A stretch of 64,000 bases of DNA. It comes from a bacterium (GTDB lineage: Bacteria; Patescibacteriota; UBA1384; VFKW01). Below are positions 1 to 64,000 of the stretch, piece after piece. Location of the stretch: contig JAUSIS010000013.1 of assembly GCA_030647355.1 (NCBI GenBank), forward strand, positions 48,353 through 112,352, written 5' to 3'. The number at the start of each line of letters is the position of its first letter. Within the stretch, counting starts at the first letter, position 1. Both the position numbers and the translations under genes were made by a program. The notes below the pieces were generated by a model. That model had not been told where the DNA came from. It made no database searches and saw nothing but the letters and a program-made list of their open reading frames with translations.

Positions 1-855
1 AAAGAAAACGATTCAGTTATTTTCTTCAACTTCAGACCAGATAGAATGCGTCAATTAGTAGAGCTTTTCCTTTTTCCCAGAAGCGATATGCCGGACAAAC
101 TGACTCTTAAAAAACTGCACCCAGTATCTATGACCAACTATAACGAAAGCATGCCGATCGACGTCGCCTTTCCGCTCCAGCACGTAAAATCTACTGTTGC
201 CAAGATAATTAGCGAAAATCATATGACCCAACTCCACATTGCTGAAACGGAAAAATATGCCCATGTTACTTATTTCTTCAATGGCGGCTACCCCCAAATC
301 AACCCTGGTGAAAAATGGCAGCTTATTCCTTCCCCGCCCGTACCAACATTTGATAAAAAACCTGAAATGTCAGCCCAGCAAATAACAGATTATGTTATAG
401 AACAGAACAAAGCTACACCATTTGATTTTATCCTCATTAATTTCGCCAACGCCGATATGGTGGGACACACCGGCAACTACAAAGCGACCGTCAAAGCAAT
501 CGAAGCTATAGACCGCCAACTAGGTTGCCTAACCAAGACCTTTCCGGATAGCTACTTATTAATAGGAGCCGATCACGGCAATGCCGAAGAAATGATTGAT
601 TCGCAAACAGGCGAAACCAATACCGGTCATTCAATAAATCCAGTCCCCTTTATTATCGCCCACCCATCCCTCAAACTCTCCAAACCTCAACCGAAAACTA
701 CCGATCCGGCAGCTATGATTGCCGACATTGCTCCGACTGTTCTCGCCCTCTTAGGGTTAAAACCCTCCGCCGAGATGACTGGCATCAATCTACTTGAAAA
801 CATGGGACCCCAAATATCCCAAAAAATCAACCATCAAATAACGGATAAAGGATAG
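1..855 (+). CDS. gpmI: 2,3-bisphosphoglycerate-independent phosphoglycerate mutase, C-terminal part (5' end outside window)
   Basis: Frame 1 is open from base 1 (KENDSVIFFNFRPDRMRQLVELF...). It carries the iPGM motif FANADMVGHTGN and a C-terminal phosphatase-like domain. Basis is my recall of the family. Confidence 0.8.
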   Translation, partial: KENDSVIFFNFRPDRMRQLVELFLFPRSDMPDKLTLKKLHPVSMTNYNESMPIDVAFPLQHVKSTVAKIISENHMTQLHIAETEKYAHVTYFFNGGYPQINPGEKWQLIPSPPVPTFDKKPEMSAQQITDYVIEQNKATPFDFILINFANADMVGHTGNYKATVKAIEAIDRQLGCLTKTFPDSYLLIGADHGNAEEMIDSQTGETNTGHSINPVPFIIAHPSLKLSKPQPKTTDPAAMIADIAPTVLALLGLKPSAEMTGINLLENMGPQISQKINHQITDKG

Positions 856-864
856 GGCTTCAAA

Positions 865-1659
865 CTAATCGAGTCTAAACAATCTTTCAGCATTTGCTGT
901 TGTTTTTTGAATTACCAATTGGGGATCAATGTGACGAACTTCGGCAATCCTCTCTGCCACATATCTAACATTGTCTGGTTCGTTGCGTCTACCCCGCACT
1001 GGAGCCGGAGCAAGGAACGGACTATCAGTCTCAATAACAATTCTATCCAAATCCGCCTCCCGCACTGCCCGTAGAAGCTCCTCATCTTTTGTATAGGTAA
1101 TAAGTCCCGTAAAACCAATATAAAACCCCAGATCAATTATCCTTCTGGCTTGCGATAAATTACCGGTAAAGCAATGAACCACTCCACATCCCTTGGCTTG
1201 AAGAGTTAAAATCTCAATAACTTCATCAAATGCATCTCGACAGTGAATAATTGCCGGGAGCCCATGGCGACCAGCCAATCGCATAGCTTCAATAAAGAAA
1301 TCAACCTGAAATCGCCGCTCTCCTTTCAACCGAAAAAAATCCAAACCGATTTCCCCTAACGCTACCACCTTTTGCTCACCCATCTGGCAATCAAGCTCTG
1401 TCAATTTATGTTCTAGATCAGTCTTACAGTATTTTTGCACGTTAATTGGGTGAAAACCAACTGCCGCCCATACATTTTTCCATTTATCCGCCATCTCAAC
1501 TGCCTTCTGGTTAGTTTCTAGATCAACACCAACAACTATCATTTTTTTCACGCCAGAATTTACTACTCGCTTAATAACTTCATCTCTGTCCGAGTCGAAG
1601 TCAAGAAAGTTCAGATGGCAGTGTGTATCAATGAGATAAGGAGTCAATATATGAGACAT
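865..1659 (-). CDS. tatD: TatD family metal-dependent hydrolase/DNase
   Basis: N-terminal DTHCHLNF metal-binding motif and a TIM-barrel hydrolase pattern. It lies adjacent to metG as in B. subtilis (yabD). Confidence 0.85.
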   Translation of the reverse strand: MSHILTPYLIDTHCHLNFLDFDSDRDEVIKRVVNSGVKKMIVVGVDLETNQKAVEMADKWKNVWAAVGFHPINVQKYCKTDLEHKLTELDCQMGEQKVVALGEIGLDFFRLKGERRFQVDFFIEAMRLAGRHGLPAIIHCRDAFDEVIEILTLQAKGCGVVHCFTGNLSQARRIIDLGFYIGFTGLITYTKDEELLRAVREADLDRIVIETDSPFLAPAPVRGRRNEPDNVRYVAERIAEVRHIDPQLVIQKTTANAERLFRLD

Positions 1660-2482
1660 AAACGATACATCCTAAAATTATTACTGACGAAAATATTGTT
1701 TTCCAACTCACTCTCTCCTTGAAATACTTCGCCGAGATCATATATAGAATGATAGGCGATGCGATTAAAAACAAGGTAGTTTTTACTATCCCAAAATCCT
1801 TATAACCATAAAACCGAAAAATCATATATGCCGCCCCCATTACCGCAGAGAGTACCGTAAGCTTAACATTTTCCCTGGAAGCTAAATTAAAATGCGGCCG
1901 AAAAACAATCACGTAGCACAAAAAAACAAAACCCGTTCTGAAAGCGTATAAGCTGACCGGCGAATAAACCTTAAGTAGTTCATTGATTACAATTGCCTCA
2001 ACTGCCATTAAAAATACAGCGATTAAGAGATTTACCGAATAACTATTGAATTGAAAATGCCCTTTCTCTATTTTTGCCGCTATAAGGAATATCCCAGCCA
2101 CAATCGCAGCAATAAATACACGAATATCAACTTGAGTCGGAGAGTAAATAGACGCTAATATTATCGTGGCCAATGGCGCAAGCATTATAATCATTTCGTG
2201 CTCATGTAACTTTTCCTTCTGGATACTCACTGACGCCAGATAATTCCAAGTCACAGCTAAAAAAATCATCGTGATGAAGAGTATCAAATATTTTGGCTGA
2301 AATACTAATGCATGATCAACTGCCCCCAGAAAAGGCGTAAGTAGTGCCGATATAAAAAAAATAAATAAGAAAACTAGTGATAGATAAAGACCTATCGACA
2401 TTCGTTTCCTTGCTAAAACAATCTTATCTATAGTAAGACCTAATGTATTAGCTACCATAGCAACTATAGGAATGAGAAACAT
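1628..2482 (-). CDS. integral membrane protein, DMT/EamA-like (about 10 TM)
   Basis: 284 aa, almost entirely hydrophobic helices in a duplicated 5+5 arrangement. No catalytic motif recognised. Confidence 0.4.
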   Translation of the reverse strand: MFLIPIVAMVANTLGLTIDKIVLARKRMSIGLYLSLVFLFIFFISALLTPFLGAVDHALVFQPKYLILFITMIFLAVTWNYLASVSIQKEKLHEHEMIIMLAPLATIILASIYSPTQVDIRVFIAAIVAGIFLIAAKIEKGHFQFNSYSVNLLIAVFLMAVEAIVINELLKVYSPVSLYAFRTGFVFLCYVIVFRPHFNLASRENVKLTVLSAVMGAAYMIFRFYGYKDFGIVKTTLFLIASPIILYMISAKYFKERVSWKTIFSSVIILGCIVYVSYIDSLSH

Positions 2483-2504
2483 TACAGCCCTCCAACTTTA
2501 GTCC

Positions 2505-3923
2505 CTATCCCTTGCCGCCTATTCTCAAAAACAACGGCTTCGGCTCTAAACTCTCCAATTGCCGGTTAATTTCCTTGCTCGTTTCAGGCATAAACGGTAT
2601 CAAACATTTACTTATGACCCTCATATAGTTATGAATAATATTTAATATCTCTGCACATTTTTTCGGATTTTTCTCAGCCAAATCCCACGGCTTATTATTC
2701 TCAATCAACTTATTAAGCCATTGTACTATTGCATTAATTTTAGTAAGCGCTAACACAAAATCCATCTCTTCAATTGCCATATTTACAATCCCGACTAATT
2801 CAATATCTTCATAATCACCTTTTGGTTTAATGTTTACTCTATATTTATTAATCATAGTCAAAGTTCTCTGCAGTAAATTCCCCAGATCATTTGCCAGATC
2901 AGCATTATATGTCTGGGTCATTCTCTCCCAAGAAAAATCACCATCTTTGTCAAAAGACAACTCCTTCAAAAGTAAATAACGAGTCGCCTCTTTGCCATAT
3001 CTCTCAATCATATCCGAAGCCTTTACCACATTTCCCAGCGTCTTAGACATTTTCTGTCCGTCAACTGAAATAAAACCATGCACATAGATTTTCTTTGGCA
3101 ATTGATCATTTTCATAGCCAGCCGCCATCAACATTGCCGGCCACAGCGCCGCATGAAAACGCAAAATATCCTTCCCGATAATATGTAAATCGGCCGGCCA
3201 GTACTTCTTTGGATACAAATAATTAGTTAGGGCGTCAAACCACACATACATCACATGCATTGGATCATTGGGCACTTCGATCCCCCAATTCAGCTTTTCT
3301 TTCGGCCGGGAAATACTAACATCTTCCAATCCGCTTTTCAGCAAACTCTTAACCTCATTGAATCGGAAATCCGGCTGAACAAATGTTGGATTATCTTTAT
3401 ATAATTTCTCTAACTTCTCCTGAAAAGCCGCCAGCTTAAAAAACCAATTCTCTTCTTCGACAATCTCGGGAATTAAATTTGGATGATTGGGACATCGCTC
3501 ATTAACTAACTCGCTTTTGTTCTTCATCATCTCGCAGCCAACGCAGTACACCCCCGAATAAAACTTTTTATATATATAGCCGTTTTCCAATGCCTTAGAC
3601 CAAATTTCTCGCGCGTTCTTCTTGTGCTCCTCGCTGGTCGTTCGAATAAAATAATCATAGGTAAGGTTCAGCTGCACCTTAAGATCCAAATATTTCTCAA
3701 TCAGCTTATCAACAAATTTCTTTGGCTCCATTTTCGCTTTAACGGCATTCATCTGCACACTAAACCCGTGTTCGTCAGCACCCGTCAAGAAAAAAGTATC
3801 ATCTTTCAGCACATCCCGATGATATCTAGCCACTACATCAGTCGCCAAAATCTCCTGACCATACCCGATATGCGGCTCGGCATTGATATAAGCAATTGAA
3901 TTGGTAACATAAAACTTCTTCAT
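2505..3923 (-). CDS. metG: methionyl-tRNA synthetase (short form)
   Basis: Class I synthetase HIGH-type motif (PHIGYGQE) and KMSKS motif (KMSKTLGNVV), with a Cys-rich zinc knuckle CVGCEMMKNK...CPNH. Confidence 0.9.
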   Translation of the reverse strand: MKKFYVTNSIAYINAEPHIGYGQEILATDVVARYHRDVLKDDTFFLTGADEHGFSVQMNAVKAKMEPKKFVDKLIEKYLDLKVQLNLTYDYFIRTTSEEHKKNAREIWSKALENGYIYKKFYSGVYCVGCEMMKNKSELVNERCPNHPNLIPEIVEEENWFFKLAAFQEKLEKLYKDNPTFVQPDFRFNEVKSLLKSGLEDVSISRPKEKLNWGIEVPNDPMHVMYVWFDALTNYLYPKKYWPADLHIIGKDILRFHAALWPAMLMAAGYENDQLPKKIYVHGFISVDGQKMSKTLGNVVKASDMIERYGKEATRYLLLKELSFDKDGDFSWERMTQTYNADLANDLGNLLQRTLTMINKYRVNIKPKGDYEDIELVGIVNMAIEEMDFVLALTKINAIVQWLNKLIENNKPWDLAEKNPKKCAEILNIIHNYMRVISKCLIPFMPETSKEINRQLESLEPKPLFLRIGGKG

Positions 3924-3926
3924 TTA

Positions 3927-4592
3927 TTACTCTCCGGTAACTGGTGGAACCGCAGCCGATTCGTCTTGAGAATTAGTTGTATTGCTTATTTCTCCGCTAT
4001 CCACACGCTCAACAATATTCTTAATTAAATCACTGCCTCGAAGCTTATTCTCTTGATTCTCTCCAAACGCCCGATGCACCTGTGCCGTTCCCGAGGTTGA
4101 AGTAGCCTCTACGGCCCCGCGCACCGTCGGTAAACCTGTCTCATTGCCTGAATTTGGCGTTGCCGATTCCGATATAGCTGGTTGGGTTGGTAAAGATTCA
4201 GTACTTGCAGATGTTTTTATTTGGTTTGCGTCATTTAATATAGACTCTTTGGGCGTTGGCGTTCCCGACGGACTAATGTTTGCCGGTTTGGGCGATTCAA
4301 CCATTGGTGTAATTGGCTGTATCGTCCTATATCTCGATCTCGATGCCTGCCCTAAAATATTTCCTTGATTAGTCTGCAGAAAATCTGCCTTAAATTGCTC
4401 TGATTTTGCTACATTGGCCGTACTCCCCGATATATTTACATTACCATAAGCATCAAGCTTGATATTTTTCGGATCAATCTGTACACCATAATTTCTAGAA
4501 GTATCTCGAGCTAACTTTGATAGCCCCGCCTTATTCAATATTTGTTTTGGATCTTTAGGTTTGAAACTAAAACTTACATTCTGTGAAGGCAT
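3927..4592 (-). CDS. hypothetical Ser/Thr/Pro-rich low-complexity protein
   Basis: 221 aa ORF packed tightly between metG and rsmI. Composition is low-complexity S/T/P/N-rich. No recognisable domain. Confidence 0.4.
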   Translation of the reverse strand: MPSQNVSFSFKPKDPKQILNKAGLSKLARDTSRNYGVQIDPKNIKLDAYGNVNISGSTANVAKSEQFKADFLQTNQGNILGQASRSRYRTIQPITPMVESPKPANISPSGTPTPKESILNDANQIKTSASTESLPTQPAISESATPNSGNETGLPTVRGAVEATSTSGTAQVHRAFGENQENKLRGSDLIKNIVERVDSGEISNTTNSQDESAAVPPVTGE

Positions 4593-5242
4593 ATTACAAA
4601 CTCCCCTCTTTTTTCTATTTGGGGTAAAGAAGCGACTATCTTCTTTAGATCTCCCCGTATAATTGTTTCGTGCATTTTTGTTAATTCCCTACCGATTACC
4701 ACTTGCGCATCCACACCGAAATAATTTAGCAGTTCAATCATTGTTTTCTCAAACCGTTGCGGTGATTCATAAAAAATTATCGGCCTCTTCTCTTTTTGAA
4801 GCGCTTTTAGTAAAGTCTGACGCCCTTTTTTCTTCGGTAAAAAACCCAAAAACAGGAACTCGTCAGAATTAAAACCCAACACAGAAACCAGCGTTGTCAA
4901 AGCCGACGGACCGGGAATCGGAACCACCTTAACACCAGCTTCTATCGCCGCCGCCGCCAACACTCCGCCCGGATCGCTGACCCCTGGTGTACCAGCATCG
5001 CTCACCAGAGCGCAAGATTCACCACTTATTAACCTTCCAATTATCCAATCCACTTTCGAAATTTTGGAATGTTGATGATATGAAACCAATGGCTTGTTAA
5101 CAAAATAGTGTGATAACAAAATTCCTGAATGCCTGGTATCCTCGCAAGCTACAAAATTAACTGATTTTAATATTTCCACCGCCCGATAGGTAATATCCCC
5201 TAAATTACCAATCGGCGTAGCAACTATATAAAGTGTTCCCAT
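4574..5242 (-). CDS. rsmI: 16S rRNA (cytidine1402-2'-O)-methyltransferase
   Basis: N-terminus GTLYIVATPIGNLGDITYRAVEILKSV...EDTR is the tetrapyrrole-methylase-fold RsmI signature. Confidence 0.85.
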   Translation of the reverse strand: MGTLYIVATPIGNLGDITYRAVEILKSVNFVACEDTRHSGILLSHYFVNKPLVSYHQHSKISKVDWIIGRLISGESCALVSDAGTPGVSDPGGVLAAAAIEAGVKVVPIPGPSALTTLVSVLGFNSDEFLFLGFLPKKKGRQTLLKALQKEKRPIIFYESPQRFEKTMIELLNYFGVDAQVVIGRELTKMHETIIRGDLKKIVASLPQIEKRGEFVICLHRM

Positions 5243-5303
5243 CGATTTTAGCTTAACAGATAAGATTTAGCTTGACAATAGTAGGCCTCACGGCAAGTTT
5301 TTC

Positions 5304-6677
5304 CTAGAAAAATGAATATATAGTAGCTACTCCAGCCACTGTCATTAGCCCTGCACACAACCAACCTAATATTTTCGAACCCATACCGCTGGCATGCACA
5401 CCCATAATTTTCTTACTTGAACTAGTAAGCACAATGATGATAAGAAGAAGCGGCGCTGCCAAACCATTAGCCACCGCCGCATAGATTAATGCTTTTATCG
5501 GATCCAGACCAATAAAATTTATCCCTAATCCTACCAGCGTAGCAATTATTATTACCCCGTAGAATGCCGATGCTTTCTTTAATTCATAATGTAAACCTTC
5601 TCTCCATCCAAAACTCTCTGACAAAGCATAGGAAATGCTCCCCGCCAAAACCGGAATCGCTAATAGTCCAATGCCGATGATTCCCACTGCAAATAGTAGA
5701 TAGGCATTGTCTCCGGCAATCGGTCGCAGTGCGTCTGCCGCATCGGAAGCAGTCGCGATATTAGTTATCCCAGCTTTATACAACACTGATGCGCATACCG
5801 AAACGATAAAAAACATCACTGCATTTGAATAAAACATCCCTGACCAGACGTCTGTCCTCATCTTTTTTAGCTTCTCCGGCGTTACACCGTCCTGCCTAAG
5901 TTTTATTGTCACCTCACCCAACAAGGTCTCTTCTTCAACTTCCTGGGAAGCTTGCCAGAAAAATAGATATGGCGAAATAGTCGTTCCTAAAATCCCGCAA
6001 ATCAAAATAATCTGTTCTTTTGATAAACTTAAAGATGGAATCACCGTACTTCGTAGTGCACTCACCCAATCCATCTTCACAGTTGGCAGAAATGCTGTAA
6101 TCACATATGCTATTAGCACAAACGATAGGTACTTTAAATATTTTGAATAAACTTTATAACTAACAAAAATCTGTAAAAATAGCGTTAGGATGGTAAAAAA
6201 TACTGCCAAAAAACCAAATGCAATTGCCGGCGTTAGTAATCTCATCGCCTCGGACATTGCCGCTATATCCGCTCCAATATTAAAAGTATTAGCGGCAAAT
6301 AGTAATAAAGTCGCTGCAATTAACACCCATCTTGGAAAATAATTTTTAATATTCGCCGCCAAACCTCGGCCCGTTACAATCCCGATACGCGCACACATCT
6401 CCTGCACACCGGCCATCAAGGGAAAAGTAAATAACGCTAACCAGTTTAACTGAAATCCGTATTTTGCTCCTTCTTGAGAATATGTAACTATTCCTGAACA
6501 ATCGTCATCGGCCGCCCCAGTCGTCAATCCCGGTCCCAGAGTCTTCCAATATGCCTTCGCTTTTTTAGCCGGCTCATCCATATTTAATTTCTCGCCAATA
6601 GTTTCCGAGACTTCCATCGTTTTTTCCAAAACAAGAGCCGGCGCTTCTACTACTTTTTCAATAATACTCTTACTCAT
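5304..6677 (-). CDS. mntH: Nramp family divalent metal (Mn2+/Fe2+) transporter
   Basis: Conserved Nramp motifs GPGLTTGAADDD and MAGVQEMCARIG. About 11 TM helices. Confidence 0.85.
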   Translation of the reverse strand: MSKSIIEKVVEAPALVLEKTMEVSETIGEKLNMDEPAKKAKAYWKTLGPGLTTGAADDDCSGIVTYSQEGAKYGFQLNWLALFTFPLMAGVQEMCARIGIVTGRGLAANIKNYFPRWVLIAATLLLFAANTFNIGADIAAMSEAMRLLTPAIAFGFLAVFFTILTLFLQIFVSYKVYSKYLKYLSFVLIAYVITAFLPTVKMDWVSALRSTVIPSLSLSKEQIILICGILGTTISPYLFFWQASQEVEEETLLGEVTIKLRQDGVTPEKLKKMRTDVWSGMFYSNAVMFFIVSVCASVLYKAGITNIATASDAADALRPIAGDNAYLLFAVGIIGIGLLAIPVLAGSISYALSESFGWREGLHYELKKASAFYGVIIIATLVGLGINFIGLDPIKALIYAAVANGLAAPLLLIIIVLTSSSKKIMGVHASGMGSKILGWLCAGLMTVAGVATIYSFF

Positions 6678-6695
6678 CGCCCCTCGCTTCTCTTT

Positions 6696-7532
6696 CTAGC
6701 TTAAATCCTTCATAGTATTAGTCAATGATTTCCACTGTATAGTGTCTAAATCCTCTGCTCTGAGCTTCGGATCAATCTGCGCCTTAAATAATATCTCTCG
6801 AATTTTGGCTGGCTCCAAATGCAAACCTCCTGCTAGAGAATTAATTAGCTGCCGTCTTTTTTGAGAAAAACCAGCTTTCACCACTTTTAAGCAAGCTGAC
6901 ACATCAATATCCGTGGGTTGCCTAATATCATCTATTATTAAGATAGCGCTTGCCACTTTTGGCCTCGGAAAAAAATGTTCTGCCGGTATAAAACGTGAAA
7001 TCTGAGCTCTCCCGAACAACTCTACCAGTATAGTTACCCACCCCCTCTTAGCGCTTCCGGGTTTAGCCGACAATCTCTCCGCCACTTCTTTCTGTACCAT
7101 AACTACCATCTTAGAAGGCAACAAACCTGATTCCAAAAATCTCCGAATCGCTGGAGTAGTTATTTGATAGGGCAAATTAGAGACAACCTTGAACAATCCC
7201 CCCAACGGTAGTTCTTCTTTCAGAAAATCGCCCACTATCAATTCTAAATTATTATACTGCGGCAAAATTTTCTCCCTGACCACTTTCGCTACTCGCGCAT
7301 CCATCTCATAGGCAATAACTTTACCTGCCTGCTGGCACAATTCCTGAGTCAGAGTTCCTATCCCTGTGCCAATTTCTACTACCGTGTCTTCGGAGTTTAT
7401 ATCCGCAGCTTCTACCATCGCCACTAAATCTTCCTTATCAACTAAAAAATGCTGGCCAAGCGACTTCTCAAGTCTTAAGCCATACTCATTTAAGATCCTT
7501 GTTAATACTTCTCTCTCTGTAAAATCAATCAT
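6696..7532 (-). CDS. rsmA: 16S rRNA (adenine1518/1519-N6)-dimethyltransferase
   Basis: Motifs LGQHFLVD and the SAM-binding VVEIGTGIGTLT, characteristic of KsgA/Dim1. Confidence 0.9.
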   Translation of the reverse strand: MIDFTEREVLTRILNEYGLRLEKSLGQHFLVDKEDLVAMVEAADINSEDTVVEIGTGIGTLTQELCQQAGKVIAYEMDARVAKVVREKILPQYNNLELIVGDFLKEELPLGGLFKVVSNLPYQITTPAIRRFLESGLLPSKMVVMVQKEVAERLSAKPGSAKRGWVTILVELFGRAQISRFIPAEHFFPRPKVASAILIIDDIRQPTDIDVSACLKVVKAGFSQKRRQLINSLAGGLHLEPAKIREILFKAQIDPKLRAEDLDTIQWKSLTNTMKDLS

Positions 7533-7586
7533 ATAAACTTCAATCCTGCTAATTTTCTATATACCATACTCTTCTTTTTCTTGGTC

Positions 7587-7720
7587 GTTAGGAGATTATT
7601 CATTGAGCACCTATCACAGGCGAGCAAGCTTGGTGTCGCTTCAGTGACTTGCGAGCCGAGGTAGAGAGGCAATTTTCGCTGGAAAAATTGAACGCGTGTG
7701 CTCAAGAATAATCTCCTAAC
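7587..7720. repeat. TIR-flanked dispersed repeat, copy A (about 134 bp) in the ksgA 5' region
   Basis: 23-bp terminal inverted repeats: gttaggagattattcattgagcac at 7587-7610 and gtgctcaagaataatctcctaac at 7698-7720. The core is about 80% identical over about 95 bp to 44374-44507 (shared caattttcgctggaaaa-ttg-acgcgtg). Confidence 0.55.
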
Positions 7721-7726
7721 ATCCCG

Positions 7727-8749
7727 CTATCTCCCTAAATCCCCGCAAATCCGACTCGTATTAGGCCACTTAGTATATCGGCTTGCCCATGCTTTAGCAG
7801 CTGCATTAATTTGAGCATAAGGATCGAAAATATCATGATCACCCCAACCGGATGCTGACCAAGTGCGGTTATCATATTGAAACAGGCCCCTATACTTGCC
7901 ATGGGTTGTCTGAGCATAGGGATAACCCCCCGATTCGCACATCATAACTCGGTACATCGCATCCGGATCCGCTCCATATTTAACCGCGGCTTCATTAATC
8001 CAATCTTTATACGGACCATCGAAACCAACCGGTTTCGTGCCTATTGAAACAAGCTTATCTCTGACCTGACTCACCATCTTATCTTCCAAAAGCTCTCTTT
8101 TAATCTCACCGCCCTGTAGCTTCACCACCCTCCACTTAAGCTGCCTATCGCCTATTATTCCTGCCTCTTTTATTCTGACCTTACCGCTAGGTAGCCATGG
8201 ATCGTCCTTAACTACAACATTAAAAGGAGTATAAAAATGTTCGACTTGTATCCCATCATCCGCCCGAGTAATATTGATAGTCATTCCGGGTTCAATAAGT
8301 GCTGATTTATTGGGCGTAATGACATCATATTCCCCAAGTTCGATTTCCTTCTCGGCTAAAAAATCACCGACTCTCTTTCCCCAGGTTCTATACGTGATAG
8401 ATTGCCCATTATCATTAAGTAATACGGACGATGCCCTCCGCACAGTGATCTGGCTTCCCACACCCAATCTGGGATCGGGAAAGAAATCAACATGATCTTC
8501 CGGAAAAACTAAAATCCTTTCTTCCTCCAGCATCCTGACCGAATCACTAAGTTTACTATTGGAAAAATAGACTTCAATTTTGGCTGGCGCTCGCTTTTCT
8601 ACATAATCAAAATCCGCCCGTCCTTCACGAGAAACAAGGTTTCGAGATATTGCCTTAACCGAAATATCACTAGCTCCCTTAACAATCCCCAATCTCGAAC
8701 TCTTGGGCTGGGTACTTGGGAAACGATTATAAAATCCCACTGCAGGCAC
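7727..8749 (-). CDS. RpfB-like secreted cell-wall protein (DUF348 + G5 + Rpf-type transglycosylase domain)
   Basis: N-terminal TM or signal segment. G5-like repeats are present. The C-terminus CESGGYPYAQ...GLFQYDNRTWSASG matches the Rpf/lytic-transglycosylase-like catalytic Glu region. Confidence 0.7.
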   Translation of the reverse strand: MPAVGFYNRFPSTQPKSSRLGIVKGASDISVKAISRNLVSREGRADFDYVEKRAPAKIEVYFSNSKLSDSVRMLEEERILVFPEDHVDFFPDPRLGVGSQITVRRASSVLLNDNGQSITYRTWGKRVGDFLAEKEIELGEYDVITPNKSALIEPGMTINITRADDGIQVEHFYTPFNVVVKDDPWLPSGKVRIKEAGIIGDRQLKWRVVKLQGGEIKRELLEDKMVSQVRDKLVSIGTKPVGFDGPYKDWINEAAVKYGADPDAMYRVMMCESGGYPYAQTTHGKYRGLFQYDNRTWSASGWGDHDIFDPYAQINAAAKAWASRYTKWPNTSRICGDLGR

Positions 8750-8856
8750 AATACCAAATATTATTACTAAAATAATAAAGTGGCGCTTAAAAATCCTTCC
8801 CTCCCTTTTATTTAATTATAGCAAATAGCAAAAATCTATATAGTGGATAATAAAAA

Positions 8857-9780
8857 CTACAACACTTTCTCTACACGAACCCTTGGAATAAGCCCTTGCG
8901 AAAGAGGAACTCCTAATGCTTCAAATGCTCCGGTAGATAAATCAATTACCCGATCGCCCCTTAACCCTCCACCCGAAGATGTCACTTCAATACTCTTACC
9001 ATTAGCCAAATTTGTAACCCTTAATCGCGTCCCTTTCGGCACCAAATTACAGGCACCGATCATTCGACTGGTTCTCACGTAATAACTCGCTACACCAGTT
9101 GCAACATTAGCAGTCAAGACTTTAGTTCCTCTTATAACCACTGCATCAACTACTTCTTTAATAATCTTATCACTTATCAAATCTTTAGAAACCAGCTTAC
9201 CATTTTCACGTCTTATCTGGTAAATACATTCCCGTAGACCATTCACCCCTGCCGTCTTTACTTTACTTTTACCTTTATCCAAACTAGGATCATTCTCATA
9301 AATCGTTTTGAAAGAAATTTTTGTATTCTCTGTAATTTGACTCTCGGTTACACGAATAATTTTCACTACTAAACTATTGGAAATATTAGTAGCTAAAGAA
9401 GGATTAACCAAATCTTTATCCCCAACCTCGATTGATTTCTCTTGAAATAAACCACCTACCGTGCCCGCCCAAGTCCGATAATTCACTTGTTCATTTCCAT
9501 CATAAACAATAACCGGAGTAGCTCTATGAATACTGATAATACTCCCCATCCCTAGTTCAGGATCGGGAAATAGCTTGACCTTATCTTCCGGATAAACCGT
9601 GACTTGCAAAGCATCGAGCATATCCCCTATTTTCCTGTATCTATCACTGCCCATATATGTTTCTTGGGGATGATTACTATCGCTCGCTGCTACAGCACCC
9701 AAAACAAAGCCCTTACCCGCAACTAAATCAGGCTGCTTTCCCCTATTAACAAAAAATAGAACGGCAAAACTGGCAATCAA
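8857..9780 (-). CDS. YabE-like protein (DUF348 + G5 + RlpA-like double-psi beta-barrel)
   Basis: N-terminal TM segment. The C-terminus ASYYVRTSRMIGACNLVPKGTRLRVTNLANGKSIEVTSSGGG...VIDLS is an RlpA/3D-type DPBB. It is a paralogous arrangement to the preceding gene and sits next to ksgA as yabE does in Bacillus. Confidence 0.65.
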   Translation of the reverse strand: MIASFAVLFFVNRGKQPDLVAGKGFVLGAVAASDSNHPQETYMGSDRYRKIGDMLDALQVTVYPEDKVKLFPDPELGMGSIISIHRATPVIVYDGNEQVNYRTWAGTVGGLFQEKSIEVGDKDLVNPSLATNISNSLVVKIIRVTESQITENTKISFKTIYENDPSLDKGKSKVKTAGVNGLRECIYQIRRENGKLVSKDLISDKIIKEVVDAVVIRGTKVLTANVATGVASYYVRTSRMIGACNLVPKGTRLRVTNLANGKSIEVTSSGGGLRGDRVIDLSTGAFEALGVPLSQGLIPRVRVEKVL

Positions 9781-9915
9781 ACAAAATATTATTATAATTC
9801 GAACTCGGTTTATATACCCTCCGAAAGCTACAAAACCAATATTACCAGTGACTTCAAAATAGTCAATAGTGTACTAGGGTAGTTCGCTAGCCCTCGCCTT
9901 GTTTCAGCATCACCG

Positions 9916-11796
9916 TTAATAATCTAGATTCTCTATCAAATGATTTGGAATATCATCAATAAATCGAGAGCGAAAATTTGTTTGCACCCCGCCATAGACA
10001 ATTCTAGTCAAAGCATAAGTCAGATATAACCGCTTCATCGCCCGGGTAATTCCTACATAACACAGGCGCCTCTCCTCCTCCAACTCATGTTCATCCATTA
10101 AGCTGCGAGAATGCGGAAAAATCCCCTCTTCCATTCCTGCTAAAAATACAGTCGGAAATTCTAAACCCTTTGCTGAATGCATAGTCATCAGAGTCACAGC
10201 ATCCGCACTTTCGTCATAACTGTCAATATCGGAAATGAGCGCCGCTTGCTCTAAAAATTCATCCAAATTATCCAATAAGCTAGCTACATTCATCAGTTCC
10301 TCAATATTTTCCCATCTCCCCTGCCCCTCAATTGTTCCGTCTAAAATAAAATTCTTATATCCTGTCATATCTAGAACTAATCTAATCAATTCGCCAACCT
10401 TCACGCCCTTTGATTTTTCCCGTAACCCTTCAATCATCTTCCAAAATATTTGGATCTTTGGATTTTCACTTTGAGATTTGTCCGCCAGCTGGCGGATTGA
10501 ATTTTGAGCTTTTGGTCCTATTCCTCTGGACGGAACATTAATTATCCGGCGCAGACTTACTTCATCAAGCGGATTGACTATCACCCTTAAGTAAGCCAAG
10601 ATATCCTTTACTTCTTTTCGATCATAAAAGCGAAGCGCCCCGATAACTTTATATGGCACTCGCAGTTTCAACAAACTCTCCTCAAATATGCGTGATTGGG
10701 CATTTGTTCTATATAAAATAGCAAAATCGTTCAAGTTCATACCAGCTTGGCGCAACGCCAACATCTCTGAAATAATAAATTCGCTCTCTTCCTCTCCCGA
10801 TCGCCCCTGAAATACAACAATTGGCACTCCGATAACGTTATCTGTCCATAAGTCTTTAACTGTCCTGTTTCTATTTTTCTCAATGATCATCTGTGCTGCT
10901 TCCAGAATGTTCTTGGTCGATCGGTAATTTTGCTCCAACTTAAATACTTTTGCATCGGGATAATCTTTTTCAAAATTCAAAATATTCTTAAAATTCGCTC
11001 CCCTCCATCCATAGATTGCCTGATAATCATCTCCAACAACACAAATATTATAATGTTTATCGGCTAAAAGTTTTGTTAATTTATACTGCGCCTCATTCGT
11101 ATCCTGGTACTCATCTATCAAGATATATTTGAAAAGGGATTGATATTTTTCCAACACCTCCGGATTATTCTCCAGTAGCAAAACCGTCTGCATGATAAGA
11201 TCATCGAAATCCATTGCCTGCGAAACTCTCAAAGCGCTTTGATACTCTTTGTACACTCGCGTCACTATCTCTTGAAAATGACCATTGGCATACTTCTCAT
11301 ACTCCCCGGGGCCTAAAAGCTCATTTTTCGCTCCTGAAATAAACGAAATAACCGCTTGTGGCGAATATTGCTTTATATCAATCCCTAATTTCTTCATTAC
11401 ATTCTTGGTCAAAACCAATGAGTCTTGGCTATCATATATAGAAAAATTCGAACTGAATCCAATATATTTTGCCTCCCTCCTTAAAATCTTGACGCATATC
11501 GAATGAAAAGTACCCATCCAAGGAAGCTTGGAAATCCCAGATTGCCCCGTACCTGGACGGGAAATCGCAAGCAGCCGATTAACTCGATCAATTAATTCAC
11601 GCGCTGCTTTATTGGTAAAAGTTATAGCTAAAATATGATATGGCGAGACTTTTTTCATTTGTATTAAATATGCCATCCGATGAGCCAAACATCGGGTTTT
11701 ACCACTACCGGCCCCTGCCAATATTAAAATCGGGCCATCCCCGGCAATGACTGCCTCTCGCTGTTTTGTATTCAACTCGTTAAGTAAATCCGACAT
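9916..11796 (-). CDS. pcrA: ATP-dependent DNA helicase PcrA/UvrD (compact form)
   Basis: Walker A motif GAGSGKTR and UvrD helicase motifs I-VI (DEYQDTN, QNYRST, TMHSAKGLEF). It contains the in-frame palindromic-element insertion at 10470-10511. Confidence 0.85.
   Translation of the reverse strand: MSDLLNELNTKQREAVIAGDGPILILAGAGSGKTRCLAHRMAYLIQMKKVSPYHILAITFTNKAARELIDRVNRLLAISRPGTGQSGISKLPWMGTFHSICVKILRREAKYIGFSSNFSIYDSQDSLVLTKNVMKKLGIDIKQYSPQAVISFISGAKNELLGPGEYEKYANGHFQEIVTRVYKEYQSALRVSQAMDFDDLIMQTVLLLENNPEVLEKYQSLFKYILIDEYQDTNEAQYKLTKLLADKHYNICVVGDDYQAIYGWRGANFKNILNFEKDYPDAKVFKLEQNYRSTKNILEAAQMIIEKNRNRTVKDLWTDNVIGVPIVVFQGRSGEEESEFIISEMLALRQAGMNLNDFAILYRTNAQSRIFEESLLKLRVPYKVIGALRFYDRKEVKDILAYLRVIVNPLDEVSLRRIINVPSRGIGPKAQNSIRQLADKSQSENPKIQIFWKMIEGLREKSKGVKVGELIRLVLDMTGYKNFILDGTIEGQGRWENIEELMNVASLLDNLDEFLEQAALISDIDSYDESADAVTLMTMHSAKGLEFPTVFLAGMEEGIFPHSRSLMDEHELEEERRLCYVGITRAMKRLYLTYALTRIVYGGVQTNFRSRFIDDIPNHLIENLDY
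10470..10511. repeat. palindromic element inserted in-frame in pcrA (encodes AQNSIRQLADKSQ)
   Basis: Perfect palindrome tccgccagctggcgga at 10481-10496. The surrounding stretch of about 42 bp is near-identical to 43717-43760 inside nifS. Confidence 0.6.
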
Positions 11797-11975
11797 CTTT
11801 ACCTCATTAACCTAAATATTATAAATCAGCATCCCTAAAATTACCACTAAGATACTATTGTCAATAAAAAATAAGTGTGCTAAGTTGAAAACACTATGAA
11901 TAAAGTAACGACCCTCGGTCTAATTCTATTGCTTAAACTGACTTGCGCCAGGTGATTTTTTCATAGCAACCAAAG

Positions 11976-12007
11976 GAAAAACCGGCTGGCAAGCCGGCTT
12001 TTTGTTT
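11976..12007 (+). terminator. rho-independent terminator
   Basis: Hairpin ccggc-tggcaa-gccgg followed by ctttttgttt. Confidence 0.5.
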
Positions 12008-12075
12008 ATCCGTGGAGATCTCGCCACTATCGGGATCTCAACGAGGTTCACAAAAAAATTCGCCGGAGGGAAAAC

Positions 12076-12408
12076 TTGATAAACCAAAATGGACCATATT
12101 CAGATTTGCCGACCCAGCTTGTCCGCAGCTATCTCTGGATAAAGGGTTGCCGCTTGCCAGAATGGATCACTATCCCCCAACGCTCCAACCCATGTTGTAA
12201 TGGCAACAACTACGGTCATACCAACCTTACAGCCGCCAGCAATGGGGGCATCAAACCCCTAAACCGCGCCTACTGTCCTATCTGTGGTGCGATATACAGT
12301 AGAAGCGGCAAGACGATTCAGATTCATAACCCTAATGGGACAGGTACAAAAATCAAGATTCAAGTATTTGTCCCGACTGGACGAAGCGCTGCCGACAGAG
12401 CAGGCTAA
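12076..12408 (+). CDS. hypothetical Cys-containing small protein (TTG start)
   Basis: TTG start 5 nt downstream of ggaggg. 110 aa with a CPICG / CC motif. GC-rich relative to surroundings, and followed directly by a terminator. No homology recognised. Confidence 0.3.
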   Translation: MINQNGPYSDLPTQLVRSYLWIKGCRLPEWITIPQRSNPCCNGNNYGHTNLTAASNGGIKPLNRAYCPICGAIYSRSGKTIQIHNPNGTGTKIKIQVFVPTGRSAADRAG

Positions 12409-12423
12409 CATCCCAACCTCCAT

Positions 12424-12448
12424 GACGCCTTCGGGCGTCTCTTTTTAT
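12424..12448 (+). terminator. rho-independent terminator
   Basis: Hairpin gacgcc-ttcg-ggcgtc followed by tctttttat. Confidence 0.55.
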
Positions 12449-12591
12449 ACTATTGCATTATTTACGAAAGCTGATAATATATAAACACAATGAAAACTAT
12501 CTTATCAAGCAATTGGTTTTTCGGTTATTGGTTCTTTGGGCGCCACTCGACCAGTTGTCTTTGCATAAGTTAGATTAAATAACAATTCTGC

Positions 12592-12624
12592 AAAAAACTG
12601 GCCGGGCGGCCAGTTTTTATTTAT
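12592..12624 (+). terminator. rho-independent terminator
   Basis: Hairpin ctggccg-ggc-ggccag followed by tttttatttat. Confidence 0.5.
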
Positions 12625-12636
12625 CCATCGGGATCT

Positions 12637-12654
12637 ATCCGCCAGCTAGCGGAT
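12637..12654. repeat. palindrome family member (atccgccagctagcggat)
   Basis: 18-bp perfect palindrome with a gctagc centre, a variant of the ccgccagctggcgg family. It lies inside the 5' leader of the 12708 ORF. Confidence 0.5.
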
Positions 12655-12707
12655 CGGATCTCGACGAGATGAATAACCTTAATAATCAATCCCGCGGAGG
12701 AAAACGA

Positions 12708-13181
12708 ATGTCAACAGCCAGAACCAATACGAATCAGACAATTTTCCAAAAAGACGGGCAAACAGTCGCCGTTCTAGGAGAATTGGATCCAGAAACAACT
12801 CTGATCTACTGCCTTCCGTCTGCCGAATCTGTCCCCGCTCAAGTAGAAGATAACCCGAAGCTAGTTCTCGCCCCTGTCTTCCGCCCCATTCCTCACATCG
12901 AGCCGAAAGCATATGCTCGCCAAACCGAGGGCATAGTTCTTCTCCCTCTCAAAGTCGGCAATTACCAACTCAAAACCGTCGCCATCGAGCTCAGCCCGTC
13001 CTTAACCTCGCTTCCACCCCACCTCATCTTCGATGGCTACGACCACCCCAGGGGTAAAGACGGTCAAGTTTTCCGCCTGACCAGTCAATCAATCACTATT
13101 TTCAGCCTGAGAATCCACTGCGCCGTGGGTGAACGCCCAGTCTACCGACTTGAAGAAAAAAAGGAGGATACATCATGCTAA
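12708..13181 (+). CDS. hypothetical protein (GC-rich island ORF 2)
   Basis: ATG at 12708 preceded by ggagg at 6 nt. The upstream in-frame ATG at 12669 lacks an RBS. About 55% GC codon usage, unlike neighbouring genes. No recognisable domain. Confidence 0.45.
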   Translation: MSTARTNTNQTIFQKDGQTVAVLGELDPETTLIYCLPSAESVPAQVEDNPKLVLAPVFRPIPHIEPKAYARQTEGIVLLPLKVGNYQLKTVAIELSPSLTSLPPHLIFDGYDHPRGKDGQVFRLTSQSITIFSLRIHCAVGERPVYRLEEKKEDTSC

Positions 13182-13429
13182 CCAGTCAGGCAAATACCGA
13201 TACCAGCATTCCCCCCGAGGTCAGCTCCAAAGTCCATGAACTAAGTGTTCAATTCGCTCGTCTCTGCTCTTCCGACGACCCCCAAAGCCCAGCCAAACTA
13301 GTTGAGTCGCTGCGCGAGATAGTCCAGATCGCCGACGAATACCCCCAAGCCACGCCTGCAATCGCCAGGGCTCTCTGGCAATCCTGCCATCGCCCAACTA
13401 GAGCCGGCTGGGGAGGAAGCCCTCGCTGA
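13175..13429 (+). CDS. hypothetical protein (GC-rich island ORF 3)
   Basis: ATG preceded by aaggagga. Overlaps the upstream ORF by 7 nt, suggesting translational coupling. Followed by a terminator. Confidence 0.45.
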   Translation: MLTSQANTDTSIPPEVSSKVHELSVQFARLCSSDDPQSPAKLVESLREIVQIADEYPQATPAIARALWQSCHRPTRAGWGGSPR

Positions 13430-13461
13430 AGTCCTCTATCCAACTAACCCCCGCCCAGCTT

Positions 13462-13496
13462 TTCATCAAAGGGCTGGGCTTTTTTCATACAAAACA
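13462..13496 (+). terminator. rho-independent terminator
   Basis: Hairpin gcccagc-ttttcatcaaagg-gctgggc followed by tttttt. Confidence 0.55.
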
Positions 13497-13790
13497 AAAA
13501 GCGCGAAGTCGAATTGTCAGCCTAATAATATTTTAAATTAATGCTGTTCGTCGCGCTCTTTGTTTAATGAGACTACACTCCCTAGAATAACATGTCGTTA
13601 GCCTAAGAAGTCATCCCCCTCCTTACTTAGTAAGGAAAGGATAAACCAAATCACTTGGACTATCCCTTCATCACTACTTTTGTAAATGTTCCTTTTCAGT
13701 GAATTAAGATATCATATCAATACAGCAACCCCATGTCAACACCACCAGCTAACCAAACATTCAACCTTATAAAAATAAAACCTGCCTAAG

Positions 13791-13828
13791 TTATCCACAG
13801 GCAGTCATTACAGAAATAGTTATCCACA
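13791..13828. promoter_or_regulatory. two consensus DnaA boxes (TTATCCACA) 21 bp apart
   Basis: ttatccaca at 13791-13799 and 13820-13828. They lie in an AT-rich 350-bp spacer just 3' of dnaB. The palindrome tccgccagctggcgga follows at 13835-13850. Confidence 0.4.
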
Positions 13829-13853
13829 GTCAATCCGCCAGCTGGCGGACCGA

Positions 13854-15233
13854 CTATCCGCTTGCTGAAATTTTCCTGTGATCCAAATTGCCAAACTTCG
13901 TCTGTTCAGGAATAAAATAGAGCTTAATATCACCGATCGGACCATTACGATGTTTACGTACTAAAATATCTGCAATATTCTTATTTTCCGTTTCTTTATT
14001 GTAATAATCCTCGCGATAAATGAACATAACCACATCCGCATCCTGCTCGATACTTCCGCTCTCCCGCAAATCGGATAACTGAGGAATCTTTCTATCCCTC
14101 TGCTCCACTGCCCTTGATAACTGCGACAGAGCAACTACCGGAATATTCAATTCTCTGGCTAGTGCCTTCAGTGATCGGGAAATCTCCGATACTTCCTGGA
14201 CACGATTAGCATCATTCCCGTGAGAGCTTCGCCCCTCCATTAGTTGCAAATAATCAATAATTACCAAACCCAACCCGTGCTCAACCTGTAGCCGACGCGC
14301 CTTAGCCCGTATCTCCATAACCGAAAGCATCGGCGAATCATCAATAAATATTGGCGCTTCTGCCAGCTCTCCCATCGCTTCTCCGATTTTTCTAAAATCA
14401 TCCTCTGCTAGCTCCCCTTTTCTAAGCCTCCAGGAATCAACCCCCGCCTGCATACAAAGCAACCGATCCACTATCTGATCTCTTGACTGCTCCAATGAAA
14501 ACAAACCCACTGGCACCTTATGCTTAACCGCCGCATATTCAGCAATATTCAAAACAAAGCTGGTTTTACCCATACTGGGACGAGCAGCAATTATGACTAA
14601 ATCTGATTTTTGTAATCCGGATATCAATCCATCTAACTCCTTAAACCCTGTCGGTACACCCCTTAAAGTACCTTTATTTTTATGCAACTCGTCTATTCTA
14701 TCAAATGACTCCTCGAGTACCGATTTTATAGGAACAAAATTATCACTGGTAAATTTCTGGCTGATTGAAAATATAGTGCTTTCCGCTTTATCCAAAACCT
14801 CGGCAATATCGGCAGTTTCATTAAATCCCAGCTCAATTATTGTCGAAGACGCATGTATTAGTCGTCGAAGTGTTGCTTTATGACGAACGATCTCCGCATA
14901 CTTGGCAACATGCGCCGAAGAAGGTACTCCATTAACCAGCGAGGACAGGTACGCCGCTCCTCCTACTTCTTTCAGTTTTTTTCTTGTCTCCAGTTCATTC
15001 GTCAGAGTTACCAAATCAATTGGCGATCTTTTTTCAAATAAAACCAACATAATTTCATAAATCAACTTATGGTCATCACGGTAAAAATTCTCGCTATTCA
15101 AAATGTCCACTACTTTCAATATAGCGTCTTTGTCCAGTAAGATTGCCCCAAGAACTGACTGTTCTGCCTCAATATTTTGGGGGGGGATTTTAGAAGGCAG
15201 CTCGCTTTTCGCCACTAATCCTCCAAGCGTCAA
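13854..15233 (-). CDS. dnaB: replicative DNA helicase
   Basis: N-terminal PQNIEAEQSVLGAILLD. Walker A ARPSMGKTSF. Motifs typical of DnaB (SLEQSRDQI, GLVIIDYLQLM). Confidence 0.9.
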   Translation of the reverse strand: MTLGGLVAKSELPSKIPPQNIEAEQSVLGAILLDKDAILKVVDILNSENFYRDDHKLIYEIMLVLFEKRSPIDLVTLTNELETRKKLKEVGGAAYLSSLVNGVPSSAHVAKYAEIVRHKATLRRLIHASSTIIELGFNETADIAEVLDKAESTIFSISQKFTSDNFVPIKSVLEESFDRIDELHKNKGTLRGVPTGFKELDGLISGLQKSDLVIIAARPSMGKTSFVLNIAEYAAVKHKVPVGLFSLEQSRDQIVDRLLCMQAGVDSWRLRKGELAEDDFRKIGEAMGELAEAPIFIDDSPMLSVMEIRAKARRLQVEHGLGLVIIDYLQLMEGRSSHGNDANRVQEVSEISRSLKALARELNIPVVALSQLSRAVEQRDRKIPQLSDLRESGSIEQDADVVMFIYREDYYNKETENKNIADILVRKHRNGPIGDIKLYFIPEQTKFGNLDHRKISASG

Positions 15234-15297
15234 TTATTAATTCCACGATAACCATTCAAGCTTACTATGTCAAACATCCTTGCTTGGCCTTCAAGTC

Positions 15298-15326
15298 TTG
15301 ACATAATGTTCCAAAACATGTAATAT
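15298..15326 (+). promoter_or_regulatory. near-consensus sigma70 promoter
   Basis: TTGACA at 15298-15303, a 17-bp spacer, then TAATAT at 15321-15326, with a TG dinucleotide just upstream of the -10. Confidence 0.45.
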
Positions 15327-15333
15327 ATAATAG

Positions 15334-15556
15334 CTTATCTAGCCGGTAATACAGGTTAGGTCGGCACATGCTTGGTGTTAAATCACCAAATCTTCATCTA
15401 CACCCGAGAGATCGAGGTGATGCAACACCAAGCATCTAATACACCCAGCCGAAGGTATATTCTGCACTCATCCCTGCCCCCTTCGGCAAAATCCCCTGCT
15501 CGCCCCGTCTGTGGGGCTGGCCCGGCGCGCAAGCGCGCCGGGCCTCAATTTTTATT
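15334..15556 (+). ncRNA. candidate small structured RNA (about 220 nt; identity unresolved, SRP- or 6S-like possibilities)
   Basis: Bounded by the promoter above and a strong terminator (ggcccggcgcgc-aag-cgcgccgggcc plus T-run at 15519-15556). It contains a long imperfect hairpin atgcttggtgtt...aacaccaagcat (about 15368-15430). No plausible ORF. Convergent with dnaX. Confidence 0.35.
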
Positions 15557-15567
15557 AAAAAGCTTAG

Positions 15568-17166
15568 CTACTCTTCCATACCAAATACCTCAACTGCCGT
15601 TGACATTATCTCTTGCTCCATAACAGGCAACGGCTTCGGTAATTTATCGTCTATTAAACATTCTAATCTTAGCGGCTTTCCGCAAACTTCCAGAATCACC
15701 TTTTCAATCATCTGCTTATTTTTTCTATCATGCATTCTCTCGCTGTGGAATCTAAACCTTACCGCAATCACTACCTTATCACTTTCAAATGATTTCGCAG
15801 TAGCATCTTTCAGAAACGTATGAAGAGTCTGATTGATCGGTTTCATCTTCTCAACTATCGCTTCCCAGGCTCTTCTGTCATTTTCTATAACACTCGGGCT
15901 CTCGCCTTTCTTCTCATCAGACCCCGACACGCTATCAACATTCGCCGCCAAACCACCACTTGGTGTGTCGGATTCCACCCTCACAAGATCTTGGACCTTA
16001 ATCGGCTCGTTCATAACTAGCGTTACCTCTTTATTCCCTTGGTCAATCTTGGAAAATCTCTGCATCCAGTCAATCGCCAAAAGCTCCAGAGGTAATTGAG
16101 GTAAAAATGCCTTTTTAATATCCGGTATTGACCCAACTAGACTGTTCAGTAAAGCCAGCATTTCGCTAGCAGTAAATTGCATGCTGACTTTCGCCCACTC
16201 GCCTAATTCATCTTGAGTCCAATCTGAAGCAACTAATTCTTTTTGAACACCAGATTTTAAAAGGATTAACTTCCTTAGATCTTCAATAAGCTGGTTGGCA
16301 AAATATGCTAAATCCCCTCCCTCATCTTGAATAGTCTTCAACAAATCAACTAGTCCGGAAACATCTCCCGATACCAGCCGTCTCAAGAAATCCTTTACTG
16401 ATTCGCTTCGAGCCAAACCCAGAACCGACCGAACGTCACCCACTGTGATTTCGGCAATATTTGATACTGAAGCAACCTGTTCTAAAAGCGACAGAGCATC
16501 GCGGTAAGATCCATCTGCCATATTCGCCAAAAGCTCAATCGCCTCGTCCTCTATTTTCAGATTCTCGTCATGTATTACCTGCCCAATTTTCTGTTTAACT
16601 TCAGATAGTTGCCCCCGGTGAAAATCAAATCGTTGGCACCTCGAAACAATAGTCGGCAATACTTTATGCGCTTCGGTAGTCGCCAATATAAAAATCGCAT
16701 GCGCCGGGGGCTCCTCCAGCGTTTTCAGAATTGCATTAAATGCTTCCCGCGTTAACATATGAACTTCATCAATAATAAATACCTTAAATGGCGAGCTTGC
16801 CGGAGCAAATTTAATTTTTTCCCGTAGCTCCCTAATCTCTTCTATTCCTCGGTTGGAAGCCGCATCTATTTCTATCACATCCAGACTTTGTCCTGATGCA
16901 ATCTCACGGCAAGAAGTACATTGATTACAAGGTTCACCCAAATTCTTGCCTTTCTTGTCATGTTTATAATCAAGCGTACTGCAATTCAACGACTTCGCCA
17001 GTAGCCGCGCAGTCGTTGTCTTACCGGTTCCCCGAGGACCGGCAAATAGATAAGCATGCCCAACCCGACGAGTTTTCAGGGCATTTTTAAGCGTGCTCTT
17101 TATGTGTTCTTGGCCAACCAGATCGCTAAAAGTCTCTGGCCGCCACTTTCTGTAGAAAGAAGCCAT
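15568..17166 (-). CDS. dnaX: DNA polymerase III subunit gamma/tau
   Basis: Motifs LVGQEH, GPRGTGKTT (Walker A), the clamp-loader CxxC zinc module CNQCTSC, and DEVHML. Confidence 0.9.
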   Translation of the reverse strand: MASFYRKWRPETFSDLVGQEHIKSTLKNALKTRRVGHAYLFAGPRGTGKTTTARLLAKSLNCSTLDYKHDKKGKNLGEPCNQCTSCREIASGQSLDVIEIDAASNRGIEEIRELREKIKFAPASSPFKVFIIDEVHMLTREAFNAILKTLEEPPAHAIFILATTEAHKVLPTIVSRCQRFDFHRGQLSEVKQKIGQVIHDENLKIEDEAIELLANMADGSYRDALSLLEQVASVSNIAEITVGDVRSVLGLARSESVKDFLRRLVSGDVSGLVDLLKTIQDEGGDLAYFANQLIEDLRKLILLKSGVQKELVASDWTQDELGEWAKVSMQFTASEMLALLNSLVGSIPDIKKAFLPQLPLELLAIDWMQRFSKIDQGNKEVTLVMNEPIKVQDLVRVESDTPSGGLAANVDSVSGSDEKKGESPSVIENDRRAWEAIVEKMKPINQTLHTFLKDATAKSFESDKVVIAVRFRFHSERMHDRKNKQMIEKVILEVCGKPLRLECLIDDKLPKPLPVMEQEIMSTAVEVFGMEE

Positions 17167-17311
17167 TTCACCTCAAATTCTATATCCATCTAGCATGCAA
17201 CCAAATAATATAATATCTCACATCAAATAACAAAGATAGCTTTGTGGAAATCTAAGTCTATTGCGAACTTATACCCTACGCGATATACTGGTATTAGATT
17301 TAGGAGGGGCG

Positions 17312-19120
17312 ATGACTAAAGAGGAACTAGCTTCCTCAATTCAAAATCAAAGCCAACTTCCCCTAAGCGTTGTTGAGCGTGGTTTTGTGGCGGTTACAAA
17401 AGTACTTGCTGGCTCACTAAGCACCGGTGAATCATGCACAATACCCAAATTTGGTGAATTCCACTTTAATAAAGACAAAAAGATTGAAGTTACTCTAGAT
17501 CCAAACGCCAGCTCCGAAGAAGAAACCAGTTACGACGAATTGAAAGCCGAGGGAACTAGCGACGATAACAAAGTCGGTCTCTCGGCAATCCCCTACATGG
17601 ATCTCTCGTCTCGAAATATTCCTAAAGAAGTACTCGCATTTATACCGGAACACATTGCTAAACGTTATAAAATAGTGCCTGTGGAAGAAAAAGACGGCAA
17701 CTTGGTCGTTAGTATGATTGACCCGGAAGACCAAGAAACCGTAGAGCTTATCAAGAAACGAACCGGACTCCCGCTAGTGGTAACATTGTGCACCCAGGAC
17801 GATCTCAATCATGTTATAGATCAATATTCTGGAATAAATTCAGACGTCAACGCCCTAGTCCAAACATCCGGCGAAACCCTTGAGACTACCCAAGAAGAAG
17901 AGCCAAAAGAGGAAGTCACCGAAACAAGCGACCACGCGCCGGCAGCCAAGGTAGTAGATTCTCTGTTCAAACGAGCAGTCCGCGAAAAAGCATCAGATAT
18001 TCATATTGAACCGATGGAGACGGAAGTAATAGTCCGCTTTAGGATAGACGGCGTTCTTAGAAAAATCGTCACCTTGCCAAAAATGCTTCATCCTGCCGTA
18101 ATATCGAGAATAAAAATCCTCTCGAACTTAAAAATTGATGAGCTAAGATTACCCCAGGATGGCCGTTTCCAAATTAAGCTTAATCAAAATAAAATTGATT
18201 TTCGTATATCAACCCTTCCCACAGTAAATGGCGAGAAAATAGTCGCCCGTATATTAGATAAAAACGCCGGTGTGCTAACTCTCCCAGATCTTGGACTAAG
18301 AGGAAGTCCTCTGGAAACTATGAAAGATAATCTATCAAAATCTCATGGAATGATTCTGGTAACCGGTCCAACCGGCTCCGGTAAATCCACCACCCTTTAC
18401 GCCGCCCTTGATAAGATAAAAGATATCGCCATAAATATTGTAACTCTTGAGGATCCGGTAGAATATCGCATGCCCGGCATCAATCAATGCCAAATTAATA
18501 GCGAGATTGGCTACACATTTGCCAGTGGTCTTCGAGCAATTCTAAGGCAGGACCCCAATGTTGTAATGGTTGGTGAAATTCGCGACTTCGATACTGCCAA
18601 CATTGCTATCCACGCCGCCCTGACAGGTCATGTTGTCCTGTCAACTCTCCATACAAATAACGCATCCGGCGCCATACCTCGCCTCATTGATATGGACATA
18701 GAACCGTTTCTGATTAGCTCCTCGGTCAACGCCGTTGTCGCCCAAAGACTTTGCCGAAAAATCTGTTCTAAATGCAAGCAAGAGTTTTCCCTTGACGAAG
18801 GTACACTAAAAACCATCCAGGAGGAGATCGAAAAAATCCCCCAAGCCGAGAGAAAATCAATCGCGAAAACTTTGAAATTCTATAAAGGCAAGGGCTGTTC
18901 GGCCTGCAATAATTCAGGCTATCATGGAAGAGTTGGCATCTATGAAGTACTGCCAATCACCGACAAAATAAAAGAGATTCTCTCCAAAGAGGTTTCTGCC
19001 AATATTATAGAACAGGCCGCAATTGAGCAAGGTATGATCAATATGAAACAGGATGGGATTCTCAAAGCCATTGACGGGCTCACCACGATCGAGGAAGTTT
19101 GGCGCGTAACTAAAGATTAA
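17312..19120 (+). CDS. pilB: type IV pilus assembly ATPase PilB/GspE with an N-terminal HU/IHF-like domain
   Basis: AGGAGG RBS 5 nt upstream of ATG 17312; the ORF is open from 17261. Residues 1-55 resemble the HU alpha-helical body (MTKEELASSIQ...GESCTIPKFGEFHF). A T2SSE_N domain follows. Walker A GPTGSGKST. A C-terminal tetracysteine CSKC...CSAC is present. Confidence 0.8.
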   Translation: MTKEELASSIQNQSQLPLSVVERGFVAVTKVLAGSLSTGESCTIPKFGEFHFNKDKKIEVTLDPNASSEEETSYDELKAEGTSDDNKVGLSAIPYMDLSSRNIPKEVLAFIPEHIAKRYKIVPVEEKDGNLVVSMIDPEDQETVELIKKRTGLPLVVTLCTQDDLNHVIDQYSGINSDVNALVQTSGETLETTQEEEPKEEVTETSDHAPAAKVVDSLFKRAVREKASDIHIEPMETEVIVRFRIDGVLRKIVTLPKMLHPAVISRIKILSNLKIDELRLPQDGRFQIKLNQNKIDFRISTLPTVNGEKIVARILDKNAGVLTLPDLGLRGSPLETMKDNLSKSHGMILVTGPTGSGKSTTLYAALDKIKDIAINIVTLEDPVEYRMPGINQCQINSEIGYTFASGLRAILRQDPNVVMVGEIRDFDTANIAIHAALTGHVVLSTLHTNNASGAIPRLIDMDIEPFLISSSVNAVVAQRLCRKICSKCKQEFSLDEGTLKTIQEEIEKIPQAERKSIAKTLKFYKGKGCSACNNSGYHGRVGIYEVLPITDKIKEILSKEVSANIIEQAAIEQGMINMKQDGILKAIDGLTTIEEVWRVTKD

Positions 19121-19128
19121 AGGAAAAT

Positions 19129-20325
19129 ATGCCAGCATTTCAATATACTGCACTAAATAAAGGAAAAAAAGAAACAGGTTCTATCGAGGCCGGCACCGAA
19201 GCCGAAGCCATTAAAATTCTTCGAGAAAAACACCTTCTTATCACCGATATTCACTCCCAAAAATCCGCTGGATTTTCCCTGCATCTCGCTCGATCCGTAC
19301 CAATGAAAGAAAAAATAATTTTTACCAGACAGTTATCTTTTATGATTAAAGCCGGTATGCCTGTCGTACAGGCACTAACTGCCTTAAAAGAACAAACCGA
19401 AAGCCCAATTCTCAAAACCGCTCTAGAGAAAATCATGCAAGAAGTAAAAGGCGGTGAACCTTTATCATCATCACTTGCCAAGTATCCTAAGATTTTTAAC
19501 CCAACCTATATTAGTGTGGTAGCAAGTGGTGAAAAAAGCGGAAAATTAGAAGAAGTCTTAAATAACCTTGCCGATCAACAAGAAAAAGATTTTGATCTTA
19601 TATCAAAAGTAAAAAGCGCCATGATCTATCCCCTAGTCATCCTTATTGCATTATTAGGAGTGATGTTCTTGATAGTCTTCTATATAATGCCTCAACTGGA
19701 ATCGGTCTTTAAAGATTTTGGCGGAGAGCTGCCTGCTTCAACCAAATTTCTCATGTCCCTAAGCAGTAATTTACGCAAATATTTCTATATTTACTTTTCA
19801 ATAATTATTCTCCTAATTGTTTTCTCTAAACAATTTACCAAGTACCCTCGAATTCGTCTCTGGGTAGATAAATTAAGAATTAGTCTGCCGATCTTAGGCA
19901 TGATGAACAAAAAAATATATATGGCGCGTTTCACTCATACCCTATCAATGCTCATCTCCGCGGGCCTCCCCGTGCTAGAAGCAATAAAAATATCAGGTGA
20001 AGTAGTAAATAATTCAGTCTACCAGAAATCATTCAATGATCTATTCAAAGGAGTCGAAGGAGGCGTTCCCTTCTCCGAATTGCTAAAAAAAGACAAAAAT
20101 TTCCCTCCCATGCTCGGTCATATGTGTAGCATTGGCGAGCAATCAGGCAATTTGGATTATGTGCTATCCCAAATTGCCAGCTTCTACGAAAAAGAGGTCG
20201 AAACAATCACCCGCAATCTTTCTACTCTTATTGAACCAATCCTAATGATACTTATGGGTATAGGAGTTGCCTTCGTCGTACTTTCTGTACTTGGACCGAT
20301 AAATAGTATCACAAATAATATTTAA
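19129..20325 (+). CDS. pilC: type IV pilus inner-membrane platform protein PilC/GspF
   Basis: Two T2SSF repeats and three TM helices. Tightly linked to pilB. Confidence 0.85.
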   Translation: MPAFQYTALNKGKKETGSIEAGTEAEAIKILREKHLLITDIHSQKSAGFSLHLARSVPMKEKIIFTRQLSFMIKAGMPVVQALTALKEQTESPILKTALEKIMQEVKGGEPLSSSLAKYPKIFNPTYISVVASGEKSGKLEEVLNNLADQQEKDFDLISKVKSAMIYPLVILIALLGVMFLIVFYIMPQLESVFKDFGGELPASTKFLMSLSSNLRKYFYIYFSIIILLIVFSKQFTKYPRIRLWVDKLRISLPILGMMNKKIYMARFTHTLSMLISAGLPVLEAIKISGEVVNNSVYQKSFNDLFKGVEGGVPFSELLKKDKNFPPMLGHMCSIGEQSGNLDYVLSQIASFYEKEVETITRNLSTLIEPILMILMGIGVAFVVLSVLGPINSITNNI

Positions 20326-20326
20326 T

Positions 20327-20713
20327 ATGATTAAAAAACACCAAAATGGATTCACAATTATGGAAGTGCTTATTGCCATCTTCGTCATTGGAACTGGTCT
20401 GCTTACTGTATACTCAATGTTCATTCTATCAAGCACAATTATTGGACGCTCACATAGGACAAATCAAGCATATTTGGTAGCCAATAGAGCAATCGAGCAG
20501 CTGCGCGCCCAACCATTCAGCTCTCTTGCTAATGGAGTTACGACCGAGACTGTTCCAGAACTGCCTAGTGCCTCGCTCACCAGAACGATCAGTTCCTATA
20601 ACTCCGACTCAAATCTGAAGCAAATAGACATCAGTGTTATCTGGCAGGACAAAGGGCAACCCAAGAATATTGACATAGTATCCCTCGCAACACCGCGGGG
20701 TATAAATAACTAA
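20327..20713 (+). CDS. prepilin-type (class III signal) minor pilin/pseudopilin
   Basis: N-terminus NGFTIMEVLIAIFVIG is a prepilin peptidase cleavage/methylation motif (G-F-T-x-x-E). Confidence 0.7.
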   Translation: MIKKHQNGFTIMEVLIAIFVIGTGLLTVYSMFILSSTIIGRSHRTNQAYLVANRAIEQLRAQPFSSLANGVTTETVPELPSASLTRTISSYNSDSNLKQIDISVIWQDKGQPKNIDIVSLATPRGINN

Positions 20714-20721
20714 GGACTTAA

Positions 20722-21285
20722 ATGTTAAAGAAAAAATCTGGTTTTACTCTAGTTGAAATATTAATAGTCATCGCCTTAACATCCATTCTCATGGGAGTCA
20801 TGTTTACAATTTACCAAAATAACAATCGTTCATATATTATAGTTACAGCGAAAAGTGATCTATATAGAGCAAACCTAAGAACTCTTGATAAAATCAGAGG
20901 AGATATCAAAAAATCAAGCCAACTCCTGGCCAACTACGACACCTACTCAACCAGTACAAACTCAATAATATTACAAATGCCACGGCTTGATGTAAGCCAA
21001 GCTCCCATTGTAAACACTTATAACTACGTTGTATATCGTCTCAACCCGAGCAACTCTCGCAATTTAGAACGAATTGAGATCATTGATTCTGTCACAACAA
21101 CCCAGACATTAAACCAAAAAGTATCCTCGATTAGTTTTACCCCAAAAGACAACCTCAGCAACAATATTACAGCTAATATAGAGAACACCTCGCAAATTGC
21201 CGTCGTCTTAGTGTTAAGCGACATCTCTAGAAACCTCGCCATCAACTCCCAGTTAAGTTCCAACGAAACCATGAGGAATAAATAA
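20722..21285 (+). CDS. prepilin-type minor pilin/pseudopilin
   Basis: N-terminus KKSGFTLVEILIVIAL is a prepilin motif. Confidence 0.7.
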   Translation: MLKKKSGFTLVEILIVIALTSILMGVMFTIYQNNNRSYIIVTAKSDLYRANLRTLDKIRGDIKKSSQLLANYDTYSTSTNSIILQMPRLDVSQAPIVNTYNYVVYRLNPSNSRNLERIEIIDSVTTTQTLNQKVSSISFTPKDNLSNNITANIENTSQIAVVLVLSDISRNLAINSQLSSNETMRNK

Positions 21286-23162
21286 TGACTGCCTTAAAAA
21301 TGATCAGACAGCAAAATCGCCAAAAAGGACAAGCCCTGCTGATGGCTATCACCATTCTCGGCATTATGTTAGTCGTCGCTACTGCCGTTCTTTCCTATAG
21401 CGAACAGAGTATCCGCGAAACCCGCCATAGTTACAGAACCACAATGGCTCTCTCTCTTGCCGAAGCCGGGATAGACTATGGTATAAGACAACTAAACCTG
21501 GACTCTGATTTTACCGGAACATCTACACCAATCCAGCTAGGCGCAGGCGAATTCGAGGTCAGCATCTCTGGTAGCGGAATTACCCGCGAGCTCACCTCGT
21601 CTGCTTACATACCGCAAAAAACGAGTTACCAAGTAAGAAAACGACTTCGCGCTGATATAAATGTCAATAATATTAATATCCACTTTCCATATGGAGTACA
21701 AGCCGGAGAAGGCGGAGTATATATGGCTCCCAATAGTAAAATAATCGGCGATATTTATTCAAACGGTTCGGTCGAGGGTACTACGGGCAACAGCATCACC
21801 GGAACAGCCATCGTTGCCAACGATAGCAATTTACTCACCCCCATAGAGTGGACAACCTATAATAATGACTTCACTTTTGGTCAAACTTCACCAGTAATTG
21901 ACATTGCTCAAAGCTTTACCTCGATAAGCACTGAAACAATAAACAAAATCTCGCTATATCTTAAGAAAGTGGGTAACCCATCAGATATAGCAATCCGTGT
22001 TTTCCCCGATCTTGGCAATCGCCCACTAAGATCTACTTTGGTAGCCAGCGGTACTTTGTCATCTGCTGGGATTACAACAACCTACAGCTGGGCAGAGACA
22101 TCTATTAATAATAATCTCCCCATGGTAGCTGGCTTAAAATACTGGATAGTTATTGATAGCGCATCGGATTCAAATAACTATTGGCAGATCGGCACGGATA
22201 GTAGCGATGGATATATTGGCAACTCTGGCATGACCAGCCCAAACTGGGACAAAAACCCAACGCCAACATGGAATGATCTAAATCAAGATTTTAATTTCCG
22301 AGTTTTTCTTGGCAACTCCGGAACCTACATTAAAAATGTTGATGTCACAGATGATGCTTATGCTCACCTTTTTAGCGATGGTGATGTTGGTAGAGACTTC
22401 TTCGGCTACCAATTCACCGGCGGATCATCGAATCACGATGTCGGCCGCGATGCCCACGCCAAAGAGCTCTCATTGTGTCATGTCAAAGGTGACGCTTATG
22501 CTGATAATAACCTATGCTGGGTAGACGGCAACCTCTATCCCGGCTCCGGAGAACCGGATCGTTCTCCCGCTAACTTCCCGATTACCGCTGCCAACATCGA
22601 AGATTTCAAAACAAATGCATCAGTAGCTACATATAGCGGCAATTATACCCCGCCGACTTCTCCGGCAAACCTCGGACCGATTCGTATCAATGGAGATCTT
22701 AATCTTATTAACAGCCAATACATTAATATCACAGGTACCGTTTACGTCACAGGAAAAATAAATTTTGCCAATAATAATGTGATCGCCCTAGATCCGGGTT
22801 ATGGCACATCGTCGGGAATTATTATCACTGACCAGCCAGCCACCATTGCCAACAATGTCACATTCCAGGGAAGCGGCCAGCCAAATACCTATGTCCTTGT
22901 AATCTCAACCAGTAATTCGACCGATCCGGCTAATCCAGCTTTGGATATAAGACAGAACGTCAATGCAGCCATTCTTTTTGCCCCAACTGGACTTGTATAT
23001 CTGGCAAATAATGTTGAGATTAAAGAGACAACCGGATATAAATTATATCTTAACAACAATGCCAGGGTAACCTACGAATTGGGTCTGGAAAATGTCCTAT
23101 TTTCCACCGGTCCAGCCGGCGGCTGGCGGATGAAACCCGGCACTTGGCGAGAAATAACATGA
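21285..23162 (+). CDS. large PilX-N-like pilus-associated protein (possible tip/adhesin)
   Basis: N-terminal QKGQALLMAITILGIMLVVATAVL resembles the PilX_N pseudopilin-like anchor. 625 aa, Thr/Asn/Gly-rich beta-type extracellular body. Confidence 0.5.
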   Translation: MTALKMIRQQNRQKGQALLMAITILGIMLVVATAVLSYSEQSIRETRHSYRTTMALSLAEAGIDYGIRQLNLDSDFTGTSTPIQLGAGEFEVSISGSGITRELTSSAYIPQKTSYQVRKRLRADINVNNINIHFPYGVQAGEGGVYMAPNSKIIGDIYSNGSVEGTTGNSITGTAIVANDSNLLTPIEWTTYNNDFTFGQTSPVIDIAQSFTSISTETINKISLYLKKVGNPSDIAIRVFPDLGNRPLRSTLVASGTLSSAGITTTYSWAETSINNNLPMVAGLKYWIVIDSASDSNNYWQIGTDSSDGYIGNSGMTSPNWDKNPTPTWNDLNQDFNFRVFLGNSGTYIKNVDVTDDAYAHLFSDGDVGRDFFGYQFTGGSSNHDVGRDAHAKELSLCHVKGDAYADNNLCWVDGNLYPGSGEPDRSPANFPITAANIEDFKTNASVATYSGNYTPPTSPANLGPIRINGDLNLINSQYINITGTVYVTGKINFANNNVIALDPGYGTSSGIIITDQPATIANNVTFQGSGQPNTYVLVISTSNSTDPANPALDIRQNVNAAILFAPTGLVYLANNVEIKETTGYKLYLNNNARVTYELGLENVLFSTGPAGGWRMKPGTWREIT

Positions 23163-23228
23163 CCGATCAATTACTTGATACTCAAGGCATGATACTATAT
23201 ACTAAGTACAGATACAGGAGGAGGGGCT

Positions 23229-24419
23229 TTGTTTTCTAATTTATTCAATAATCCTGCTTTAACTTTCGGCCTTGATATAGGTTACGATTCCTTGAAAGTC
23301 GTCCAGCTCAAAAAAACTGCTGGCGGTATTTGTTTGAAAGGTTTCAATTCTATTCCCCTTCCCTTCAACTCATTTACAAAAGACGGTATCACCAATCCCG
23401 AGCAAATAACCAGAGCCCTGAAGCAAGCTATGGATGAAGCCGAACCTCAAAGTATAAAATCAAAATATGCTATTACCTCACTACAGGAATCCATCGTTTT
23501 TTCTAAGATTGTCAATTTTCCGAAAGTCAAACAAAGCGATCTCGAAAATAGCATCAGGTATGAAATTGGTGAGATATTCCCTGTCCCAGTCGAAGAACTT
23601 TACTATGATTGGCAATTAATCAATGAACATGCCCAGGGTAATATGAAAGCTCCAGACATTACTAAGCAACCGGATGTAGAAAAACAAGAAGAGAAAGAAA
23701 AAGACAAAAAGTCAGAGAATAACAAAGACCAAAAAGAACCTAATCCAACTAATGAAGAGGAAATGGAACCGCAATTAGAAATTTTGGTCGCCGGAACACC
23801 CAAAAATATAGTTGATCAGTATCAAAAGATTTTAAATGAATGCGGCATCACAATATCAGCTCTAGAGACCAAATCAATCTCGTCAGCCAGAGCTACCTTA
23901 GATCCTTTTGAAAAGAAAGGCATATTGATTGTTGATATAGGAGCCGAAAGCACTAATCTCTCTATTTTTGATGAAGGCATCATTCGTTTCACTGGTACGG
24001 TAAAATGTGGCGGCAATGTCACCACGCGAGCTCTTTCGGGACTTGCCACTCTACCCGAAGATAGTAAAGAAAAACATACACTTATCCAAAATATAGATAC
24101 TAACCTAAATAACGAATTTGCCAAGAAAAAAGACCTGATAATCAAAAGTCTTCTGCCAATAACCCAAGAAATTAACCAAGCGATTAAATTTTACCAGAAC
24201 CGAGTCGGTAAAGTGGATAAATTAAACAGAATTACTATAACCGGCGGAGGTGCCAATATTCCCCATATTGCCGATATCATCGAAGAGCATACTGGTTTTA
24301 CCTGTGGAATAGCCAATCCTTTCACCAATATCAAACAGCCAAAAGATCAGTCATTAACTGCCTTCAGTCCATATACTGTAGCAATCGGTTGCGCTTTACG
24401 AAGCTTTATGGAGAACTAA
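23229..24419 (+). CDS. pilM: type IV pilus assembly protein PilM (actin-like ATPase fold)
   Basis: FGLDIGYDSLKVV N-terminus and C-terminal ITGGGANIP are actin-fold motifs. An acidic K/E-rich low-complexity insertion of about 45 aa lies in the middle. Confidence 0.8.
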   Translation: MFSNLFNNPALTFGLDIGYDSLKVVQLKKTAGGICLKGFNSIPLPFNSFTKDGITNPEQITRALKQAMDEAEPQSIKSKYAITSLQESIVFSKIVNFPKVKQSDLENSIRYEIGEIFPVPVEELYYDWQLINEHAQGNMKAPDITKQPDVEKQEEKEKDKKSENNKDQKEPNPTNEEEMEPQLEILVAGTPKNIVDQYQKILNECGITISALETKSISSARATLDPFEKKGILIVDIGAESTNLSIFDEGIIRFTGTVKCGGNVTTRALSGLATLPEDSKEKHTLIQNIDTNLNNEFAKKKDLIIKSLLPITQEINQAIKFYQNRVGKVDKLNRITITGGGANIPHIADIIEEHTGFTCGIANPFTNIKQPKDQSLTAFSPYTVAIGCALRSFMEN

Positions 24420-24976
24420 TGCTAATTACTATCAATCTTCTGCCGCCAGAGCAAAGAAATAAAAAGACAGAGATTAAAAAAGGTGAAAAAATCTTTACCC
24501 TCAGTTTTACTATACTGGCGTGCACCGTAGCACTCTCAATTCTCTTATTTACATACAATACAACGATTAAACAGCAGCTTAACACGATTAACAGCCAAAT
24601 TTCCAGTGAAAATAGCAGACTCAATGATTACAAAGGCCTCCGTACTTCGCTAAATAACATGTCAAATACACTCATTTATATTGATACCATTGAGAAAAAG
24701 AGCATCAATTTAGAGAGTTTCCTGACACAATTCAGCAGTATAATACCTGAAAAAGCCCAAGTTACTTCGTTAGAGATCAGCGCCCTCCCCTCCCCTACCA
24801 TAGATATTTCCGGGAAAGCCGAATCTCGTACTGAAGTAATAAAATTATTTGAAAAAATGAAAACATCGCCTTTCTTCTCCGAACCGGAAATTAAAAGCCT
24901 GGACAAATCTGTAGATAAGGACGTAGCTAGTTTCCAATTTTCTATTTCTGCGAAAATTCTTCTGGAGAAATTATGA
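24419..24976 (+). CDS. pilN: type IV pilus assembly protein PilN
   Basis: MLITINLLPPEQRNKK (INLLP motif) followed by one TM helix. ggag RBS 8 nt upstream. ATG 24389 is the upstream in-frame alternative. Confidence 0.7.
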   Translation: MLITINLLPPEQRNKKTEIKKGEKIFTLSFTILACTVALSILLFTYNTTIKQQLNTINSQISSENSRLNDYKGLRTSLNNMSNTLIYIDTIEKKSINLESFLTQFSSIIPEKAQVTSLEISALPSPTIDISGKAESRTEVIKLFEKMKTSPFFSEPEIKSLDKSVDKDVASFQFSISAKILLEKL

Positions 24977-25674
24977 CTAGTTCAAAAAAATCAACAATTA
25001 TAATATTAACCCTAACCAGTCTAATAATACTGGCTGCCATTTACTTTTTCATTTTACCTACCTGGCAGAATTACACCAAAACCACAAAAGAAATTGCCCA
25101 AAAAGACACCGAGCTTACTCAAATTAAAAGGGAAGTTGTAACTTACTCGAAGCTAGCCAAGCAGAAAGATCAAATAGCGCTTTATTCACAAAAAACCAGT
25201 AATCTGGTACCTGCAGAACCAGAACTGGAAACCTTTATGGTCGAACTAGAAGCGCTAATCGCGCAAAGTAAAATACCTCAAGCAGAGTTCCATTTAGCTA
25301 GTCTAACCGCCGGAACCACAACCACTAACAATCCATCAGTCCTGCAGGATACCAAAAATTACCAGATCATTATAACAGGGACTAGCTCACTAGCCAACAT
25401 TATCAATTTTACTAACCAACTCAAAACCTTATCCCGCTTAACCGAAACGACCGCCCTTGATATAAATACTACAGACAAAAATGATTCTATTGGTTTTTCT
25501 TTAACTGGCAATATCTTTTCCGAGGAAAAAAAGCCATCCGGTAAACTTCTAAATCCTTCCAAGATTCTTAGCGAGGCGATCGCCAAGATAACTGACTATC
25601 AAACATATGGCCAAAATATCGAAGTACAAAAAGAAGAAGGATTCGGCAGACCCAATCCCTTCACCTCATACTAG
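24973..25674 (+). CDS. pilO: PilO-like pilus assembly protein
   Basis: Single N-terminal TM helix, then a coiled coil, then a periplasmic domain. Positional equivalent of pilO after pilMN. Overlaps pilN by 4 nt. Confidence 0.55.
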   Translation: MTSSKKSTIIILTLTSLIILAAIYFFILPTWQNYTKTTKEIAQKDTELTQIKREVVTYSKLAKQKDQIALYSQKTSNLVPAEPELETFMVELEALIAQSKIPQAEFHLASLTAGTTTTNNPSVLQDTKNYQIIITGTSSLANIINFTNQLKTLSRLTETTALDINTTDKNDSIGFSLTGNIFSEEKKPSGKLLNPSKILSEAIAKITDYQTYGQNIEVQKEEGFGRPNPFTSY

Positions 25675-25957
25675 CTATTTAACTATATCAAGCAAACGAA
25701 AAAACCACCCGGAACCTGTTCAGATACTATTCTAGGAGCGAATCGGGACAGTTTAAGCCGAAAACTGTTATAGCAATACTGTCTTGCCTGTTCCACCACA
25801 GGCGTGGGTCATTGCGAGGAGCGTAAGCGACGTGGCAATCTATTTTTCCCATAAAAGATTGCTTCGCGCCATCAACTCGCAATGACTAAAAATAGAAGCC
25901 ATCGAAAACTCCTAAAATCGTCATTCCGGGCTTGATCCGGAATTTATTATATCTATA

Positions 25958-25990
25958 AAGAAAAAACCGCCTACATGGCGGTTTTTTCTA
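25958..25990 (-). terminator. rho-independent terminator (overlaps the stop of the receiver gene)
   Basis: aaaaaaccgcc-tacat-ggcggtttttt. A-run/T-run symmetric, so potentially bidirectional. Confidence 0.5.
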
Positions 25991-26360
25991 AAGCAGCTTT
26001 TATCTTTTCTATTACCTCGCCCGGCATCGTCTCCGATTTCACTATATAATCATCGGCTCCGCTGGAAAGACCCTTCGCCTTATCAATATCTTGAATTAAT
26101 GCCGTGAGCAGCAAGACCGGTATATCCTTTGTTTCCTCATCGCCCTTTAGCATTTTTAACACATCTAACCCGTTTATTTTTGGCATCATAATGTCGAGCA
26201 AAATAACATTTGGATGTTCAGTCTTCGCCTTCTCTATCGCTTCCTCTCCATCTTTCGCCGAATCAACAGTAAATCCCTCCATTTTCAATCTTTCAACATA
26301 CATCTCTCGAAGTGTTAAGTCATCATCTACAATTAAAATTGATTTACCTGAATCCGCCAT
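25971..26360 (-). CDS. single-domain response regulator (CheY-like receiver)
   Basis: ILIVDDD...LLDIMMPKINGLDVLKMLK...LLLTAL are the receiver Asp pocket, phospho-Asp, Thr and Lys motifs. Confidence 0.8.
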   Translation of the reverse strand: MADSGKSILIVDDDLTLREMYVERLKMEGFTVDSAKDGEEAIEKAKTEHPNVILLDIMMPKINGLDVLKMLKGDEETKDIPVLLLTALIQDIDKAKGLSSGADDYIVKSETMPGEVIEKIKAALEKTAM

Positions 26361-26448
26361 GGTTCCTCCATATATTTTTTCGTTACAAACTGATATATAT
26401 ACCCATAAATCAGCCCGAACTTCTTATTACAGTCTCAATGTATCACTT

Positions 26449-26853
26449 TTAAAAATTATGTGCAACACTGGCCGCATCAAGAGCCACTTTCACCTTCTGC
26501 ACAACCTCTTTAGGCATTGTTTCTGATTTTATAATAAAATCATCCGCTCCCGCTTCCAAACCTACTGTACGATCCCTGCCCTGACTCAAAGCCGTCAAGA
26601 TAAAAATGGGAATAGTTCTCGTCTCTTTCTGGTGTCGCAAATATTTCAGCACTTCAATCCCATTCATCTCAGGCATCATAATGTCAAGCAGAATTAGATC
26701 GGGCTTGAATCGCGGAATATCCTCTAGCGCAACTTTCCCGTTTTCCGCCCGCATTACATCAAAATCCTCTGCCTTCAGGCGGATGGCATACATTTCAGCC
26801 AGCGTCTCGTCGTCCTCTACCAACATGACTCTTTTGTGTGCTTGCGGCCTCAT
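26449..26853 (-). CDS. single-domain response regulator (CheY-like receiver)
   Basis: VMLVEDDETL...LLDIMMPEMNGIEVL...ILTAL. Paralogue of the preceding gene. Confidence 0.8.
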   Translation of the reverse strand: MRPQAHKRVMLVEDDETLAEMYAIRLKAEDFDVMRAENGKVALEDIPRFKPDLILLDIMMPEMNGIEVLKYLRHQKETRTIPIFILTALSQGRDRTVGLEAGADDFIIKSETMPKEVVQKVKVALDAASVAHNF

Positions 26854-26866
26854 AATTTCTCCTTTT

Positions 26867-29203
26867 TTATTTTACTTGCTTAAGATAACTTTCCATCGGA
26901 TTCTTCACATCAATCTTATCAGCATCACTTGTCGTCGGCTTGGTTAGAACCGCCCCTTCCCCCTCAAAAGGATCGGCTGGTTTTTGGGAAACTATCGGCA
27001 AAGTGAATTTGAAAATTGCACCCTTACCTCCGCCAGCTGGTGGACTCTCAATCCATATTTTACCACTATGCAGCTCCACCAGTTTCTTGCTGATATAAAG
27101 CCCCAAGCCCGACCCCTGAAATTCGTTTTTTTCGCGATTGAGCTGGCTGAATTTTTTAAATAGTTTATCGGCATCCTCTTGCTTTATCCCCACACCCGTA
27201 TCCGATACTGTAAATTCGAGCGACCTGCCGTCAACCTTCGCCTCAATAGTCACTCCGCCTTTTTCCGTGAACTTGATCGCATTGCCTGCCAAATTAACTA
27301 AAACTTCGCGAATCCTATTTATGTCTATCCAAGTTTGCGGCAATTTATGCTCCGGCTTCTCAAATTTCAAATAAATCTTCTTCGCATTTGATTTTACGCT
27401 CAATTCATCAATAACGCTCTGAACCAATTCCTCCGGACCTATTTCTCCGTACATCAAATGAATTCTCCCCTGCTCGATTCTGGAGACATTTAAAAGATCG
27501 AGTATCAAAACCGCCAACCGTTTGCTGGATGCATAAACTCTATCCAAATATTCTTTGGCCGTAGCGTCAACTTTGCCCATTCCTTCATCCAAAATCATGC
27601 TTAAATAGCCCTGTATTGCCGCCAAAGGCGTATTCATCTCATGACTGGCAACCGAGATAAATTCGTCTTTCATCTGATCCAAATCCTTCAAGTAATCGTT
27701 CGCCTTCTTTAAATTTTCATACGCTATCGCTCTCTGGACAGCCAAGCTTACTTCGTTCGAAATGGCTGCCATCATACTGATCGCTTCGGTGGCAATATCC
27801 TCGATTGGATGTTTCAATCCATAAATGGCCACTCCGAATCTCTCATCCTTAGCTGATAACGGGATGGCAATCAGTCCTTTTATATCACTTTTTGTTTGAA
27901 GTTCCCTAGCTAGAGTCTTATCAAGCGGCGGCGACACAAAATCCGATAGGTTATTCCCCTTCTGTTCCTTTTGACTATGGTACGCCATCATAAGTAAGTT
28001 TTCACGGTTTTTCAGAGGAATGGCAGTCGAACGCACCACTTCCTTCCACTTATCCAAAAGCCCATCAGATAAATTAGTCTCGGACAGGGCATACCCCTTC
28101 ATCTTCTCACTCTCCTGGTCAACCAACGCCACTACCACTCCCATACATTCATCGATCTCCTTAGGAATGGTATTGATAATTTGCTGAATCATCGGCTTCA
28201 TCTCATTATTATCGAGGACTATATCAGAAAATTTCTGCAAAGTTGATAGATTTTTATTTCGCTCGTCAACTTCCTTGAGCGCCCTCTCCCTCTCCTTTGC
28301 CAGCGTCTCCATCTCCTCCCGCTGCTTGATTTCTTTTCTAACACTTCTTATCAACGAAAAACCACCAAATACCGCCAATAACCAGACAATACTCTTAAGC
28401 ATTCCCTCACCAACCGAATTAGATAAAAATACTTCGATCAAAAGACCAAGTGAAAGTAAGATTACTATAGTCTCGGTTGTAACTACTTTAATATCAAACA
28501 AACCTGTTTTTATTATACCGTAAGCTATAAATCCAACGAAAAATATTATTGAATAATTACCAATACGATAGAGCGACTGGTTATCTAGAATAATTGGAAT
28601 AGTGGTATTAAATAAGACCTCAAGAAGAACGAATATCCCAAAACCCAATAATAAGTATTTTAATTGAAGCTTTTTTATACCATAAGTATTAAAATAATTT
28701 CTCACGAAGATTATTAAAGAGGTTAGTAGTAAAATTAGTGAAAAAGGTAGAAATATTTGAAAATAAGCATTACTGGTGATTACATCAAAACCCCATTGAG
28801 TGTGCTTAATCCCCGTTGCAAAAAAAGAAGTAAAAACCGTAACTATAAATAAAATCGTGGCACAAATCAAAATGAATAAATTAAGAAGATTCACATAACG
28901 CGAAAGCTTAATATGAAATGGATAAACTAAAGAAAAGAAGTATAAAGTTATACACATCCCAACAACCGAACCAAAAGTAATTCTACTTAACAATAGCGTT
29001 ACCCACTCGTTTGTATTTACAAAAAACTCAGAAACATAGGCAGAAGAAACTATCAAACATGAAAATAAAGCAAATCCAATAAAATATTTATTAGCAATAT
29101 CTTTGGGATCTTTTAAATATACTACTAATCCTAAAAAGATACATGTGATACAAATAATTAATACACCAATTGATTCCATGTTCAGTAGTAATCCGGAAAT
29201 CAT
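26867..29203 (-). CDS. sensor histidine kinase with a multi-TM N-terminal sensor region
   Basis: About 8 N-terminal TM helices, then a coiled coil and a GAF/PAS-like region. HisKA H-box SHEMNTPLAAIQGY. HATPase_c N, G1 (DTGVGI) and G2 (GSGLGL) boxes. Confidence 0.8.
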   Translation of the reverse strand: MISGLLLNMESIGVLIICITCIFLGLVVYLKDPKDIANKYFIGFALFSCLIVSSAYVSEFFVNTNEWVTLLLSRITFGSVVGMCITLYFFSLVYPFHIKLSRYVNLLNLFILICATILFIVTVFTSFFATGIKHTQWGFDVITSNAYFQIFLPFSLILLLTSLIIFVRNYFNTYGIKKLQLKYLLLGFGIFVLLEVLFNTTIPIILDNQSLYRIGNYSIIFFVGFIAYGIIKTGLFDIKVVTTETIVILLSLGLLIEVFLSNSVGEGMLKSIVWLLAVFGGFSLIRSVRKEIKQREEMETLAKERERALKEVDERNKNLSTLQKFSDIVLDNNEMKPMIQQIINTIPKEIDECMGVVVALVDQESEKMKGYALSETNLSDGLLDKWKEVVRSTAIPLKNRENLLMMAYHSQKEQKGNNLSDFVSPPLDKTLARELQTKSDIKGLIAIPLSAKDERFGVAIYGLKHPIEDIATEAISMMAAISNEVSLAVQRAIAYENLKKANDYLKDLDQMKDEFISVASHEMNTPLAAIQGYLSMILDEGMGKVDATAKEYLDRVYASSKRLAVLILDLLNVSRIEQGRIHLMYGEIGPEELVQSVIDELSVKSNAKKIYLKFEKPEHKLPQTWIDINRIREVLVNLAGNAIKFTEKGGVTIEAKVDGRSLEFTVSDTGVGIKQEDADKLFKKFSQLNREKNEFQGSGLGLYISKKLVELHSGKIWIESPPAGGGKGAIFKFTLPIVSQKPADPFEGEGAVLTKPTTSDADKIDVKNPMESYLKQVK

Positions 29204-29225
29204 TTTCCCCTCGCTTTATTGATTT

Positions 29226-30809
29226 TTAAACAATCAATCTTGGTTTTGTTCTGTTGCTATCTTCTGCAAAAGGGCCATCGCGAAATGGATATATTTTTAC
29301 TATAGGGAGACATGTCGCCAGGTCCTCAATACATGCCTGATTAAAATCCGTATTGACTTTCTTTAAGTGATTCAAGATTGCTAAAACATAGTGCTCTGAT
29401 AGTGTTAATAGTTTTTCATTTTCAATTTTAGCATTTTTCTTTAATTCCAAGTAGATTACAAATTGCGAGTTACCATGTTCGTCTTCTGTTTTGGAAAGTT
29501 TGTACCCATTAAATTGTTCAGCACTTAATACAATCTTTTCGATTTGACTTGGATAAACATTGGCACTCGCAATTGATAGCGCTTGTTGTCTGGAATAAAC
29601 ATATACAAAAGGTAATCTCCAGACTTTATAAGACTTTGGTGTATTGTTTTCAGTCAATAGTTTCTGAATATCATAGCCATTATCATCTAACGCTTTAAGC
29701 ATTTTATTATAAGGAACGATACCGCCAACATCTTCTATATCATACCTAATCAATGGCACACCAGAATAACTGGATAATACTATGTGGTCTTCGTTCAGCA
29801 TCTCAATATAATAAGCGGATGGGTTATACTGCACAATACTTGGTGCATAATCTTCACCAAACAATTGTTTACAAAATTTCTTGTCTTCGCTTGCAATCTT
29901 GCGAATAATATTGGTCAGCAAAGACCCAAACCCTATTCCACCAGCGTCAGCAGTACCATAAACATCCAGCAAGGTATTTATTGAGTCTGAATTTGGTTTT
30001 TTCTGGTCGGTTAACTGGCACATTACTGCACTTTTCCAATTATCTGATACCGCCTCTCCTCCTGTTTGTATTTTTACACTTAATTTTTCCCAATTAATTC
30101 CATTATTCTTACCCTCATTAATAACTAACTTAATAAAAGAAGGATATCCAGCTATTACGATCTGATCATAATCTTCGGCAAGTTTTTTAATACAATATAA
30201 TACATGATCGAGATTTGCCCCAGGAGTTGCTATTGTTAATTGTAACTTTGGATCATCGAGTGATACTTGTTTCATTAACCATGTATTTAACTCTCCCGCT
30301 ATCCATGGTCCCAAAGCATAAGTAACAATCCATAAAGTGGATTTTTTATCAATCTCCCAACAATTCTGATATACAACTCTAACATATTTAGGAAGTATCC
30401 AGTCTTGATTTTTATCTCTAAACCAAAAAACTGGTTCACCTGTGGTGCCAGATGTTGTTGCAAAATTATACATTTCCTGAATGGGAGCAGACAATAATTG
30501 CTCTCTTCGATAACGATTAAAATATTGCTTCTTATTTGTGATAGGTACATATTCCTTGAAATTCTCAATAGTTTTTATTTTTGTATGGTCTTTTAAACCA
30601 TTTTTCTTTAAAAAATCTTTATAGGCCGGCACCTTTTCGGCTGCCTCGTGAAAACTAATTAGTAGTTTCTTTTTACCTTGTTTTTCCCAAAATGAGGCGG
30701 GCATTGTAGATAAAAACCACATTGCTCTTTTGGGATTCGACATAAAAAACTTTTGCATCAAATTACCGATTTTCATTTTCTCCTTGTTATAATTATCCCC
30801 ATGGGTCAA
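29226..30809 (-). CDS. adenylate-forming enzyme, GH3/PaaK-like (ANL superfamily)
   Basis: Motifs FKEYVPITNKKQYF and FATTSGTTGEPVFWF (an SSGTTGxP-type phosphate-binding loop). At 527 aa the length fits bacterial GH3 acyl-acid amido synthetases. The assignment needs HMM confirmation. Confidence 0.5.
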   Translation of the reverse strand: MTHGDNYNKEKMKIGNLMQKFFMSNPKRAMWFLSTMPASFWEKQGKKKLLISFHEAAEKVPAYKDFLKKNGLKDHTKIKTIENFKEYVPITNKKQYFNRYRREQLLSAPIQEMYNFATTSGTTGEPVFWFRDKNQDWILPKYVRVVYQNCWEIDKKSTLWIVTYALGPWIAGELNTWLMKQVSLDDPKLQLTIATPGANLDHVLYCIKKLAEDYDQIVIAGYPSFIKLVINEGKNNGINWEKLSVKIQTGGEAVSDNWKSAVMCQLTDQKKPNSDSINTLLDVYGTADAGGIGFGSLLTNIIRKIASEDKKFCKQLFGEDYAPSIVQYNPSAYYIEMLNEDHIVLSSYSGVPLIRYDIEDVGGIVPYNKMLKALDDNGYDIQKLLTENNTPKSYKVWRLPFVYVYSRQQALSIASANVYPSQIEKIVLSAEQFNGYKLSKTEDEHGNSQFVIYLELKKNAKIENEKLLTLSEHYVLAILNHLKKVNTDFNQACIEDLATCLPIVKIYPFRDGPFAEDSNRTKPRLIV

Positions 30810-31584
30810 TTAGTATTGAATCTGGGGTAAGAGGTATTGGAACGCCTTCAATTAATTTAATAATTGCTCCTACGATAATTGAAGAAGTAATACTAGCGCT
30901 TACCCCAAGCTGTGGCACAAATCCATTATCTTTTATTATCTGTTGGTATGTTTTTACAAAATTTAATTTATTCTTAAAAGGATCTGGCATCCTTTTAATG
31001 CTATTCATGATCAACATAGCAAAGCATTCATCACCATACACTTTTCCTCCTACTATATCTTCAATCGTTGCTGATTGAGGTGAAAATACTAATGCAAAAC
31101 CACCAAACCCGAATGTAAAAGGAAATAATACATATTTATTTTGCTTACGAGCTTCGGCATTAATAATATAGATCACCTCATTGGGGTCAGCCATATTTAC
31201 AACAATATCACTTTTTTTTATCAACATCTCCACCTCTTTTTGATGTTTAACGAATTTCGGATAAACTTCAACTTTACAGTGAGGATTGATTGTAAGGATT
31301 TTTTTCTTTATAGCTTTGGCTTTATTTACTCCAACATCTTTAATATCAAAAGCTTGACGATTTAAATTACTTAATTCAACTTTATCCCCATCGCAAAGGA
31401 TAAAATTTTTAAAACCTTTTCTTGCAGCTGAAATAGCTATTTGACTACCCAGACCGCAACCAATTAAAAGAATTTTAGTTTTTTTTATTTTTTTTTGTGT
31501 ATCGTTAGAAATAAGACCAAAATTACGTCTCAAAAACTCTTCCATAAACCGATCCGGATGTTTAGGTATTTTCTTTGTTATCAT
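30793..31584 (-). CDS. ThiF/MoeB/HesA-family E1-like adenylyltransferase
   Basis: Rossmann motif ILLIGCGLGSQIA and the conserved NLNRQ motif. Overlaps the downstream adenylating-enzyme gene by 17 nt. Confidence 0.75.
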   Translation of the reverse strand: MITKKIPKHPDRFMEEFLRRNFGLISNDTQKKIKKTKILLIGCGLGSQIAISAARKGFKNFILCDGDKVELSNLNRQAFDIKDVGVNKAKAIKKKILTINPHCKVEVYPKFVKHQKEVEMLIKKSDIVVNMADPNEVIYIINAEARKQNKYVLFPFTFGFGGFALVFSPQSATIEDIVGGKVYGDECFAMLIMNSIKRMPDPFKNKLNFVKTYQQIIKDNGFVPQLGVSASITSSIIVGAIIKLIEGVPIPLTPDSILIDPWG

Positions 31585-31594
31585 AAAATCCCAT

Positions 31595-31861
31595 TCAATT
31601 CTTATATTTAAAAAATAAAACAGCCATGATAATTACTCCTGGAATATTTATAGATTCTAGGGCGATAATCGGCCATTCTTTGATTACTATTCCATAATTT
31701 AACCATGCCAATTCGGTTATAACGATTCCTAGAATTAATATAATAGAAAAATCCTTAGCACTTTTCGTTTTCCATATTTTCCACACTTGTGAATAAATGC
31801 CTAAAGTAATGGTAAGGCTGGCTACAAAAGTTACCAGTCGGCTTATATCAACATAACTCAT
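31595..31861 (-). CDS. SemiSWEET / PQ-loop family small membrane transporter (3 TM)
   Basis: 88 aa with 3 TM helices. The motif YSQVWKIWKTKSAKDFS (a PQ-loop-like SQ...KTKS...S pattern) and the later NYG resemble MtN3/SemiSWEET. Confidence 0.55.
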   Translation of the reverse strand: MSYVDISRLVTFVASLTITLGIYSQVWKIWKTKSAKDFSIILILGIVITELAWLNYGIVIKEWPIIALESINIPGVIIMAVLFFKYKN

Positions 31862-32236
31862 ATGAAATAATCCCCGTTATTAATATAAATATATCATTAA
31901 TTATGATCGGATACAATATAATTAAATCATAACTATATCTGAAACCATAAATGTCCTCCTTTATTATTCTAATACAGTATAGCCGCCTACGAAAAACTTC
32001 GGTACTTATCAAAAAAATCAAGATCGCCCTGCCCTACTCTCATTTAACCACAATCGCCAAAAAACCCATATAGTCACATATACAAGGAGAGGTAATCCAA
32101 CTTATCCTAATTCTTCACCACCTGAATAGAGTTCAATATCTTTTTCCCAACCCAACCTATCACGCTCTTCTCACACTCTTCCAACCACAACCACTTCGAC
32201 ACATTCCCCCAACCCCAACCCGATATTACCGACCCA

Positions 32237-32271
32237 CCGTAACCGCTTCTGCGCTATAGCGCATAACTAGT
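32237..32271. repeat. 35-bp direct repeat, copy 1 (3' of the PaaX-like gene)
   Basis: ccgtaaccgcttctgcgctatagcgcataactagt, about 86% identical to 32934-32969. Contains the palindrome gcgctatagcgc. Confidence 0.6.
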
Positions 32272-32325
32272 TACGCTTACAGGAGGTACAATATTTAAAA
32301 AAAATGAAGCTGACTCTGAAATATA

Positions 32326-32913
32326 CTATTCACCTTGGTTTAAATTAAAATATTTTACTAATTTATCCGCGCCCGGCAAAAAATCTGTCTTCAAATACGC
32401 GACAAATGAAGAAATTCCACAAGATTGAGTTAAAATCGCAATCTCTTCTTTACATTCGTAAGGAATAACCCATAAACTATCCTGAACCTGAAAAAACCCA
32501 AAATTAATCAATTTCCGCCTGAAGTAATCTCTTTCCTTCTTTTTACTTTCTGGAATATCATAGCTCACCAGATGCCAAATCCCATCCCAATATTCGAATT
32601 TACTAATCACAAGCTCATCAATTTTAAATCTTTCCAATAATTCCAATCCCTTCTCTGTCAATTTGACTTTCTCGCCAGCTAAATAGATAATCCCCTTTTC
32701 TTCCAGCAATTTCAAATTTTTCTTATATCTATATTTTTGCTGACGATTTTGCAACATCAAAACCTGAGCCACATTCGGTGCCACAAATGCCGAGGCCAAG
32801 ATCAACCCTGTCTCCACCATCTTCAAAATTTCCTTTTGCTTTTTCGATATTCTCATAGTTAAATTATAACAAAATACAACTATATTCGTACTACCCAAAT
32901 TTATGCTACCCAA
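32326..32913 (-). CDS. putative transcriptional regulator, wHTH + Cas2/VapD-like C-terminal fold (PaaX-like)
   Basis: Central KKNLKLLEEKGIIYLAGEKVKLTEKGLELLE looks like a winged helix. The C-terminus WHLVSYDIPESKKKERDYFRRKLINFGFFQVQDSLWVIPY resembles the Cas2/PaaX_C beta-alpha-beta pattern. The real start may be the internal M at about 32856. Confidence 0.4.
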   Translation of the reverse strand: MGSINLGSTNIVVFCYNLTMRISKKQKEILKMVETGLILASAFVAPNVAQVLMLQNRQQKYRYKKNLKLLEEKGIIYLAGEKVKLTEKGLELLERFKIDELVISKFEYWDGIWHLVSYDIPESKKKERDYFRRKLINFGFFQVQDSLWVIPYECKEEIAILTQSCGISSFVAYLKTDFLPGADKLVKYFNLNQGE

Positions 32914-32933
32914 CTAAATACCTGATCAACCTA

Positions 32934-32969
32934 TCGTAACCACCTCTGCGCTATAGCGTATAACTAGTG
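32934..32969. repeat. 35-bp direct repeat, copy 2 (5' of the PaaX-like gene)
   Basis: tcgtaaccacctctgcgctatagcgtataactagtg. Confidence 0.6.
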
Positions 32970-33188
32970 ACATATTAATGTGGCAAAAAGCGACATTTCT
33001 ATTTTACATTGACAGAACCGCCATGGAGCCACCAACGAATCTATGACAGTCCGTTGTGGTCCCAAATGGTAAGATAAGACTAGCTGATCAATAGCACGAT
33101 CTAATTCAGGCGATGTGCACGCTCGCTATTGAGGAACTTGCAGACAAGAATGTGCTGCCAGAACCAATAAAGAGAGCTATTATAGCAA

Positions 33189-33237
33189 GAGGGGTCGGCA
33201 ATGCCTAGGGAAACGCCGACCCCCTTTTATTTTTTAT
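33189..33237 (+). terminator. rho-independent terminator (plus-strand orientation), overlapping the Nudix gene stop
   Basis: ggggtcggc-aatgcctagggaaac-gccgacccc followed by ttttattttttat. Confidence 0.5.
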
Positions 33238-33670
33238 ACAGATTGATGAGAAAATTATTAGCTGTTTTAAGTATCTGGGCACTTGAATTGTGTGATATTT
33301 TCTTACTTGCCTGATCAAAATCAAGCCATAAGTAATCAACGATTTCTTCCGGCCTCATGATCTTAGCATCGGTATTAAGTACTTTACCTAGATAATATGT
33401 AACAGTCTTATCGAGAATCTTTCCATCCTTTTCAAATATGTATTTATCCGATAACCCTTGATCGGATATAATTTCAAACTCTGTAATACCGGTTTCTTCA
33501 TATATTTCCCGTTTAATTGTCTCAAATATAGTCTCATCTTTTTCCGGATGCCCCTTGGGAAATGCCCAGTGGCCTGTTCTATGATGGATTAATAGATATA
33601 AATAACGGCCATCTTCTTTATAAAATGGTATGAGTCCATAAGATTGATCTTTAATTATTTCTTTTCCCAT
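33227..33670 (-). CDS. NUDIX hydrolase
   Basis: Nudix box GHWAFPKGHPEKDETIFETIKREIYEETGI (GX5EX7REUXEEXGU). Confidence 0.85.
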   Translation of the reverse strand: MGKEIIKDQSYGLIPFYKEDGRYLYLLIHHRTGHWAFPKGHPEKDETIFETIKREIYEETGITEFEIISDQGLSDKYIFEKDGKILDKTVTYYLGKVLNTDAKIMRPEEIVDYLWLDFDQASKKISHNSSAQILKTANNFLINLYKK

Positions 33671-33808
33671 GGTTTTACTTTACCACATTTTTTGTATTAA
33701 AAATGAAGTACCGCCAGCAATAGCTGGCGGTAAAAAAATTATCGAGAATGCTCATAGAAATTAATAATTTCTGTAGTATAATGTAGAAAAATATAATAAG
33801 AAGGTGCC

Positions 33809-34615
33809 ATGCATCAAATAATCAACTGGTGTGCAAAAGGTTCCCGTAAAACGGGCGCGAAATTTATTGAAGATACATTAGCAATCGCTGAAGTAGCTCA
33901 GGCAATTGAAATCCATTACAACTATCCACAAGATAGAAATTTTGATAATGAACTGAATTTCCTAAAGAAATTGTCGCAGGAGAAAGGAATTAAATACGCT
34001 GTCCACGCACCTTACTTAAATAATGGTCTGAATGATTTTAATGAAAAAATCAGACAAGCCACCTTGGAAGAAATGTTTGCATCAATCGACCGGGCCGAAT
34101 TTTTGGGAGCCCAAGTCGTTACGATTCATCCGCCATTTGAGCCCTATGGATTAAAATTTCCCGAGAGAATTTCATTGGAACATGATTCTTATTCCCAAAT
34201 CGCTAAATATGCCACAAAAAAAGAAATTAAAATAGGTCTGGAGAATGAGGCAAAGACCTGCTTTTTCTTTCCCGACCGAGCGTGTTTGTTTTTGGAAATC
34301 AAAAAAATTATTGAATCAATCGACAGTGAGTTTTTTGGCTATACATTGGACTTCGGACATGGCAATATCTCAGGGATTAATTTAAAAGAGGCGATTGAAC
34401 TGGCCGGATCGAAACTTTTTCACATCCATGCCCATGATAATCTGGGGACTAAGGATCCAAAAATAGATCCTCATTTACCGCCTGGTAATGGAAATATCAA
34501 TTGGAAGATAATCCTCAATACCCTGCAAAACATCAAGTACAATCAATATTTTGAAATCGAATCCTCTCTGGAAAATTTTACAAAAGGCAAGGATTATCTC
34601 ACCTCCCTAAAATAA
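33809..34615 (+). CDS. sugar phosphate isomerase/epimerase (xylose-isomerase-like TIM barrel)
   Basis: Pattern of conserved metal-binding residues HAPY...E...TIHPP...GLENE...D...HIHAHDN typical of the AP-endonuclease-2 / TIM-barrel family. Confidence 0.65.
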   Translation: MHQIINWCAKGSRKTGAKFIEDTLAIAEVAQAIEIHYNYPQDRNFDNELNFLKKLSQEKGIKYAVHAPYLNNGLNDFNEKIRQATLEEMFASIDRAEFLGAQVVTIHPPFEPYGLKFPERISLEHDSYSQIAKYATKKEIKIGLENEAKTCFFFPDRACLFLEIKKIIESIDSEFFGYTLDFGHGNISGINLKEAIELAGSKLFHIHAHDNLGTKDPKIDPHLPPGNGNINWKIILNTLQNIKYNQYFEIESSLENFTKGKDYLTSLK

Positions 34616-34628
34616 AAGAGGGCACAGT

Positions 34629-36032
34629 GTGACCTGCACCCATTATAGCGGCAACAGAAGGCCAATAATAATCCTCTTTAGAAAATTCCCTACTGCAGTA
34701 TTTTATTATTATGCTACAATTAAACGGATGGAAACAAACAAACACACTCTAAAATCCCAAATAAATATCGAACGCATCGGCTGGCTTATCGGTCTGGCGC
34801 TTTTACTGTACCTACCCAACCTGTACCCGGCGCAATTCTCCAAAATGACTGAACTTGCCTACACGGGATTAATACTTTCAACTGCCCTGCTTTATTATTA
34901 CCTCGCCTACAATCTTCTTCGCATAACAAAAAGTTGCTACGCCAAAAATATCGGCGACATCCTGTTCCTAAATTCGCTCCTCTTCCTTGCAATCCAAACA
35001 AAATCCTATATCGCGCTCATCCTCATAATTCCTATCGCCGGTTCGTTATTGATCCTAAACAGAATCAACGGTTTGATCGTCGCCGCCTCTGCCATAATCC
35101 TGGTTGGGCTGGAAATTTTTGTTGAAAATAATAACAACATTACACTCTACTTCGACCCGGTCTATGTTCTGATTGTTTTGGCAGTTATTATCACTTTCTA
35201 TATGAGAATACTTGCCCAAAAAGCGCATTATGAACACCTCGTGAGACAGGAGGAAGAAAGTAAATTAGCCGAAATCAACATAAAATTATCCAACTTAGAA
35301 CACCAAGGCAAAGAATTCACGACTTTGGCAGCCAGACAAATCTCAACACCGCTTGCCACTATCCAAAGCTTCGTCCAAACACTTTCAAGCGAGAAAGACG
35401 GACATCTAAACGACAAACAAAAAGTATTTATCAAAGAGACTGCCAATTACATCGAAAAAATGCATGGTCTGATATCCGAACTGCTTTATATAACAAAGGT
35501 CGAATTCAGCCCACCCCCCGAGCTTCGACCAATGGACATTTTAGACACCACCAAAGAGGTCATCAAGAAATTTGAACCCTATCTTAAAGAAAAAAACACC
35601 GAGATAAAACTAAAATATCCTAACAATGACATGCCTAACATAAAAGCCGATAAGAATTACCTGCCGGAAATACTCAATAGATTAATTGACAACGCTATAA
35701 AATATTCACCCGATAAATCACCGATAGAAATCGTCCTGCAAATCGTTCACAAAGACAATAAACCGTACCTAAGTCTAGACATCTCCGATCGTGGACTTGG
35801 CATTCCCAATGAAGAGCAAAAATATTTGTTTCACAAATTCTTTCGCGGTAGCAATATAATTGATACTGAAATACCCGGCAACGGACTAAGTTTGTATGTA
35901 GTAAAGCTCTTAGCCGACAAACAAAACTGTAAAATTGATTTTAAATCAAAAACTGATGAAGGGACATCGTTTCTATTAGATTTCCCGCTGGAAAAAAGTG
36001 ACGCAAAAAAAGGCGGCTCCAGCCGCCAATAA
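34629..36032 (+). CDS. membrane sensor histidine kinase
   Basis: About 6 N-terminal TM helices. HisKA H-box region, then HATPase_c N and G boxes (DRGLGIP, GNGLSLYVVK). The start codon is uncertain; the alternative is M at about 34728. Confidence 0.75.
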   Translation: MTCTHYSGNRRPIIILFRKFPTAVFYYYATIKRMETNKHTLKSQINIERIGWLIGLALLLYLPNLYPAQFSKMTELAYTGLILSTALLYYYLAYNLLRITKSCYAKNIGDILFLNSLLFLAIQTKSYIALILIIPIAGSLLILNRINGLIVAASAIILVGLEIFVENNNNITLYFDPVYVLIVLAVIITFYMRILAQKAHYEHLVRQEEESKLAEINIKLSNLEHQGKEFTTLAARQISTPLATIQSFVQTLSSEKDGHLNDKQKVFIKETANYIEKMHGLISELLYITKVEFSPPPELRPMDILDTTKEVIKKFEPYLKEKNTEIKLKYPNNDMPNIKADKNYLPEILNRLIDNAIKYSPDKSPIEIVLQIVHKDNKPYLSLDISDRGLGIPNEEQKYLFHKFFRGSNIIDTEIPGNGLSLYVVKLLADKQNCKIDFKSKTDEGTSFLLDFPLEKSDAKKGGSSRQ

Positions 36033-36039
36033 GCATTGA

Positions 36040-36327
36040 TCATTCCAGCACATAGTCGGGACTCGGGTCTTCTATCAGACCCATTCGCCTAGCCTGGTTA
36101 CCAGTTTGCTCAAAGCGCTGTTTGGCAAACTCGTCACACTTAGGACATACTTTGAGATGCTCCTCAACTATCTCATAGTGATTGCGAGGAATTTGCTGGC
36201 CCTTTGCCATGTCAGCAATTACCTCTCGCACCTGTTGGCACGATATCGCAGCGACGTCGGGCAAATCCTGGCTCGGAGCATAACATTGAGGATACTTATG
36301 ATCCCCATCATGCTGTCTTGTACTCAT
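36040..36327 (-). CDS. small zf-HC2 (anti-sigma-factor-like zinc finger) protein
   Basis: ISCQQVREVIADMA...EEHLKVCPKCDEF contains the H-x3-C-x2-C motif of ZAS-type anti-sigma factors. No cognate ECF sigma gene nearby. Confidence 0.45.
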   Translation of the reverse strand: MSTRQHDGDHKYPQCYAPSQDLPDVAAISCQQVREVIADMAKGQQIPRNHYEIVEEHLKVCPKCDEFAKQRFEQTGNQARRMGLIEDPSPDYVLE

Positions 36328-36411
36328 GGCACCCCCTTCTTCACGAGTATTCGGACGAATAATTATTCCCTATCATACATCGAACAGCCAAAAAGTCAAG
36401 TACTCCAGCTA

Positions 36412-37707
36412 TCAAAAGTTTACTTCATACTGTCGTCGTATACAAAGCAATGAAAAAATCACCGCAAGAAACGCAAATATATTTCCCAGATAAAAACCGG
36501 CTGATGTCTCATTAATATTACTGACACCCGCCACTGTGGGAGCAACCTCGCTACCTTCTGTACCACTATCATTAGTCAGAGAATCACCTCGCGGTAACTC
36601 GGACGTAATCGCCCCATTCGCTCTTGACACAATTACTCTACCCTCTAAATTTGGCGACTTTGACGACCGTGTTGCTCGTTTTACAGCCCCCGAACCGGAA
36701 CCCGTACCTTGAGACATACCGACTATAGTGTCTTGATCGCTGCTATCTAGCTTCTCCTGAAGCGCCTTTACCCCGGCAATAAATGCCGCTTGAGATGTAG
36801 CGCTGGAATCAATCCTCCAGTCTGTCTCTTTGTTCATATTAAACCAGGTAAAACCGGAAACTCTGGTATATTTTGAAGCTAGTTTATCAAACATGTCCAA
36901 AATCCAACTCGCCTTGTCACCCCCCAATTCTGTCGAGCCGATTTCCGTAATAAAAATATTTTTACTAGAAAGTGCTACTAAATCATTATAAGAAGAGTCA
37001 AAAACCTCCTCAAAAGTTTGCCATACAGACTGCCATTCCTCCGTCTTTTGGCTCGTCCCCCAGTTATAGCCCTCTAGTCCAACATAATCAACATAATCGT
37101 CACCCGGATAAAGTTCGCCATAGGAATATCTTTCAAGCGAATGATGAACATTAGGCGCCCAAATCCATTGTACTTGATTGGCGCCAATAGCATCAAATTT
37201 TTCGATAACATAGCGCCAAAACAACTTATGATTTTCCGGGGTATTACCATTTTTACCAATTTCCCAAGACGGCCATCCATAACCGTTCATTTCTGGAGCG
37301 AGAGAAATGCGGATAGGAAAATTAAGGGCTTTGACGCTCAGGGCAAAATTATTAATATAAGTATCATATTTACCAGATGTAACGTCGGTATTAATAACAC
37401 CGGTGCCATTTATTTGCGGCTGCCATGTCAAATCGGGAATAGCCCCATGATCATGAAACCGTCCGACAATTCCCATATCCAAACTATCCGACCAATCCAA
37501 ATAAAATCGAGTTGATATAAATTTTATACCCAAATCCTTCTCGAAATTATCCAATACCGCAATATCATCGGTAGACCCGGGCATAAAAATATTCAGTTCC
37601 ACTTTCCGTTTCTCCTCGGCCTTCGAAATACCAATCGAACACCCGGCCACCAGCAGTATACTTAGAGCAACAACCCTCCATTTTGACATTAAACCCTCCA
37701 AAGTCAT
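36412..37707 (-). CDS. GH26-family (beta-mannanase-like) glycoside hydrolase lipoprotein with a C-terminal TM anchor
   Basis: Signal peptide plus lipobox LLVAGCS. Catalytic-region motifs LAPEMNGYGWPSW and WIWAPN resemble GH26 (HEMN...W). An S/G-rich linker and a C-terminal hydrophobic helix follow. Confidence 0.55.
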   Translation of the reverse strand: MTLEGLMSKWRVVALSILLVAGCSIGISKAEEKRKVELNIFMPGSTDDIAVLDNFEKDLGIKFISTRFYLDWSDSLDMGIVGRFHDHGAIPDLTWQPQINGTGVINTDVTSGKYDTYINNFALSVKALNFPIRISLAPEMNGYGWPSWEIGKNGNTPENHKLFWRYVIEKFDAIGANQVQWIWAPNVHHSLERYSYGELYPGDDYVDYVGLEGYNWGTSQKTEEWQSVWQTFEEVFDSSYNDLVALSSKNIFITEIGSTELGGDKASWILDMFDKLASKYTRVSGFTWFNMNKETDWRIDSSATSQAAFIAGVKALQEKLDSSDQDTIVGMSQGTGSGSGAVKRATRSSKSPNLEGRVIVSRANGAITSELPRGDSLTNDSGTEGSEVAPTVAGVSNINETSAGFYLGNIFAFLAVIFSLLCIRRQYEVNF

Positions 37708-37761
37708 TTCCCCTAATACTGCTGATATATAGGAAATGCCTCACTTTGTCAAATTTACAAT

Positions 37762-38802
37762 CTATGTGTCAACTTGATAACGGGTAACACTCTGCCAATC
37801 TAACTCTTTTTTAGCAAAAACAGACCGGAAAAACCCTAGGAGATTCATTGATAAATTTATCAAATACAATAAAGGGAATAGCGGAATATAAAGCATCGCC
37901 CAAAATTGGCGCTCAAGACTTATCATTATTGACGAAGTAATAATCAGCGAAACATACATCCAAAGCAAAACTCGAAGCACCATTTGAGGATAAACAATAA
38001 TTAAGGCGATGGACAAAGCAAGAGCAATATAATCCGAGAGCATAATATACAATTCGAGACCTATTCGCGAATATGATCTGTATAGTTTATGAAGAACTAC
38101 ATTCTGCCAAAACCCGGTGTACCAACGGAGGACCTGTCGGCAATAATCCCTTAAGGTTAATGGATCTTGCGTAACCACCTTGGCCTTAGGAGCATATATC
38201 ACCTTTCCTAACTTCTTTGTGTGGATTTGAAGAGTCAAATCAAAATCCTCCGTCAGAGTGCGTCCGGAAAAATCGAGGTTCGATAATACATCACTTCTGT
38301 ATAAAGATGCGCAACCAGGCGCTACCAATATAGTTCCCATTTTATCCTGAGCATTTTTAAAAACCCTATGTGTAAAACTATATTCATAAGTTCTAAAAGC
38401 ACTTACCAAACCCTTGCGATCACTCGTTACCGTTCCTACTATACAGGCCGGTTTCAAGTCAATAAACTTTTTTATTTCTTCGTAAAAATTACTCGACAAA
38501 CGACTATCGGCATCGGAAAACAGAATATACCGATATCGTTCGAGTAATTTTTTTGATTTTATCAGCCGATCAAGCGCCCGCGCCTTGCCTACCCTTCCCG
38601 TTAAGCTAAGGACATTTACATTTTGTGATTTTGCCAAGCTGGCAGTCCTATCAGTAGAACCATCGCTAACAACGTAAATGTGTTCTTTGCGCACGATGCG
38701 CTTCAATGCGCAGATAGATGAATCAATGACCTTCTCTTCGTTAAGGGCAGGGATGGCAACGCAGAAATCTGCTCTAGGCATTATGTCGTAGAACGCGCGC
38801 AA
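37762..38802 (-). CDS. family 2 glycosyltransferase with C-terminal TM helices (processive synthase-like)
   Basis: GT-A motifs VSDGSTDRT and FSDADSRL (DxD). 3-4 C-terminal TM helices, as in IcaA/PgaC-type synthases. Confidence 0.75.
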   Translation of the reverse strand: MRAFYDIMPRADFCVAIPALNEEKVIDSSICALKRIVRKEHIYVVSDGSTDRTASLAKSQNVNVLSLTGRVGKARALDRLIKSKKLLERYRYILFSDADSRLSSNFYEEIKKFIDLKPACIVGTVTSDRKGLVSAFRTYEYSFTHRVFKNAQDKMGTILVAPGCASLYRSDVLSNLDFSGRTLTEDFDLTLQIHTKKLGKVIYAPKAKVVTQDPLTLRDYCRQVLRWYTGFWQNVVLHKLYRSYSRIGLELYIMLSDYIALALSIALIIVYPQMVLRVLLWMYVSLIITSSIMISLERQFWAMLYIPLFPLLYLINLSMNLLGFFRSVFAKKELDWQSVTRYQVDT

Positions 38803-39076
38803 ATCGAACAGCTAAGCTGACAACATACAATGCAGCTACCACTAGTAAGTGGATGACAAAACTTGGACCGGCAACTGGTAGAGTATACATACCTATTCCT
38901 TTCTATAAAAAATAAGGAGGCGTTAGTCCTCCTTACTGGGTTGGCAACAGTATAAAACAATACCTGCCACAAGTCAACAGTTAATATCTACAAAAAAATT
39001 CATAATATATTAAATTAATGCCGATTATAAACTAATACCAATTGACTAATCTACCAAAATAAGGTAGCATCTGGTT

Positions 39077-40759
39077 ATGAAAAAAATTTCTTTAATTCTA
39101 ATTCCAGTATTAATCCTCATATTGTTGGCAAGTCGCCATGACAGCAAAGTTAGCCCGGATTCCTCCAACTTAATCAACAATCCCTCAGTCGAATCGATTA
39201 ACAAAATCACCAATAAACCAAATAATTGGAGTTCCGATAGCTGGGGCGAGAATCAGACAAAATTTACTTACGACAAAAAGAAATCCCAAGACGGGAAGAA
39301 TAGTCTTAAGGTAGAGATCGCTAAATACACAGACGGAGATGCAAAATGGCTATCCAAACCAATTCCGGTATTTTCGGATAAAGAATATAATTTTTCAAAT
39401 TATTACAAAAGTTCTGTTCCTACCGACACGGTAGTAAGATTTACCGATGACCATAATCAGATCACTTACAAAACCTTGGGAACTAACCCTCCCTCAAACA
39501 GCTGGAAGAAAATAAATTATACAATTAAAACGCCTCTGAATACTACTGAATTGACAGTCTTTCAAATAATAGGGTCTGTCGGATTCCTTCAAACTGATAG
39601 CTACAGTTTGAAGTATGCAACTGTTCCAATTATCACTAACAACATACCTAACAACTCTTTAGAACAAGCTTCTAATGAAAATAGCAATCTGCCCCTCGCA
39701 TGGCAGACAAATAATAATGGAGCTAACTCTGCCAAATTCACTTATCTAAAAGACGGCCATAATGGAGGCCGTAGCGTCAAAACACAAATCACCGGCTACA
39801 CAGGCGGAGACGCCAAATGGCACTATACACCTCAACCAATAGAGCCGGAAGCATCTTACCGATTTACAGACCTTTATAAGTCAAATATACAAAGCGAAGT
39901 CATCGTCGCTTTTACCCAAGACGATGAATCAACGATCTATCAATCATTAAAAAATGCCCCTGCCTCCTCTAGCTGGAATGAATATTCAGATATGATTACC
40001 ACTCCGGTCGGCAGTCAAGAAGTTACTGTCTATCATCTCATTGCTGGTATAGGATATCTCATTACGGATGATTATTCGTTAATCCCTGTATCCGTCCCGG
40101 GATTCAATCGAGCAATAGTGACGCTTACCTTTGATGACGGTTTCGAATCGGTCTACAAGAACGGTCTGCCGCTCATGAAAAAGTATGACATATCATCCAC
40201 TCAATATATAATTTCAAATATGATAAACGAACCGAATTATATGAGTAAAAGCCAAATAGCTAGATTGCAATCTAATGGTCATGAGATAGGTTCTCATACC
40301 AAAAGCCACGCTGATCTTACCAGCTTAACACTAAATGATCTGAAAAATGAACTGGCTCAGTCCAAAATCGATTTAGAAAGAAAATTCAACTCAATTACTA
40401 ATCTTGCCATTCCCTATGGAGCTCATAACGACCAAGTCATAACCCAGACCAAACAATATTATCGCTCAGCGAGAACAACGGACACCGGTTATAATTCAAT
40501 CACTACTTTCAATCCCTATCAACTTAGAATCCAGGAGGTCAACAACTCCACAACTCCTCAAGAGATCGCAAGCTGGGTTGATAAGGCGATACAAGATAAA
40601 GTTTGGCTAATCATCCTATACCACAGAATAGAAGACAAAGGTGGCCTATTTAGCACAACCCCTAAAATCTTCGAAGAAAATCTAAGTTATATAAAAACAA
40701 GCGATGTAAAAACAGCTACTCTCAACCAAGCACTAGATGAGCTGACACCCCAACTTTAA
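39077..40759 (+). CDS. secreted polysaccharide deacetylase (CE4/NodB) with two N-terminal carbohydrate-binding-like repeats
   Basis: Signal peptide. Two repeats of about 170 aa (WSSDSWGENQTKFTY.. and WQTNNNGANSAKFTY..). NodB motifs TFDDGFES and HEIGSHTKSH. Confidence 0.8.
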   Translation: MKKISLILIPVLILILLASRHDSKVSPDSSNLINNPSVESINKITNKPNNWSSDSWGENQTKFTYDKKKSQDGKNSLKVEIAKYTDGDAKWLSKPIPVFSDKEYNFSNYYKSSVPTDTVVRFTDDHNQITYKTLGTNPPSNSWKKINYTIKTPLNTTELTVFQIIGSVGFLQTDSYSLKYATVPIITNNIPNNSLEQASNENSNLPLAWQTNNNGANSAKFTYLKDGHNGGRSVKTQITGYTGGDAKWHYTPQPIEPEASYRFTDLYKSNIQSEVIVAFTQDDESTIYQSLKNAPASSSWNEYSDMITTPVGSQEVTVYHLIAGIGYLITDDYSLIPVSVPGFNRAIVTLTFDDGFESVYKNGLPLMKKYDISSTQYIISNMINEPNYMSKSQIARLQSNGHEIGSHTKSHADLTSLTLNDLKNELAQSKIDLERKFNSITNLAIPYGAHNDQVITQTKQYYRSARTTDTGYNSITTFNPYQLRIQEVNNSTTPQEIASWVDKAIQDKVWLIILYHRIEDKGGLFSTTPKIFEENLSYIKTSDVKTATLNQALDELTPQL

Positions 40760-40771
40760 AGAAGTTATAAA

Positions 40772-40801
40772 CAAAAAAACGCCTGCCAGGCGTTTTTTTG
40801 A
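40772..40801. terminator. bidirectional rho-independent terminator
   Basis: aaaaaaacgcctg-cca-ggcgtttttttg, a symmetric A-run/T-run hairpin. Confidence 0.6.
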
Positions 40802-41089
40802 TCTGGCACCGCCAACGGGAGTCCTCCTCACCTGTCATTCCACTGTGCTGCGGCACCCCGGGCGTTCACATCTCACGCCCGTCGCATATGTGCTCGTTAT
40901 TCCTCGCATACGACCCTTCGGAGACTGGGTTCCTCGCTTACGCTCCGCTAAAATCACTCGCCTTTGTCGGCCGTCTCCAGCTTTGCCGGAGAATCAGGGC
41001 GGCCTGACGTAAGATGAATTCGGCTCCGCCGATCTATATAAATGACGAACATCCACTGGATGCGTTCGGGTTCGCTTCGACTCCCGGAT
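40802..41089 (-). other. GC-rich (about 60%) 290-bp segment between the tRNA-Glu terminator and a duplicated tRNA 3' fragment; candidate ncRNA or integration scar
   Basis: 40808-40823 (accgccaacgggagtc) duplicates the T-stem and acceptor 3' strand of tRNA-Glu at 41126-41197. On the minus strand the segment ends ...ctcccgttggcggtGCCA, an encoded CCA, directly before the terminator. No convincing ORF. Confidence 0.3.
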
Positions 41090-41122
41090 AAATATAAAAT
41101 GACCACACGGGTCATTTTATAT
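41090..41122 (-). terminator. rho-independent terminator following tRNA-Glu
   Basis: aaaatgacc-acacg-ggtcatttt. Confidence 0.5.
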
Positions 41123-41125
41123 TTG

Positions 41126-41197
41126 TACCGCCAACGGGAGTCGAACCCGTATTACAAGGTTGAGAACCTTGCGTCCTAACCGCTAGACGATGGCGGC
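41126..41197 (-). tRNA. tRNA-Glu (anticodon CUC)
   Basis: Manual fold: acceptor GCCGCCA/TGGCGGT, D-arm GTCT-AGCGGTTA-GGAC, anticodon arm CAAGG-TTCTCAA-CCTTG, T-arm ACGGG-TTCGACT-CCCGT, discriminator A. CCA is not encoded. Confidence 0.75.
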
Positions 41198-41253
41198 ATA
41201 AAATCCTCGGCTGTTTCAGCCGATTAAAAACCAACATTCCCTAAACTGAAAAT

Positions 41254-41634
41254 CTAGCTCTTAACAGAAAAATATTCATCAATTATCTCAATAATCTTTT
41301 GAGGAGTAACTTCTGTCTTTAAAAGAAAATCAATAACATGCGGTTGAGCGTCTTTGCGGTAATTGAAATGATCATAAGCAGTTAATACCAGTATAGGAAT
41401 CTCCTTCAGCATCGGGTTGCTCTTCAATATCCTGATAACCTGTATCCCGCCTTGCTTAGGGAGCATCAAATCTAAAAGTATCAGATCCGGCGTTTCCCCT
41501 ATTGCTTTCACAACTGCCTTTTCCCCGTCCTCTGCCGTTACAACCTTATATCCAGCTTTTTCTAACCTTATTTTATATAATCGAAGCAACTCGCTGTCAT
41601 CTTCGACAACTAATATTTTCCGGAAGAATTTCAT
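41254..41634 (-). CDS. single-domain response regulator (CheY-like receiver)
   Basis: ILVVEDDSELL...LLDLMLPKQGG...VLTAY. Confidence 0.8.
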   Translation of the reverse strand: MKFFRKILVVEDDSELLRLYKIRLEKAGYKVVTAEDGEKAVVKAIGETPDLILLDLMLPKQGGIQVIRILKSNPMLKEIPILVLTAYDHFNYRKDAQPHVIDFLLKTEVTPQKIIEIIDEYFSVKS

Positions 41635-41700
41635 ATTCCTCCTTAATTGAGCACATTGTATCAGAAATGCCCGGTAATTTCAAATATTATAGAAAGCGGA

Positions 41701-41892
41701 CTACTTCTTGGATTCGGTAAGAATGGGATAGATCAAATAAAGGAAACGCTTCATACCCTTATCTTTCTCCAAGTACTCCTGCTTAATAGCAGAATCGGCA
41801 TCATAGAGCACATCCGCAAACCAACCGGCGCTGTGCTCCATAACATCCCCTACCGTGACAAATTCCCTGATTGCTTTTCTCGTCATGGTCAA
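41701..41892 (-). CDS. possible small hypothetical protein
   Basis: 63-aa ORF that fills the gap between the receiver gene and sodA. No homology. May be spurious. Confidence 0.2.
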   Translation of the reverse strand: MTMTRKAIREFVTVGDVMEHSAGWFADVLYDADSAIKQEYLEKDKGMKRFLYLIYPILTESKK

Positions 41893-41985
41893 CTCCTTTA
41901 TTTAACAATAGACTAGTGAATACGAGAAATATTTAGAATTTATATTAATTATTAATCAATATTAGAGCAATGTTTGACATTTTAA

Positions 41986-42576
41986 CTAAACAGCTGAAAG
42001 AAACCTCTTATTAACCATATCCCAGTCAATATTTTTCCAAAAAGCTTCGATATAGCCCTTCCTATCGCTGCCATAATCTATAAAATAGGCATGCTCATAG
42101 ACATCCAGCACCAAAATTGGAATCGCTCCCCATATTCCTCCTTGGTTGTGGGCGTCGCAGGCATAGCAGTGTAACTTGGCATCCAACGGATTTACTGCCA
42201 ATACAACCCACCCTCTTGCGCCCATGCCGGAAGCCGTTAGAACCCCTTTAAAACCATCCATTGAACCAAACTGGTCAATTATGGCTCTTCCGACTTCCAA
42301 GCCCCTAGGCAAGCCCTTACCACCCAAATTATCAAAATACAGCTCGTGAAGAATAATCCCATCGCAAGTAAAGGTTTCGCCTTGTTGTAAATCTCGCCAC
42401 TCACTTTGCGACGCGTTAGCTTCTGCTTGATTGACTGACTCCAATTTCTCCTGTATTTCGTTATATTTCTTAACATAACCCTGATAGAGTTTGCCCCAAT
42501 GGGTTTCCAGAGTCTTACTCGAGATACCCTCGAGAGACTTCATGTCAAATTTTAATGGTTTAGGTTCATACGCCAT
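41986..42576 (-). CDS. sodA: Fe/Mn superoxide dismutase
   Basis: Metal ligands and the DVYEHAYFIDY motif. N-terminal H..H region. RBS ggaga upstream of the ATG at 42576. Confidence 0.85.
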   Translation of the reverse strand: MAYEPKPLKFDMKSLEGISSKTLETHWGKLYQGYVKKYNEIQEKLESVNQAEANASQSEWRDLQQGETFTCDGIILHELYFDNLGGKGLPRGLEVGRAIIDQFGSMDGFKGVLTASGMGARGWVVLAVNPLDAKLHCYACDAHNQGGIWGAIPILVLDVYEHAYFIDYGSDRKGYIEAFWKNIDWDMVNKRFLSAV

Positions 42577-42603
42577 ACATTCTCCAATCTCTACCACTAT
42601 ACC

Positions 42604-43047
42604 TTAAATATTTTCCTGTTCATTATCAATTCTTCTAGATTTATAGTTCACAATCGCCGCTCGAAGGGCTTGATCGCCCAAAACCGAACAGTGTATTTTG
42701 CGAGCGGGCAGCCCGTCTAGCTTCGACACTATATCCTGGGGACGGATCTTCCCGGCCTCCTCAAGGGTCATTCCGGTTACCATCTCCGACATAACAGAAG
42801 TAGAGGCAATAGCTGAAGCGCACCCAAAGGTCTGCCATTTGCACTCGGTTATCCTATCTTTGGCTACTTTGATAAAAACTCTCATAAGATCGCCGCAAGC
42901 CGGGCTTCCAACCTCTCCCACACCATCAAACTGGTGAATATCAATTTTACCCGAAATAAAATTGCGGGGATTTAAAAAGTGATCCTTAACCTTATCCGAA
43001 TAGACCCAACCCGCACCATCCTGAGAAATGTCAGGTAATTTACTCAT
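42604..43047 (-). CDS. iscU: Fe-S cluster assembly scaffold (NifU/IscU/SufU-type)
   Basis: Conserved Cys triad context GSPACGDLMRVF ... CASAIAS ... HCSVLGDQA. Confidence 0.8.
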   Translation of the reverse strand: MSKLPDISQDGAGWVYSDKVKDHFLNPRNFISGKIDIHQFDGVGEVGSPACGDLMRVFIKVAKDRITECKWQTFGCASAIASTSVMSEMVTGMTLEEAGKIRPQDIVSKLDGLPARKIHCSVLGDQALRAAIVNYKSRRIDNEQENI

Positions 43048-44372
43048 ATTTTCTCCTTATCGCTTCTAATTGCCGAGATACTCCTTAGACGTGAAACGAC
43101 AGATGGCAGTACCGCCAAGACATAATCTATATCTTGTTTAGTTGTCCTGCGGCCAAGACTAAACCTTAAACTACCATGCGCTCCCTCATGTGACAAACCA
43201 ATTGCCTTCAAGACATGAGATGGCTCCAAACTATCAGAATTGCACGCCGAACCCGTTGAAACAGCTATCCCTTCCTCGTCAAGCATCAGCACCATCGCCT
43301 CCCCTTCTACACCATAAAAACTAAAATTAGCATTTCCCGGCAATCTATTAACCTTTGAGCCATTTAAACCGGTGTTGCTTATCCGAGTCAATACCCCATC
43401 AATCAGATAATCACGTAATTTTGCTAATCGGGCAGACTCCCCTGTCCTCTCTCTGTCAGCTATCTTGAGCGCTTCCGTAAACCCGACAATCCCTAGAATA
43501 TTCTCTGTTCCACTTCTTAATCCACCTTGCTGACCACCGCCAAAGATAACAGGTTGTATCTTTACCCCATTTCGCACATACAAAATCCCTATACCCGTCG
43601 GGCCATAAATCTTCGTGCCATTCGAGGTTAACAAATCAACATTTAACCTGTTAACATCCAAATCTAAATATCCAGCGGCTTGACAAGCATCGGTATGAAA
43701 ATATATCTTTCCATTATTTTGAGATTTGTCCGCCAGCTGGCGGATTGATTTTTGAGTTTTCAGCCAATTACCAATTTCGGCGATTGGCTGTACTGTTCCT
43801 ATCTCATTATTGGCATACATTATCGAAATTAAGATGGTTTCAGGTCGAATAGCCTGCTTTATATCTTCTAATTTAACCAGCCCATCCTTATCCACCGGTA
43901 GATATGTAACTTCAAACCCCTCTGATTCTAACTGTTTACAGGCGTTAAGCACAGCATGATGCTCAAATTGAGTAGTAATAATATGCCCTTTACATCTAGA
44001 TTCTGAATTCTGGAACATGGAATTAAGTTTGGAATTTTGAACATCAGAATTTTGGATTTGTTTAGAATTTAGAATTTCGGATTTAGAGTTTGCTCTGGCC
44101 ACCCCCAAAATTGCCAGATTATCACTCTCAGTCCCTCCGGAAGTAAAAACTATCTCATCGCTTTGGCAGTGGAGTATCCAGGAAATTTCCGTCCTGCAGT
44201 CACCTATTTTATCCCTTGTCGCCCTTCCTCTTGTATAAATACTAGACGGATTACCGTAACCTCCCTTTAAATAAGGTTCCATCGCCAAAAATACTCTCTT
44301 ATCGAGAGGTGCCAAAGCCGCATGATCTAAATAAACTTCTCTTCTTTCCATCTTTCCCTCATCATTACTCAA
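43044..44372 (-). CDS. nifS: cysteine desulfurase (NifS/IscS) with two in-frame insertions
   Basis: PLP-dependent class V fold. The active-site loop SGSACNS (catalytic Cys) is present. TTG start with an open frame. Contains a low-complexity insertion (43995-44095) and the palindromic element (43717-43760). Confidence 0.85.
   Translation of the reverse strand: MSNDEGKMERREVYLDHAALAPLDKRVFLAMEPYLKGGYGNPSSIYTRGRATRDKIGDCRTEISWILHCQSDEIVFTSGGTESDNLAILGVARANSKSEILNSKQIQNSDVQNSKLNSMFQNSESRCKGHIITTQFEHHAVLNACKQLESEGFEVTYLPVDKDGLVKLEDIKQAIRPETILISIMYANNEIGTVQPIAEIGNWLKTQKSIRQLADKSQNNGKIYFHTDACQAAGYLDLDVNRLNVDLLTSNGTKIYGPTGIGILYVRNGVKIQPVIFGGGQQGGLRSGTENILGIVGFTEALKIADRERTGESARLAKLRDYLIDGVLTRISNTGLNGSKVNRLPGNANFSFYGVEGEAMVLMLDEEGIAVSTGSACNSDSLEPSHVLKAIGLSHEGAHGSLRFSLGRRTTKQDIDYVLAVLPSVVSRLRSISAIRSDKEKI
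43717..43760. repeat. palindromic element inserted in-frame in nifS (encodes TQKSIRQLADKSQ)
   Basis: tccgccagctggcgga at 43729-43744. Near-identical to 10470-10511. Confidence 0.6.
43995..44095. repeat. degenerate GAATTT-type microsatellite-like tract inside nifS
   Basis: Repeats of gaatt(t)tgga / agaattt. It encodes the low-complexity peptide SKSEILNSKQIQNSDVQNSKLNSMFQNSESR inside the NifS fold. Confidence 0.5.
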
Positions 44373-44373
44373 A

Positions 44374-44507
44374 GGTGAACTGTTTTATCGAAAGGTCTTT
44401 CGCAGGTGAGCAAGCATGGTTCCGCCAACTGGCGGATTGCGAACCGAGAATGAGCGACAATTTTCGCTGGAAAATTGTACGCGTGCCTTGAGATAAAATA
44501 TTTCACC
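44374..44507. repeat. TIR-flanked dispersed repeat, copy B, filling the nfu-nifS intergenic space
   Basis: Inverted repeats of about 22 bp: ggtgaactgttttatcgaaagg and ccttgagataaaatatttcacc. Core about 80% identical to copy A (7587-7720). Carries the palindrome variant tccgccaactggcgga at 44421-44436. Confidence 0.55.
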
Positions 44508-44726
44508 CTACACCGCCCTCAACTCCTTAAATCCCTTCATCTTCTCAGTCAAAAGTTTCTCAACCCCCATTTTAAGAGTTATAGAAGCCATCGGACAACC
44601 ATTACATGCTCCAATCAAATGAACCTTAACAACCCCGTCTTTTAGCTCAACTAATTCAACATCTCCTCCATCGGCCTGCAAACTCGGCCTTATCTCATCT
44701 AATATCTTTTCCACATCTTCATGCAT
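44508..44726 (-). CDS. NifU C-terminal-domain (Nfu-type) Fe-S carrier protein
   Basis: CxxC motif GACNGCPMASITLKMGVE. Confidence 0.7.
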   Translation of the reverse strand: MHEDVEKILDEIRPSLQADGGDVELVELKDGVVKVHLIGACNGCPMASITLKMGVEKLLTEKMKGFKELRAV

Positions 44727-45130
44727 GACGCATCTCCTTTCACTAACTTTCCTAATGTTAAATCACCAATAATACCATCTATCGCTCCCTGTAAAGAAAT
44801 AAGAATCGAATTCCTCGGACAAACTGACGAACCTGCGCACTCCTTTTCCCCTCCACAACAGGGACAGTGGATAATCGGCTCGCCGATCGCCTCCAAGACC
44901 TCCCTTAAAACTATCCTATCTGCAGGCTTGGCTAGCCGATAACCGCCGGATTTACCTTCTTCACCCGCAACTAACCCTGCTTTTGATAGTAAAAAAGCTA
45001 CATTTCGCAGCAATCCATAAGAAACCTGACATTTTTTCGCCAGTTGAGATAAGGACACTAGTCCGGTGCCCTCAAGCGCCAGTTCGCTGGCTAGTATCAC
45101 AGAATATTCTGCTTTTTTAGTAAATTTCAT
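44699..45130 (-). CDS. Rrf2-family transcriptional regulator (IscR-like)
   Basis: N-terminal wHTH (KAEYSVILASELA...LSQLAKKCQVSYGLL) and a C-terminal Cys cluster CPCCGGEKECAGSSVC. Confidence 0.75.
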   Translation of the reverse strand: MKFTKKAEYSVILASELALEGTGLVSLSQLAKKCQVSYGLLRNVAFLLSKAGLVAGEEGKSGGYRLAKPADRIVLREVLEAIGEPIIHCPCCGGEKECAGSSVCPRNSILISLQGAIDGIIGDLTLGKLVKGDASCMKMWKRY

Positions 45131-45224
45131 CTTATACCTTACTGTTACTATTCTAGTTACAGTTTAGCACATTCAAAATGACAGTCAAGCATAAATTCAA
45201 CTCTAAAGTCATAAAAAGTCCGTT

Positions 45225-45485
45225 TTATTTTAGCTCAAGTATTTTATCAATTTTTTCCCTGTCAAAACCTATGATAATTTCATCCCCGACCCATATCTGC
45301 GGTACGCTTGTCTGACCGGACTTCCCCACCATCTTTTCAGATTGATAAGGATCTATCAAAACATCAATCGCTTTATATCTAACTTTCTTTTCGTCCAAAT
45401 ATTGCTTCAATCGTAAACACCATGGACATTGGGGTGTTGAATATACAATAACATTTTTATCCATAATCCCCCTAAATGGCGTCAA
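45225..45485 (-). CDS. glutaredoxin-like protein
   Basis: CPWC active site in a thioredoxin fold. 86 aa. Confidence 0.7.
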   Translation of the reverse strand: MTPFRGIMDKNVIVYSTPQCPWCLRLKQYLDEKKVRYKAIDVLIDPYQSEKMVGKSGQTSVPQIWVGDEIIIGFDREKIDKILELK

Positions 45486-45771
45486 CCATCTTCAAAATAG
45501 CTTCAACTTCCGCTTTCTTGACTGACTTTATCTTGTAATGCTTCTTTTTACCGCATTTCTTTTCACTCACATACCCCGCCTCGACTAAATATTTCATATG
45601 ATATGACAATAAATTCTTTGGCATCTTGAGCAGATTCACCAGATCGCAGCCGCAGTAAGTGTCCTCACATTTAAATAGAGCTGAGAGTAAAAGAATTTTG
45701 CTGTCATTAAAGATTCGCAACTTATCTAAAGTGGGTTTATTTAGTCTCATCTGTCCTCCTAAGTTCAACAT
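45472..45771 (-). CDS. ArsR/SmtB-family metalloregulator
   Basis: HTH region plus the CGC metal-site motif (EDTYCGCDLVNLLKMPKNLLSYHMKYLVEAGYV). Confidence 0.7.
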   Translation of the reverse strand: MLNLGGQMRLNKPTLDKLRIFNDSKILLLSALFKCEDTYCGCDLVNLLKMPKNLLSYHMKYLVEAGYVSEKKCGKKKHYKIKSVKKAEVEAILKMVDAI

Positions 45772-46055
45772 TACTTGTACAATATATTAATATAAACTCT
45801 ATGTCAATACCAAAGATAACTGCGCATCAATAGACTGAAAGTCCATCCATACACAGTCATCTTAATTGTGGACCAATATGCGATTCTACCCCCTGCTTTT
45901 CCTCGCTTCTATTTCTGCTGTGGCAACATAGATACCATAGCAGTATGGCCCTATTCTCTAACATTTATCGAAGCGCCGAAAGATGATTAATTAAGAAAAT
46001 AAAGTTGAAAGATACTAAAAAATTGTAAAAATATATAAAAATAATTTACATGCCT

Positions 46056-46439
46056 CTATTTTTTAACCAGATTTACCCGCTTCGGCAATATTCTTACCGA
46101 CAAGATAAATTTTCTCGACTGCCCTTGGGCATCTTCAATTTCATTGGTCTTTTTCTTTTGATAAACTTCCATAAGCTCAGTTGCTAAAATCTCTTTTAGA
46201 ATGGCGATCTCTTCATTGTTTGCCTTAATCTCATCCAAAAGACCGCGACAAGAATCACTGGCAAATACTATTTCCTTCGCCTGTTTCTTTCGCGCCATCG
46301 TTTCTTTTGTTTGAAGCGACACCTCGACATACTGCTGATCATTATCTAGTTCGGCTTTAAGAGCACTTTTAGCAATCTTAACCTCTTGCTCTAATTTTTC
46401 CAGCAAACTAATGCGATTTTGGATTGTGGTCTCTTCCAT
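46056..46439 (-). CDS. hypothetical coiled-coil protein
   Basis: 127 aa with heptad-rich charged sequence. No domain recognised. Confidence 0.35.
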   Translation of the reverse strand: MEETTIQNRISLLEKLEQEVKIAKSALKAELDNDQQYVEVSLQTKETMARKKQAKEIVFASDSCRGLLDEIKANNEEIAILKEILATELMEVYQKKKTNEIEDAQGQSRKFILSVRILPKRVNLVKK

Positions 46440-46511
46440 ATTCTCTCCTATTATTCTAACTTAAAAATGATAACACAAAAATAACTCCCGGCAAACTACC
46501 ACTAAATATAG

Positions 46512-47726
46512 TTATTCGTATCTTAGAGCATCCAAAGGTTTCGTCTTAATCGCTCGATAAGCAGGGTAAAATCCTGTAAAAAATCCAATTACTATTGCGC
46601 CTAGAATCACAAACAGAACGAAAAGAGGTGTATAGGCATAAATAACCACCACATCGGCATGAGCCCGAATGGCTAAATACCTAAGAAAAATATTCAAACC
46701 ATGGCCAATCACCATACTAAGTAGAACCCCGAAAATTCCTCCCATAAAACCGATAGTAAGCGACTCCACAATAAAAAGCTTAAATATCTCTTTCTTCTTC
46801 ATTCCCAAAGTCTTCAGAAGCCCTACCTCTCTAATTCTCTCCATCAAGGAAATCGTTAAAGTATTAAAGGCACCCAGAGCCGCAACCACCAAAGCAACAA
46901 GCCCGAATCCACCTAAAACTAAGCGGAAAAGAGCAAAGACTTGTTCGATTTGCTTCACCGTGTCACCAACATACTCTGTAGAAAACCCAATGTTCTCTAT
47001 TGATTTCCTGACAGTCTCTTCTGATTCCCGATAGTCAATTTTAAGCTTCAAGGAAGTTCGGTTAACCACACCATAGCTATCAGCTAAACTCAGTGGAATA
47101 TAAATCATAGGATTCAAGTTATCATTAATTAATCCCACAACTGTCAAACGTTCAATAGTTTTGACAGTCGGACCATCAATTGCATCATAAGCTCGTAAGT
47201 CGCGCGGGATAATCAAGTCCAGCACCAATGGTTTCTGTGACAACGATTCCAGCTTCGGAGTTAAACCGAGAAATTTTACCAGTGCTTTATTTACTACCAC
47301 TTGATTCTTTGAAGTCTTCTCAAAGCTGTGACCTTCATTTATTAGCAAGTCAGCAACCCGGAAATAGTTCGGTTCGACTGCTTCAACAATTGTCTCTGTT
47401 GTTGATTTTTGGTTACTCATACGTATTCTACCAGCTAAATCAACAATTTGATCAACGGAAACCACATGGTTAACTTCTCGTATTCTTGCAATCGCTTCTG
47501 CATTTATCTTCCCAGTTTTCAAATTAGCCGACGGGATATCCATTGTAGTGTAAGCATCAAAATTTGCCACTTGGTTGGTAACCAGCTGCTGCAAACCAAA
47601 AGCGATTGAAACTAGAAAAACTATCGAAGCAATTCCAATCGTGACAGCGCCGATGGTTAAAAATGCTCTCATCCGATGCGACCACAAATTCTTCCAGGCA
47701 AATATAATAATGCTGTAGTTTCTCAT
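46512..47726 (-). CDS. ABC transporter permease, FtsX/MacB type
   Basis: N-terminal TM helix, an extracytoplasmic domain of about 230 aa, then a C-terminal 3-TM FtsX domain. Confidence 0.75.
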   Translation of the reverse strand: MRNYSIIIFAWKNLWSHRMRAFLTIGAVTIGIASIVFLVSIAFGLQQLVTNQVANFDAYTTMDIPSANLKTGKINAEAIARIREVNHVVSVDQIVDLAGRIRMSNQKSTTETIVEAVEPNYFRVADLLINEGHSFEKTSKNQVVVNKALVKFLGLTPKLESLSQKPLVLDLIIPRDLRAYDAIDGPTVKTIERLTVVGLINDNLNPMIYIPLSLADSYGVVNRTSLKLKIDYRESEETVRKSIENIGFSTEYVGDTVKQIEQVFALFRLVLGGFGLVALVVAALGAFNTLTISLMERIREVGLLKTLGMKKKEIFKLFIVESLTIGFMGGIFGVLLSMVIGHGLNIFLRYLAIRAHADVVVIYAYTPLFVLFVILGAIVIGFFTGFYPAYRAIKTKPLDALRYE

Positions 47727-48457
47727 GATTTCGTTCCTTCCAGGATAGAAGTTAAACGTTGGGTCTGGCTGTCTTGATTGATCAAACCGTCCTTCATGTC
47801 AATAGTTTGGCTGGCATACGGCAGGTAAATCAGGTTATGAGTTACCATGATAATCGTCCGCTTTTCCTGAATATTCAAACTCTGAAGCAAACCCATTACC
47901 TCATCGGCAGAGTGAGTATCAAGATTACCGGTAGGCTCATCCAAAACTAATATCTTCGGATCATGTATCAGCGCTCTTGCTAGACTTACGCGCTGCTGCT
48001 CGCCTCCCGATATTTCAGTTGGCCTGCGTTTAGCATATTTATCCATCCCAACTTGCTTCAGAAACTGCATAGCTCTTCCACTAGCCTCTTTATTAGATGA
48101 TCCTTGTATCATAAGCGGCAATGCCACATTCTCAACAACCGACAGTGACTTTACCCAAATCGGTTGCTGGTGAACGACTCCAAAAAATTCTGATCGTACC
48201 TTAGATCGCTCGTCCTCATTCATTTGATCAAGTCTTGAACCAAAAACCGAAATTTTGCCTTTACTAATCGTATCCAAACCGATTAAGCAATTCAAAAACG
48301 TTGACTTACCTGAACCCGAAGGTCCATATATGATAATAAAACTTCCCGGTACGATATCTACACTTATACCATGAAGTACTTCATAATCGGCCTCGCCTAT
48401 ATGGAAAGATTTTACAACTGACTCCGCCTTAATTATTGGTTTTTCTCCCTCCGCCAT
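47723..48457 (-). CDS. ABC transporter ATP-binding protein (MacB/LolD type)
   Basis: Walker A GPSGSGKST, Q-loop, signature LSGGEQQRVSLAR, Walker B ILVLDEPT. Confidence 0.85.
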   Translation of the reverse strand: MAEGEKPIIKAESVVKSFHIGEADYEVLHGISVDIVPGSFIIIYGPSGSGKSTFLNCLIGLDTISKGKISVFGSRLDQMNEDERSKVRSEFFGVVHQQPIWVKSLSVVENVALPLMIQGSSNKEASGRAMQFLKQVGMDKYAKRRPTEISGGEQQRVSLARALIHDPKILVLDEPTGNLDTHSADEVMGLLQSLNIQEKRTIIMVTHNLIYLPYASQTIDMKDGLINQDSQTQRLTSILEGTKS

Positions 48458-48459
48458 TA

Positions 48460-51400
48460 CTATTTACTCCCAAAGAAAGGAACTCTCATTAGAAAACTCA
48501 ATGATCTCTCAAGTGAGTTCATGATCAAATCTAAAATTGAATTTTGCATCTTGCCAGTAATTGCTGTGGTATCCGCTGACATTGCCTGGTTGCCCGCCCT
48601 ATCTGCCGACAGCGCCCGTAGATGATAGAGTTGCGATGGCTTGAGATCAGAAACAATCACTACATGGTTCTTCGTCAATGTCCCGTCTTCCTGACTCCAA
48701 CCCCCATAACTATCAGAGGATATGCCAACTCCAAACTTGACTTGACTAGTAGCAACTTCATCGGTCTCCCAACTAACCACCATTTGTGCCTTCTGTCCCT
48801 GACCAGTGCCGCTCGCCCTGATCTCAACTGTCAAACTACTGATCTTCGGTGCCCTTGTATCCTCCGGTGTATCAAAGGTGTCCACAGCCGATATCACCGA
48901 ATTACCATACCGGTCCACACCCTCCACCTGGAATGTATAGGTGGTTTGATCAACCAGCTCCGATATAATCACCTCGTGATCAGTTTTATACTCGGCATCT
49001 GCCTTCGAAAGCGATCCGACTTTAGCAGCGCTATAACGCACAATCGATGTCGTTGGAACATTCGTGCTCCAAGTCATCTTCATTGACGAACTCACCGCAT
49101 CCCTAACCGATTCCTTAGTTACATGATTATCTAATATTCGTGGCCTGGTCAAAGTATCGAACTTATAATCATCGCTTAACAAAACATTGCCGTCGGCGTC
49201 TGTACCGCTGATTTGAATATGATAAGTTGAGGAATCGGTTAGATCAGTCAAATTAATTGAATGCCTTGTAGTTTGCGATCCCGACCGATCAGACACTATA
49301 CCTCCATAAGCAGTCGTCTTTCCAAAATAAATGGAAGATGTCGAAATCGTCGTTGACTGCCAACTTACCGTGGCCGAGCTCAAAGTAATATTAGAAATCT
49401 TCACATCGGATATTTTCGGTCTGGCGCTAGTAATGAAGGACATTGTCCCGCTTCTTCCCTGATTACCGTCTGAATCCACCCAAACCGCCTGATAATAGTA
49501 AGTCGTCTCCGGAAACAATCCTCTAAGCGTCACGCTATGCTTCTCCACGCTGTTGAGAAGCCCAACTGTATCTCCGCCCAACTCTTCACCCAATCTACTT
49601 GCGCTTGTGCCGTATTCAATAAAACTCGAGGAGCTCCTATCGGTTTCCCAAGCAATTGTCGCTGAAAAAGACTTGACATCAACACTCGGCCCATCGGTCA
49701 AATTTGGCGGCTGAGTATATCTGCCGGTTGGTGTTATCGTGAGAGGAGGGCTGGTGGGAGCTGACAACTGTCCCGCGTTATCTTTTGATTTGACATAATA
49801 GTAATAGAGGCGCGATTCCAATCCGGTATCGGCATAGCTGATACCGGCATCTGATCCATTGTTGCTTCCGATTGCAGTAAAACTCGTACCGTTTATTGAG
49901 CGGTAAATAGTGTAACCGTCGAAACCGGCACCTTTATCGGTGGGAGCGGTCCATTTTAAGCTAATTGCATACTCTTGCGTGTCGCGGTTGGAAATGTCAA
50001 AAATCTGCAAAGCCGTAGGAGCGCCGGGCGCGGATGTATTGGCAGTAAATGTAACTTTCGCGCAACCGTCAACATCCGGATTTCCTGAAATACTCTGGCA
50101 GGAGGTAAAGTCAGGCGCGCCTGCCATGTCATCGGCGATAACATAGAATATATTTTCACCCTGCTGGGTGGCAAAGGCATCCGGACCGACCGTTTCCACA
50201 TTGCCCGCTACCCAGTTGGAACTGATTATGGGGTAGGTGTTAACCGAGTAATAATAGCGTTCAATTGAGTCGCTGTAAGTGGTTGGCGGATCCCAAGTAA
50301 AGGTAAATAAGTTTGTGGCTGATGAATCAGGACTTGCATCCAAGGTGTTCGGTGCGGATGGCGCGTTGGCGTTGAAGAAAAAGTTCACCTGCACCGGCGA
50401 TTCATCGTAATTGCCCAGATCGGGCGTATTACCGTTATTGGCATCATCAACCGCCCGAAGATAAAAGATGTTAATTCCCGTTGTGGCCGCATTAGTCAGT
50501 TCGATACTTCCGCTGGATATAATTGATGACCATGCGCCCGAGTTGACTTTGTATTGATAACCGCGCAAACCTGCTCCGCCCGTATCGGTTGCCGCATTCA
50601 CTCCCGTTGTCGGCCACAAGAAGGTAAAGTTATTCGTTCGCGAATAGTTGGGGGGCGTTGCGGTGACATACACCGGGGATGTCGGGTCAACGTTGTCAAA
50701 ATGGTATGTGAAAATGGTTGTTCCCGCGGCGGTTTCTCCGGCATAATCCTGAGTGGATATGCGCAGATAATATGTGCCCGCGGTAGTCAGCGATCCGGTA
50801 TAATTGGTATTTGCCGCTCCGGCCTGATATGTGCCCGCGATAGTCGGGTCGGCCGTATTCGATGTGCCGAAATACAGCCAGTAACCGGCAATGCCCGATG
50901 TATCCGGCCCGCCATTATCAATTGGTTGCGTCCATTCAAAATAAGGAGTGGCATAGTTATAATGATCTGTCGCCAGCTGGCTTAGTGAATTCACCTTTCC
51001 GCTTGTATCCCACCCGCTGGCGGAATCAACTGCTGGATTATTCGGATCGGCGGTATCAACAATGTAGGTTAAAGTCACTGAAGTTAATGTTGATTGCCCT
51101 GTGCCGGTAGAATGCAAAAACGCCTTCCATTTGAAAGTCCGCTGATTTGTTCCGGCTGTAAAGTTAAAAAGGGCAAACTGGGTATTTAATTCCGCCGCCG
51201 TGTTGCTGTTGCCGTATGTTTCACCGGTTGTCGCCCAAGCGCTGCCGTTATGCCAATACCACGTTGTGCCGCCGTCCGGGGAAACTTGAAATTCTACCGT
51301 GCCGGTTGTCACTGCAGAAAAACCTTGCGCCACGCTATAACTGACAGTCGCATTCGGGTAAATAGTTGGGTTATCGGTCGCATAGGCCCCGGCTACTGCT

Positions 51401-52611
51401 CCCATAGTTATTGTCAAATTAGTTGCGTTTTGGACATAAGAGAATAATGCATCAACTATTCCATAACCTTGTATCATAAATCCTAAGCCATACACACTAT
51501 AGATTGGAAAGTTTGACCCATTTGTTTCGTCATAATCAACCGTACCCAGTAAATCGCCGTCGCGGTAAAATTTTAGTGCCCCCAACTCAGCCCCACCAAC
51601 AATTTTATAAATATGGAAATAATCGTCCGTGTCTGGATCACCGGAAAGGGCATATGGCCCATAATCAACCCACGCTTCCCCGGAACCTGTATCCGCTGTT
51701 ATAGTTCCACCCGGACCATTATTTAAGTTAATATCAATACAGCCATTCCCAAAAGTGCACGTTGTTGTTGGTGGATTTATCGGCCAAGCTGTCTCATCAT
51801 AATCCAATACTCCTAACTTAAAGGTTTGTCCACTGGTAGCGGTCGGTCTCGCCTTAAATACCCAAGCCCGCTCTGTAGTATAATAATATCCTAATGGACC
51901 ATATAAATGATCACCGCCGGCATCAAGCGTCGCCAGATCGCCCTCGGTTCCACTAAATACCACCCCGGTTTTATAACCGACCGGGTAAGGATCCCAAGTG
52001 CTGCCTAAACCTTCCCAGCCGTTGCCATTAAAAGTCGTGGAAATATTGCTCGTAGTTGACACCCCTGTCTTGCCGTAATACATATAAATTGTTGTTGTTG
52101 TATAACCTGCTATAACGACCGGCACTTCCACATAAATTGTTGCTTCCGTTGATGGGCGATAGTCGGCAATATAGTAAGAAATTTCTTCCCCGCCATTGCT
52201 TTTAGTAAATCTGATATCCGAACCGTCAGCTTGTGCATAAGTAAAAACACTGCTAAAACCGGTTGTGTCCTCGTTAATCTCAATAACTTGGTTAGCGGCA
52301 ATATCTACCCCGGCATTGTTAATGGTGATTGGCTGCCGATAAGTCCAGCCGGACAGCCAGGCTAGTCCTCCTCCCGCCTTCAACTGCGCCGTGCCGGTTA
52401 CGATCTCGATTTTATCTGAATCATAATTATAAATGCCGGAACCCAGAGTCCAGCTATTGGTTGAAGCCCTTGCTCTCTGAAAAGGCACTACCAAATTAGC
52501 AGCAACAAAACTAAGCATCGTCACAATCGTAATAAACAAAACCCCTGCGTGCACATTTTTGTGGTGTTTATTGTGATGCCATCTGTGATAATACGAAGAC
52601 TTAGAACACAA
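48460..52611 (-). CDS. giant (1383 aa) membrane-anchored surface protein with FN3-like/beta-rich repeats
   Basis: N-terminal TM anchor (VHAGVLFITIVTMLSFVAANLVV). The rest is T/S/G/Y/W-rich beta-type repeats with fibronectin-III-like periodicity. Only a 2-nt gap separates it from the downstream ABC ATPase gene. Confidence 0.6.
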   Translation of the reverse strand: MCSKSSYYHRWHHNKHHKNVHAGVLFITIVTMLSFVAANLVVPFQRARASTNSWTLGSGIYNYDSDKIEIVTGTAQLKAGGGLAWLSGWTYRQPITINNAGVDIAANQVIEINEDTTGFSSVFTYAQADGSDIRFTKSNGGEEISYYIADYRPSTEATIYVEVPVVIAGYTTTTIYMYYGKTGVSTTSNISTTFNGNGWEGLGSTWDPYPVGYKTGVVFSGTEGDLATLDAGGDHLYGPLGYYYTTERAWVFKARPTATSGQTFKLGVLDYDETAWPINPPTTTCTFGNGCIDINLNNGPGGTITADTGSGEAWVDYGPYALSGDPDTDDYFHIYKIVGGAELGALKFYRDGDLLGTVDYDETNGSNFPIYSVYGLGFMIQGYGIVDALFSYVQNATNLTITMGAVAGAYATDNPTIYPNATVSYSVAQGFSAVTTGTVEFQVSPDGGTTWYWHNGSAWATTGETYGNSNTAAELNTQFALFNFTAGTNQRTFKWKAFLHSTGTGQSTLTSVTLTYIVDTADPNNPAVDSASGWDTSGKVNSLSQLATDHYNYATPYFEWTQPIDNGGPDTSGIAGYWLYFGTSNTADPTIAGTYQAGAANTNYTGSLTTAGTYYLRISTQDYAGETAAGTTIFTYHFDNVDPTSPVYVTATPPNYSRTNNFTFLWPTTGVNAATDTGGAGLRGYQYKVNSGAWSSIISSGSIELTNAATTGINIFYLRAVDDANNGNTPDLGNYDESPVQVNFFFNANAPSAPNTLDASPDSSATNLFTFTWDPPTTYSDSIERYYYSVNTYPIISSNWVAGNVETVGPDAFATQQGENIFYVIADDMAGAPDFTSCQSISGNPDVDGCAKVTFTANTSAPGAPTALQIFDISNRDTQEYAISLKWTAPTDKGAGFDGYTIYRSINGTSFTAIGSNNGSDAGISYADTGLESRLYYYYVKSKDNAGQLSAPTSPPLTITPTGRYTQPPNLTDGPSVDVKSFSATIAWETDRSSSSFIEYGTSASRLGEELGGDTVGLLNSVEKHSVTLRGLFPETTYYYQAVWVDSDGNQGRSGTMSFITSARPKISDVKISNITLSSATVSWQSTTISTSSIYFGKTTAYGGIVSDRSGSQTTRHSINLTDLTDSSTYHIQISGTDADGNVLLSDDYKFDTLTRPRILDNHVTKESVRDAVSSSMKMTWSTNVPTTSIVRYSAAKVGSLSKADAEYKTDHEVIISELVDQTTYTFQVEGVDRYGNSVISAVDTFDTPEDTRAPKISSLTVEIRASGTGQGQKAQMVVSWETDEVATSQVKFGVGISSDSYGGWSQEDGTLTKNHVVIVSDLKPSQLYHLRALSADRAGNQAMSADTTAITGKMQNSILDLIMNSLERSLSFLMRVPFFGSK

Positions 52612-52817
52612 AAAACTATGTGCCTTATGGAGATGCTTTATCTTAGGTGTTGAGCAATCCTGGTGCTCGCAGTATGCCAGCTTTCCCTCCTTTGCTATTC
52701 TATCTTACAGAAGTTAATTCTGCCCGTCAACTGTTGAAAACCTGAAGGCAAACCGACGAAAACGGCCTTTCCTCCAATCAAGAATCAACAAGATAGCTGA
52801 AAAACTGCAAAAAGCTT

Positions 52818-53040
52818 CTAAATTTATTCTTCGAGTGTCGAACCGTGCGGAACAAAACTTATTCTTCGAGCGATCGGACTGTGCGGAAACTAAATTTATT
52901 CACCGAGCAGTCGAACACTACGGAAACTAAATTTATTCTTCGAGCGATCCGCCAACTGGCGGAAACTAAATTTATTCACCGAGCAGTCGAACACTACGGA
53001 AACTAAATTTATTCTTCGAGCGATCCGCCAACTGGCGGAG
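52818..53040. repeat. degenerate 37-38 bp tandem repeat array (about 6 units) upstream of the giant surface protein gene
   Basis: Units share the core aaactaaatttattc(tt/ac)cgag plus a 22-nt variable part. Two alternating unit types give a 76-bp super-period. Two units carry tccgccaactggcgga (52948-52963 and 53024-53039). Confidence 0.7.
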
Positions 53041-53147
53041 AGTCGAGAAGTTACAATCATCAGTTCTCAACCCTTCGACCATACTCGGGGTAAACAAGCT
53101 CGAACAATAAGAATATTCCGGATTCTTCGGGGCATCGATAGGAAGTC

Positions 53148-53699
53148 CTATTTTATTGCATTAAGAAACTCATTCCGAGTCGAAGCAGATGTCAGGAAAA
53201 ATCCTCGAAGTGAAGTAGTAACTAGAGTTGAGTGTTGTTTACTCACCCCCCTCATCCGCATACAAAAATGTTCCGCCTCTATCTGCACCGCCACACCTAG
53301 CGGCTTGAGAATATCTTCTAAAGAATCGGCAATCTCATCCGTCAATCTCTCTTGTATCTGTGCCCTTCTGGCATAGATCTCCATGAGTCTGGCAAGTTTT
53401 GAAATCCCGATCACTTTCTTATCCGGTAAATATGCAATATGACACTTTCCAACAAAAGGTAAAAGATGATGTTCGCACATCGAATACAGCTCAACATCCT
53501 TCAGTAAAACCATGCCCGTATAACCCGCGTGATCAAAAACTGTCAAAACCTTCTTCGGGTCTTTACCATACCCGCTGTACAGCTCCTTCCAACTATTAAT
53601 TATTCGCTTCGGCGTATACCGTAACCCCTCTCTGTCTGGATCTTCACCAATGTGCTTAAGTATCTCCTTAATCATTTTTTCGTATTTATTCTCATCCAT
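53148..53699 (-). CDS. folE: GTP cyclohydrolase I
   Basis: Conserved CEHHLLPF zinc site and [13 protein letters not shown]. Confidence 0.9.
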
Positions 53700-53846
53700 A
53701 TTTTCCTTTCCTGCCGACTATACCATAATTGAAAATAGAATTTAACATAAAACACAATACTAACCGCAAATTGAAAGAGAAACCATACACTTGGCCTACT
53801 TGTAATACAAACTATAACAAGATAAAATAATATAAAAGGAGATCTT

Positions 53847-54236
53847 GTGACTGAAAATCCGGCCTCAGCCCCAAAAACAAAACCGGAAGAACCCAAGAAG
53901 ACACTAGCCCCCAAACCAACTACTGGCTCCAGCGATGTCGAGGAAAACAAAGCCCTAGCGGCGATCAGTTATATCGGCATCCTGTTTATCATCCCCATGG
54001 CAATTAAAAAAGACTCTGCCTTTGCCATGTACCACGCCAAGCAGGGAATGATCCTGTTCATATTTGAAGTCATTATCTATGCCCTAAATTGGATGCCATT
54101 CTTCGGAGATTTCCTCTATTGGATCGGTGGCCTTCTCGCCTTCGTCCTATTTATCATCGGCTTAATTAATGCCCTCAATGGCCAAACCAAACCACTGCCT
54201 GTCATCGGCTCTTTTGCCGGCAAAATTAACGTCTAG
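53847..54236 (+). CDS. small membrane protein (DUF4870-like)
   Basis: Pro-rich N-terminus, then two TM helices with an AAISYIGILFIIP...HAKQG pattern. Confidence 0.4.
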   Translation: MTENPASAPKTKPEEPKKTLAPKPTTGSSDVEENKALAAISYIGILFIIPMAIKKDSAFAMYHAKQGMILFIFEVIIYALNWMPFFGDFLYWIGGLLAFVLFIIGLINALNGQTKPLPVIGSFAGKINV

Positions 54237-54511
54237 TAACTCAAAACAAATTACCAAGTAGCCGTAACTAGATGATTTCAAATTTGTGGTTTTGACAGTG
54301 AGAGCGAAAAAGCGCCAACCTTATCGCCAGTTACAAGTAAAAAGCGACATTAAATGTAATCCGTCAGCCAGAAAAGAAAAACTACTACTTTTTTTTATTT
54401 ACTTTTGTTTCATACTTTTGTTTTATTTCAACTAATGTATACTAATAATATATAATGTACAACGTATACTGATAATATAATTTATTTTCGCCAATGAAAG
54501 AGGGGAATTAT

Positions 54512-57500
54512 ATGTTCAATTTTAACCGGCACTTTTCTTTAAAAAGTAAAACTCGGCTGATTCTTTCCTTGATTTTAGTAATAGTCTGTCTCTGGAGCAT
54601 TAATCAGCTTTTTTTTAAGGCGGATGAGATTGGTCATCCCTCGATACTCCTCCCAGTCAATAATTCCTATCTTACATATGTTAATAACCCTCTCATTCAA
54701 GGCACCGCCACCGCTGGTGCTAATCTTTCTGTTTTGGACAATGATACCGCTATTGGCAGTATAACTACCGAAGCCAGCGGCCATTTTTATTATAAACCAA
54801 CAGCCGGTTTTACTGAAGGCGTTCATAAATTGCAAGTTCGAGATAACACCCTCGGTTTAAACTCTGACGCTATTTATATAAAAATTAACACAGCCGATCC
54901 CGGTAAGGCGATCCTAAAAGCCCAGGGTACGCAAATTATTGAAAATGATCATCCTTATTACGGTAACGGTATAAATCAATATAACGCAATTGTAAAAATG
55001 ATGGGTGATCCGGCTGGGGTGGAAGCTGATTTTGCCAAAGCGGAAAAAGCTGGCGTCAAGATGGTAAGGATTATTAACTATACTCTTGACGATATGGTGT
55101 TACCAAATCCAACCAGCGCTCCCACGGCGATAGTTGGGTCAGGCGGGACTATGGCTGCAGGCAATTATGTTTATCGCTATACCTGTGCAAATTTAAGCAA
55201 AGATGTATTTGCCTATAATACGGCCGAGACACTGCCCAGCCCCGCCACATCATCCATTGCTGTTGGCAGTGGGCAAAAAGTCACTCTTTCGCTGGCACCA
55301 TGTGCTAAATCTTATCGCTATGAAGTTTATCGTCGGTTGGCATCTGGTGCGTCAAACACCGAAGCTTTTCTTGGAGAGGCCTCGCAGATCGCCGGCCAAC
55401 AAGCCACTTATACAGACGATGGAAGCAAAACCCCTTCGCACGGACTACCCGCCAGCAACCAAACCCAAAATAATCCAAGATCAACCTGGCCGACCAACCA
55501 AAGTAAAGCTTTTATGACCGGTTTTGGCAACTGGAACGAAGATGCGCTGGTTGCCTCTGACAAGACAATGGCTTTGGCAAAAAAGTATAATATTCGTATT
55601 CTTTTTACCTTTATTGATCAGCATGATAATAATACCGGCGGCGTCAGGGACATTGCCCGAAACTGCGCCGTGGGAAATAGCGAATTTTTTGCCAATGATT
55701 GCTCAAAAAACATGAATAAAGAAATTATTAGTAAGTTTCTAAACAGGACTAACACCATAACAGGGATAAACTACAAAGATGACCCGGCAATTTTTTCTTG
55801 GGAATTAATCAACGAACCATGGGAAACTAATGGCGGAAATGGTTTTAGGTGGTGGATAAATGAAATTGGGGGTTATCTTAAAACAATCGATTCAAAACAC
55901 ATGCTGTCTTCAGGAGACGACGGCAGCGTCTGGTTTACTCACAATGAAGAGGCTGCATATAATACAAATAATGCTCATGATTTTGTTTTGGATGGGACAC
56001 CTAGCGTTATAGATCTTTTAACATTTCACGGTTATCCGGAATCAAACGGATTTGTATTTAATCACGGATCTTATGGTACATTTACTCCTACCGCTGAATG
56101 GTTGGATAAATGGGGGCCGGTTTCAGGGCCAATTGATATTGCCGGCTCAATCAAAGAAATGCAAAGACGGGCTCATTACGCTAATTTATTAAATAAACCA
56201 GTGGTTTTTGGGGAATGGGGGCTTAACCAATCGCCGGAAAATAATTGGTTGAAGCCTGAAGCAAATGATTGGATTAATGGTATTTCCAATGCCATATTAA
56301 CCATCAAACCCGACTTAGTAAGGGGAAACGATGCCTTCTCTGATGGTAACTTTAGCCGGCCAATAAGTGATACGTGGAATGTTGGAGATTATACGGCAAG
56401 TCTGGCTATTGATAACACCGTAACCAATAATAATCATCCGACATTAAAAATTACTACTAAAGCAGACCCAAGGGGCGGTTCGGCAAGTAGAGTATCTAGT
56501 AAAATATTTCCCATAAAACCAAATACAAAATATTGGTATGAGTTTACCGGCAAAAATCCCTCCTCCAGAACATTAGAATTCAATCTCCAATATTATAACG
56601 GCAGTGTCGCCAAAGATTTAATTTGGGGATATGGTGGTAGTATTGCCAGCGGTACCAATAGCTGGAGAACACTTACCCGGTTTGATAATAGTTTATGCGA
56701 ATTTACTACTCCCGCAGATGTGGATGGGGCAGTTATTTTACTGAATATGATTAATGGAATACCTGGCGATACGGCTTGGATAGGGCAGTTGAGGTTGTAC
56801 GAATTAACAGAACCAACGGCAAGCAATAATTCCACTTTTGCCTCAACCGGCTGGTGGGGTGTTGATTTGGATTATTCAATGGATGCATTAGCGATGGCGG
56901 CTAGGAATTTTGAAATAGCCAGCTATGCCGGATTACCTCCTATTTCTCCCCCCACACCTGATACTACGGCTCCCACTACCGCCATTACCACCCCGACTAA
57001 CAACGCTTCTGTCTCGAGTACGGCGACGATTATGGCTTCCGCGTCCGATGCTGTTGGAGTAACGAAAGTAGAGTTTTATGAAAACAATAATCTGATCTCT
57101 TCTAAGACGACCTCTCCATTCTCGGTTACATGGGACACTACCAAAGTCACCAATGGCTCACATGTCTTAAATACTAAGGCCTACGATGGGGCTAATAATG
57201 TTGGCACTTCGCCGACTGTTGCTGTTACAGTAGCCAATACTACCAATCCTACCGATACTACTCCTCCGACAGTTTCTATTACGTCTCCCTTAAACAATGC
57301 TACGATTACAATAAGGACCAAAATCAATATTACGGCTTCTGCTACCGATAATGTACAAGTCACCAAAGTCGAGTTTTACATCAATGGTTCTCTTAAAACC
57401 ACCAATACGATTTCTCCTTACTCATACTCCTGGAACACCAGAGGCAAACGTATCTCTGCCGGTACTTACACTATCATTGCTAAGGCCTATGATGCCGCCG

Positions 57501-57544
57501 GTAATGTTGGCCAAAAATCCATCGTTGTTACCTTGACTAAATAA
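54512..57544 (+). CDS. secreted GH5-family glycoside hydrolase with two C-terminal bacterial Ig-like domains
   Basis: RBS agagggg upstream of ATG 54512. Signal/TM segment. WELINEPW (acid/base Glu in NEP) and VVFGEWG (nucleophile Glu). Two Ig-like repeats of about 90 aa (TKVEFY...) at the C-terminus. Confidence 0.65.
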   Translation: MFNFNRHFSLKSKTRLILSLILVIVCLWSINQLFFKADEIGHPSILLPVNNSYLTYVNNPLIQGTATAGANLSVLDNDTAIGSITTEASGHFYYKPTAGFTEGVHKLQVRDNTLGLNSDAIYIKINTADPGKAILKAQGTQIIENDHPYYGNGINQYNAIVKMMGDPAGVEADFAKAEKAGVKMVRIINYTLDDMVLPNPTSAPTAIVGSGGTMAAGNYVYRYTCANLSKDVFAYNTAETLPSPATSSIAVGSGQKVTLSLAPCAKSYRYEVYRRLASGASNTEAFLGEASQIAGQQATYTDDGSKTPSHGLPASNQTQNNPRSTWPTNQSKAFMTGFGNWNEDALVASDKTMALAKKYNIRILFTFIDQHDNNTGGVRDIARNCAVGNSEFFANDCSKNMNKEIISKFLNRTNTITGINYKDDPAIFSWELINEPWETNGGNGFRWWINEIGGYLKTIDSKHMLSSGDDGSVWFTHNEEAAYNTNNAHDFVLDGTPSVIDLLTFHGYPESNGFVFNHGSYGTFTPTAEWLDKWGPVSGPIDIAGSIKEMQRRAHYANLLNKPVVFGEWGLNQSPENNWLKPEANDWINGISNAILTIKPDLVRGNDAFSDGNFSRPISDTWNVGDYTASLAIDNTVTNNNHPTLKITTKADPRGGSASRVSSKIFPIKPNTKYWYEFTGKNPSSRTLEFNLQYYNGSVAKDLIWGYGGSIASGTNSWRTLTRFDNSLCEFTTPADVDGAVILLNMINGIPGDTAWIGQLRLYELTEPTASNNSTFASTGWWGVDLDYSMDALAMAARNFEIASYAGLPPISPPTPDTTAPTTAITTPTNNASVSSTATIMASASDAVGVTKVEFYENNNLISSKTTSPFSVTWDTTKVTNGSHVLNTKAYDGANNVGTSPTVAVTVANTTNPTDTTPPTVSITSPLNNATITIRTKINITASATDNVQVTKVEFYINGSLKTTNTISPYSYSWNTRGKRISAGTYTIIAKAYDAAGNVGQKSIVVTLTK

Positions 57545-57679
57545 ACCGATAAACCGACCCTCACTATTAGACTCATTTCGAACCGCTAAAAAAATAGCAA
57601 TTCACAGATTGGAAGTACGCAAAATCGGACTTATCGTCCAACTTGGCTCCGAGACTAGGATTTTCACCCCTCACTTTCA

Positions 57680-57753
57680 TGGCTGCCGGACTAGGACTCG
57701 AACCTAGATTAACAGGACCAGAACCTGTCGTCCTACCGTTAGACGATCCGGCA
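57680..57753 (-). tRNA. tRNA-Gln (anticodon CUG), CCA encoded
   Basis: Manual fold: U1:A72 acceptor UGCCGGA/UCCGGCA, G73 discriminator, D-arm GTCT-AACGGTA-GGAC, anticodon loop TTCTGGT, T-arm CTAGG-TTCGAGT-CCTAG. U1:A72 plus G73 are classic Gln identity features. Confidence 0.8.
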
Positions 57754-57773
57754 AAATATAAAGTGAGGGGCAG

Positions 57774-57824
57774 ACCTAGGTTCCAAGGTCCAGAACCTTG
57801 TGTCCTACCGCTAGACGATCCCGG
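57774..57824 (-). pseudogene. truncated tRNA-Gln(CUG) duplicate (5' two-thirds only)
   Basis: CCGGGATCGTCTAGCGGTAGGACACAAGGTTCTGGACCTTGGAACCTAGGT matches the acceptor 5' strand, D-arm and anticodon arm of the adjacent tRNA-Gln, then diverges with no T-arm or acceptor 3' strand. Confidence 0.45.
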
Positions 57825-57886
57825 ATTACATTAATTATTATACCTGCAAATCAGATAACTGTAAATAATAATAAATGAGATACGGG

Positions 57887-58984
57887 TTAAGCCAACCTAA
57901 ATTCTTCAGGAATTGAAGGCATCCCGTGAATAGCTCCGGGCGCCGGGCCATCGCTTTTCATGAGTCCGCCTTTCTCCAGATTAATCAAATGCGACACAAT
58001 TTCACTCTGAGGCACATTTTTACCCGAGATATATTGATATTGCTTGCCAAGATGCTCTTCAATCCAATACTTATATGTCGGATGATCGGCTAATATTATT
58101 ATCGGCACGCTACCAGATTTCTTATCTTCAACCAAAGCGGAGAAAAAATCTTCCCCCATCATGCCAGCCAAACCATAATCAACAACAATTCCATTAATAG
58201 GAAACTTTGCTATATACGAGTGAAATTCATCCACGCTCGTCAATGAAACTACATTCCACTTTCGCTTAAAAAATTCCTTATTTAAATATTCCCTCGTGCC
58301 ATCGCCTACATTAACAAATACTACTTTACCAAATATCCTATTCCTGCCCCTGGCCAGTAACAATAAAATTAGGGCAAGAAACATTCCAAATATTATCCCC
58401 GAAACATGCGCCAAATACGCCACACCGCTCGATCTTGCAGAACTTACACTCAAGATATTAACCACTAAATAGTATCCTACAGCAATCCAAGCAGGAAGCT
58501 GAAAAACATAATAACGGATAAAAAGCCAAGTAAAAAACTTAATATCGTCCTTAGGCAAGATAATCATATAAGCGCCCATTGCTCCTGAAATTGCACCAGA
58601 AGCGCCCAGTAAGCCGAGAAACTGGCCACCGGATGCAAGATCGAAAGCCAAAGTACTCATAATCCCTGAAACAAAGTAAATTAATACAAAACGCCATATG
58701 CCAACCATTCTTTCCAAACGACTTCCAAAAAGCCATAAGAAAAACATATTGCTAAAAATATGCATAAAGCTGGCATGAGTAAACATAGCCGTGATTAAGG
58801 TTTGATAATTCCCGCCTAATCGATCCGTGGGACGGTAAATCAACGTTTCAATATTAAAACCAGGAATTAATTTTAGATTATAAATAAGATATACAGCGAT
58901 ATTAATTAATATTATTGTCACTACTGCCCATGGAAATCTATAACTCAGAAGTTTAGAAACTGCCTTCAGCGGAAGAAAAAACAC
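57887..58984 (-). CDS. rhomboid family intramembrane serine protease fused to a C-terminal receiver-like (pseudo-REC) domain
   Basis: 6 TM helices carrying the rhomboid motifs HASFMHIFSNM and GASGAISG (catalytic Ser), with His in TM6. The C-terminal 150 aa (IVVDYGLAGMMGEDF...PIIILADH) resemble a CheY receiver with a degenerate acidic pocket. Confidence 0.7.
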   Translation of the reverse strand: MFFLPLKAVSKLLSYRFPWAVVTIILINIAVYLIYNLKLIPGFNIETLIYRPTDRLGGNYQTLITAMFTHASFMHIFSNMFFLWLFGSRLERMVGIWRFVLIYFVSGIMSTLAFDLASGGQFLGLLGASGAISGAMGAYMIILPKDDIKFFTWLFIRYYVFQLPAWIAVGYYLVVNILSVSSARSSGVAYLAHVSGIIFGMFLALILLLLARGRNRIFGKVVFVNVGDGTREYLNKEFFKRKWNVVSLTSVDEFHSYIAKFPINGIVVDYGLAGMMGEDFFSALVEDKKSGSVPIIILADHPTYKYWIEEHLGKQYQYISGKNVPQSEIVSHLINLEKGGLMKSDGPAPGAIHGMPSIPEEFRLA

Positions 58985-59001
58985 ACACCCTCCTACTCAA
59001 A

Positions 59002-60474
59002 TCACTTCTCCAGCTTCGTAATCGCGTCTTGAATACGTTTAAGAGACCTCTCCTTACCCAGCACGCTCAAGAGCTCAAAAACCCCGGGCGACGCTTTCTC
59101 GCCGGTCAAGGCCACTCTAATCGGCCACAGAAGTTCCCCATTGGTAATTTTCAACTTTGCAACTGTACCAATCAAGGTTTTTTCCAGATTATCAGGTCCG
59201 AATATTTCAATCTCTTGGAGTTCGGCTAGCCCCGCCTTTAAATAATTGGCAATATCGCTTTTTTTAGCATTCTTAGGAACCAAGAGTTCAGCGTCATAAT
59301 TTAAATCATTACCAAAAAAGTAATGTGTCAGTTCGCAAATCTCATCTAATCTTTTCATTCTCTCTTGAACCATACTTACTGCCTGCAATAAATATTCCGG
59401 CTTTGCTTGTGCTTCGATAAATGCGGCAGGATTGCATTTTTCCATAAATGGCAAACATAAGTTTGCTAAATCGCCAATCTTCTTCTGTCTTATATAATAA
59501 CCATTGATATAATCGAGTCTTTGAATATCAAATATTGCCGGACTCTTACTTACCTTATCCAGCGAAAATTCTGTCTCTAAATCCCCTAAACTAAAAATCT
59601 CTTTATCATTTGCCGGATGCCATCCTAAAAGCGCCATAAAGTTAATCATTGCCTCGGGTAGATACCCTTTATCGCGGAAATCTTCTGTTAGCGACGCCGG
59701 ATTTTTTCTTTTTGAAATCTTAGATTTATCAGGATTCAAAATTAATGGTAGATGCCCATACTCAGGAGCCATAAGACCAAGCGCCTTAAACAAAAGCAAC
59801 TGCTTAGGAGTATTAGATAAATGATCTTCAGCCCTAAGCACGTGAGAAATTTTCATTAAACTGTCATCAATTAAATTTGTCAGTAAAAATAATGGATTAC
59901 CATCTGATCCGACGATGACAAAATCACCGAATAAGGACATATCAAACTTCATTGGTCCTTTTATCAAGTCATCAAACTCAATAACTTCATCGCTTACTTT
60001 GAACCGTATAGCTGGCTTCTTCCCCTCCTTTGTCAATCCGGCAATATCGCTTTCACTAAGGCCGCGGCATTTGCCCGAATACTTCGGCATCTGGTGAGCT
60101 TTTTCCTGCTTTTCTCGCTCCTCTGCCAGCTCTTCTTGACTGCAGAAACAATAATATGCATCTTTGCTCTCCGCCATCCGATCAATAAATTCCTTATAAA
60201 TCTCGGCTCGTTCGCTTTGACGATAAGGTCCATACCGGCCATCGCTCATCGGTCCCTCATCCCAAGAAAGCCCAAGCCAAGATAAGCCCTCTAGAATATC
60301 AATTTCCGATTCCGGAGTTGACCTGACTTTATCAGAATCTTCTATGCGCAAAACAAATTTACCACCAAATTTCTTAGCAAAAAGATAATTAAAAAGAGCT
60401 GTCCTAGCCGATCCGAAATGTAATTTTCCGGTTGGAGAAGGCGCAAACCTCACTCTTACTAACTCGTCCATCAA
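59002..60474 (-). CDS. gltX: glutamyl-tRNA synthetase
   Basis: RFAPSPTGKLHFGSART (HIGH-type) and KISKR (KMSKS-type) motifs. Confidence 0.9.
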   Translation of the reverse strand: MMDELVRVRFAPSPTGKLHFGSARTALFNYLFAKKFGGKFVLRIEDSDKVRSTPESEIDILEGLSWLGLSWDEGPMSDGRYGPYRQSERAEIYKEFIDRMAESKDAYYCFCSQEELAEEREKQEKAHQMPKYSGKCRGLSESDIAGLTKEGKKPAIRFKVSDEVIEFDDLIKGPMKFDMSLFGDFVIVGSDGNPLFLLTNLIDDSLMKISHVLRAEDHLSNTPKQLLLFKALGLMAPEYGHLPLILNPDKSKISKRKNPASLTEDFRDKGYLPEAMINFMALLGWHPANDKEIFSLGDLETEFSLDKVSKSPAIFDIQRLDYINGYYIRQKKIGDLANLCLPFMEKCNPAAFIEAQAKPEYLLQAVSMVQERMKRLDEICELTHYFFGNDLNYDAELLVPKNAKKSDIANYLKAGLAELQEIEIFGPDNLEKTLIGTVAKLKITNGELLWPIRVALTGEKASPGVFELLSVLGKERSLKRIQDAITKLEK

Positions 60475-60488
60475 AACTCCATCTTTAC

Positions 60489-60845
60489 TTAGCCCTCAAC
60501 TGCACTATAAATATAATTAATCCGTGGCAATCCACCAAAATCATTAATCGCCACCACATCTATGCGAAGCTGCGAATCAGGGTATTGCTTACTCAATTCG
60601 CGCGCCAGCAATCGTAGTTTCTTCTGCTTGGCCAAATCAACTTTCTCCTCGGCAATCCCATAACCACCGCTAGCTCTTGTCTTAACCTCTACAATAACTA
60701 TCGTATCTGCATCTTGAGCTAGAATGTCAATCTCGCCTACAGTCATTCTAACATTAGTTTCTAAAATTTTCATCCCTTTTTGAGCCAAAAAATGGCAAGC
60801 CATAGACTCGCCACTTTTACCTGTCTCTTTTCTTTGAAATGTCAT
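60489..60845 (-). CDS. yraN: YraN-family (UPF0102) endonuclease-like protein
   Basis: GEIDILA...VIVEVKTR is the PD-(D/E)xK-like YraN pattern. Confidence 0.8.
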   Translation of the reverse strand: MTFQRKETGKSGESMACHFLAQKGMKILETNVRMTVGEIDILAQDADTIVIVEVKTRASGGYGIAEEKVDLAKQKKLRLLARELSKQYPDSQLRIDVVAINDFGGLPRINYIYSAVEG

Positions 60846-60854
60846 TACCTGTCC

Positions 60855-61433
60855 TTATTCTTTGGAGTTCTCTGGTTTGTCCTGTACTTCTGAGGAATTT
60901 TCATCAGATTCAATACTGACTTCAGGTGCTTGAACTGGCTCATCAACAGCCTCTTCTATAGTCTCAAAATCTTCTGCTTGCGGTGCTTCTGCTTCCCCCG
61001 ATTCCTCAACCACCTCATTTACTTCATCTTCTTGAGCTGGCTTACTTGGAACCACTAGCTCTTCCCAAGATTCCGCTTTCACCGAATCAGATCGAAGCCG
61101 GGCTTTGCGCCCTGTCAACTGACGAATATAATAAAGTTTAGCTTTACGCACCTTACTGGCTTTTACTCTTTCAATTTTAGCAATCTTTGGTGAATGTAAA
61201 GGAAAAGTCCTCTCCACACCAACTCCGGAAGCAATACGCCTAACAGTAAATGAGCCATCCATGCCCCGACTGCCGGAGACTGAAATCACCAGACCTTCAA
61301 AAACCTGTATACGCTCTTTACCGGCTTCGACAATCCTCTGGTGTACTCGAACAACATCACCGGAACGCAAAACTGGCACTTTTTTCTTTAAATGTTTCGA
61401 CTCAACCAATGCAATTAACGGATGTTTACCCAT
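60855..61433 (-). CDS. rplS: 50S ribosomal protein L19 with an acidic C-terminal extension of about 75 aa
   Basis: MGKHPLIALVE...VRVHQRIVEAGKERIQVFEGLVI...TVRRI matches L19. RBS aagga upstream. The tail after about residue 115 is E/D/P-rich low complexity. Confidence 0.8.
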   Translation of the reverse strand: MGKHPLIALVESKHLKKKVPVLRSGDVVRVHQRIVEAGKERIQVFEGLVISVSGSRGMDGSFTVRRIASGVGVERTFPLHSPKIAKIERVKASKVRKAKLYYIRQLTGRKARLRSDSVKAESWEELVVPSKPAQEDEVNEVVEESGEAEAPQAEDFETIEEAVDEPVQAPEVSIESDENSSEVQDKPENSKE

Positions 61434-61589
61434 ATCAAAATCCTTTCCATAAGCAAAGATATAATAGCATAAAAAAATCCTTGAGACAAGACCGGCTACA
61501 TAAGTGAGCCAACCTCTTCTCAAGGATATAATTCAGAACTTCAGAATCATAAATAATCGCTTGGCTGAGATACCAGTCAGACTTCTGAC

Positions 61590-61870
61590 GATTTACCCCC
61601 CTCCCTTACCACTTATACTTGGCTTGCGGTGGTTACGGCAGCGACTGCCGTCTCCACGATCTTTATCACGTGACCCATATTGCCTCTGATCTTGGGCCCG
61701 ATTCCAAACGTTCGCTCGGCCGCTGTGCTCAGATGCACTTCCACCTCCCCTGTCCGGCCACTCACCAGACGCACCGCTTTGCACACCCCGCCACTGCCAA
61801 GCTCTTTTCCTAACCGTGACCTCAGAATCGCCAAGTCTACTTGTCTCAATCCATGCCTCCCTGCGCGAGT
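61590..61870. other. GC-rich (about 55%) island between rpmA and rplS; candidate structured RNA or foreign/KH-like small ORF
   Basis: Open frames in 5 of 6 frames, typical of GC-rich RNA genes in AT-rich genomes. The 93-aa minus ORF (61613-61894) has a weak KhpA/KH-like pattern (HLSTAAERTFGIGPKIRG). Unresolved. Confidence 0.2.
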
Positions 61871-62063
61871 AATCTCTATTGCTGTCTTATGCAATAGGCA
61901 AAAGAAGCTAAAACTAGCATCTTTTGTCTAATGCAAAAGCAGATTCAATGTACAACAAAATAATGTTCCCATAATATCCCGAAATACGCTTCTTGTCAAT
62001 ATCGTTACCCTCTAAAACCAAAAAATCCCTCTCAGGATTTTTTGTGCTAGAAATTCAAAATAT

Positions 62064-62345
62064 TTATTTTACAATCTCGACCGCAACAACTTGAGTTTTC
62101 TCCAGCGAGCCGTCGAATTTCTTTATACTCTTGAGCTGAAACTTGACTACTCCGTCAACCTTGGCATAAATAGTATCGTCCGTTCCCATTGCCGTATTCT
62201 CACCAGCATAAAACTTACTGCCTCTCTGTCGTATAATAATGTCGCCGGTCTTTGCCTTCATACCGCCAAAAATCTTCACACCAAGTCTCTTTGATATTGA
62301 ATCGCGTCCTAATTTGCTTGTACCCTTCGCCTTTGTATGCGCCAT
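62064..62345 (-). CDS. rpmA: 50S ribosomal protein L27 with a short C-terminal extension
   Basis: [16 protein letters not shown]...KRLGVK..GG matches L27. Confidence 0.8.
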
Positions 62346-62460
62346 AATTAACTCCTTAACTACCCGTCCATTATATATCAACTATTCCGTTTGGTCAATA
62401 AGTTTGCTAATGTGAAAACGGCATCAGTCCAACAATGATAATAACAAACTAGGGTAAAAA

Positions 62461-64000
62461 ATGGCTAAATTCGTCCACTTACATACCCATAGCCACTACT
62501 CCTTGCTCGATGGATTGGGAAAAATCCCCGAACTTGTTAAACGTGCCAAAGAATTAGATATGACAGCTCTTGCTCTAACTGATCATGGAGTAATGTACGG
62601 AGCAATCGAGTTTTATCAAGAATGTATAAAAGCCGGCATTAAACCGATAATCGGCGCCGAATTATACCTTGCCCAGCGTACCCTGAAAGACAAAACCCCA
62701 AAAATAGACAGTTCACCCTATCATCAAATCTTACTGGCTAAAAACTTTGCAGGATATCAAAATTTAATGAAACTGACATCCATCGGTTACTTACAAGGCT
62801 TTTACTACAAACCACGTATTGACCTCGAAACTCTGGCAAAATACTCGGAAGGTCTCATAGGAACTTCCGCCTGTTTAGCTGGAATAATCCCCCAAAAAGC
62901 CCTAAGCGGCGACATGGCAGGCGCCAAGAAAGCTGCCAAACAATTATCGGACATCTTCGGAAAGGACAACTTCTACCTCGAACTCCAGTATCATCCCAAT
63001 CTGGACGGACAAAAAAAAGCTAATGAACTGCTGATAAAAATAGCTCGCGAACTCTCATTACCCCTCGTTGCTACCAATGATATCCACTATGTTAGGGCAA
63101 AAGACAAAGAAACCCACGAAGTCCTTCTTGCAGTCAATACTGGCAAAGATTTGGATGACAAGGATCGTATGACCCTAAGCGATATTGACCTGTATATGGA
63201 AGACGAAGAATTTTTTAAAACTAATTTCAAAAATGTACCGGAAGTTATCGAAAATACAGCCAGAATCGCCAACGCCTGCAACCTCGAGATTCCCCTAGAT
63301 CAGAAACTCCTTCCGCATTTCAAAGTCCCGACAAATCAGACTGATGCAGAATACCTGCGCGATCTATGTGAAGAAGGATTGAAAAAACGCTATAGCATAA
63401 TTACTTCTGAAATAGAAAAACGGCTTGACTACGAACTAGATACCATCAACCAAATGGGATTTGCCTCCTACTTTTTGATAGTCGCCGATATCGTATCATG
63501 GGCGAAAAATCAAGGCATTCTGTGCGGACCCAGAGGATCAGCCGCCAGCGCCCTGGTCGCTTATGTTCTAAACATTGCCGATATTGACCCCTTGAAATAT
63601 AATATGCCTTTTGAAAGATTCCTCAATCCGGACCGCATTTCCATGCCGGATATAGACATGGACTTTCCCGATGACCGCCGGGCAGAAATTATCCAATACG
63701 TCCGCGACAAATACGGAGACGACCATGTTGCCGGAATAATTACCTACGGAACTATGATGTCGCGCGCTGCCGTGCGCGACGTTGGCCGCGCCCTTGGCAT
63801 CCCATATGGCGAAGTTGATACTATAGCGAAATTGGTTCCTCCGCCAATTCAAGGACGCTACACGCCCCTGCAAGAATCCATCAAAAATTCGCCCGAGCTA
63901 AAATCAATTTACGAATCTAATCCACAAACTAAACGTCTTCTTGATTTAGCGTCAAATATCGAGGGTACAGTCCGGCATGCCTCACAGCACGCCTGTGCAG
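62461..64000 (+). CDS. dnaE: DNA polymerase III alpha subunit, N-terminal part (3' end outside window)
   Basis: PHP domain start FVHLHTHSHYSLLDG. The frame is open to the window end. It is absent from the ORF table because no stop codon falls in the window. Confidence 0.85.
   Translation, partial: MAKFVHLHTHSHYSLLDGLGKIPELVKRAKELDMTALALTDHGVMYGAIEFYQECIKAGIKPIIGAELYLAQRTLKDKTPKIDSSPYHQILLAKNFAGYQNLMKLTSIGYLQGFYYKPRIDLETLAKYSEGLIGTSACLAGIIPQKALSGDMAGAKKAAKQLSDIFGKDNFYLELQYHPNLDGQKKANELLIKIARELSLPLVATNDIHYVRAKDKETHEVLLAVNTGKDLDDKDRMTLSDIDLYMEDEEFFKTNFKNVPEVIENTARIANACNLEIPLDQKLLPHFKVPTNQTDAEYLRDLCEEGLKKRYSIITSEIEKRLDYELDTINQMGFASYFLIVADIVSWAKNQGILCGPRGSAASALVAYVLNIADIDPLKYNMPFERFLNPDRISMPDIDMDFPDDRRAEIIQYVRDKYGDDHVAGIITYGTMMSRAAVRDVGRALGIPYGEVDTIAKLVPPPIQGRYTPLQESIKNSPELKSIYESNPQTKRLLDLASNIEGTVRHASQHACA

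Follow-up and report, generated by a model that had tools for sequence, protein, structure and literature searches.

Two intercistronic copies of a previously uncatalogued hairpin-shaped repeat family in CPR bacteria with a conserved three-way-junction core

The stretch of DNA analyzed here, referred to as the window (64 kb of a Patescibacteriota contig), contains two copies of a short structured element, both surrounded by genes on the minus strand. Copy A (7587-7720) is located between an RpfB-like G5/SLT gene and ksgA, 6 nt past the stop codon of the former and 54 nt ahead of the start of the latter. Copy B (44374-44507) is located between nfu and nifS, starting directly past the nfu stop codon (44508-44510), and its other end is about 22 nt from the ATG at 44351 that probably starts nifS. 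A sequence-only reading of the window had given these coordinates, which are right, and had described copy B as filling the nifS/nfu gap, which it does from the nfu stop codon to this short distance before nifS. The same reading had placed both copies directly upstream of a minus-strand gene start; the positions agree, but both copies are actually intercistronic. In the following, the strand carrying CAATTTTCGCTGG is called the pattern strand, and in both window copies this strand is antisense to the operon.

Each copy is composed of an outer stem (P1) and two inner arms (P2 and P3). Each copy has its own inverted arms of 22-24 nt. In copy A, the 5' arm of P1 (GTTAGGAGATTATTCATTGAGCAC; 7587-7610, 24 nt, plus strand) pairs with the 3' arm (7698-7720, 23 nt, plus strand), which is its exact reverse complement except for one bulged A. 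The P2 arm (7611-7664, plus strand), assigned from the minimum-free-energy fold and from the covariation described below, is built from P2a (CTATC/GGTAG), a 3x2 purine loop (ACA/GA), then GGC/GCC with a tandem GA/GA loop and GCAAG/TTGC, and it carries the bulge CTTGGT (7629-7634, plus strand) and the tip hairpin P2c (7635-7648, plus strand). The P3 hairpin (7670-7690, plus strand) reads CAATTTTC-GCTG-GAAAAATTG and includes an exact 17-mer in common with copy B. In copy B, the 5' arm of P1 (GGTGAACTGTTTTATCGAAAGG; 44374-44395, plus strand) pairs with the 3' arm (44486-44507, plus strand), which abuts the minus-strand nfu stop codon (44508-44510), and the 22-nt arms form 18 Watson-Crick pairs with one G-T, one C-T and a tandem GA/GA mismatch. 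Its P2 arm (44398-44450, plus strand) has the purine loop GCA/GA and the bulge GCATGGT, and its P3 hairpin (44458-44477, plus strand) reads CAATTTTC-GCTG-GAAAATTG. The palindrome TCCGCCAACTGGCGGA, which had been reported as carried by copy B, is the tip hairpin P2c of this copy (44421-44436, plus strand), and it occupies the position of similar GC-rich tip hairpins elsewhere, such as TCCCGCCAGGTTGGCGGGA in L028.

When the two copies were compared, the arms turned out to be unrelated in sequence, as the sequence-only reading had noted for the inverted repeats, and the cores between the arms were identical in 66 of 92 columns (72%). The core alignment scored 35; 1000 shuffles gave a mean of -11.6 (sd 4.4) and never exceeded 4. 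The cores contain a 38-nt block that is 84% identical. An identity of 80% over about 95 bp had been claimed for the core; this value holds only when the variable tip hairpin is left out, the full cores being 72% identical. The 17-mer CAATTTTCGCTGGAAAA is exact in both copies and absent from the rest of the window. Weak matches to it at 24599, 49653 and 59555 are not copies; two of them were inspected and are ordinary sequence, and that at 59555 lies within the gltX coding sequence. Both copies fold far better than shuffled sequences (z = -6.0 on the plus strand and -4.4 to -5.9 on the minus strand), in line with the RNA fold check that had been recommended, and the family covariance model detects them at 78-83 bits (E about 1e-18 to 1e-20). 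With the covariance models run with filters off, no third copy was found in the window, the next-best match reaching 13 bits. The P1 arms of copies A and B have no other match in the window, where guide-RNA targets were searched, and the guide-RNA idea was rejected for this reason. The window also contains a different short palindrome, which lies in frame inside genes in an RPE-like placement.

Copies A and B are confirmed to belong to a family of hairpin-shaped repeats that lies between genes in many CPR bacteria and had not been catalogued before. Including 13 further intact copies from other CPR/Patescibacteria assemblies, among them Yanofskybacteria and Spechtbacterales MAGs, 15 intact copies are available, and the earlier description as a dispersed repeat is borne out by copies in related as well as distant CPR genomes. 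To collect these members, public collections were scanned for the P3 sequence. In the genome collection, one Yanofskybacteria MAG and one Spechtbacterales MAG contained copies, the metagenome collection gave 47 matches (about a dozen true members and about 35 chance matches in coding DNA), and the exact P3 17-mer had no match in IMG/VR viral contigs. A covariance model (R1) was then built and refined as R2; the model recovers all members at 50-103 bits, and in L045, L047, L025, L054, L056 and L063 it found further copies in which the search pattern is absent. The collection scans demanded the exact P3 sequence, and therefore the invariance of P3 among pattern-derived matches is an ascertainment artefact, and evidence for covariation in P3 comes only from the copies found later by the model. 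Assemblies break at family elements in L001, L021 and L045. An Rfam scan had also been recommended, and no family matched at gathering or relaxed thresholds: Rfam 15 gave no match over the window at gathering thresholds, none on copy A at E up to 10 and none on four other members at E up to 1, and near copy B it gave chance matches only. Literature searches for such a repeat or RNA motif in CPR bacteria returned nothing relevant.

Folding and alignment of the members gave a common architecture for elements of about 133-170 bp. The outer stem P1 is near perfect, with 15-31 contiguous pairs, and its sequence is different in every copy; that is, among the 15 intact copies from unrelated assemblies the pairing of P1 is conserved and its sequence is not. 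P1 leads into a three-way junction carrying P2 and P3. P2 is made up of P2a, a 3x2 purine loop (5'-G(C/G)A opposite 5'-GA), P2b, a 7-nt bulge (GCNNGGU) and the tip hairpin P2c, which is variable and mostly GC-rich, and P3 is a hairpin with the loop C-GCUG-G. Together, P2 and P3 form a non-palindromic conserved core of about 95 nt, which is 35-78% identical between copies. A pseudoknot between loop and bulge (AGC with GCU) was considered and dropped because GCAG or ACUG loop variants occur without compensation, and kink-turn, tRNA-like, tmRNA-like, REP/RAYT and attC readings were rejected on motif order or geometry.

The fold is supported by covariation. In P2, all 20 pairs change on both sides and stay paired among 22 copies, and 385 of the 426 paired cells are Watson-Crick. 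In P3, at least 8 different complementary stems occur beneath the conserved CGCUGG loop, including CGAUUUUC/GAAAAAUCG, GUUCAC/GUGAAC, GCUUAC/GUAAGC, AAAAUCCC/GGGAUUUU, GAAUUCC/GGAAUUC, AAAUCGCC/GGCGAUU and GCUUUUC/GAAAAGC, and the loop itself stays GCUG, rarely GCAG or ACUG. For the whole structure the covariation score was 0.64, compared with 0.19 for shuffles and 0.09-0.18 when the partner strand was slid. At some syntenic sites the copy has persisted through deep divergence with fully compensated stems, which argues that the fold is under constraint.

As to the strand on which the structure acts, some observations favor the pattern strand and others give no strand signal. The conserved unpaired bases are purine-rich on the pattern strand only (G(C/G)A opposite GA, GCNNGGU, CGCUGG and the tandem G-A loops), and in 15 of 20 copies the fold of the pattern strand is more stable than that of its complement. 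Few G-U pairs occur, no more than A-C mismatches (9 versus 9 among the 426 P2 cells), and single mismatches in whole elements comprise 6 G-U and 3 A-C among 1153 Watson-Crick pairs. With G-U equal to A-C at 9 each, a strand call from wobble pairs is uninformative, and because there is no excess of G-U over A-C, the helices would form equally on either transcript or in DNA. The GC skew of the window is strongly negative regardless of gene orientation, and copies A and B both have the pattern strand on the C-rich strand, as do 12 of the 16 loci scored; this count is confounded with gene orientation and was not usable as evidence for a replication-strand bias.

Relatives were compared at the two sites, the syntenic contigs being reached through KsgA homologues. 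In L054 and L056, with KsgA 63-65% identical, a copy lies in the G5/SLT-ksgA gap and is likewise antisense. The P1 arms of these copies have the outer GTTAG and inner T(T/K)GAG in common with copy A (GTTAG and TTGAG), and the middle part differs, its pairs remaining complementary. GCA_040961635.1 is a more distant relative (KsgA 48% identical) in which the gene order is the same; its gap is 5 bp long without a copy, and a copy lies one gene further along, between uvrD and the first G5 gene. L054 carries copies in three consecutive gaps within 12.6 kb. The nfu and nifS genes overlap in L060, which comes from the same sample as L054 and so probably from the same organism, and they are 13 bp apart in GCA_040961635.1, with no element in either. 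Since neither relative examined has an element at the nfu/nifS site, copy B is lineage-specific, and given the tight ancestral nfu/nifS junction it is most simply explained as a gain. A look for empty sites had been proposed together with the sequence-only reading, and such sites exist: nfu/nifS in two relatives and G5/SLT-ksgA in one. Site occupancy thus differs between relatives, which indicates gain or loss over time.

Further observations also point to turnover. L045 and L047 contain tandem arrays in which some copies are truncated; the L047 array adjoins a tRNA-Glu gene, and the L045 array includes fragments of that tRNA. Core identities do not track site orthology. The L056 copy is a mosaic whose P1 matches the same-site copy of L054 and whose core is 78% identical to the copy between ksgA and Nramp in L054, and copies A and B have an identical P3 apical stem-loop, of which the copies at the site of copy A in L054 and L056 carry compensated variants. 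From this mosaic, and from the P3 that A and B share, unlike the copies at the site of copy A, we infer that exchange (gene conversion) between copies inside one genome has probably taken place.

The genomic setting of the family is diverse. Genes beside other members encode topoisomerase I, a class I aminoacyl-tRNA synthetase, an amino-acid permease, GalT, a thioredoxin-reductase-like enzyme, GT2, a CAP-domain protein and a DHH phosphoesterase, that is, unrelated housekeeping functions. The element has been seen only between genes, within or beside transcription units and in either orientation, and the orientation relative to neighboring genes varies: in L025 two inverted copies lie between convergent genes, and in L050 a single copy lies between divergent ones. 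In copies A and B and in the copies of the syntenic contigs, the element begins 0-10 nt after the upstream stop codon. No sigma-70-like promoter was detected at either window copy by consensus scan, and no intrinsic terminator (GC-rich hairpin with a T/U tract) on either strand of either window copy. Among 17 copies scored there was no -10 box at a fixed distance, -10-like hexamers lying 0-24 nt upstream of P1, and a dedicated promoter was rejected because of these inconsistent distances and the negative consensus scans. None of the 20 copies inspected with flanks has a target-site duplication, no conserved flanking cleavage tetranucleotide was found, and the P1 sequences of the 20 copies examined are all different, so that arms shared for recognition by a transposase are not seen. 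Neither the Pfam-scanned ORFs of the 64-kb window nor the neighbors of the other copies include a transposase, integrase or reverse transcriptase. The suggestion of a classical MITE is therefore not supported, in that the arms differ per site, there is no target-site duplication and no transposase lies nearby or among the scanned window ORFs, and further in that the copy between the rpfB-like gene and ksgA has been kept with compensated arms where KsgA is only 63-66% identical. What the family does have in common with MITEs is dispersed copies and presence/absence differences between related genomes.

We propose that the elements are non-autonomous, structure-selected intergenic repeats of the ERIC/Correia/bcr1/RPE kind, which are co-transcribed in operons and form a stable intercistronic processing or stability hairpin, and we assign this reading a probability of about 45%. 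According to this proposal, elements are gained at new intergenic sites over evolutionary time, build local clusters and arrays, and decay to fragments. The window copies lie inside operons running from the G5/SLT gene to ksgA and from Rrf2-nfu to nifS-nifU, and judging from their placement both would be transcribed within the operon mRNA as the reverse complement of the pattern strand. Co-transcription is suggested because the elements follow stop codons by 0-10 nt without a promoter or terminator. Between the cistrons of the mRNA, a hairpin with a predicted stability of -48 to -60 kcal/mol would be formed, and by analogy with ERIC, Correia/NEMIS and the intercistronic hairpins of phage T7 it may serve as a module for mRNA processing or stability. 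A duplex of at least 20 bp is a plausible target of RNase III, which cuts stems of this kind. Three observations count against this proposal. First, the mRNA would contain the complement of the purine-rich strand, which is the less RNA-like of the two. Second, the small number of G-U pairs fits a structure at the DNA level equally well. Third, a specific three-way-junction core that is conserved across CPR orders exceeds what a simple hairpin needs.

The second of these points leads to the alternative that fares best, which we still consider unlikely: the element would act at the DNA level, as a folded single strand or cruciform that is the substrate of a trans-acting HUH/Y1 transposase or another structure-specific recombinase. 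As for REP/RAYT and the IS200/IS605 PATEs, the enzyme would recognize the bases conserved in loop and bulge and would place new copies elsewhere. Almost exclusive Watson-Crick pairing without a bias to G-U is in keeping with this, and so is a variable stem with conserved loop and bulge bases, which is the pattern known for hairpin-recognizing enzymes such as IS608 TnpA, the RAYTs and attC/IntI. Sites gained and lost between relatives, the co-orientation of neighboring copies in L054, L045, L047 and the window, and the mosaic L056 copy, with the P1 of one L054 copy and a core nearer to another, also favor it, as does the pattern strand on the C-rich strand at 12 of 16 loci, though with the confounding by gene orientation mentioned above. 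However, no such enzyme lies next to any copy or among the scanned window ORFs, neither a conserved flanking cleavage tetranucleotide nor a target-site duplication is present, P1 differs per site, unlike REP or IS200/605 ends, the R-box order of attC does not occur, and one site has long retained its element, with compensated stems.

Somewhat less probable again is that the copies form a multi-copy family of genes encoding a stand-alone structured non-coding RNA (an RNP component, a guide-like RNA or a ribozyme). The pattern strand would then be the functional RNA, and processing of the P1 stem, for instance by RNase III, would free the three-way-junction core from longer transcripts. The one-strand conservation of unpaired purine-rich bases (tandem G-A loops, GCNNGGU and CGCUGG), the greater stability of the pattern strand in 15 of 20 copies, the strong covariation and the conservation of the core across CPR lineages all argue for such an RNA. 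A sequence-free stem of at least 20 bp around a conserved core also resembles the processing stems of rRNA. Against this stand the negative promoter and terminator scans, copies wedged into operons 0-10 nt past stop codons and in both orientations, the occurrence of arrays and of copies that are truncated or degenerate, the variable site occupancy between relatives, the lack of a G-U excess over A-C, and P1 arms without another match in the window, so that no guide target is seen. In a broader form, which we regard as similarly doubtful, the core would represent a CPR-wide class of functional structured RNA, such as an RNP scaffold, a self-processing RNA or a tRNA-end-binding RNA. This core may be embedded in a sequence-free processing stem, multiplying and moving between intergenic "sockets". 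Finally, ksgA and the Fe-S cluster operon might be controlled by a common cis-regulatory 5' leader, either riboswitch-like or protein-binding. The sequence-only reading had suggested a shared leader from the position of both window copies directly upstream of a minus-strand gene start, but this is highly improbable, because the mRNA strand is the complement of the strand with the conserved purine loops, other members lie beside unrelated genes in both orientations and some between convergent genes, nifS in two relatives has no element at its junction with nfu, and ksgA in GCA_040961635.1 has none either.

The proposal of a co-transcribed intercistronic hairpin places the family near several known repeats. 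ERIC, Correia, bcr1 and RPE repeats are co-transcribed and some of them alter mRNA decay, ERIC being reported to alter the decay of flanking mRNA, and stable RNA folds with compensatory changes have been predicted for bcr1 and the RPEs (review PMC3184786, Table 1 for the folds). Like the present family, ERIC/IRU (about 127 bp) is a small imperfect palindrome that is found intergenically in transcription units in either orientation, its copy number varies between genomes, and its hairpin is kept by compensatory change. The two differ in that there is no sequence similarity, and ERIC copies share terminal repeats and a TA flank, whereas in our family the outer stem differs at every site, duplication is absent and the core is a non-palindromic three-way junction; the hosts also differ, with ERIC in Enterobacteriaceae and our family in CPR bacteria. 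The hairpin and mRNA-decay features of ERIC were reportedly described by Wilson and Sharp in 2006. The Correia/NEMIS elements of Neisseria (MITEs of about 104-157 bp) are similar in size and intercistronic location, and their terminal inverted repeats form a long hairpin when co-transcribed, as is proposed for the family; according to De Gregorio et al. in 2002/2003, this hairpin is said to be an RNase III substrate. In contrast, the conserved 26-bp terminal inverted repeat, TA duplication, IHF site and promoters of Correia elements were not found here. The bcr1 repeats of the Bacillus cereus group (about 155 bp) and the Rickettsia palindromic elements (RPEs; about 105-146 bp) are lineage-wide and conserved in structure, and both are retained at orthologous sites, as in our family. 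However, bcr1 has a TTTAT duplication and high identity between copies, compared with the 35-78% core identity found here, and RPEs insert into coding sequences, whereas our element has been seen only between genes.

A second group of known systems resembles the family in a different respect. In REP/BIME with RAYT, in the PATEs of IS200/IS605 and in attC sites, the structure and a few unpaired bases are conserved and the stem sequence is not, and attC sites also lie directly after stop codons. However, REPs are 20-40 nt long with a conserved GTAG, PATEs share their ends with the parent IS, and no partner enzyme was seen for our family. In attC, the boxes follow the order R''(RYYYAAC)...R'(GTTRRRY); copy A has GTTAG...CTAAC, which is the reverse order, and attC-type boxes are absent from copy B and most other copies. 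Integron attC sites were therefore rejected on the reversed box order in copy A and on the neighbors, which are syntenic housekeeping genes.

In conclusion, small structured intergenic repeats are a known kind of element, and neither an Rfam entry nor a literature description was found for this family. The family also differs from the known repeats in that an outer stem that is site-specific and sequence-free is combined with a three-way-junction core that is conserved and non-palindromic, and in that it spans several CPR lineages. The genomes of CPR/Patescibacteria are very small and tightly packed, with short intergenic gaps. The element, at 135-170 bp, is unlikely to be neutral filler, because it is tolerated in essential operons of such compact genomes, its fully compensated helices have persisted through deep divergence, and it occurs in several CPR lineages. 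With no Rfam match, we believe that the family is a good candidate for a new entry in the catalogue of RNA families. In addition, it may offer a handle on the post-transcriptional processing of operons, or on a mechanism of mobilization, in CPR bacteria that are not yet culturable alone. A functional RNA class, which is the minority reading, would if true be considerably more interesting than a hairpin repeat, since the elements would then form a mobile family of structured-RNA genes, rather than a passive repeat, in some of the smallest bacterial genomes.

In addition to the hairpin-shaped intergenic element represented by copies A and B, the window carries a second family of dispersed palindromes, with the core TCCGCCAGCTGGCGGA, which is unrelated to that element. 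A 43-nt version was found at 10470-10512 and again at 43718-43760, the two being 95% identical, and further copies are located at 27029-27054 and at positions 12638 and 13834. At least three copies lie within long ORFs, which encode UvrD (9916-11796), a histidine kinase (26867-29203) and NifS. The copy within nifS contributes about 8 in-frame residues (SIRQLADK) to the protein which are missing from relatives, and in this respect it is similar to the Rickettsia palindromic elements, which are also in-frame insertions. The nifS gene contains a second in-frame insertion at about 43990-44080, consisting of about 28 low-complexity residues (SEILNSKQIQNSDVQNSKLNSMFQNSESRC), and three relatives do not have it. 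Since the NifS homologues of CPR bacteria range from 380 to 467 aa in length, insertions of this kind are suggested to be frequent in CPR NifS.

Another repeat, an intergenic tandem array, was observed at 52818-53039, with a period of 37 or 76 nt (about 5.6 or 3 copies, respectively), and it terminates with two copies of the palindrome TCCGCCAACTGGCGGA. It is flanked by the gene for a 1383-aa fn3 surface protein on one side and by that for GTP cyclohydrolase I on the other, and no CRISPR- or TIGR-associated genes were found near it. As for strand composition, a strongly negative GC skew, with values from -0.05 to -0.28, extends throughout window 1-64000, including 17-26 kb, where the genes are carried by the + strand. 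The + strand is therefore C-rich across the entire window and is presumably the lagging strand. The coding strand changes near 17.2 kb, where dnaX is followed by the type IV pilus genes, and the sign of the skew is unchanged there.

We also compared the A/B element and its sites in other contigs. In two relatives, whose KsgA proteins are 59% (L057) and 63% (L059) identical, the sequence upstream of ksgA is different and is not recognised by the covariance model of the A/B family. The former contains an insert of 240 nt (9761-10000), which forms a long hairpin of its own (z = -2.8), and the latter has GC-rich hairpin repeats at the contig end (1-191). In L056, a syntenic relative with an element at the site of copy A, this element (1178-1276) is a mosaic when compared with two copies of another such relative, L054 (3364-3462 and 4390-4490). 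In the outer stem it agrees with the same-site copy of L054, but in the core it shares only 60% identity with that copy, against 78% with the L054 copy from the adjacent intergenic gap, which hints at gene conversion between element copies.

Full and truncated elements of the A/B family also occur in tandem arrays, at 2100-2440 of contig L047 and 1-700 of contig L045. Because the former adjoins a tRNA-Glu(UUC) gene (2364-2439, minus strand) and the spacers of the latter hold pieces of the 3' end of this tRNA, it is suggested that local duplications have occurred repeatedly at a tRNA locus. L001, an independent Logan contig of the same organism, ends at about window position 7697, precisely where the core of copy A meets its 3' arm, and the contigs L021 and L045 also terminate within elements. 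Short-read assemblies are broken by these repeats, which may hint at additional near-identical copies of the element elsewhere in the genome of this organism.

Follow-up and report, generated by a model that had tools for sequence, protein, structure and literature searches.

A GC-rich palindromic repeat dispersed in CPR bacteria and other phyla resembles known selfish palindromic DNAs

Rickettsia-type palindromic elements (RPEs) are repeats of 100-150 bp which occur in frame within protein genes as well as in RNA genes of a reduced genome, and whose families have proliferated in a lineage-specific manner (PMC1779305); they are confined to Rickettsiales and carry a CGTC terminus (PMC3733652). 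REPs are GC-rich stem-loops of 20-40 bp, with stems of 6-9 bp and loops of 4-5 nt, whose copies inside genes favor those for replication and repair (Di Nocera et al. 2013, PMC3733652), and those of the CGTC type are found without a dedicated transposase in several phyla, including Bacteroidetes (PMC3733652). The GC clusters of yeast mitochondria (GC42/GC18) and other organellar hairpin elements are GC-rich palindromes that lie in AT-rich DNA and are associated with short direct repeats (PMC4478555, PMC2800124). GC clusters have constrained stems and free loops, are moved by no known enzyme, and have been described to merge, shuffle, form tandem arrays, occupy a protein gene in frame and pass between species (PMC4478555, PMC2800124).

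The repeat reported here is built on a 16-bp palindrome and was found in a 64-kb stretch of DNA (the whole of which is referred to as the window) from an ultra-small, Berkelbacteria-like CPR bacterium. On our best reading, it resembles RPEs, REPs and mitochondrial GC clusters in its behavior while being a member of none of them. Given that its 19-letter form recurs in well over a hundred further bacterial species, it appears to be related to the known selfish palindromic repeats, with an unusually wide distribution. It shares with RPEs the dispersal of hairpin repeats in a reduced genome, with in-frame copies in housekeeping proteins and copies in RNA genes. The identification as an RPE made in the original prediction could nevertheless not be sustained: the core measures 16-19 bp and the whole unit ~43 bp as opposed to 100-150 bp, no CGTC tag is present, the hosts are CPR bacteria and members of other phyla rather than Rickettsiales, and the palindrome sequence is unrelated to those of the RPE families, which were compared by their descriptions.

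The palindrome family in the window

The 16-mer TCCGCCAGCTGGCGGA was present in the window in three exact copies (10481-10496, 13834-13849 and 43729-43744) and in five copies with one mismatch (starting at 12638, 27029, 44421, 52948 and 53024), compared to 0.08 expected from 100 dinucleotide-preserving shuffles of the window. The ten matches obtained upon inclusion of two with three mismatches (at 23115 and 51009), which are doubtful members of the family, were reached in none of the 100 shuffles. The proposed dispersed family of at least seven copies was thus confirmed with eight, and the sites originally listed were real, some of them requiring a shift of one nucleotide (the dnaB copy lies at 13834-13849, the copy with a gctagc center at 12638-12653, and the nifS stretch begins at 43718). 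Among GC-rich perfect palindromes of at least 12 bp, only the TCCGCCAGCTGGCGGA family recurred within the window, at a density of ~1 copy per 8 kb, and many of its copies were decayed. The GC content is 75% in the core and ~41% in the genome, and Rfam returned no known RNA family at any of the window copies.

A full 43-nt unit, consisting on the coding strand of an A-rich arm, CAA, the 16-bp palindrome and a second A-rich arm, was found on the minus strand within pcrA (unit at 10470-10512, gene at 9916-11796), where it encodes AQNSIRQLADKSQ in frame. Its counterpart within nifS (unit at 43718-43760, gene at 43044-44372), also on the minus strand and in frame, encodes TQKSIRQLADKSQN. In agreement with the claim that the two genes share an in-frame stretch, the units displayed 95% identity over 43 nt (repeat family D5); the minus-strand reading was ...QNSIRQLADKSQS... 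in pcrA and ...QKSIRQLADKSQN... in nifS, with the peptide SIRQLADKSQ in common. In NifS, the unit corresponds to a 15-residue insertion relative to the solved IscS structure (PDB 4r5f), sitting in a surface loop between a helix and the HxDA strand and missing from 25 CPR homologues. In PcrA, only IRQLA is extra relative to the orthologue of relative L001, for a net gain of four residues (12 nt). The PcrA flanks (KSQNS...KSQNENPK) occur at the same place in more distant orthologues, and it is because these A-rich flanks pre-exist that the gain is limited to four residues. The insert thus amounts to 15 residues in NifS, and in PcrA to four residues between ancestral flanks. That distant orthologues might carry the same 13 residues was not borne out for the IRQLA core, which was missing from the PcrA and NifS homologues compared.

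To the two essential genes correctly named as carrying inserts, a third in-frame copy that had been overlooked may be added. This one-mismatch copy, TCCGCCAGCTGGTGGA, lies at 27029-27044 on the minus strand of a histidine kinase gene (26867-29203) and is read as PPAGG (IWIES-PPAGG-GKGAIF) within the HATPase_c domain. In-frame survival in housekeeping genes, as known from RPEs, was thus seen in pcrA and in nifS, the product of the latter being 15 residues longer at this place than 4r5f.

On the minus strand, the third exact copy (core 13834-13849) lies 4 nt past the dnaB stop codon, where its flanks lengthen the hairpin to 14 bp (13826-13858; -23 kcal/mol as RNA). Two perfect DnaA boxes adjoin this copy. 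On the plus strand, a one-mismatch copy with the loop AGCTAG (core 12638-12653) forms the tip of a longer hairpin (12627-12665; -22.1 kcal/mol) directly upstream of the ATG of an orphan ORF (12669-13181), which matched no Pfam family. The nfu-nifS spacer contains a loop-variant copy (AACT) on the minus strand at 44421-44436, which is an internal hairpin of a structured element of ~120 nt; in the paralogous spacer element at 7588-7722, the equivalent position is occupied by a different hairpin, and permissive RNA-family searches with the two ~120-nt elements found no match. Finally, a tandem array of 37-39-nt units at 52818-53050, assigned to neither strand, carries the AACT-loop palindrome in two units (52948-52963 and 53024-53039), the last array copy being bracketed by inverted TCGAG arms. 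Relative L001 harbors a similar copy at 9320-9352, TCGAGCAA-palindrome-AAGTCGAG. CGTC-type hairpin modules were also observed in the window.

Architecture, distribution and positional turnover

The 6-bp stem TCCGCC/GGCGGA was fixed, the preferred loop was AGCT, and CAA usually preceded the palindrome. The central four bases varied (AACT, ATTT, GGCT, GACT and others), such that 14 variant-loop copies with the fixed stem were counted versus 0.06 expected, and a compensatory change of the stem, TCCGTC/GACGGA, was seen three times. The variation of the center alongside a fixed stem argues against the suggestion that the CAGCTG center serves as a restriction-type site. A position weight matrix built from 128 copies gave CAA as the flank consensus, without GTAG or CGTC. 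In the source lineage, the unit reads AAATCTCAAAT-N-TCAA-core-C-AAATCTCAAA (~43 bp), with A-rich, heptamer-like arms in register; 22 unique contexts had AAATCTCAAAT.TCAATCCGCCAGCTGGCGGACAAATCTCAAA in common and nothing beyond, and a unit of 26 to 43 nt was present in 20 other unrelated gene contexts from metagenomes. No stop codon occurs in any frame of the palindrome or of the A-rich strand, whereas TGA is met in two of the three frames of the T-rich strand. Accordingly, the coding strand is the A-rich one in 33 of the 36 genic copies that have arms, which places the terminator-like strand, with its hairpin and U-rich tail, antisense to the gene.

Among species-representative genomes, the exact 19-mer CAATCCGCCAGCTGGCGGA was found in at least 119 blocks, whereas we estimate that ~4 occurrences of a sequence of this length would be expected in 596 Gb. 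The carriers belonged mostly to CPR classes, and also to Bacteroidota, Cloacimonadota and related phyla, taxa being labeled as in the records and several 'uncultured Gammaproteobacteria' labels being nominal. The family is thus not peculiar to the genome in which it was first noticed. In low-GC viral contigs (GC < 0.52), the core yielded 19 matches, whereas two control palindromes of matched composition gave 4 and 2. Matches were dispersed and unclustered on one 597-kb contig (at 120, 272, 360 and 512 kb). An assembly or adapter artefact was rejected, as the copies came from numerous projects carried out independently, with isolates and a single-cell genome among the sources; variant loops and the open reading frames kept also contradict this reading. 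Literature searches returned no paper for the palindrome string and nothing specific on CPR bacteria in connection with palindromic or in-frame elements.

Nearly half of the copies (67 of 138) fell within open frames 150 codons or more in length, using all three reading frames. Genic copies outside the window were found in genes for a class I tRNA synthetase, RecG, glutamate dehydrogenase, a PBP, CTP synthase, RecR, glycosyltransferases and ArgRS, with ten host genes outside the window confirmed by Pfam. One copy was located within a bacterial RNase P RNA, others adjoined 5S, 23S and tRNA genes, and several came after stable-RNA genes or were followed by T runs. Positions differed between relatives: in the closest one, L305, pcrA was free of the palindrome while other spacers carried it, relative L304 had no copy in 16 kb, and an ArgRS homologue at 79% identity was devoid of the insert, such presence/absence differences being seen only between relatives with 74-79% protein identity. 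The search for an empty site among ArgRS homologues reached only this 79% identity and gave no near-identical filled/empty pair. The palindrome was further found as a 22-nt tandem array (L030), fused with a CCTGCC...GGCAGG module (the L281/L298 composite), and nested in CGTC-type REP-like hairpins of CPR bacteria, Bacteroidota and viral contigs. The family is thus dispersed within genomes and shared by CPR classes and other phyla, at differing places and with decaying copies.

Origin of the family and rival explanations

From this distribution we infer that the element moves, and we consider it probable that it is a miniature, non-autonomous, GC-rich palindromic mobile element of which the palindrome is the hairpin core. 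Neither the ~50 window ORFs nor the surroundings of the 119 loci yielded a gene for a transposase, a reverse transcriptase or a Y1 (HUH) enzyme. An all-against-all BLAST of 1,086 ORFs from these loci revealed no recurrent specific neighbor, the only families in common being histidine kinases, glycosyltransferases and pilins. A parent IS with palindrome ends was rejected, since the few isolated half-sites were for the most part loop variants of the palindrome, apart from a tandem array, and none resembled an IS end. A fixed-length target duplication was likewise rejected, the direct-repeat flanks being of variable length and falling in a 7-nt register with peaks at 19, 26 and 33 nt. Correlated flanks recurred at unrelated insertion sites and must therefore be part of the unit or a preferred low-complexity landing site; arms were also found without the core, in PcrA orthologues. 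The element would spread as selfish DNA, most probably via short-patch recombination or template switching, with low-complexity A-rich arms or the loops of pre-existing hairpins as landing pads; a dedicated mobilizing enzyme, of which none was found, is a possibility. Transfer between lineages could use phage DNA or DNA taken up by the cell, and copies would survive only where harmless, that is, in in-frame surface loops or linkers, at the tips of RNA helices and in intergenic hairpins. More tentatively, the stem-loop might be the recognition core of a new, extremely small mobile DNA that crosses phyla (CPR, the Bacteroidota/Cloacimonadota group and phages), spread either by a trans-acting enzyme recognizing TCCGCC/GGCGGA or by transformation- or phage-borne short-patch gene conversion at the A-rich heptamer arms and hairpin loops, and it might be one member of a modular hairpin-element system that shapes variable loops in the housekeeping proteins and RNAs of CPR bacteria.

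That the 19-mer should be identical in different phyla is difficult to reconcile with neutral selfish DNA unless transfer is very frequent or a conserved factor recognizes the sequence, and this leaves room for a host function. A host-selected signal, be it an antisense or read-through terminator, a hairpin for RNA stability or processing, or a protein-binding site, would account for the exact conservation of the stem, its identity being kept by selection, and would suit the copies that follow the dnaB stop codon or stable-RNA genes or precede T runs. In line with this, the plus strand at 10480-10497, antisense to pcrA, scored as terminator-like, and the T-rich strand of the unit, owing to G-U pairs, folded as RNA at -16 to -17 kcal/mol, where the mRNA strand reached -10.8, and it folded better than flank-shuffled controls (p = 4e-5). 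We nonetheless find this explanation unlikely, as matched flanks folded no better than mismatched ones and thus gave no sign of covariation, pcrA and nifS face no convergent gene, orthologous positions in relatives lack copies, many copies are decayed, and those in RNase P RNA and protein loops make a role as terminator or operator implausible. A classical REP/REPIN moved by a RAYT (IS200/IS605-type Y1 transposase), the gene for which would lie elsewhere in each genome, would be similar in size and hairpin shape, and REPs are known within replication and repair genes (PMC3733652), as are palindrome copies in pcrA, recG and recR. This appears improbable in view of the CAA flank consensus in place of a GTAG or CGTC tag, copies that are mostly single and about half of them genic, when REPs are largely extragenic and often arranged as inverted dimers, and a sequence that spans phyla where REP families are usually species-specific; the searched ORFs and loci, moreover, were devoid of a Y1 transposase.

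The resemblance of a perfect 16-bp palindrome to parS, the PilB, PilC, PilM, PilN and pilins encoded in the window, and the proximity of one copy to DnaA boxes could point to a chromosome-level recognition site, either an uptake sequence for CPR competence or type IV pili or a parS/NBS-like site of segregation or organization. In Neisseria, uptake sequences arranged as inverted pairs act as terminators, and genes for genome maintenance are enriched in them. Such a site is nevertheless very improbable, given a density roughly tenfold under that of known uptake sequences (about 1 per kb), the unclustered copies of the 597-kb contig, the appearance of copies as extra sequence rather than substitutions in NifS and PcrA, a family that crosses phyla and extends to phage contigs, and the copy inside RNase P RNA; no canonical parS was present in the window. 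Scarcely credible, finally, is a one-off gene-conversion patch from an ancestral pcrA to nifS, all other copies being unrelated chance hairpins. The pcrA flanks are indeed ancestral in Berkelbacteria-like orthologues and nearly identical in nifS, but the unit recurs in 20 unrelated gene contexts, the core in at least 119 genome blocks, and the eight window copies far exceed chance.

Relation to other repeats and implications

The miniature mobile element that we favor shares with REPs and CGTC REPs the GC-rich stem-loop form and the genic copies in replication and repair genes, and its palindrome is nested in CGTC-type hairpins; it differs from them by its CAA in place of a tag, its mostly single and about half genic copies, its A-rich heptamer arms and a core identical across phyla. 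Like GC clusters, it is GC-rich in AT-rich DNA, with a conserved stem, a variable loop, merging (L281/L298), nesting in CGTC hairpins, tandem arrays (L030 and the window), short direct repeats in its flanks, in-frame copies in protein genes, likely passage between species and no enzyme known to move it, whereas GC clusters are organellar, eukaryotic and unrelated in sequence, and the phylogenetic spread of the palindrome is much wider. It may also be compared to MITEs, which are likewise dispersed, non-autonomous and in some cases in frame, and its palindrome could be taken for two abutting 8-bp terminal inverted repeats, but the bacterial MITEs known are far larger, and neither a fixed-length target-site duplication nor a parent IS was found.

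CPR bacteria have very small genomes, and their housekeeping proteins contain many unexplained lineage-specific inserts. At least part of this variation may now be tied to short hairpin-forming DNA modules landing repeatedly in the same permissive loops, as in NifS, ArgRS and PcrA. That a module should be identical to the letter across phyla implies either very frequent exchange of DNA between lineages or a conserved recognition machinery. The palindrome offers a simple sequence handle with which to trace the flow of DNA among CPR bacteria, their neighbors and phages, and it provides a starting point in looking for the mobilizing activity. In the annotation of proteins, the family can help to recognize low-complexity peptides or 'domains' that are spurious (IRQLAD, SASWR, PPAGG).

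Copies in the window and the genes that carry them

Dispersal of the 16-bp GC-rich palindrome TCCGCCAGCTGGCGGA (stem TCCGCC/GGCGGA, preferred loop AGCT), for which the original prediction had counted at least seven copies, was borne out by three exact (10481, 13834 and 43729) and five one-mismatch copies (12638, 27029, 44421, 52948 and 53024) in the window. With up to three mismatches allowed, 0.08 matches were expected and none of 100 dinucleotide-preserving shuffles of the window gave 10; TCCGCCAGCTGGCGGA was also its sole recurring GC-rich perfect palindrome. The stretch said to be common to pcrA and nifS was likewise confirmed (10470-10512 versus 43718-43760, 95% identity over 43 nt), as was its in-frame reading as AQNSIRQLADKSQ and TQKSIRQLADKSQ, respectively, both genes lying on the minus strand. 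A third genic copy, overlooked earlier, lies at 27029 in a histidine kinase gene (Pfam HisKA and HATPase_c) and translates as ...IWIES-PPAGG-GKGAIF.... Between folE and the gene of a 1,383-aa fn3/Ig-like surface protein, six tandem units of 37-39 nt were observed (52818-53050), two with a palindrome variant and the others with degenerate sequence at the same place.

The proposal that the genic segment is a 13-aa lineage-specific insert held for NifS, where 15 residues are extra, and held only in part for PcrA, where 12 nt net are extra. Compared to the solved IscS structure 4r5f, KTQKSIRQLADKSQNN is a 15-residue insertion with a helix on one side and the HxDA-motif strand on the other, and none of 25 CPR (Patescibacteriota) homologues carries it. 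The PcrA site reads GIGPKTYEASIGKEPTGK in the closest relatives (66-74% identity) and GIGAKSQNS-DI-KSQNENPK in more distant orthologues. Comparison of the window (TCA ATC CGC CAG CTG GCG GAC AAA) with the relative L001 (TCA GAT ATC AAA) thus shows the A-rich flanks to be present without the core in such orthologues, the window copy having a net gain of 12 nt. At this position, a further orthologue (L303) carries an A-rich tandem duplication of 24 nt, and the loop starts the region aligned to residues ~426-440 of PcrA 1pjr. Judging from these alignments, the loop is evidently permissive and prone to repeats. A second NifS insert of ~30 residues (NSKSEILNSKQIQNSDVQNSKLNSMFQNSESR; ~44010-44110, residues ~91-119), containing TTTAGAA four times, is missing from solved IscS structures. 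Unrelated hairpin-coding inserts occur at the same two loops of other CPR NifS proteins (L176 and L177) and at the palindrome-bearing loop of CPR ArgRS proteins; one NifS gene has two copies of such an insert, differing by compensatory changes.

PcrA is matched at 100% identity by a protein of an NCBI MAG; its next relatives are 72-74% identical, the named matches being Berkelbacteria or Patescibacteria. The window has a GC content of ~41% and a negative GC skew throughout, and Pfam annotation of ~50 of its ORFs revealed a typical CPR set, including replication and repair genes (dnaB, dnaX, pcrA), type IV pilus genes, an iscR-nfu-nifS-nifU-sodA cluster, tRNA synthetases and large surface proteins; none of these ORFs was identified as a transposase, reverse transcriptase or Y1/HUH protein. 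Two perfect DnaA boxes (TTATCCACA; 13791-13799 and 13820-13828) lie directly downstream of dnaB, and three lie at the syntenic place (~5190-5250) in the relative L304. The region is possibly oriC-like or under DnaA control; there is no GC-skew switch inside the window. Elsewhere, a 43-nt direct repeat (32232-32274 and 32929-32971, 86% identity) with the palindrome TGCGCTATAGCGCA inside brackets a PaaX-like ORF (32326-32913) with a Cas2-like middle domain. Paralogous elements of ~115-135 nt were seen upstream of ksgA (7588-7722) and in the nfu-nifS spacer (44373-44500), with the common core ...GAGCAAGC.TGGT-hairpin-TTGCGA.CCGAG...CAATTTTCGCTGGAAAA...ACGCGTG. A long terminal stem, different in sequence between the two, closes each element; the internal hairpin of the second, but not of the first, consists of the palindrome. 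Neither matched Rfam, even at E <= 10, and the pair may represent a new structured RNA or MITE.

Anatomy of the unit and the sites it occupies

In 0.93 Mb of fetched loci, 14 copies had other central tetranucleotides (0.06 expected), and the compensatory stem variant TCCGTC/GACGGA occurred three times; the conserved feature of the palindrome is its stem. Because the stem is kept while the central four bases vary, the CAGCTG core is unlikely to be the binding or restriction-type site once suggested. The flanks are A-rich on one strand, and those on either side of a copy resemble each other as direct repeats (matched versus mismatched flanks, p ~1e-6); the phase peaks lie at 19, 26 and 33 nt, corresponding to CAA plus heptamer steps. 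A metagenome scan with a 26-mer from the window returned 23 stretches which, with two window copies, made up 22 unique contexts, all having AAATCTCAAAT.TCAATCCGCCAGCTGGCGGACAAATCTCAAA in common and nothing further out. Such identity rules out site-specific duplications as the source of the arms in this subfamily, and makes them either part of a ~43-nt unit or a strongly preferred landing sequence.

As read from the sequence, all three frames are open on the A-rich strand and two of three on the T-rich strand contain TGA; in line with this, 33 of the 36 genic copies with arms have the former as coding strand. RNA from the T-rich strand is predicted to be terminator-like, with a long G-U-containing hairpin (-16 to -17 kcal/mol) and then a U-rich tail; the mRNA strand has a 6-bp hairpin alone (-10.8 kcal/mol).

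Roughly half of the copies fall within open frames of 150 codons or more, with all three frames used (PPAGG, 38; SASWR, 18; IRQLAD, 11). All ten genic copies checked against Pfam reside in genuine genes, with domains flanking or spanning the insert (class I tRNA synthetase, RecG, glutamate dehydrogenase, two GT4 glycosyltransferases, MiaB-like enzyme, PBP transpeptidase, CTP synthase, RecR and methyltransferase). One bacterial RNase P RNA holds a copy 28 nt in, probably in P3 since the GGAGGAAAGTCC motif follows immediately, and further copies adjoin RNA genes (in a 23S-5S spacer, after a 5S gene, between tRNAs and beside a truncated tRNA-Arg). In the locus L004 (1041-1117), a truncated 5′ tRNA-Arg(TCT) copy abuts the palindrome, with the intact tRNA-Arg gene ~110 nt downstream, an arrangement reminiscent of a scar left by integration or duplication at a tRNA 3′ end. 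Approximately 10% of copies are the tip of a longer perfect hairpin built by their own flanks. No recurring gene family was found beside the copies.

Distribution and turnover

The exact CAA-preceded 19-mer CAATCCGCCAGCTGGCGGA matched at least 119 blocks of 8 kb from GTDB species-representative genomes, against our own estimate that a random 19-mer would match ~4 times by chance in 596 Gb. Among the matches listed, records were mostly CPR (Saccharibacteria, Gottesman-, Curtiss-, Davies-, Roizman-, Shapiro-, Moran-, Campbell-, Giovannoni-, Yanofsky-, Azam- and Kuenenbacteria, WWE3, Paceibacteria and others). Non-CPR carriers included Bacteroidota (two cultured isolates among them), Cloacimonadota (including a single-cell genome), Fermentibacteria and Neomarinimicrobiota; others are Bdellovibrionales or uncultured Gammaproteobacteria by record label only. 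One 597-kb contig matched at 120, 272, 360 and 512 kb. Viral contigs yielded 55 stretches with the 16-mer, about half of them in high-GC DNA and resembling chance coding sequence; at GC <0.52, the 16-mer gave 19 stretches, and two control palindromes of matched composition gave 4 and 2. In Bacteroidota MAGs (L008, L117, L051, L061 and L021), the palindrome was seen inside a longer conserved repeat, TTTTCTTTTTGCTTGAACAAAAAGAAACAAAAATT-CAATCCGCCAGCTGGCGGA, present three times in one MAG, once with an extra nested hairpin.

Among relatives, the closest contig (L305) carries copies in its pilB-dnaX spacer and behind a G5 gene, whereas its pcrA and the sequence following dnaB are free of them. No copy occurs in 16 kb of L304, and an ArgRS at 79% identity is without the insert; on this comparison, the copies appear to have no positional conservation. 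The palindrome is also nested in CGTC-type hairpins (cgtcattgcaa-palindrome-gaagcaatc), as seen in one genome each of Gottesmanbacteria and Bacteroidota and in viral contigs. In the window, CGTC-type REP-like modules at 25806-25886 (GTCATTGCGAGGAGCGTAAGCGACGTGGCAATC ... GATTGCTTCGCGCCATCAACTCGCAATGAC) and 25919-25945 (CGTCATTCCGGGCTTGATCCGGAAT) lie in the spacer preceding a response-regulator gene and resemble repeats reported in several phyla. A Patescibacteria MAG (L030, 3700-3790) has four tandem 22-nt units of a loop variant, GTCCGCCGACTGGCGGATTGGC. The ArgRS gene of locus L298 (10145-11848; protein cluster P0241) has the palindrome and a CCTGCC...GGCAGG module fused in tandem in one loop (SIRQLADKSLPRQQAGQ), along with an N-terminal ASPAGRPA insert, and its homologues harbor other recurrent peptide modules at that loop, e.g. 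SIYKILKDPTASP and RKFDFSPVGLAVGSF, suggesting several further hairpin-element families.

Relation to known repeats and mode of spread

The original prediction had likened the family to Rickettsia palindromic elements (RPEs). The likeness stands for dispersed palindromes that survive in frame within genes, and membership fails on length, tag and clade. Dispersal, copy decay, lack of positional conservation and confinement to tolerant sites would, on sequence grounds, fit the pattern of small selfish palindromic repeats that RPEs (PMC1779305) and REPs follow, as would the fixed stem and free loop, merging with other modules and absence of a linked gene. CGTC-tagged REPs have no transposase and have been described within genes for replication and repair (PMC3733652); the palindrome differs from REPs in tag, dimer habit and extragenic bias.

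Short-patch recombination or template switching may spread the element, with low-complexity arms or hairpin loops as the sites of entry, a route favored by the core-less arms at the pcrA site, the frequent hairpin-tip hosts and the lack of a linked enzyme; a trans-acting enzyme is possible. A host function is kept alive by the core being the same to the letter in different phyla, which selfish spread leaves unexplained. Since the defining features of both RPEs and REPs are missing, the palindrome family would be a separate variant among selfish palindromic repeats, closest in behavior to the GC clusters of yeast mitochondria (PMC4478555).

Follow-up and report, generated by a model that had tools for sequence, protein, structure and literature searches.

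ORFan genomic islets are small groups of taxonomically restricted genes whose composition is atypical and which are often attributed to phages or to unknown donors; the work of Daubin and Ochman from 2004 is reportedly an example from this literature. For the most part, acquired DNA exceeds its host in AT content. Palindromic operators placed before two units are known from autoregulated operons, as in C-protein-controlled restriction-modification and in type II toxin-antitoxin (TA) systems, and dispersed palindromes are represented by REP/BIME sequences, cyanobacterial HIP1, the uptake sequences of Neisseria and Haemophilus and the Rickettsia palindromic elements (RPEs), which insert in frame.

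Here we describe an islet at positions 11976-13496 of a 64,000-nt stretch of a Patescibacteria (CPR) genome, the whole of which is referred to as the window. We class the locus as an unexceptional ORFan islet whose regulatory module is neatly duplicated. Like other ORFan islets it contains short homologue-less genes of atypical GC content and codon usage, lies between housekeeping genes and has its own ribosome-binding sites (RBS) and terminators; unlike them, it is GC-richer than its host, bears no phage or mobile signature and has an ordered, duplicated 5' control module. With the C-protein and TA operons it shares a dyad before two adjacent small units, one encoding a basic putative DNA-binder and the other a coupled pair, whereas similarity to a C-protein, an HTH/RHH antitoxin, a toxin, a methyltransferase or a nuclease was not found and promoters were not placeable. 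The orphan ORFs, which are small, promoter-poor and alike in orientation, with imperfect foldable palindromes between them, also recall integron cassettes and attC sites, including CALIN. In contrast to these, the islet lacks intI, the R''/L''-L'/R' organisation and the GTTRRRY core, and its hairpins, present in just two copies, lie in a 5' RBS-bearing leader. We think it probable, if not strongly so, that the locus represents an islet of foreign composition with three ORFan genes arranged in two insulated units, each behind a copy of the control module.

Anatomy of the islet

The features of the islet, all on the + strand, are as follows.

11977-12002, + strand: T1, a terminator-like hairpin (11982-11997 in the terminator scan) with stem CCGGCT/AGCCGG and loop GGCA, an A-run before it and a T-run after it; it opens control module 1.
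12003-12050, + strand: cassette 1, a TTTATCC box, then hairpin B1 (GAGATCTCG / CGGGATCTC, loop CCACTAT) and the end GGATCTCAACGAG.
12065-12069, + strand: Shine-Dalgarno sequence of ORF1, GGAGG, with the TTG start 6 nt downstream.
12076-12408, + strand: ORF1, 110 aa, TTG start, pI 9.8 (basic), 5 Cys; Q7S37_04370, hypothetical protein (PGAP).
12424-12448, + strand: T2, intrinsic terminator of the ORF1 unit (12424-12439 in the scan), GACGCC-TTCG-GGCGTC followed by TCTTTTTAT.
12449-12592, + strand: AT-rich spacer, with a promoter-like site at 12422-12451 (9/12 match) and a modestly structured segment.
12593-12618, + strand: T3, a terminator-like hairpin whose stem CTGGCCG/CGGCCAG is lengthened by A- and T-runs; it opens control module 2.
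12619-12675, + strand: cassette 2, a TTTATCC box followed by the long hairpin B2 (TCGGGATCT ... GGATCTCGA).
12696-12700, + strand: Shine-Dalgarno sequence of ORF2, GGAGG, with the ATG 7 nt downstream.
12708-13181, + strand: ORF2, 157 aa, ATG start, pI 6.1, predicted beta-rich; Q7S37_04375, hypothetical protein (PGAP).
13163-13167, + strand: Shine-Dalgarno sequence of ORF3, GGAGG within the end of ORF2, with the ATG 7 nt downstream.
13175-13429, + strand: ORF3, 84 aa, ATG start, pI 6.0; Q7S37_04380, hypothetical protein (PGAP).
13453-13485, + strand: T4, intrinsic terminator of the ORF2-ORF3 unit (13453-13479 in the scan), an 11-pair stem followed by TTTTTT.

This arrangement agrees with a preliminary description of the locus, which had reported a 110-aa Cys-containing ORF with a TTG start and a strong RBS, followed by two translationally coupled ORFs with good RBS. 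The stop of ORF2 and the start of ORF3 overlap by 7 nt in the sequence ATGCTAA, indicative of translational coupling, and terminators follow 16 nt past the ORF1 stop (T2) and 24 nt past the ORF3 stop (T4). ORF1 alone would constitute a first unit and the coupled ORF2 and ORF3 a second one, each closed by its own intrinsic terminator.

Composition and codon usage

The islet occupies a 2-kb spacer separating uvrD/pcrA from dnaB, in a neighbourhood of single-copy housekeeping genes (metG, tatD, ksgA, rpf-like genes, uvrD, dnaB, dnaX and type IV pilus genes). An assembly chimera was rejected, since an independent Logan contig was identical over 12,711 nt, both islet junctions included.

The GC content of the islet was 49.8% (0.498), compared with a window mean of 0.411 (sd 0.033, 1521-nt windows); this value was reached by just 0.8% of the non-overlapping windows, all of them inside a large fn3-repeat gene at 49.5-51.4 kb. 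The islet had earlier been put at 52-56% GC against 38% for its neighbours. It is indeed GC-rich, but the difference was overstated: the contrast is 49.8% versus 41%, only the sub-stretch 12650-13480 is as high as 53% (0.533), and the flanks are at 0.389 and 0.424. By parts, GC was 0.492 in ORF1, 0.511 in ORF2, 0.580 in ORF3, 0.50 in T1 plus cassette 1 and 0.487 in T3 plus cassette 2, and merely 0.37 in the 184-nt spacer at 12409-12592. Relative to 35 long ORFs of the host (0.408 +/- 0.031, maximum 0.471), the three ORFs lay above the mean by 2.7 (ORF1), 3.3 (ORF2) and 5.5 (ORF3) host sd. Their codon log-likelihood ratios (0.014, 0.100 and 0.054 for ORF1, ORF2 and ORF3, respectively) compare with 0.208 +/- 0.034 for host genes. 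In both checks, composition and codon usage of all three ORFs were foreign to the host.

Among the alternatives, the one that survives best is that these are native, fast-evolving or de novo lineage-specific genes that were never transferred, their GC content resulting from Pro/Ala/Gly/Arg usage and local mutation bias. The fn3-repeat gene, which is apparently native, locally equals the GC content of the islet; the intergenic DNA is AT-rich and host-like, the terminators are canonical and host-style, a host-type palindrome lies inside the islet, and the GC skew has the same sign there as in the remainder of the window. However, amino-acid content cannot explain a GC3 of 0.51-0.58 in the islet ORFs when that of the host is 0.381 +/- 0.049 (maximum 0.462), nor does a native origin sit well with a codon usage far under that of all host genes bar one, and we regard it as unlikely. 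A foreign origin is plausible, with composition as its whole basis and a native-looking fn3-repeat gene that equals the islet in GC.

A duplicated 5' control module

The four intrinsic terminators of the preliminary description were all recovered. T1, T2 and T4 were found by the terminator scan, from which T3 was absent solely owing to its 2-nt loop; its 12-nt arms are 100% complementary and are followed by TTTTTATTTAT. The cassettes described as paralogous ahead of each unit are likewise real and lie where they had been placed. In a global alignment the region from T1 to the ORF1 start matched that from T3 to the ORF2 start with z = 13.4 versus shuffles, and with z = 10.2 after the terminators were removed. 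Between T1 and its homologue T3, two stem pairs differ in a compensatory manner (C-G to T-A and T-A to C-G). Both cassettes form comparable hairpins, with an MFE of -20.8 kcal/mol (z = -1.8) for B1 and -29.7 kcal/mol (z = -2.8) for B2. On the strength of this alignment, the cassettes are a duplicated 5' control module, one copy before each unit.

Within the 64 kb searched, the two cassettes were the only sites of GGATCTCRACGAG and of the G[AG]GATCT..GGATCTC hairpin, and the 2.2 Mb of loci fetched from Patescibacteria and elsewhere contained no additional cassette-like copy. The 17-nt 5' arm of the cassette gave 9 viral-contig matches, a number at or below a rough chance estimate, in unrelated contexts. 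Alignment of the two cassettes revealed no conserved -35/-10 pair, and no convincing sigma70 promoter was placeable between the first hairpin (T1) and the RBS in cassette 1. The segment 12475-12622 folds with z = -2.9, and the spacer at 12449-12592 may hold a small transcript or leader that ends at T3.

Two earlier readings of the cassettes have to be revised. They had been taken as repeats flanking an island; they are instead paralogous 5' regions, one per transcription unit, and all that the two islet edges have in common is a T-rich repeat (TTTTTTCATA..., 16/19 matching) of a kind expected by chance. They had also been said to contain DnaA-box-like motifs, which is literally so, but these are just 6/9 and 7/9 matches, and TTATCC occurs 39 times where 38.8 are expected. 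A DnaA-box cluster or replication origin was rejected, as the cumulative GC skew runs monotonically through the window without a switch. Two perfect TTATCCACA-type DnaA boxes lie outside the islet, at 13791 and 13820.

The three proteins are strict orphans

A word-index search of 5.8 billion protein clusters retrieved, for ORF1-3, just the proteins themselves, and none of the three had an accepted match in Pfam, PHROGs, PADLOC, NCBIfam or PDB; database searches with the other reading frames of the islet were also empty. Exact-protein look-ups returned just one Logan contig, from SRR13727527, the single sample in which the organism was seen. The proteins are strict orphans (ORFans), and the absence of recognisable domains noted at the outset for ORF2 and ORF3 was upheld. 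An exhaustive HMMER search of ORF2 against 1.84 G representatives yielded three marginal matches (E = 2e-4 to 9e-4), which were rejected because all are internally repetitive proteins with repeat-inflated scores. Residues 8-31 of ORF2 show a weak 'F.(K/E)DG.T..(5-6 aa)..DPET' hairpin-repeat-like motif (one HMMER match plus Pfam DUF2963, E = 0.09), judged too weak for use. In ORF1, two independent matches to the same residues 62-92 (YCPICGAIYSRSGKTIQIH) are weakly zinc-finger-like (zf-BED, E = 0.023; PDB 1mey, E = 0.016), a signal under every curated threshold. Structure prediction, which had been proposed as a check, was run on ORF1 and ORF2 as AlphaFold2 single-sequence models, and these were unusable (pLDDT 33.0 and 31.7, respectively).

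These searches bear directly on whether the islet is a TA-like or other small defence or addiction module, in which the ORF2/ORF3 pair would be autoregulated via the palindromic cassette, with ORF1 as an accessory regulator. As in type II TA loci, a dyad-symmetric element does precede two small genes (157 + 84 aa) that overlap by 7 nt and have the terminator T4 in common, the same dyad recurs at the second unit, and the composition is foreign. No toxin or antitoxin family was identified, however: none of the three proteins matched PADLOC at E <= 1, and they are equally without a Pfam, NCBIfam, PHROG or PDB match, and nuclease, HTH and RHH signatures are absent from ORF2 and ORF3. Furthermore, TA and defence genes usually have a wide distribution, whereas no homologue was found anywhere searched, and the surroundings are single-copy housekeeping genes. 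Such a module is, in our opinion, still less likely than a native origin.

A dispersed palindrome and the question of mobility

The apex of B2 in cassette 2 (12638-12653, TCCGCCAGCTAGCGGA) is a copy of a host-wide perfect palindrome of 16-21 nt (TCCGCCAGCTGGCGGA), of which the 64 kb contain 8 copies versus 0.08 expected. Its sites are intergenic hairpins just past genes and positions inside coding sequence, where it reads I-R-Q-L-A-D; in iscS it is present as an in-frame insertion, and its 16-mer is also found in other Patescibacteria. A further copy lies beyond the islet.

13830-13850, + strand: perfect palindrome unit TCAATCCGCCAGCTGGCGGAC, 4 nt beyond the dnaB stop and preceded by TTATCCACA, with 73% identity to cassette 2 over 40 nt.

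This unit has the host palindrome in common with cassette 2 and lacks the GATCT arms. In being dispersed both between and within genes, the palindrome resembles REP/BIME, HIP1, the Neisseria and Haemophilus uptake sequences and the RPEs, a comparison that concerns only the inner palindrome of cassette 2; it differs from them in that its sequence is unrelated, that it is shorter than RPEs and longer than HIP1, and that no RAYT/TnpA gene was seen. Candidate roles for it are those of a new selfish palindromic element, of an uptake-type signal and of a global operator.

Another conceivable reading is that the TTATCC-plus-hairpin units at 12005, 12620 and 13820 are recombination sites or element ends (attC- or IS200/IS605-like) that delivered the ORFs. 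Three such units of TTATCC plus an imperfect palindrome, in direct orientation, bracket both gene blocks; their palindromic core is dispersed in the genome, with the in-frame insertion in iscS, and the cargo is foreign in composition. Nevertheless, the 64-kb window contains no integrase, Y1/HUH transposase, TnpB or other recombinase near the islet, the hairpin borders are without the GTTRRRY attC core, the third unit has the host palindrome only, the 2.2 Mb of fetched loci hold no additional copy, and the hairpins stand 5' of genes with an RBS-bearing leader, as regulatory DNA would. We consider delivery by such cassettes improbable. Equally improbable is that the hairpin units and the TCCGCCAGCTGGCGGA palindrome constitute an undescribed cassette-type delivery or regulatory system of Patescibacteria that captured ORFans beside core replication genes, with a zinc-finger ORF1 governing an ORF2/ORF3 effector pair, e.g., in addiction or defence.

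Wider searches for a vehicle were negative. No integrase, transposase or recombinase was encoded within 10 kb of the islet, and the tRNA genes of the window lie at 41.1 and 57.7 kb, i.e., 28 and 44 kb away; of the usual marks of a genomic island, atypical composition was found, and neither mobility genes nor tRNA/att borders were. PHROGs matches were not significant, and IMG/VR protein scans as well as tblastn and blastn searches of INPHARED and PLSDB were negative for phage, virus or plasmid relatives. A DnaB scan of GTDB species genomes and a UvrD scan of metagenomes yielded neither a close relative nor synteny: the nearest genome had 65% DnaB identity and lost synteny past dnaB, and the UvrD identity of the nearest contig was 51%. 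From the proposal of horizontally acquired cargo what stands is the foreign composition and codon usage and the orphan status; mobility genes were not found, the edge repeat is at chance level and the palindrome is host-wide. The suggestion of a mobile or defence-like module found no support, as mobility genes are missing within 10 kb and the searches of PADLOC, PHROGs, phages, plasmids and viral contigs gave no match.

Coding evidence and neighbouring structured RNAs

The three ORFs are probably real protein-coding genes, as judged from their strong RBS, the ATGCTAA overlap, the terminators past their stops and an RNA without excess folding. The + strand of the window has just 18 GGAGG sequences, 3 of which sit 6-7 nt before the three ORF starts. 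The lengths of the open frames exceed those of local shuffles (P = 0.016-0.018), and PGAP also called all three. ORF2 has the coding-type GC1 > GC2 (GC1/2/3 = 0.59/0.41/0.53), while in ORF1 the coding statistics are poor, with GC1 < GC2 and the lowest codon score of the three (0.014). RNA folding gave z values of +0.86, +0.44 and -1.23 over the ORF2/3 segments and -2.05 over ORF1, a slight excess of structure.

Rfam 15 returned nothing at the gathering score in the window except for two tRNAs, and no match with E < 10 to the ORF bodies. The best sub-threshold match overlapping the islet (28 bits versus a gathering score of 60 bits; 13443-13562, - strand) belongs to a neighbouring small RNA and its terminator.

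13490-13739, - strand: convergent neighbour unit outside the islet, a structured RNA of ~200 nt without an ORF, with its own terminator at ~13497-13560.

This neighbour has a strong sigma70-like promoter at 13739-13711 (11/12 matches plus TG), and its RNA (13490-13706, - strand) folds with an MFE of -68.7 kcal/mol (z = -6.2) and belongs to no Rfam family. Separately, a segment at 15290-15560 on the - strand was also strongly structured (z = -5.8) and absent from Rfam.

Least probable of all is that the GC-rich blocks are structured RNAs or chance open frames: such blocks in the intergenic DNA of AT-rich genomes often are structured RNAs, as the two minus-strand neighbours, strongly structured and not in Rfam, illustrate, and ORF1 has weak coding statistics and a folding z of -2.05, but the ORF2 and ORF3 segments fold no better than shuffles, three perfect GGAGG stand at the right spacing, ORF2 and ORF3 overlap in a start/stop coupling, the frame lengths have P < 0.02 and Rfam gave no match even at E < 10.

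Proposed organisation and significance

We propose that the islet came from a more GC-rich, unsampled donor and would have resided in its host long enough for a host-type palindrome to appear in cassette 2, and that its three ORFs are translated. Each control module, of 100-120 nt, would comprise, in order, a terminator-like hairpin with a U-run, a GATCT half-site dyad or hairpin, an A-rich spacer and a GGAGG(G)AAAAC RBS. The first hairpin would shield each unit from upstream read-through, and the common GATCT dyad, a putative operator or 5'-UTR stem-loop, would allow both units to be switched together. Our best guess is that the two units are co-regulated via this common operator; the most obvious candidate for a dyad-binding factor would be the basic ORF1 protein with its putative zinc-knuckle. 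The actual promoters may be situated 5' of T1 and T3, and with such a placement the first hairpins would act as attenuators rather than as insulators.

With the islet, the very large 'dark' gene pool of the CPR grows by three proteins of unknown function, a gain of limited value as long as neither expression nor relatives are known. The palindrome, in frame in housekeeping genes and common to distant Patescibacteria, is a more unusual by-product of this analysis and maybe a weightier one. As a clean, compact and self-contained foreign example, the islet would be a convenient test case for how new genes are installed and regulated in the reduced genomes of episymbionts.

Gene content and coding potential of the islet

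The window belongs to a metagenome-assembled genome of the Patescibacteria (CPR), whose nearest DnaB matches, in Moranbacteria-type and 'ADurb.Bin212' genomes, share only 65% identity. The islet (11976-13496) occupies a 2,057-nt spacer between uvrD/pcrA (9916-11796, minus) and dnaB (13854-15233, minus). The genes around it are core housekeeping genes, with metG, tatD, ksgA and rpf-like genes on the uvrD side and dnaX and a type IV pilus cluster past dnaB. No integrase or transposase was found among them, and the only tRNA genes of the window lie 28 and 44 kb away. The three ORFs, annotated by NCBI as hypothetical proteins, form two units, ORF1 alone and ORF2 with ORF3.

Features of the islet
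11977-12002, T1, terminator-like hairpin
12003-12050, cassette 1, preceding ORF1
12076-12408, plus, ORF1 (Q7S37_04370)
12424-12448, T2, intrinsic terminator of the ORF1 unit
12593-12618, T3, terminator-like hairpin
12619-12675, cassette 2, preceding ORF2
12708-13181, plus, ORF2 (Q7S37_04375)
13175-13429, plus, ORF3 (Q7S37_04380)
13453-13485, T4, intrinsic terminator of the ORF2-ORF3 unit

The preliminary description had the ORFs and their start codons right, as well as the overlap (ATGCTAA) that couples ORF2 and ORF3 by placing start over stop. GGAGG occurs only 18 times on the plus strand of the window, which is C-rich; three of these motifs lie 6-7 nt before the three ORF starts, and these ribosome-binding sites exceed those of most host genes in strength. 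The stops of ORF1 and ORF3 are followed by terminators after 16 and 24 nt, respectively, and the open frames exceed in length those of shuffled sequences with the same composition (P about 0.017). In ORF2, GC1 exceeds GC2, as is usual in coding DNA. ORF2/ORF3 RNA folded no better than shuffles (z = +0.86, +0.44, -1.23), and no Rfam family matched the ORFs even at E < 10. Counting against ORF1 are coding statistics that are flat and RNA that folds slightly better than shuffles (z = -2.05). Judged from these sequence properties, ORF2 and ORF3 are very probably coding and ORF1 probably so.

None of the proteins shared its cluster with another of about 15 billion sequences, and in a search of 5.8 billion clusters each matched itself only. 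Pfam, PHROGs, PADLOC, NCBIfam and PDB sequences gave nothing above threshold, nor did alternative reading frames yield matches. An exhaustive HMMER search with ORF2 (1.84 billion representatives) returned three marginal matches, which were rejected, the targets being internally repetitive proteins. The sole recurring hint from homology searches was a weak likeness of residues 62-92 of the basic ORF1 protein (pI 9.8; YCPICGAIYSRSGKTIQIH) to BED/C2H2 zinc fingers in two independent libraries (E = 0.023, 0.016). For ORF2 and ORF1, AlphaFold models built from the single sequences had pLDDT of only 31.7 and 33.0 and could not be used.

A duplicated control module precedes each unit

All four terminators proposed earlier are real: T1, T2 and T4 were recovered by a terminator scan, and T3 forms a perfect hairpin with 12-nt arms followed by TTTTTATTTAT, its 2-nt loop being the sole reason why the scan missed it. 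The kinship claimed for the two cassettes also held (alignment z = 13.4 with the terminator hairpins and 10.2 without them), and their diagnostic strings do not occur elsewhere in the 64 kb. The similarity extends from the upstream hairpin through to the start codon.

Elements of the shared module
1. Hairpin A (T1/T3), each flanked by an A-run and a U-run
2. TTTATCC box
3. Hairpin B, based on GATCT half-sites, with arms GAGATCTCG/CGGGATCTC in cassette 1 and TCGGGATCT/GGATCTCGA plus an extra inner stem in cassette 2
4. RACGAG
5. A-rich spacer of 20-30 nt
6. CGGAGG(G)AAAAC, then the start codon

The stems of T1 and T3 differ by two double substitutions (C-G to T-A and T-A to C-G) that preserve pairing, which suggests that the stem of hairpin A is itself under selection. 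Since GATC is self-complementary, the direct repeats seen earlier (GGATCT...GGATCT) also form the arms of a dyad. The cassettes are therefore not repeats flanking an island, as had been thought; they are duplicated 5' control regions, one before each unit. Their 'DnaA-box-like' label carries no weight, with 6/9 and 7/9 matches and a TTATCC frequency exactly as expected.

A conserved sigma70 promoter could not be placed inside both cassettes; promoter-like sites lie upstream of T3 (12422-12451) and, weaker and judged by eye, of T1. Two readings are open: hairpin A may insulate the units from upstream read-through, the dyad being an operator overlapping a weak promoter, or it may be an attenuator in a longer leader. 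Two short AT-rich segments on the plus strand, 12449-12620 and 11890-12006, end in T3 and T1, respectively; the former, which has the site at 12422-12451, shows a modest folding excess (z = -2.9) and a 26-codon aromatic/Cys-rich ORF (MKTILSSNWFFGYWFFGRHSTSCLCI) without a ribosome-binding site. These segments may be leaders or small RNAs, or have no role.

A palindrome dispersed in the host genome

The apex of hairpin B in cassette 2 (TCCGCCAGCTAGCGGA) is a member of a host-wide palindrome family, and part of this cassette is therefore host-type DNA; at the corresponding place in the alignment, cassette 1 shows no more than a degenerate remnant. The family comprises a perfect 16-nt palindrome, TCCGCCAGCTGGCGGA, and a 21-nt unit, TCAATCCGCCAGCTGGCGGAC, identical (21/21) at three sites. 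With at most one mismatch, the window holds 8 copies of the palindrome against 0.08 expected.

Palindrome copies
10481
12638
13834, 4 nt beyond the dnaB stop
27029
43729
44421, between an Rrf2 regulator gene and iscS
52948 and 53024, within a tandem array of about 38-nt units
L003:9708 and L040:364, exact 16-mer in two other, distant Patescibacteria loci

The sites include intergenic hairpins and in-frame copies within coding sequences, translated as I-R-Q-L-A-D. In UvrD this peptide maps to a native helix. Compared with solved IscS structures, the IscS homologue has about 15 residues inserted in frame, made up of the palindrome and its flanks. One of the two outside copies is in frame in DnaX and the other lies within a partial tRNA-Lys duplicate. 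A third 'TTATCC + palindrome' unit (13820-13850) has only the host palindrome in common with the cassettes and lacks the GATCT arms. The sequence was not found in the literature searched; the possibilities are a selfish palindromic element, an uptake-type signal and a global operator.

The IscS-like gene (43044-44372, minus) carries, relative to solved IscS, a second insertion of about 29 residues (about 91-119 of its protein), low in complexity and Q/N/S-rich (SEILNSKQIQNSDVQNSKLNSMFQNSES), so that the alignment is split into two blocks. The intergenic array at 52800-53040 separates a GTP cyclohydrolase I gene from a 1383-aa fn3-repeat gene. It repeats a unit of roughly 38 nt (AAATTTATTCTTCGAGCGATCCGCCAACTGGCGGAAACT and variants) about six times in tandem, and two of the units bear the A-variant of the palindrome. 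At L040:200-420 a tRNA-Lys(UUU) gene is followed by its partial duplicate, where the palindrome replaces the 5' strand of the anticodon stem.

Base composition and origin

The GC content of the islet is 49.8%, against a mean of 41.1% (sd 3.3%) for same-size windows; the island had been rightly called GC-rich, but the figures of 52-56% against 38% were overstated. Only 0.8% of non-overlapping windows reach this value, all within one fn3-repeat surface-protein gene. ORF1, ORF2 and ORF3 have 49.2, 51.1 and 58.0% GC, compared with 40.8 +/- 3.1% (maximum 47.1%) for 35 long host ORFs, and the 184-nt spacer between the units is host-like (37%). Composition and codon usage argue for a more GC-rich donor, because amino-acid content cannot explain the GC3 excess. 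They are the sole positive evidence for the horizontal acquisition proposed earlier; att-type junctions, mobility genes and phage, plasmid or viral similarity were not found at the islet. Searches for relatives with DnaB (genomes) and UvrD (metagenomes) yielded no close relative of this genome.

A binning or assembly chimera was ruled out, since the Logan assembly of SRR13727527, made independently, has the same sequence for 12.7 kb across both junctions, and the islet bears the host palindrome. As cassette 2 is partly host-type DNA, we infer that the islet has been in place for some time or that its control regions are host-derived.

Proposed organization and alternative explanations

We lean, somewhat better than evenly, towards a foreign ORFan islet of two insulated, co-regulated units. 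The shared duplicated module would place both under common control, the GATCT dyad acting as operator or 5'-UTR stem-loop, and the basic, zinc-knuckle ORF1 protein would be the most obvious candidate to bind it. Bacterial genomes contain many ORFan islets, and this one behaves as they do. Its layout recalls operons in which a palindromic operator stands before each of two units, as in C-protein-controlled restriction-modification systems and type II toxin-antitoxin operons.

Native fast-evolving or de novo genes are an unlikely source of the ORFs, as GC3 counts against them. A toxin-antitoxin or defence-like pair, decidedly improbable, finds its sole support in the architecture. The mobile or defence-like module suggested at the outset was not borne out: no mobility genes were found among the neighbours, and all features tested for defence systems, integron cassettes, Rfam RNAs and prophage remnants were lacking, as were, apart from the overlapping pair of small genes, those of toxin-antitoxin families. 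That the units are hairpin-bounded mobile cassettes is very doubtful, since neither a recombinase near the islet nor further copies in 2.2 Mb from Patescibacteria and elsewhere were found. Non-coding or spurious ORFs are the least likely reading, ribosome-binding sites, coupling and folding all speaking against them. The preliminary observation of the islet was accurate and its anatomy is tidy; nothing marks it as mechanistically new.

Candidate structured RNAs and DnaA boxes near dnaB

A candidate small RNA of about 200 nt without an ORF (13490-13739, minus), with its own terminator, converges on the ORF3 terminator. Its promoter, TTGACA-17-TATGAT with TG (11/12 matches), is the best sigma70-like one in the region, its fold (13490-13706) reaches -68.7 kcal/mol (z = -6.2), and no Rfam family matches it. 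The dnaX-dnaB spacer holds a second structured segment (15290-15560, minus; GC about 51%, -109.6 kcal/mol, z = -5.8), without an Rfam match at E <= 1 and absent from the AT-rich dnaX-dnaB spacer of the relative L003.

The 64-kb window has just two perfect DnaA boxes (TTATCCACA), 13791-13799 and 13820-13828. They point the same way, 29 nt apart, in the region of the dnaB terminator, whose hairpin loop contains one of them. As no GC-skew switch occurs there, the pair is not an obvious origin and might be a regulatory site bound by DnaA. The dispersed in-frame palindrome and the two Rfam-negative structured RNAs merit follow-up of their own.
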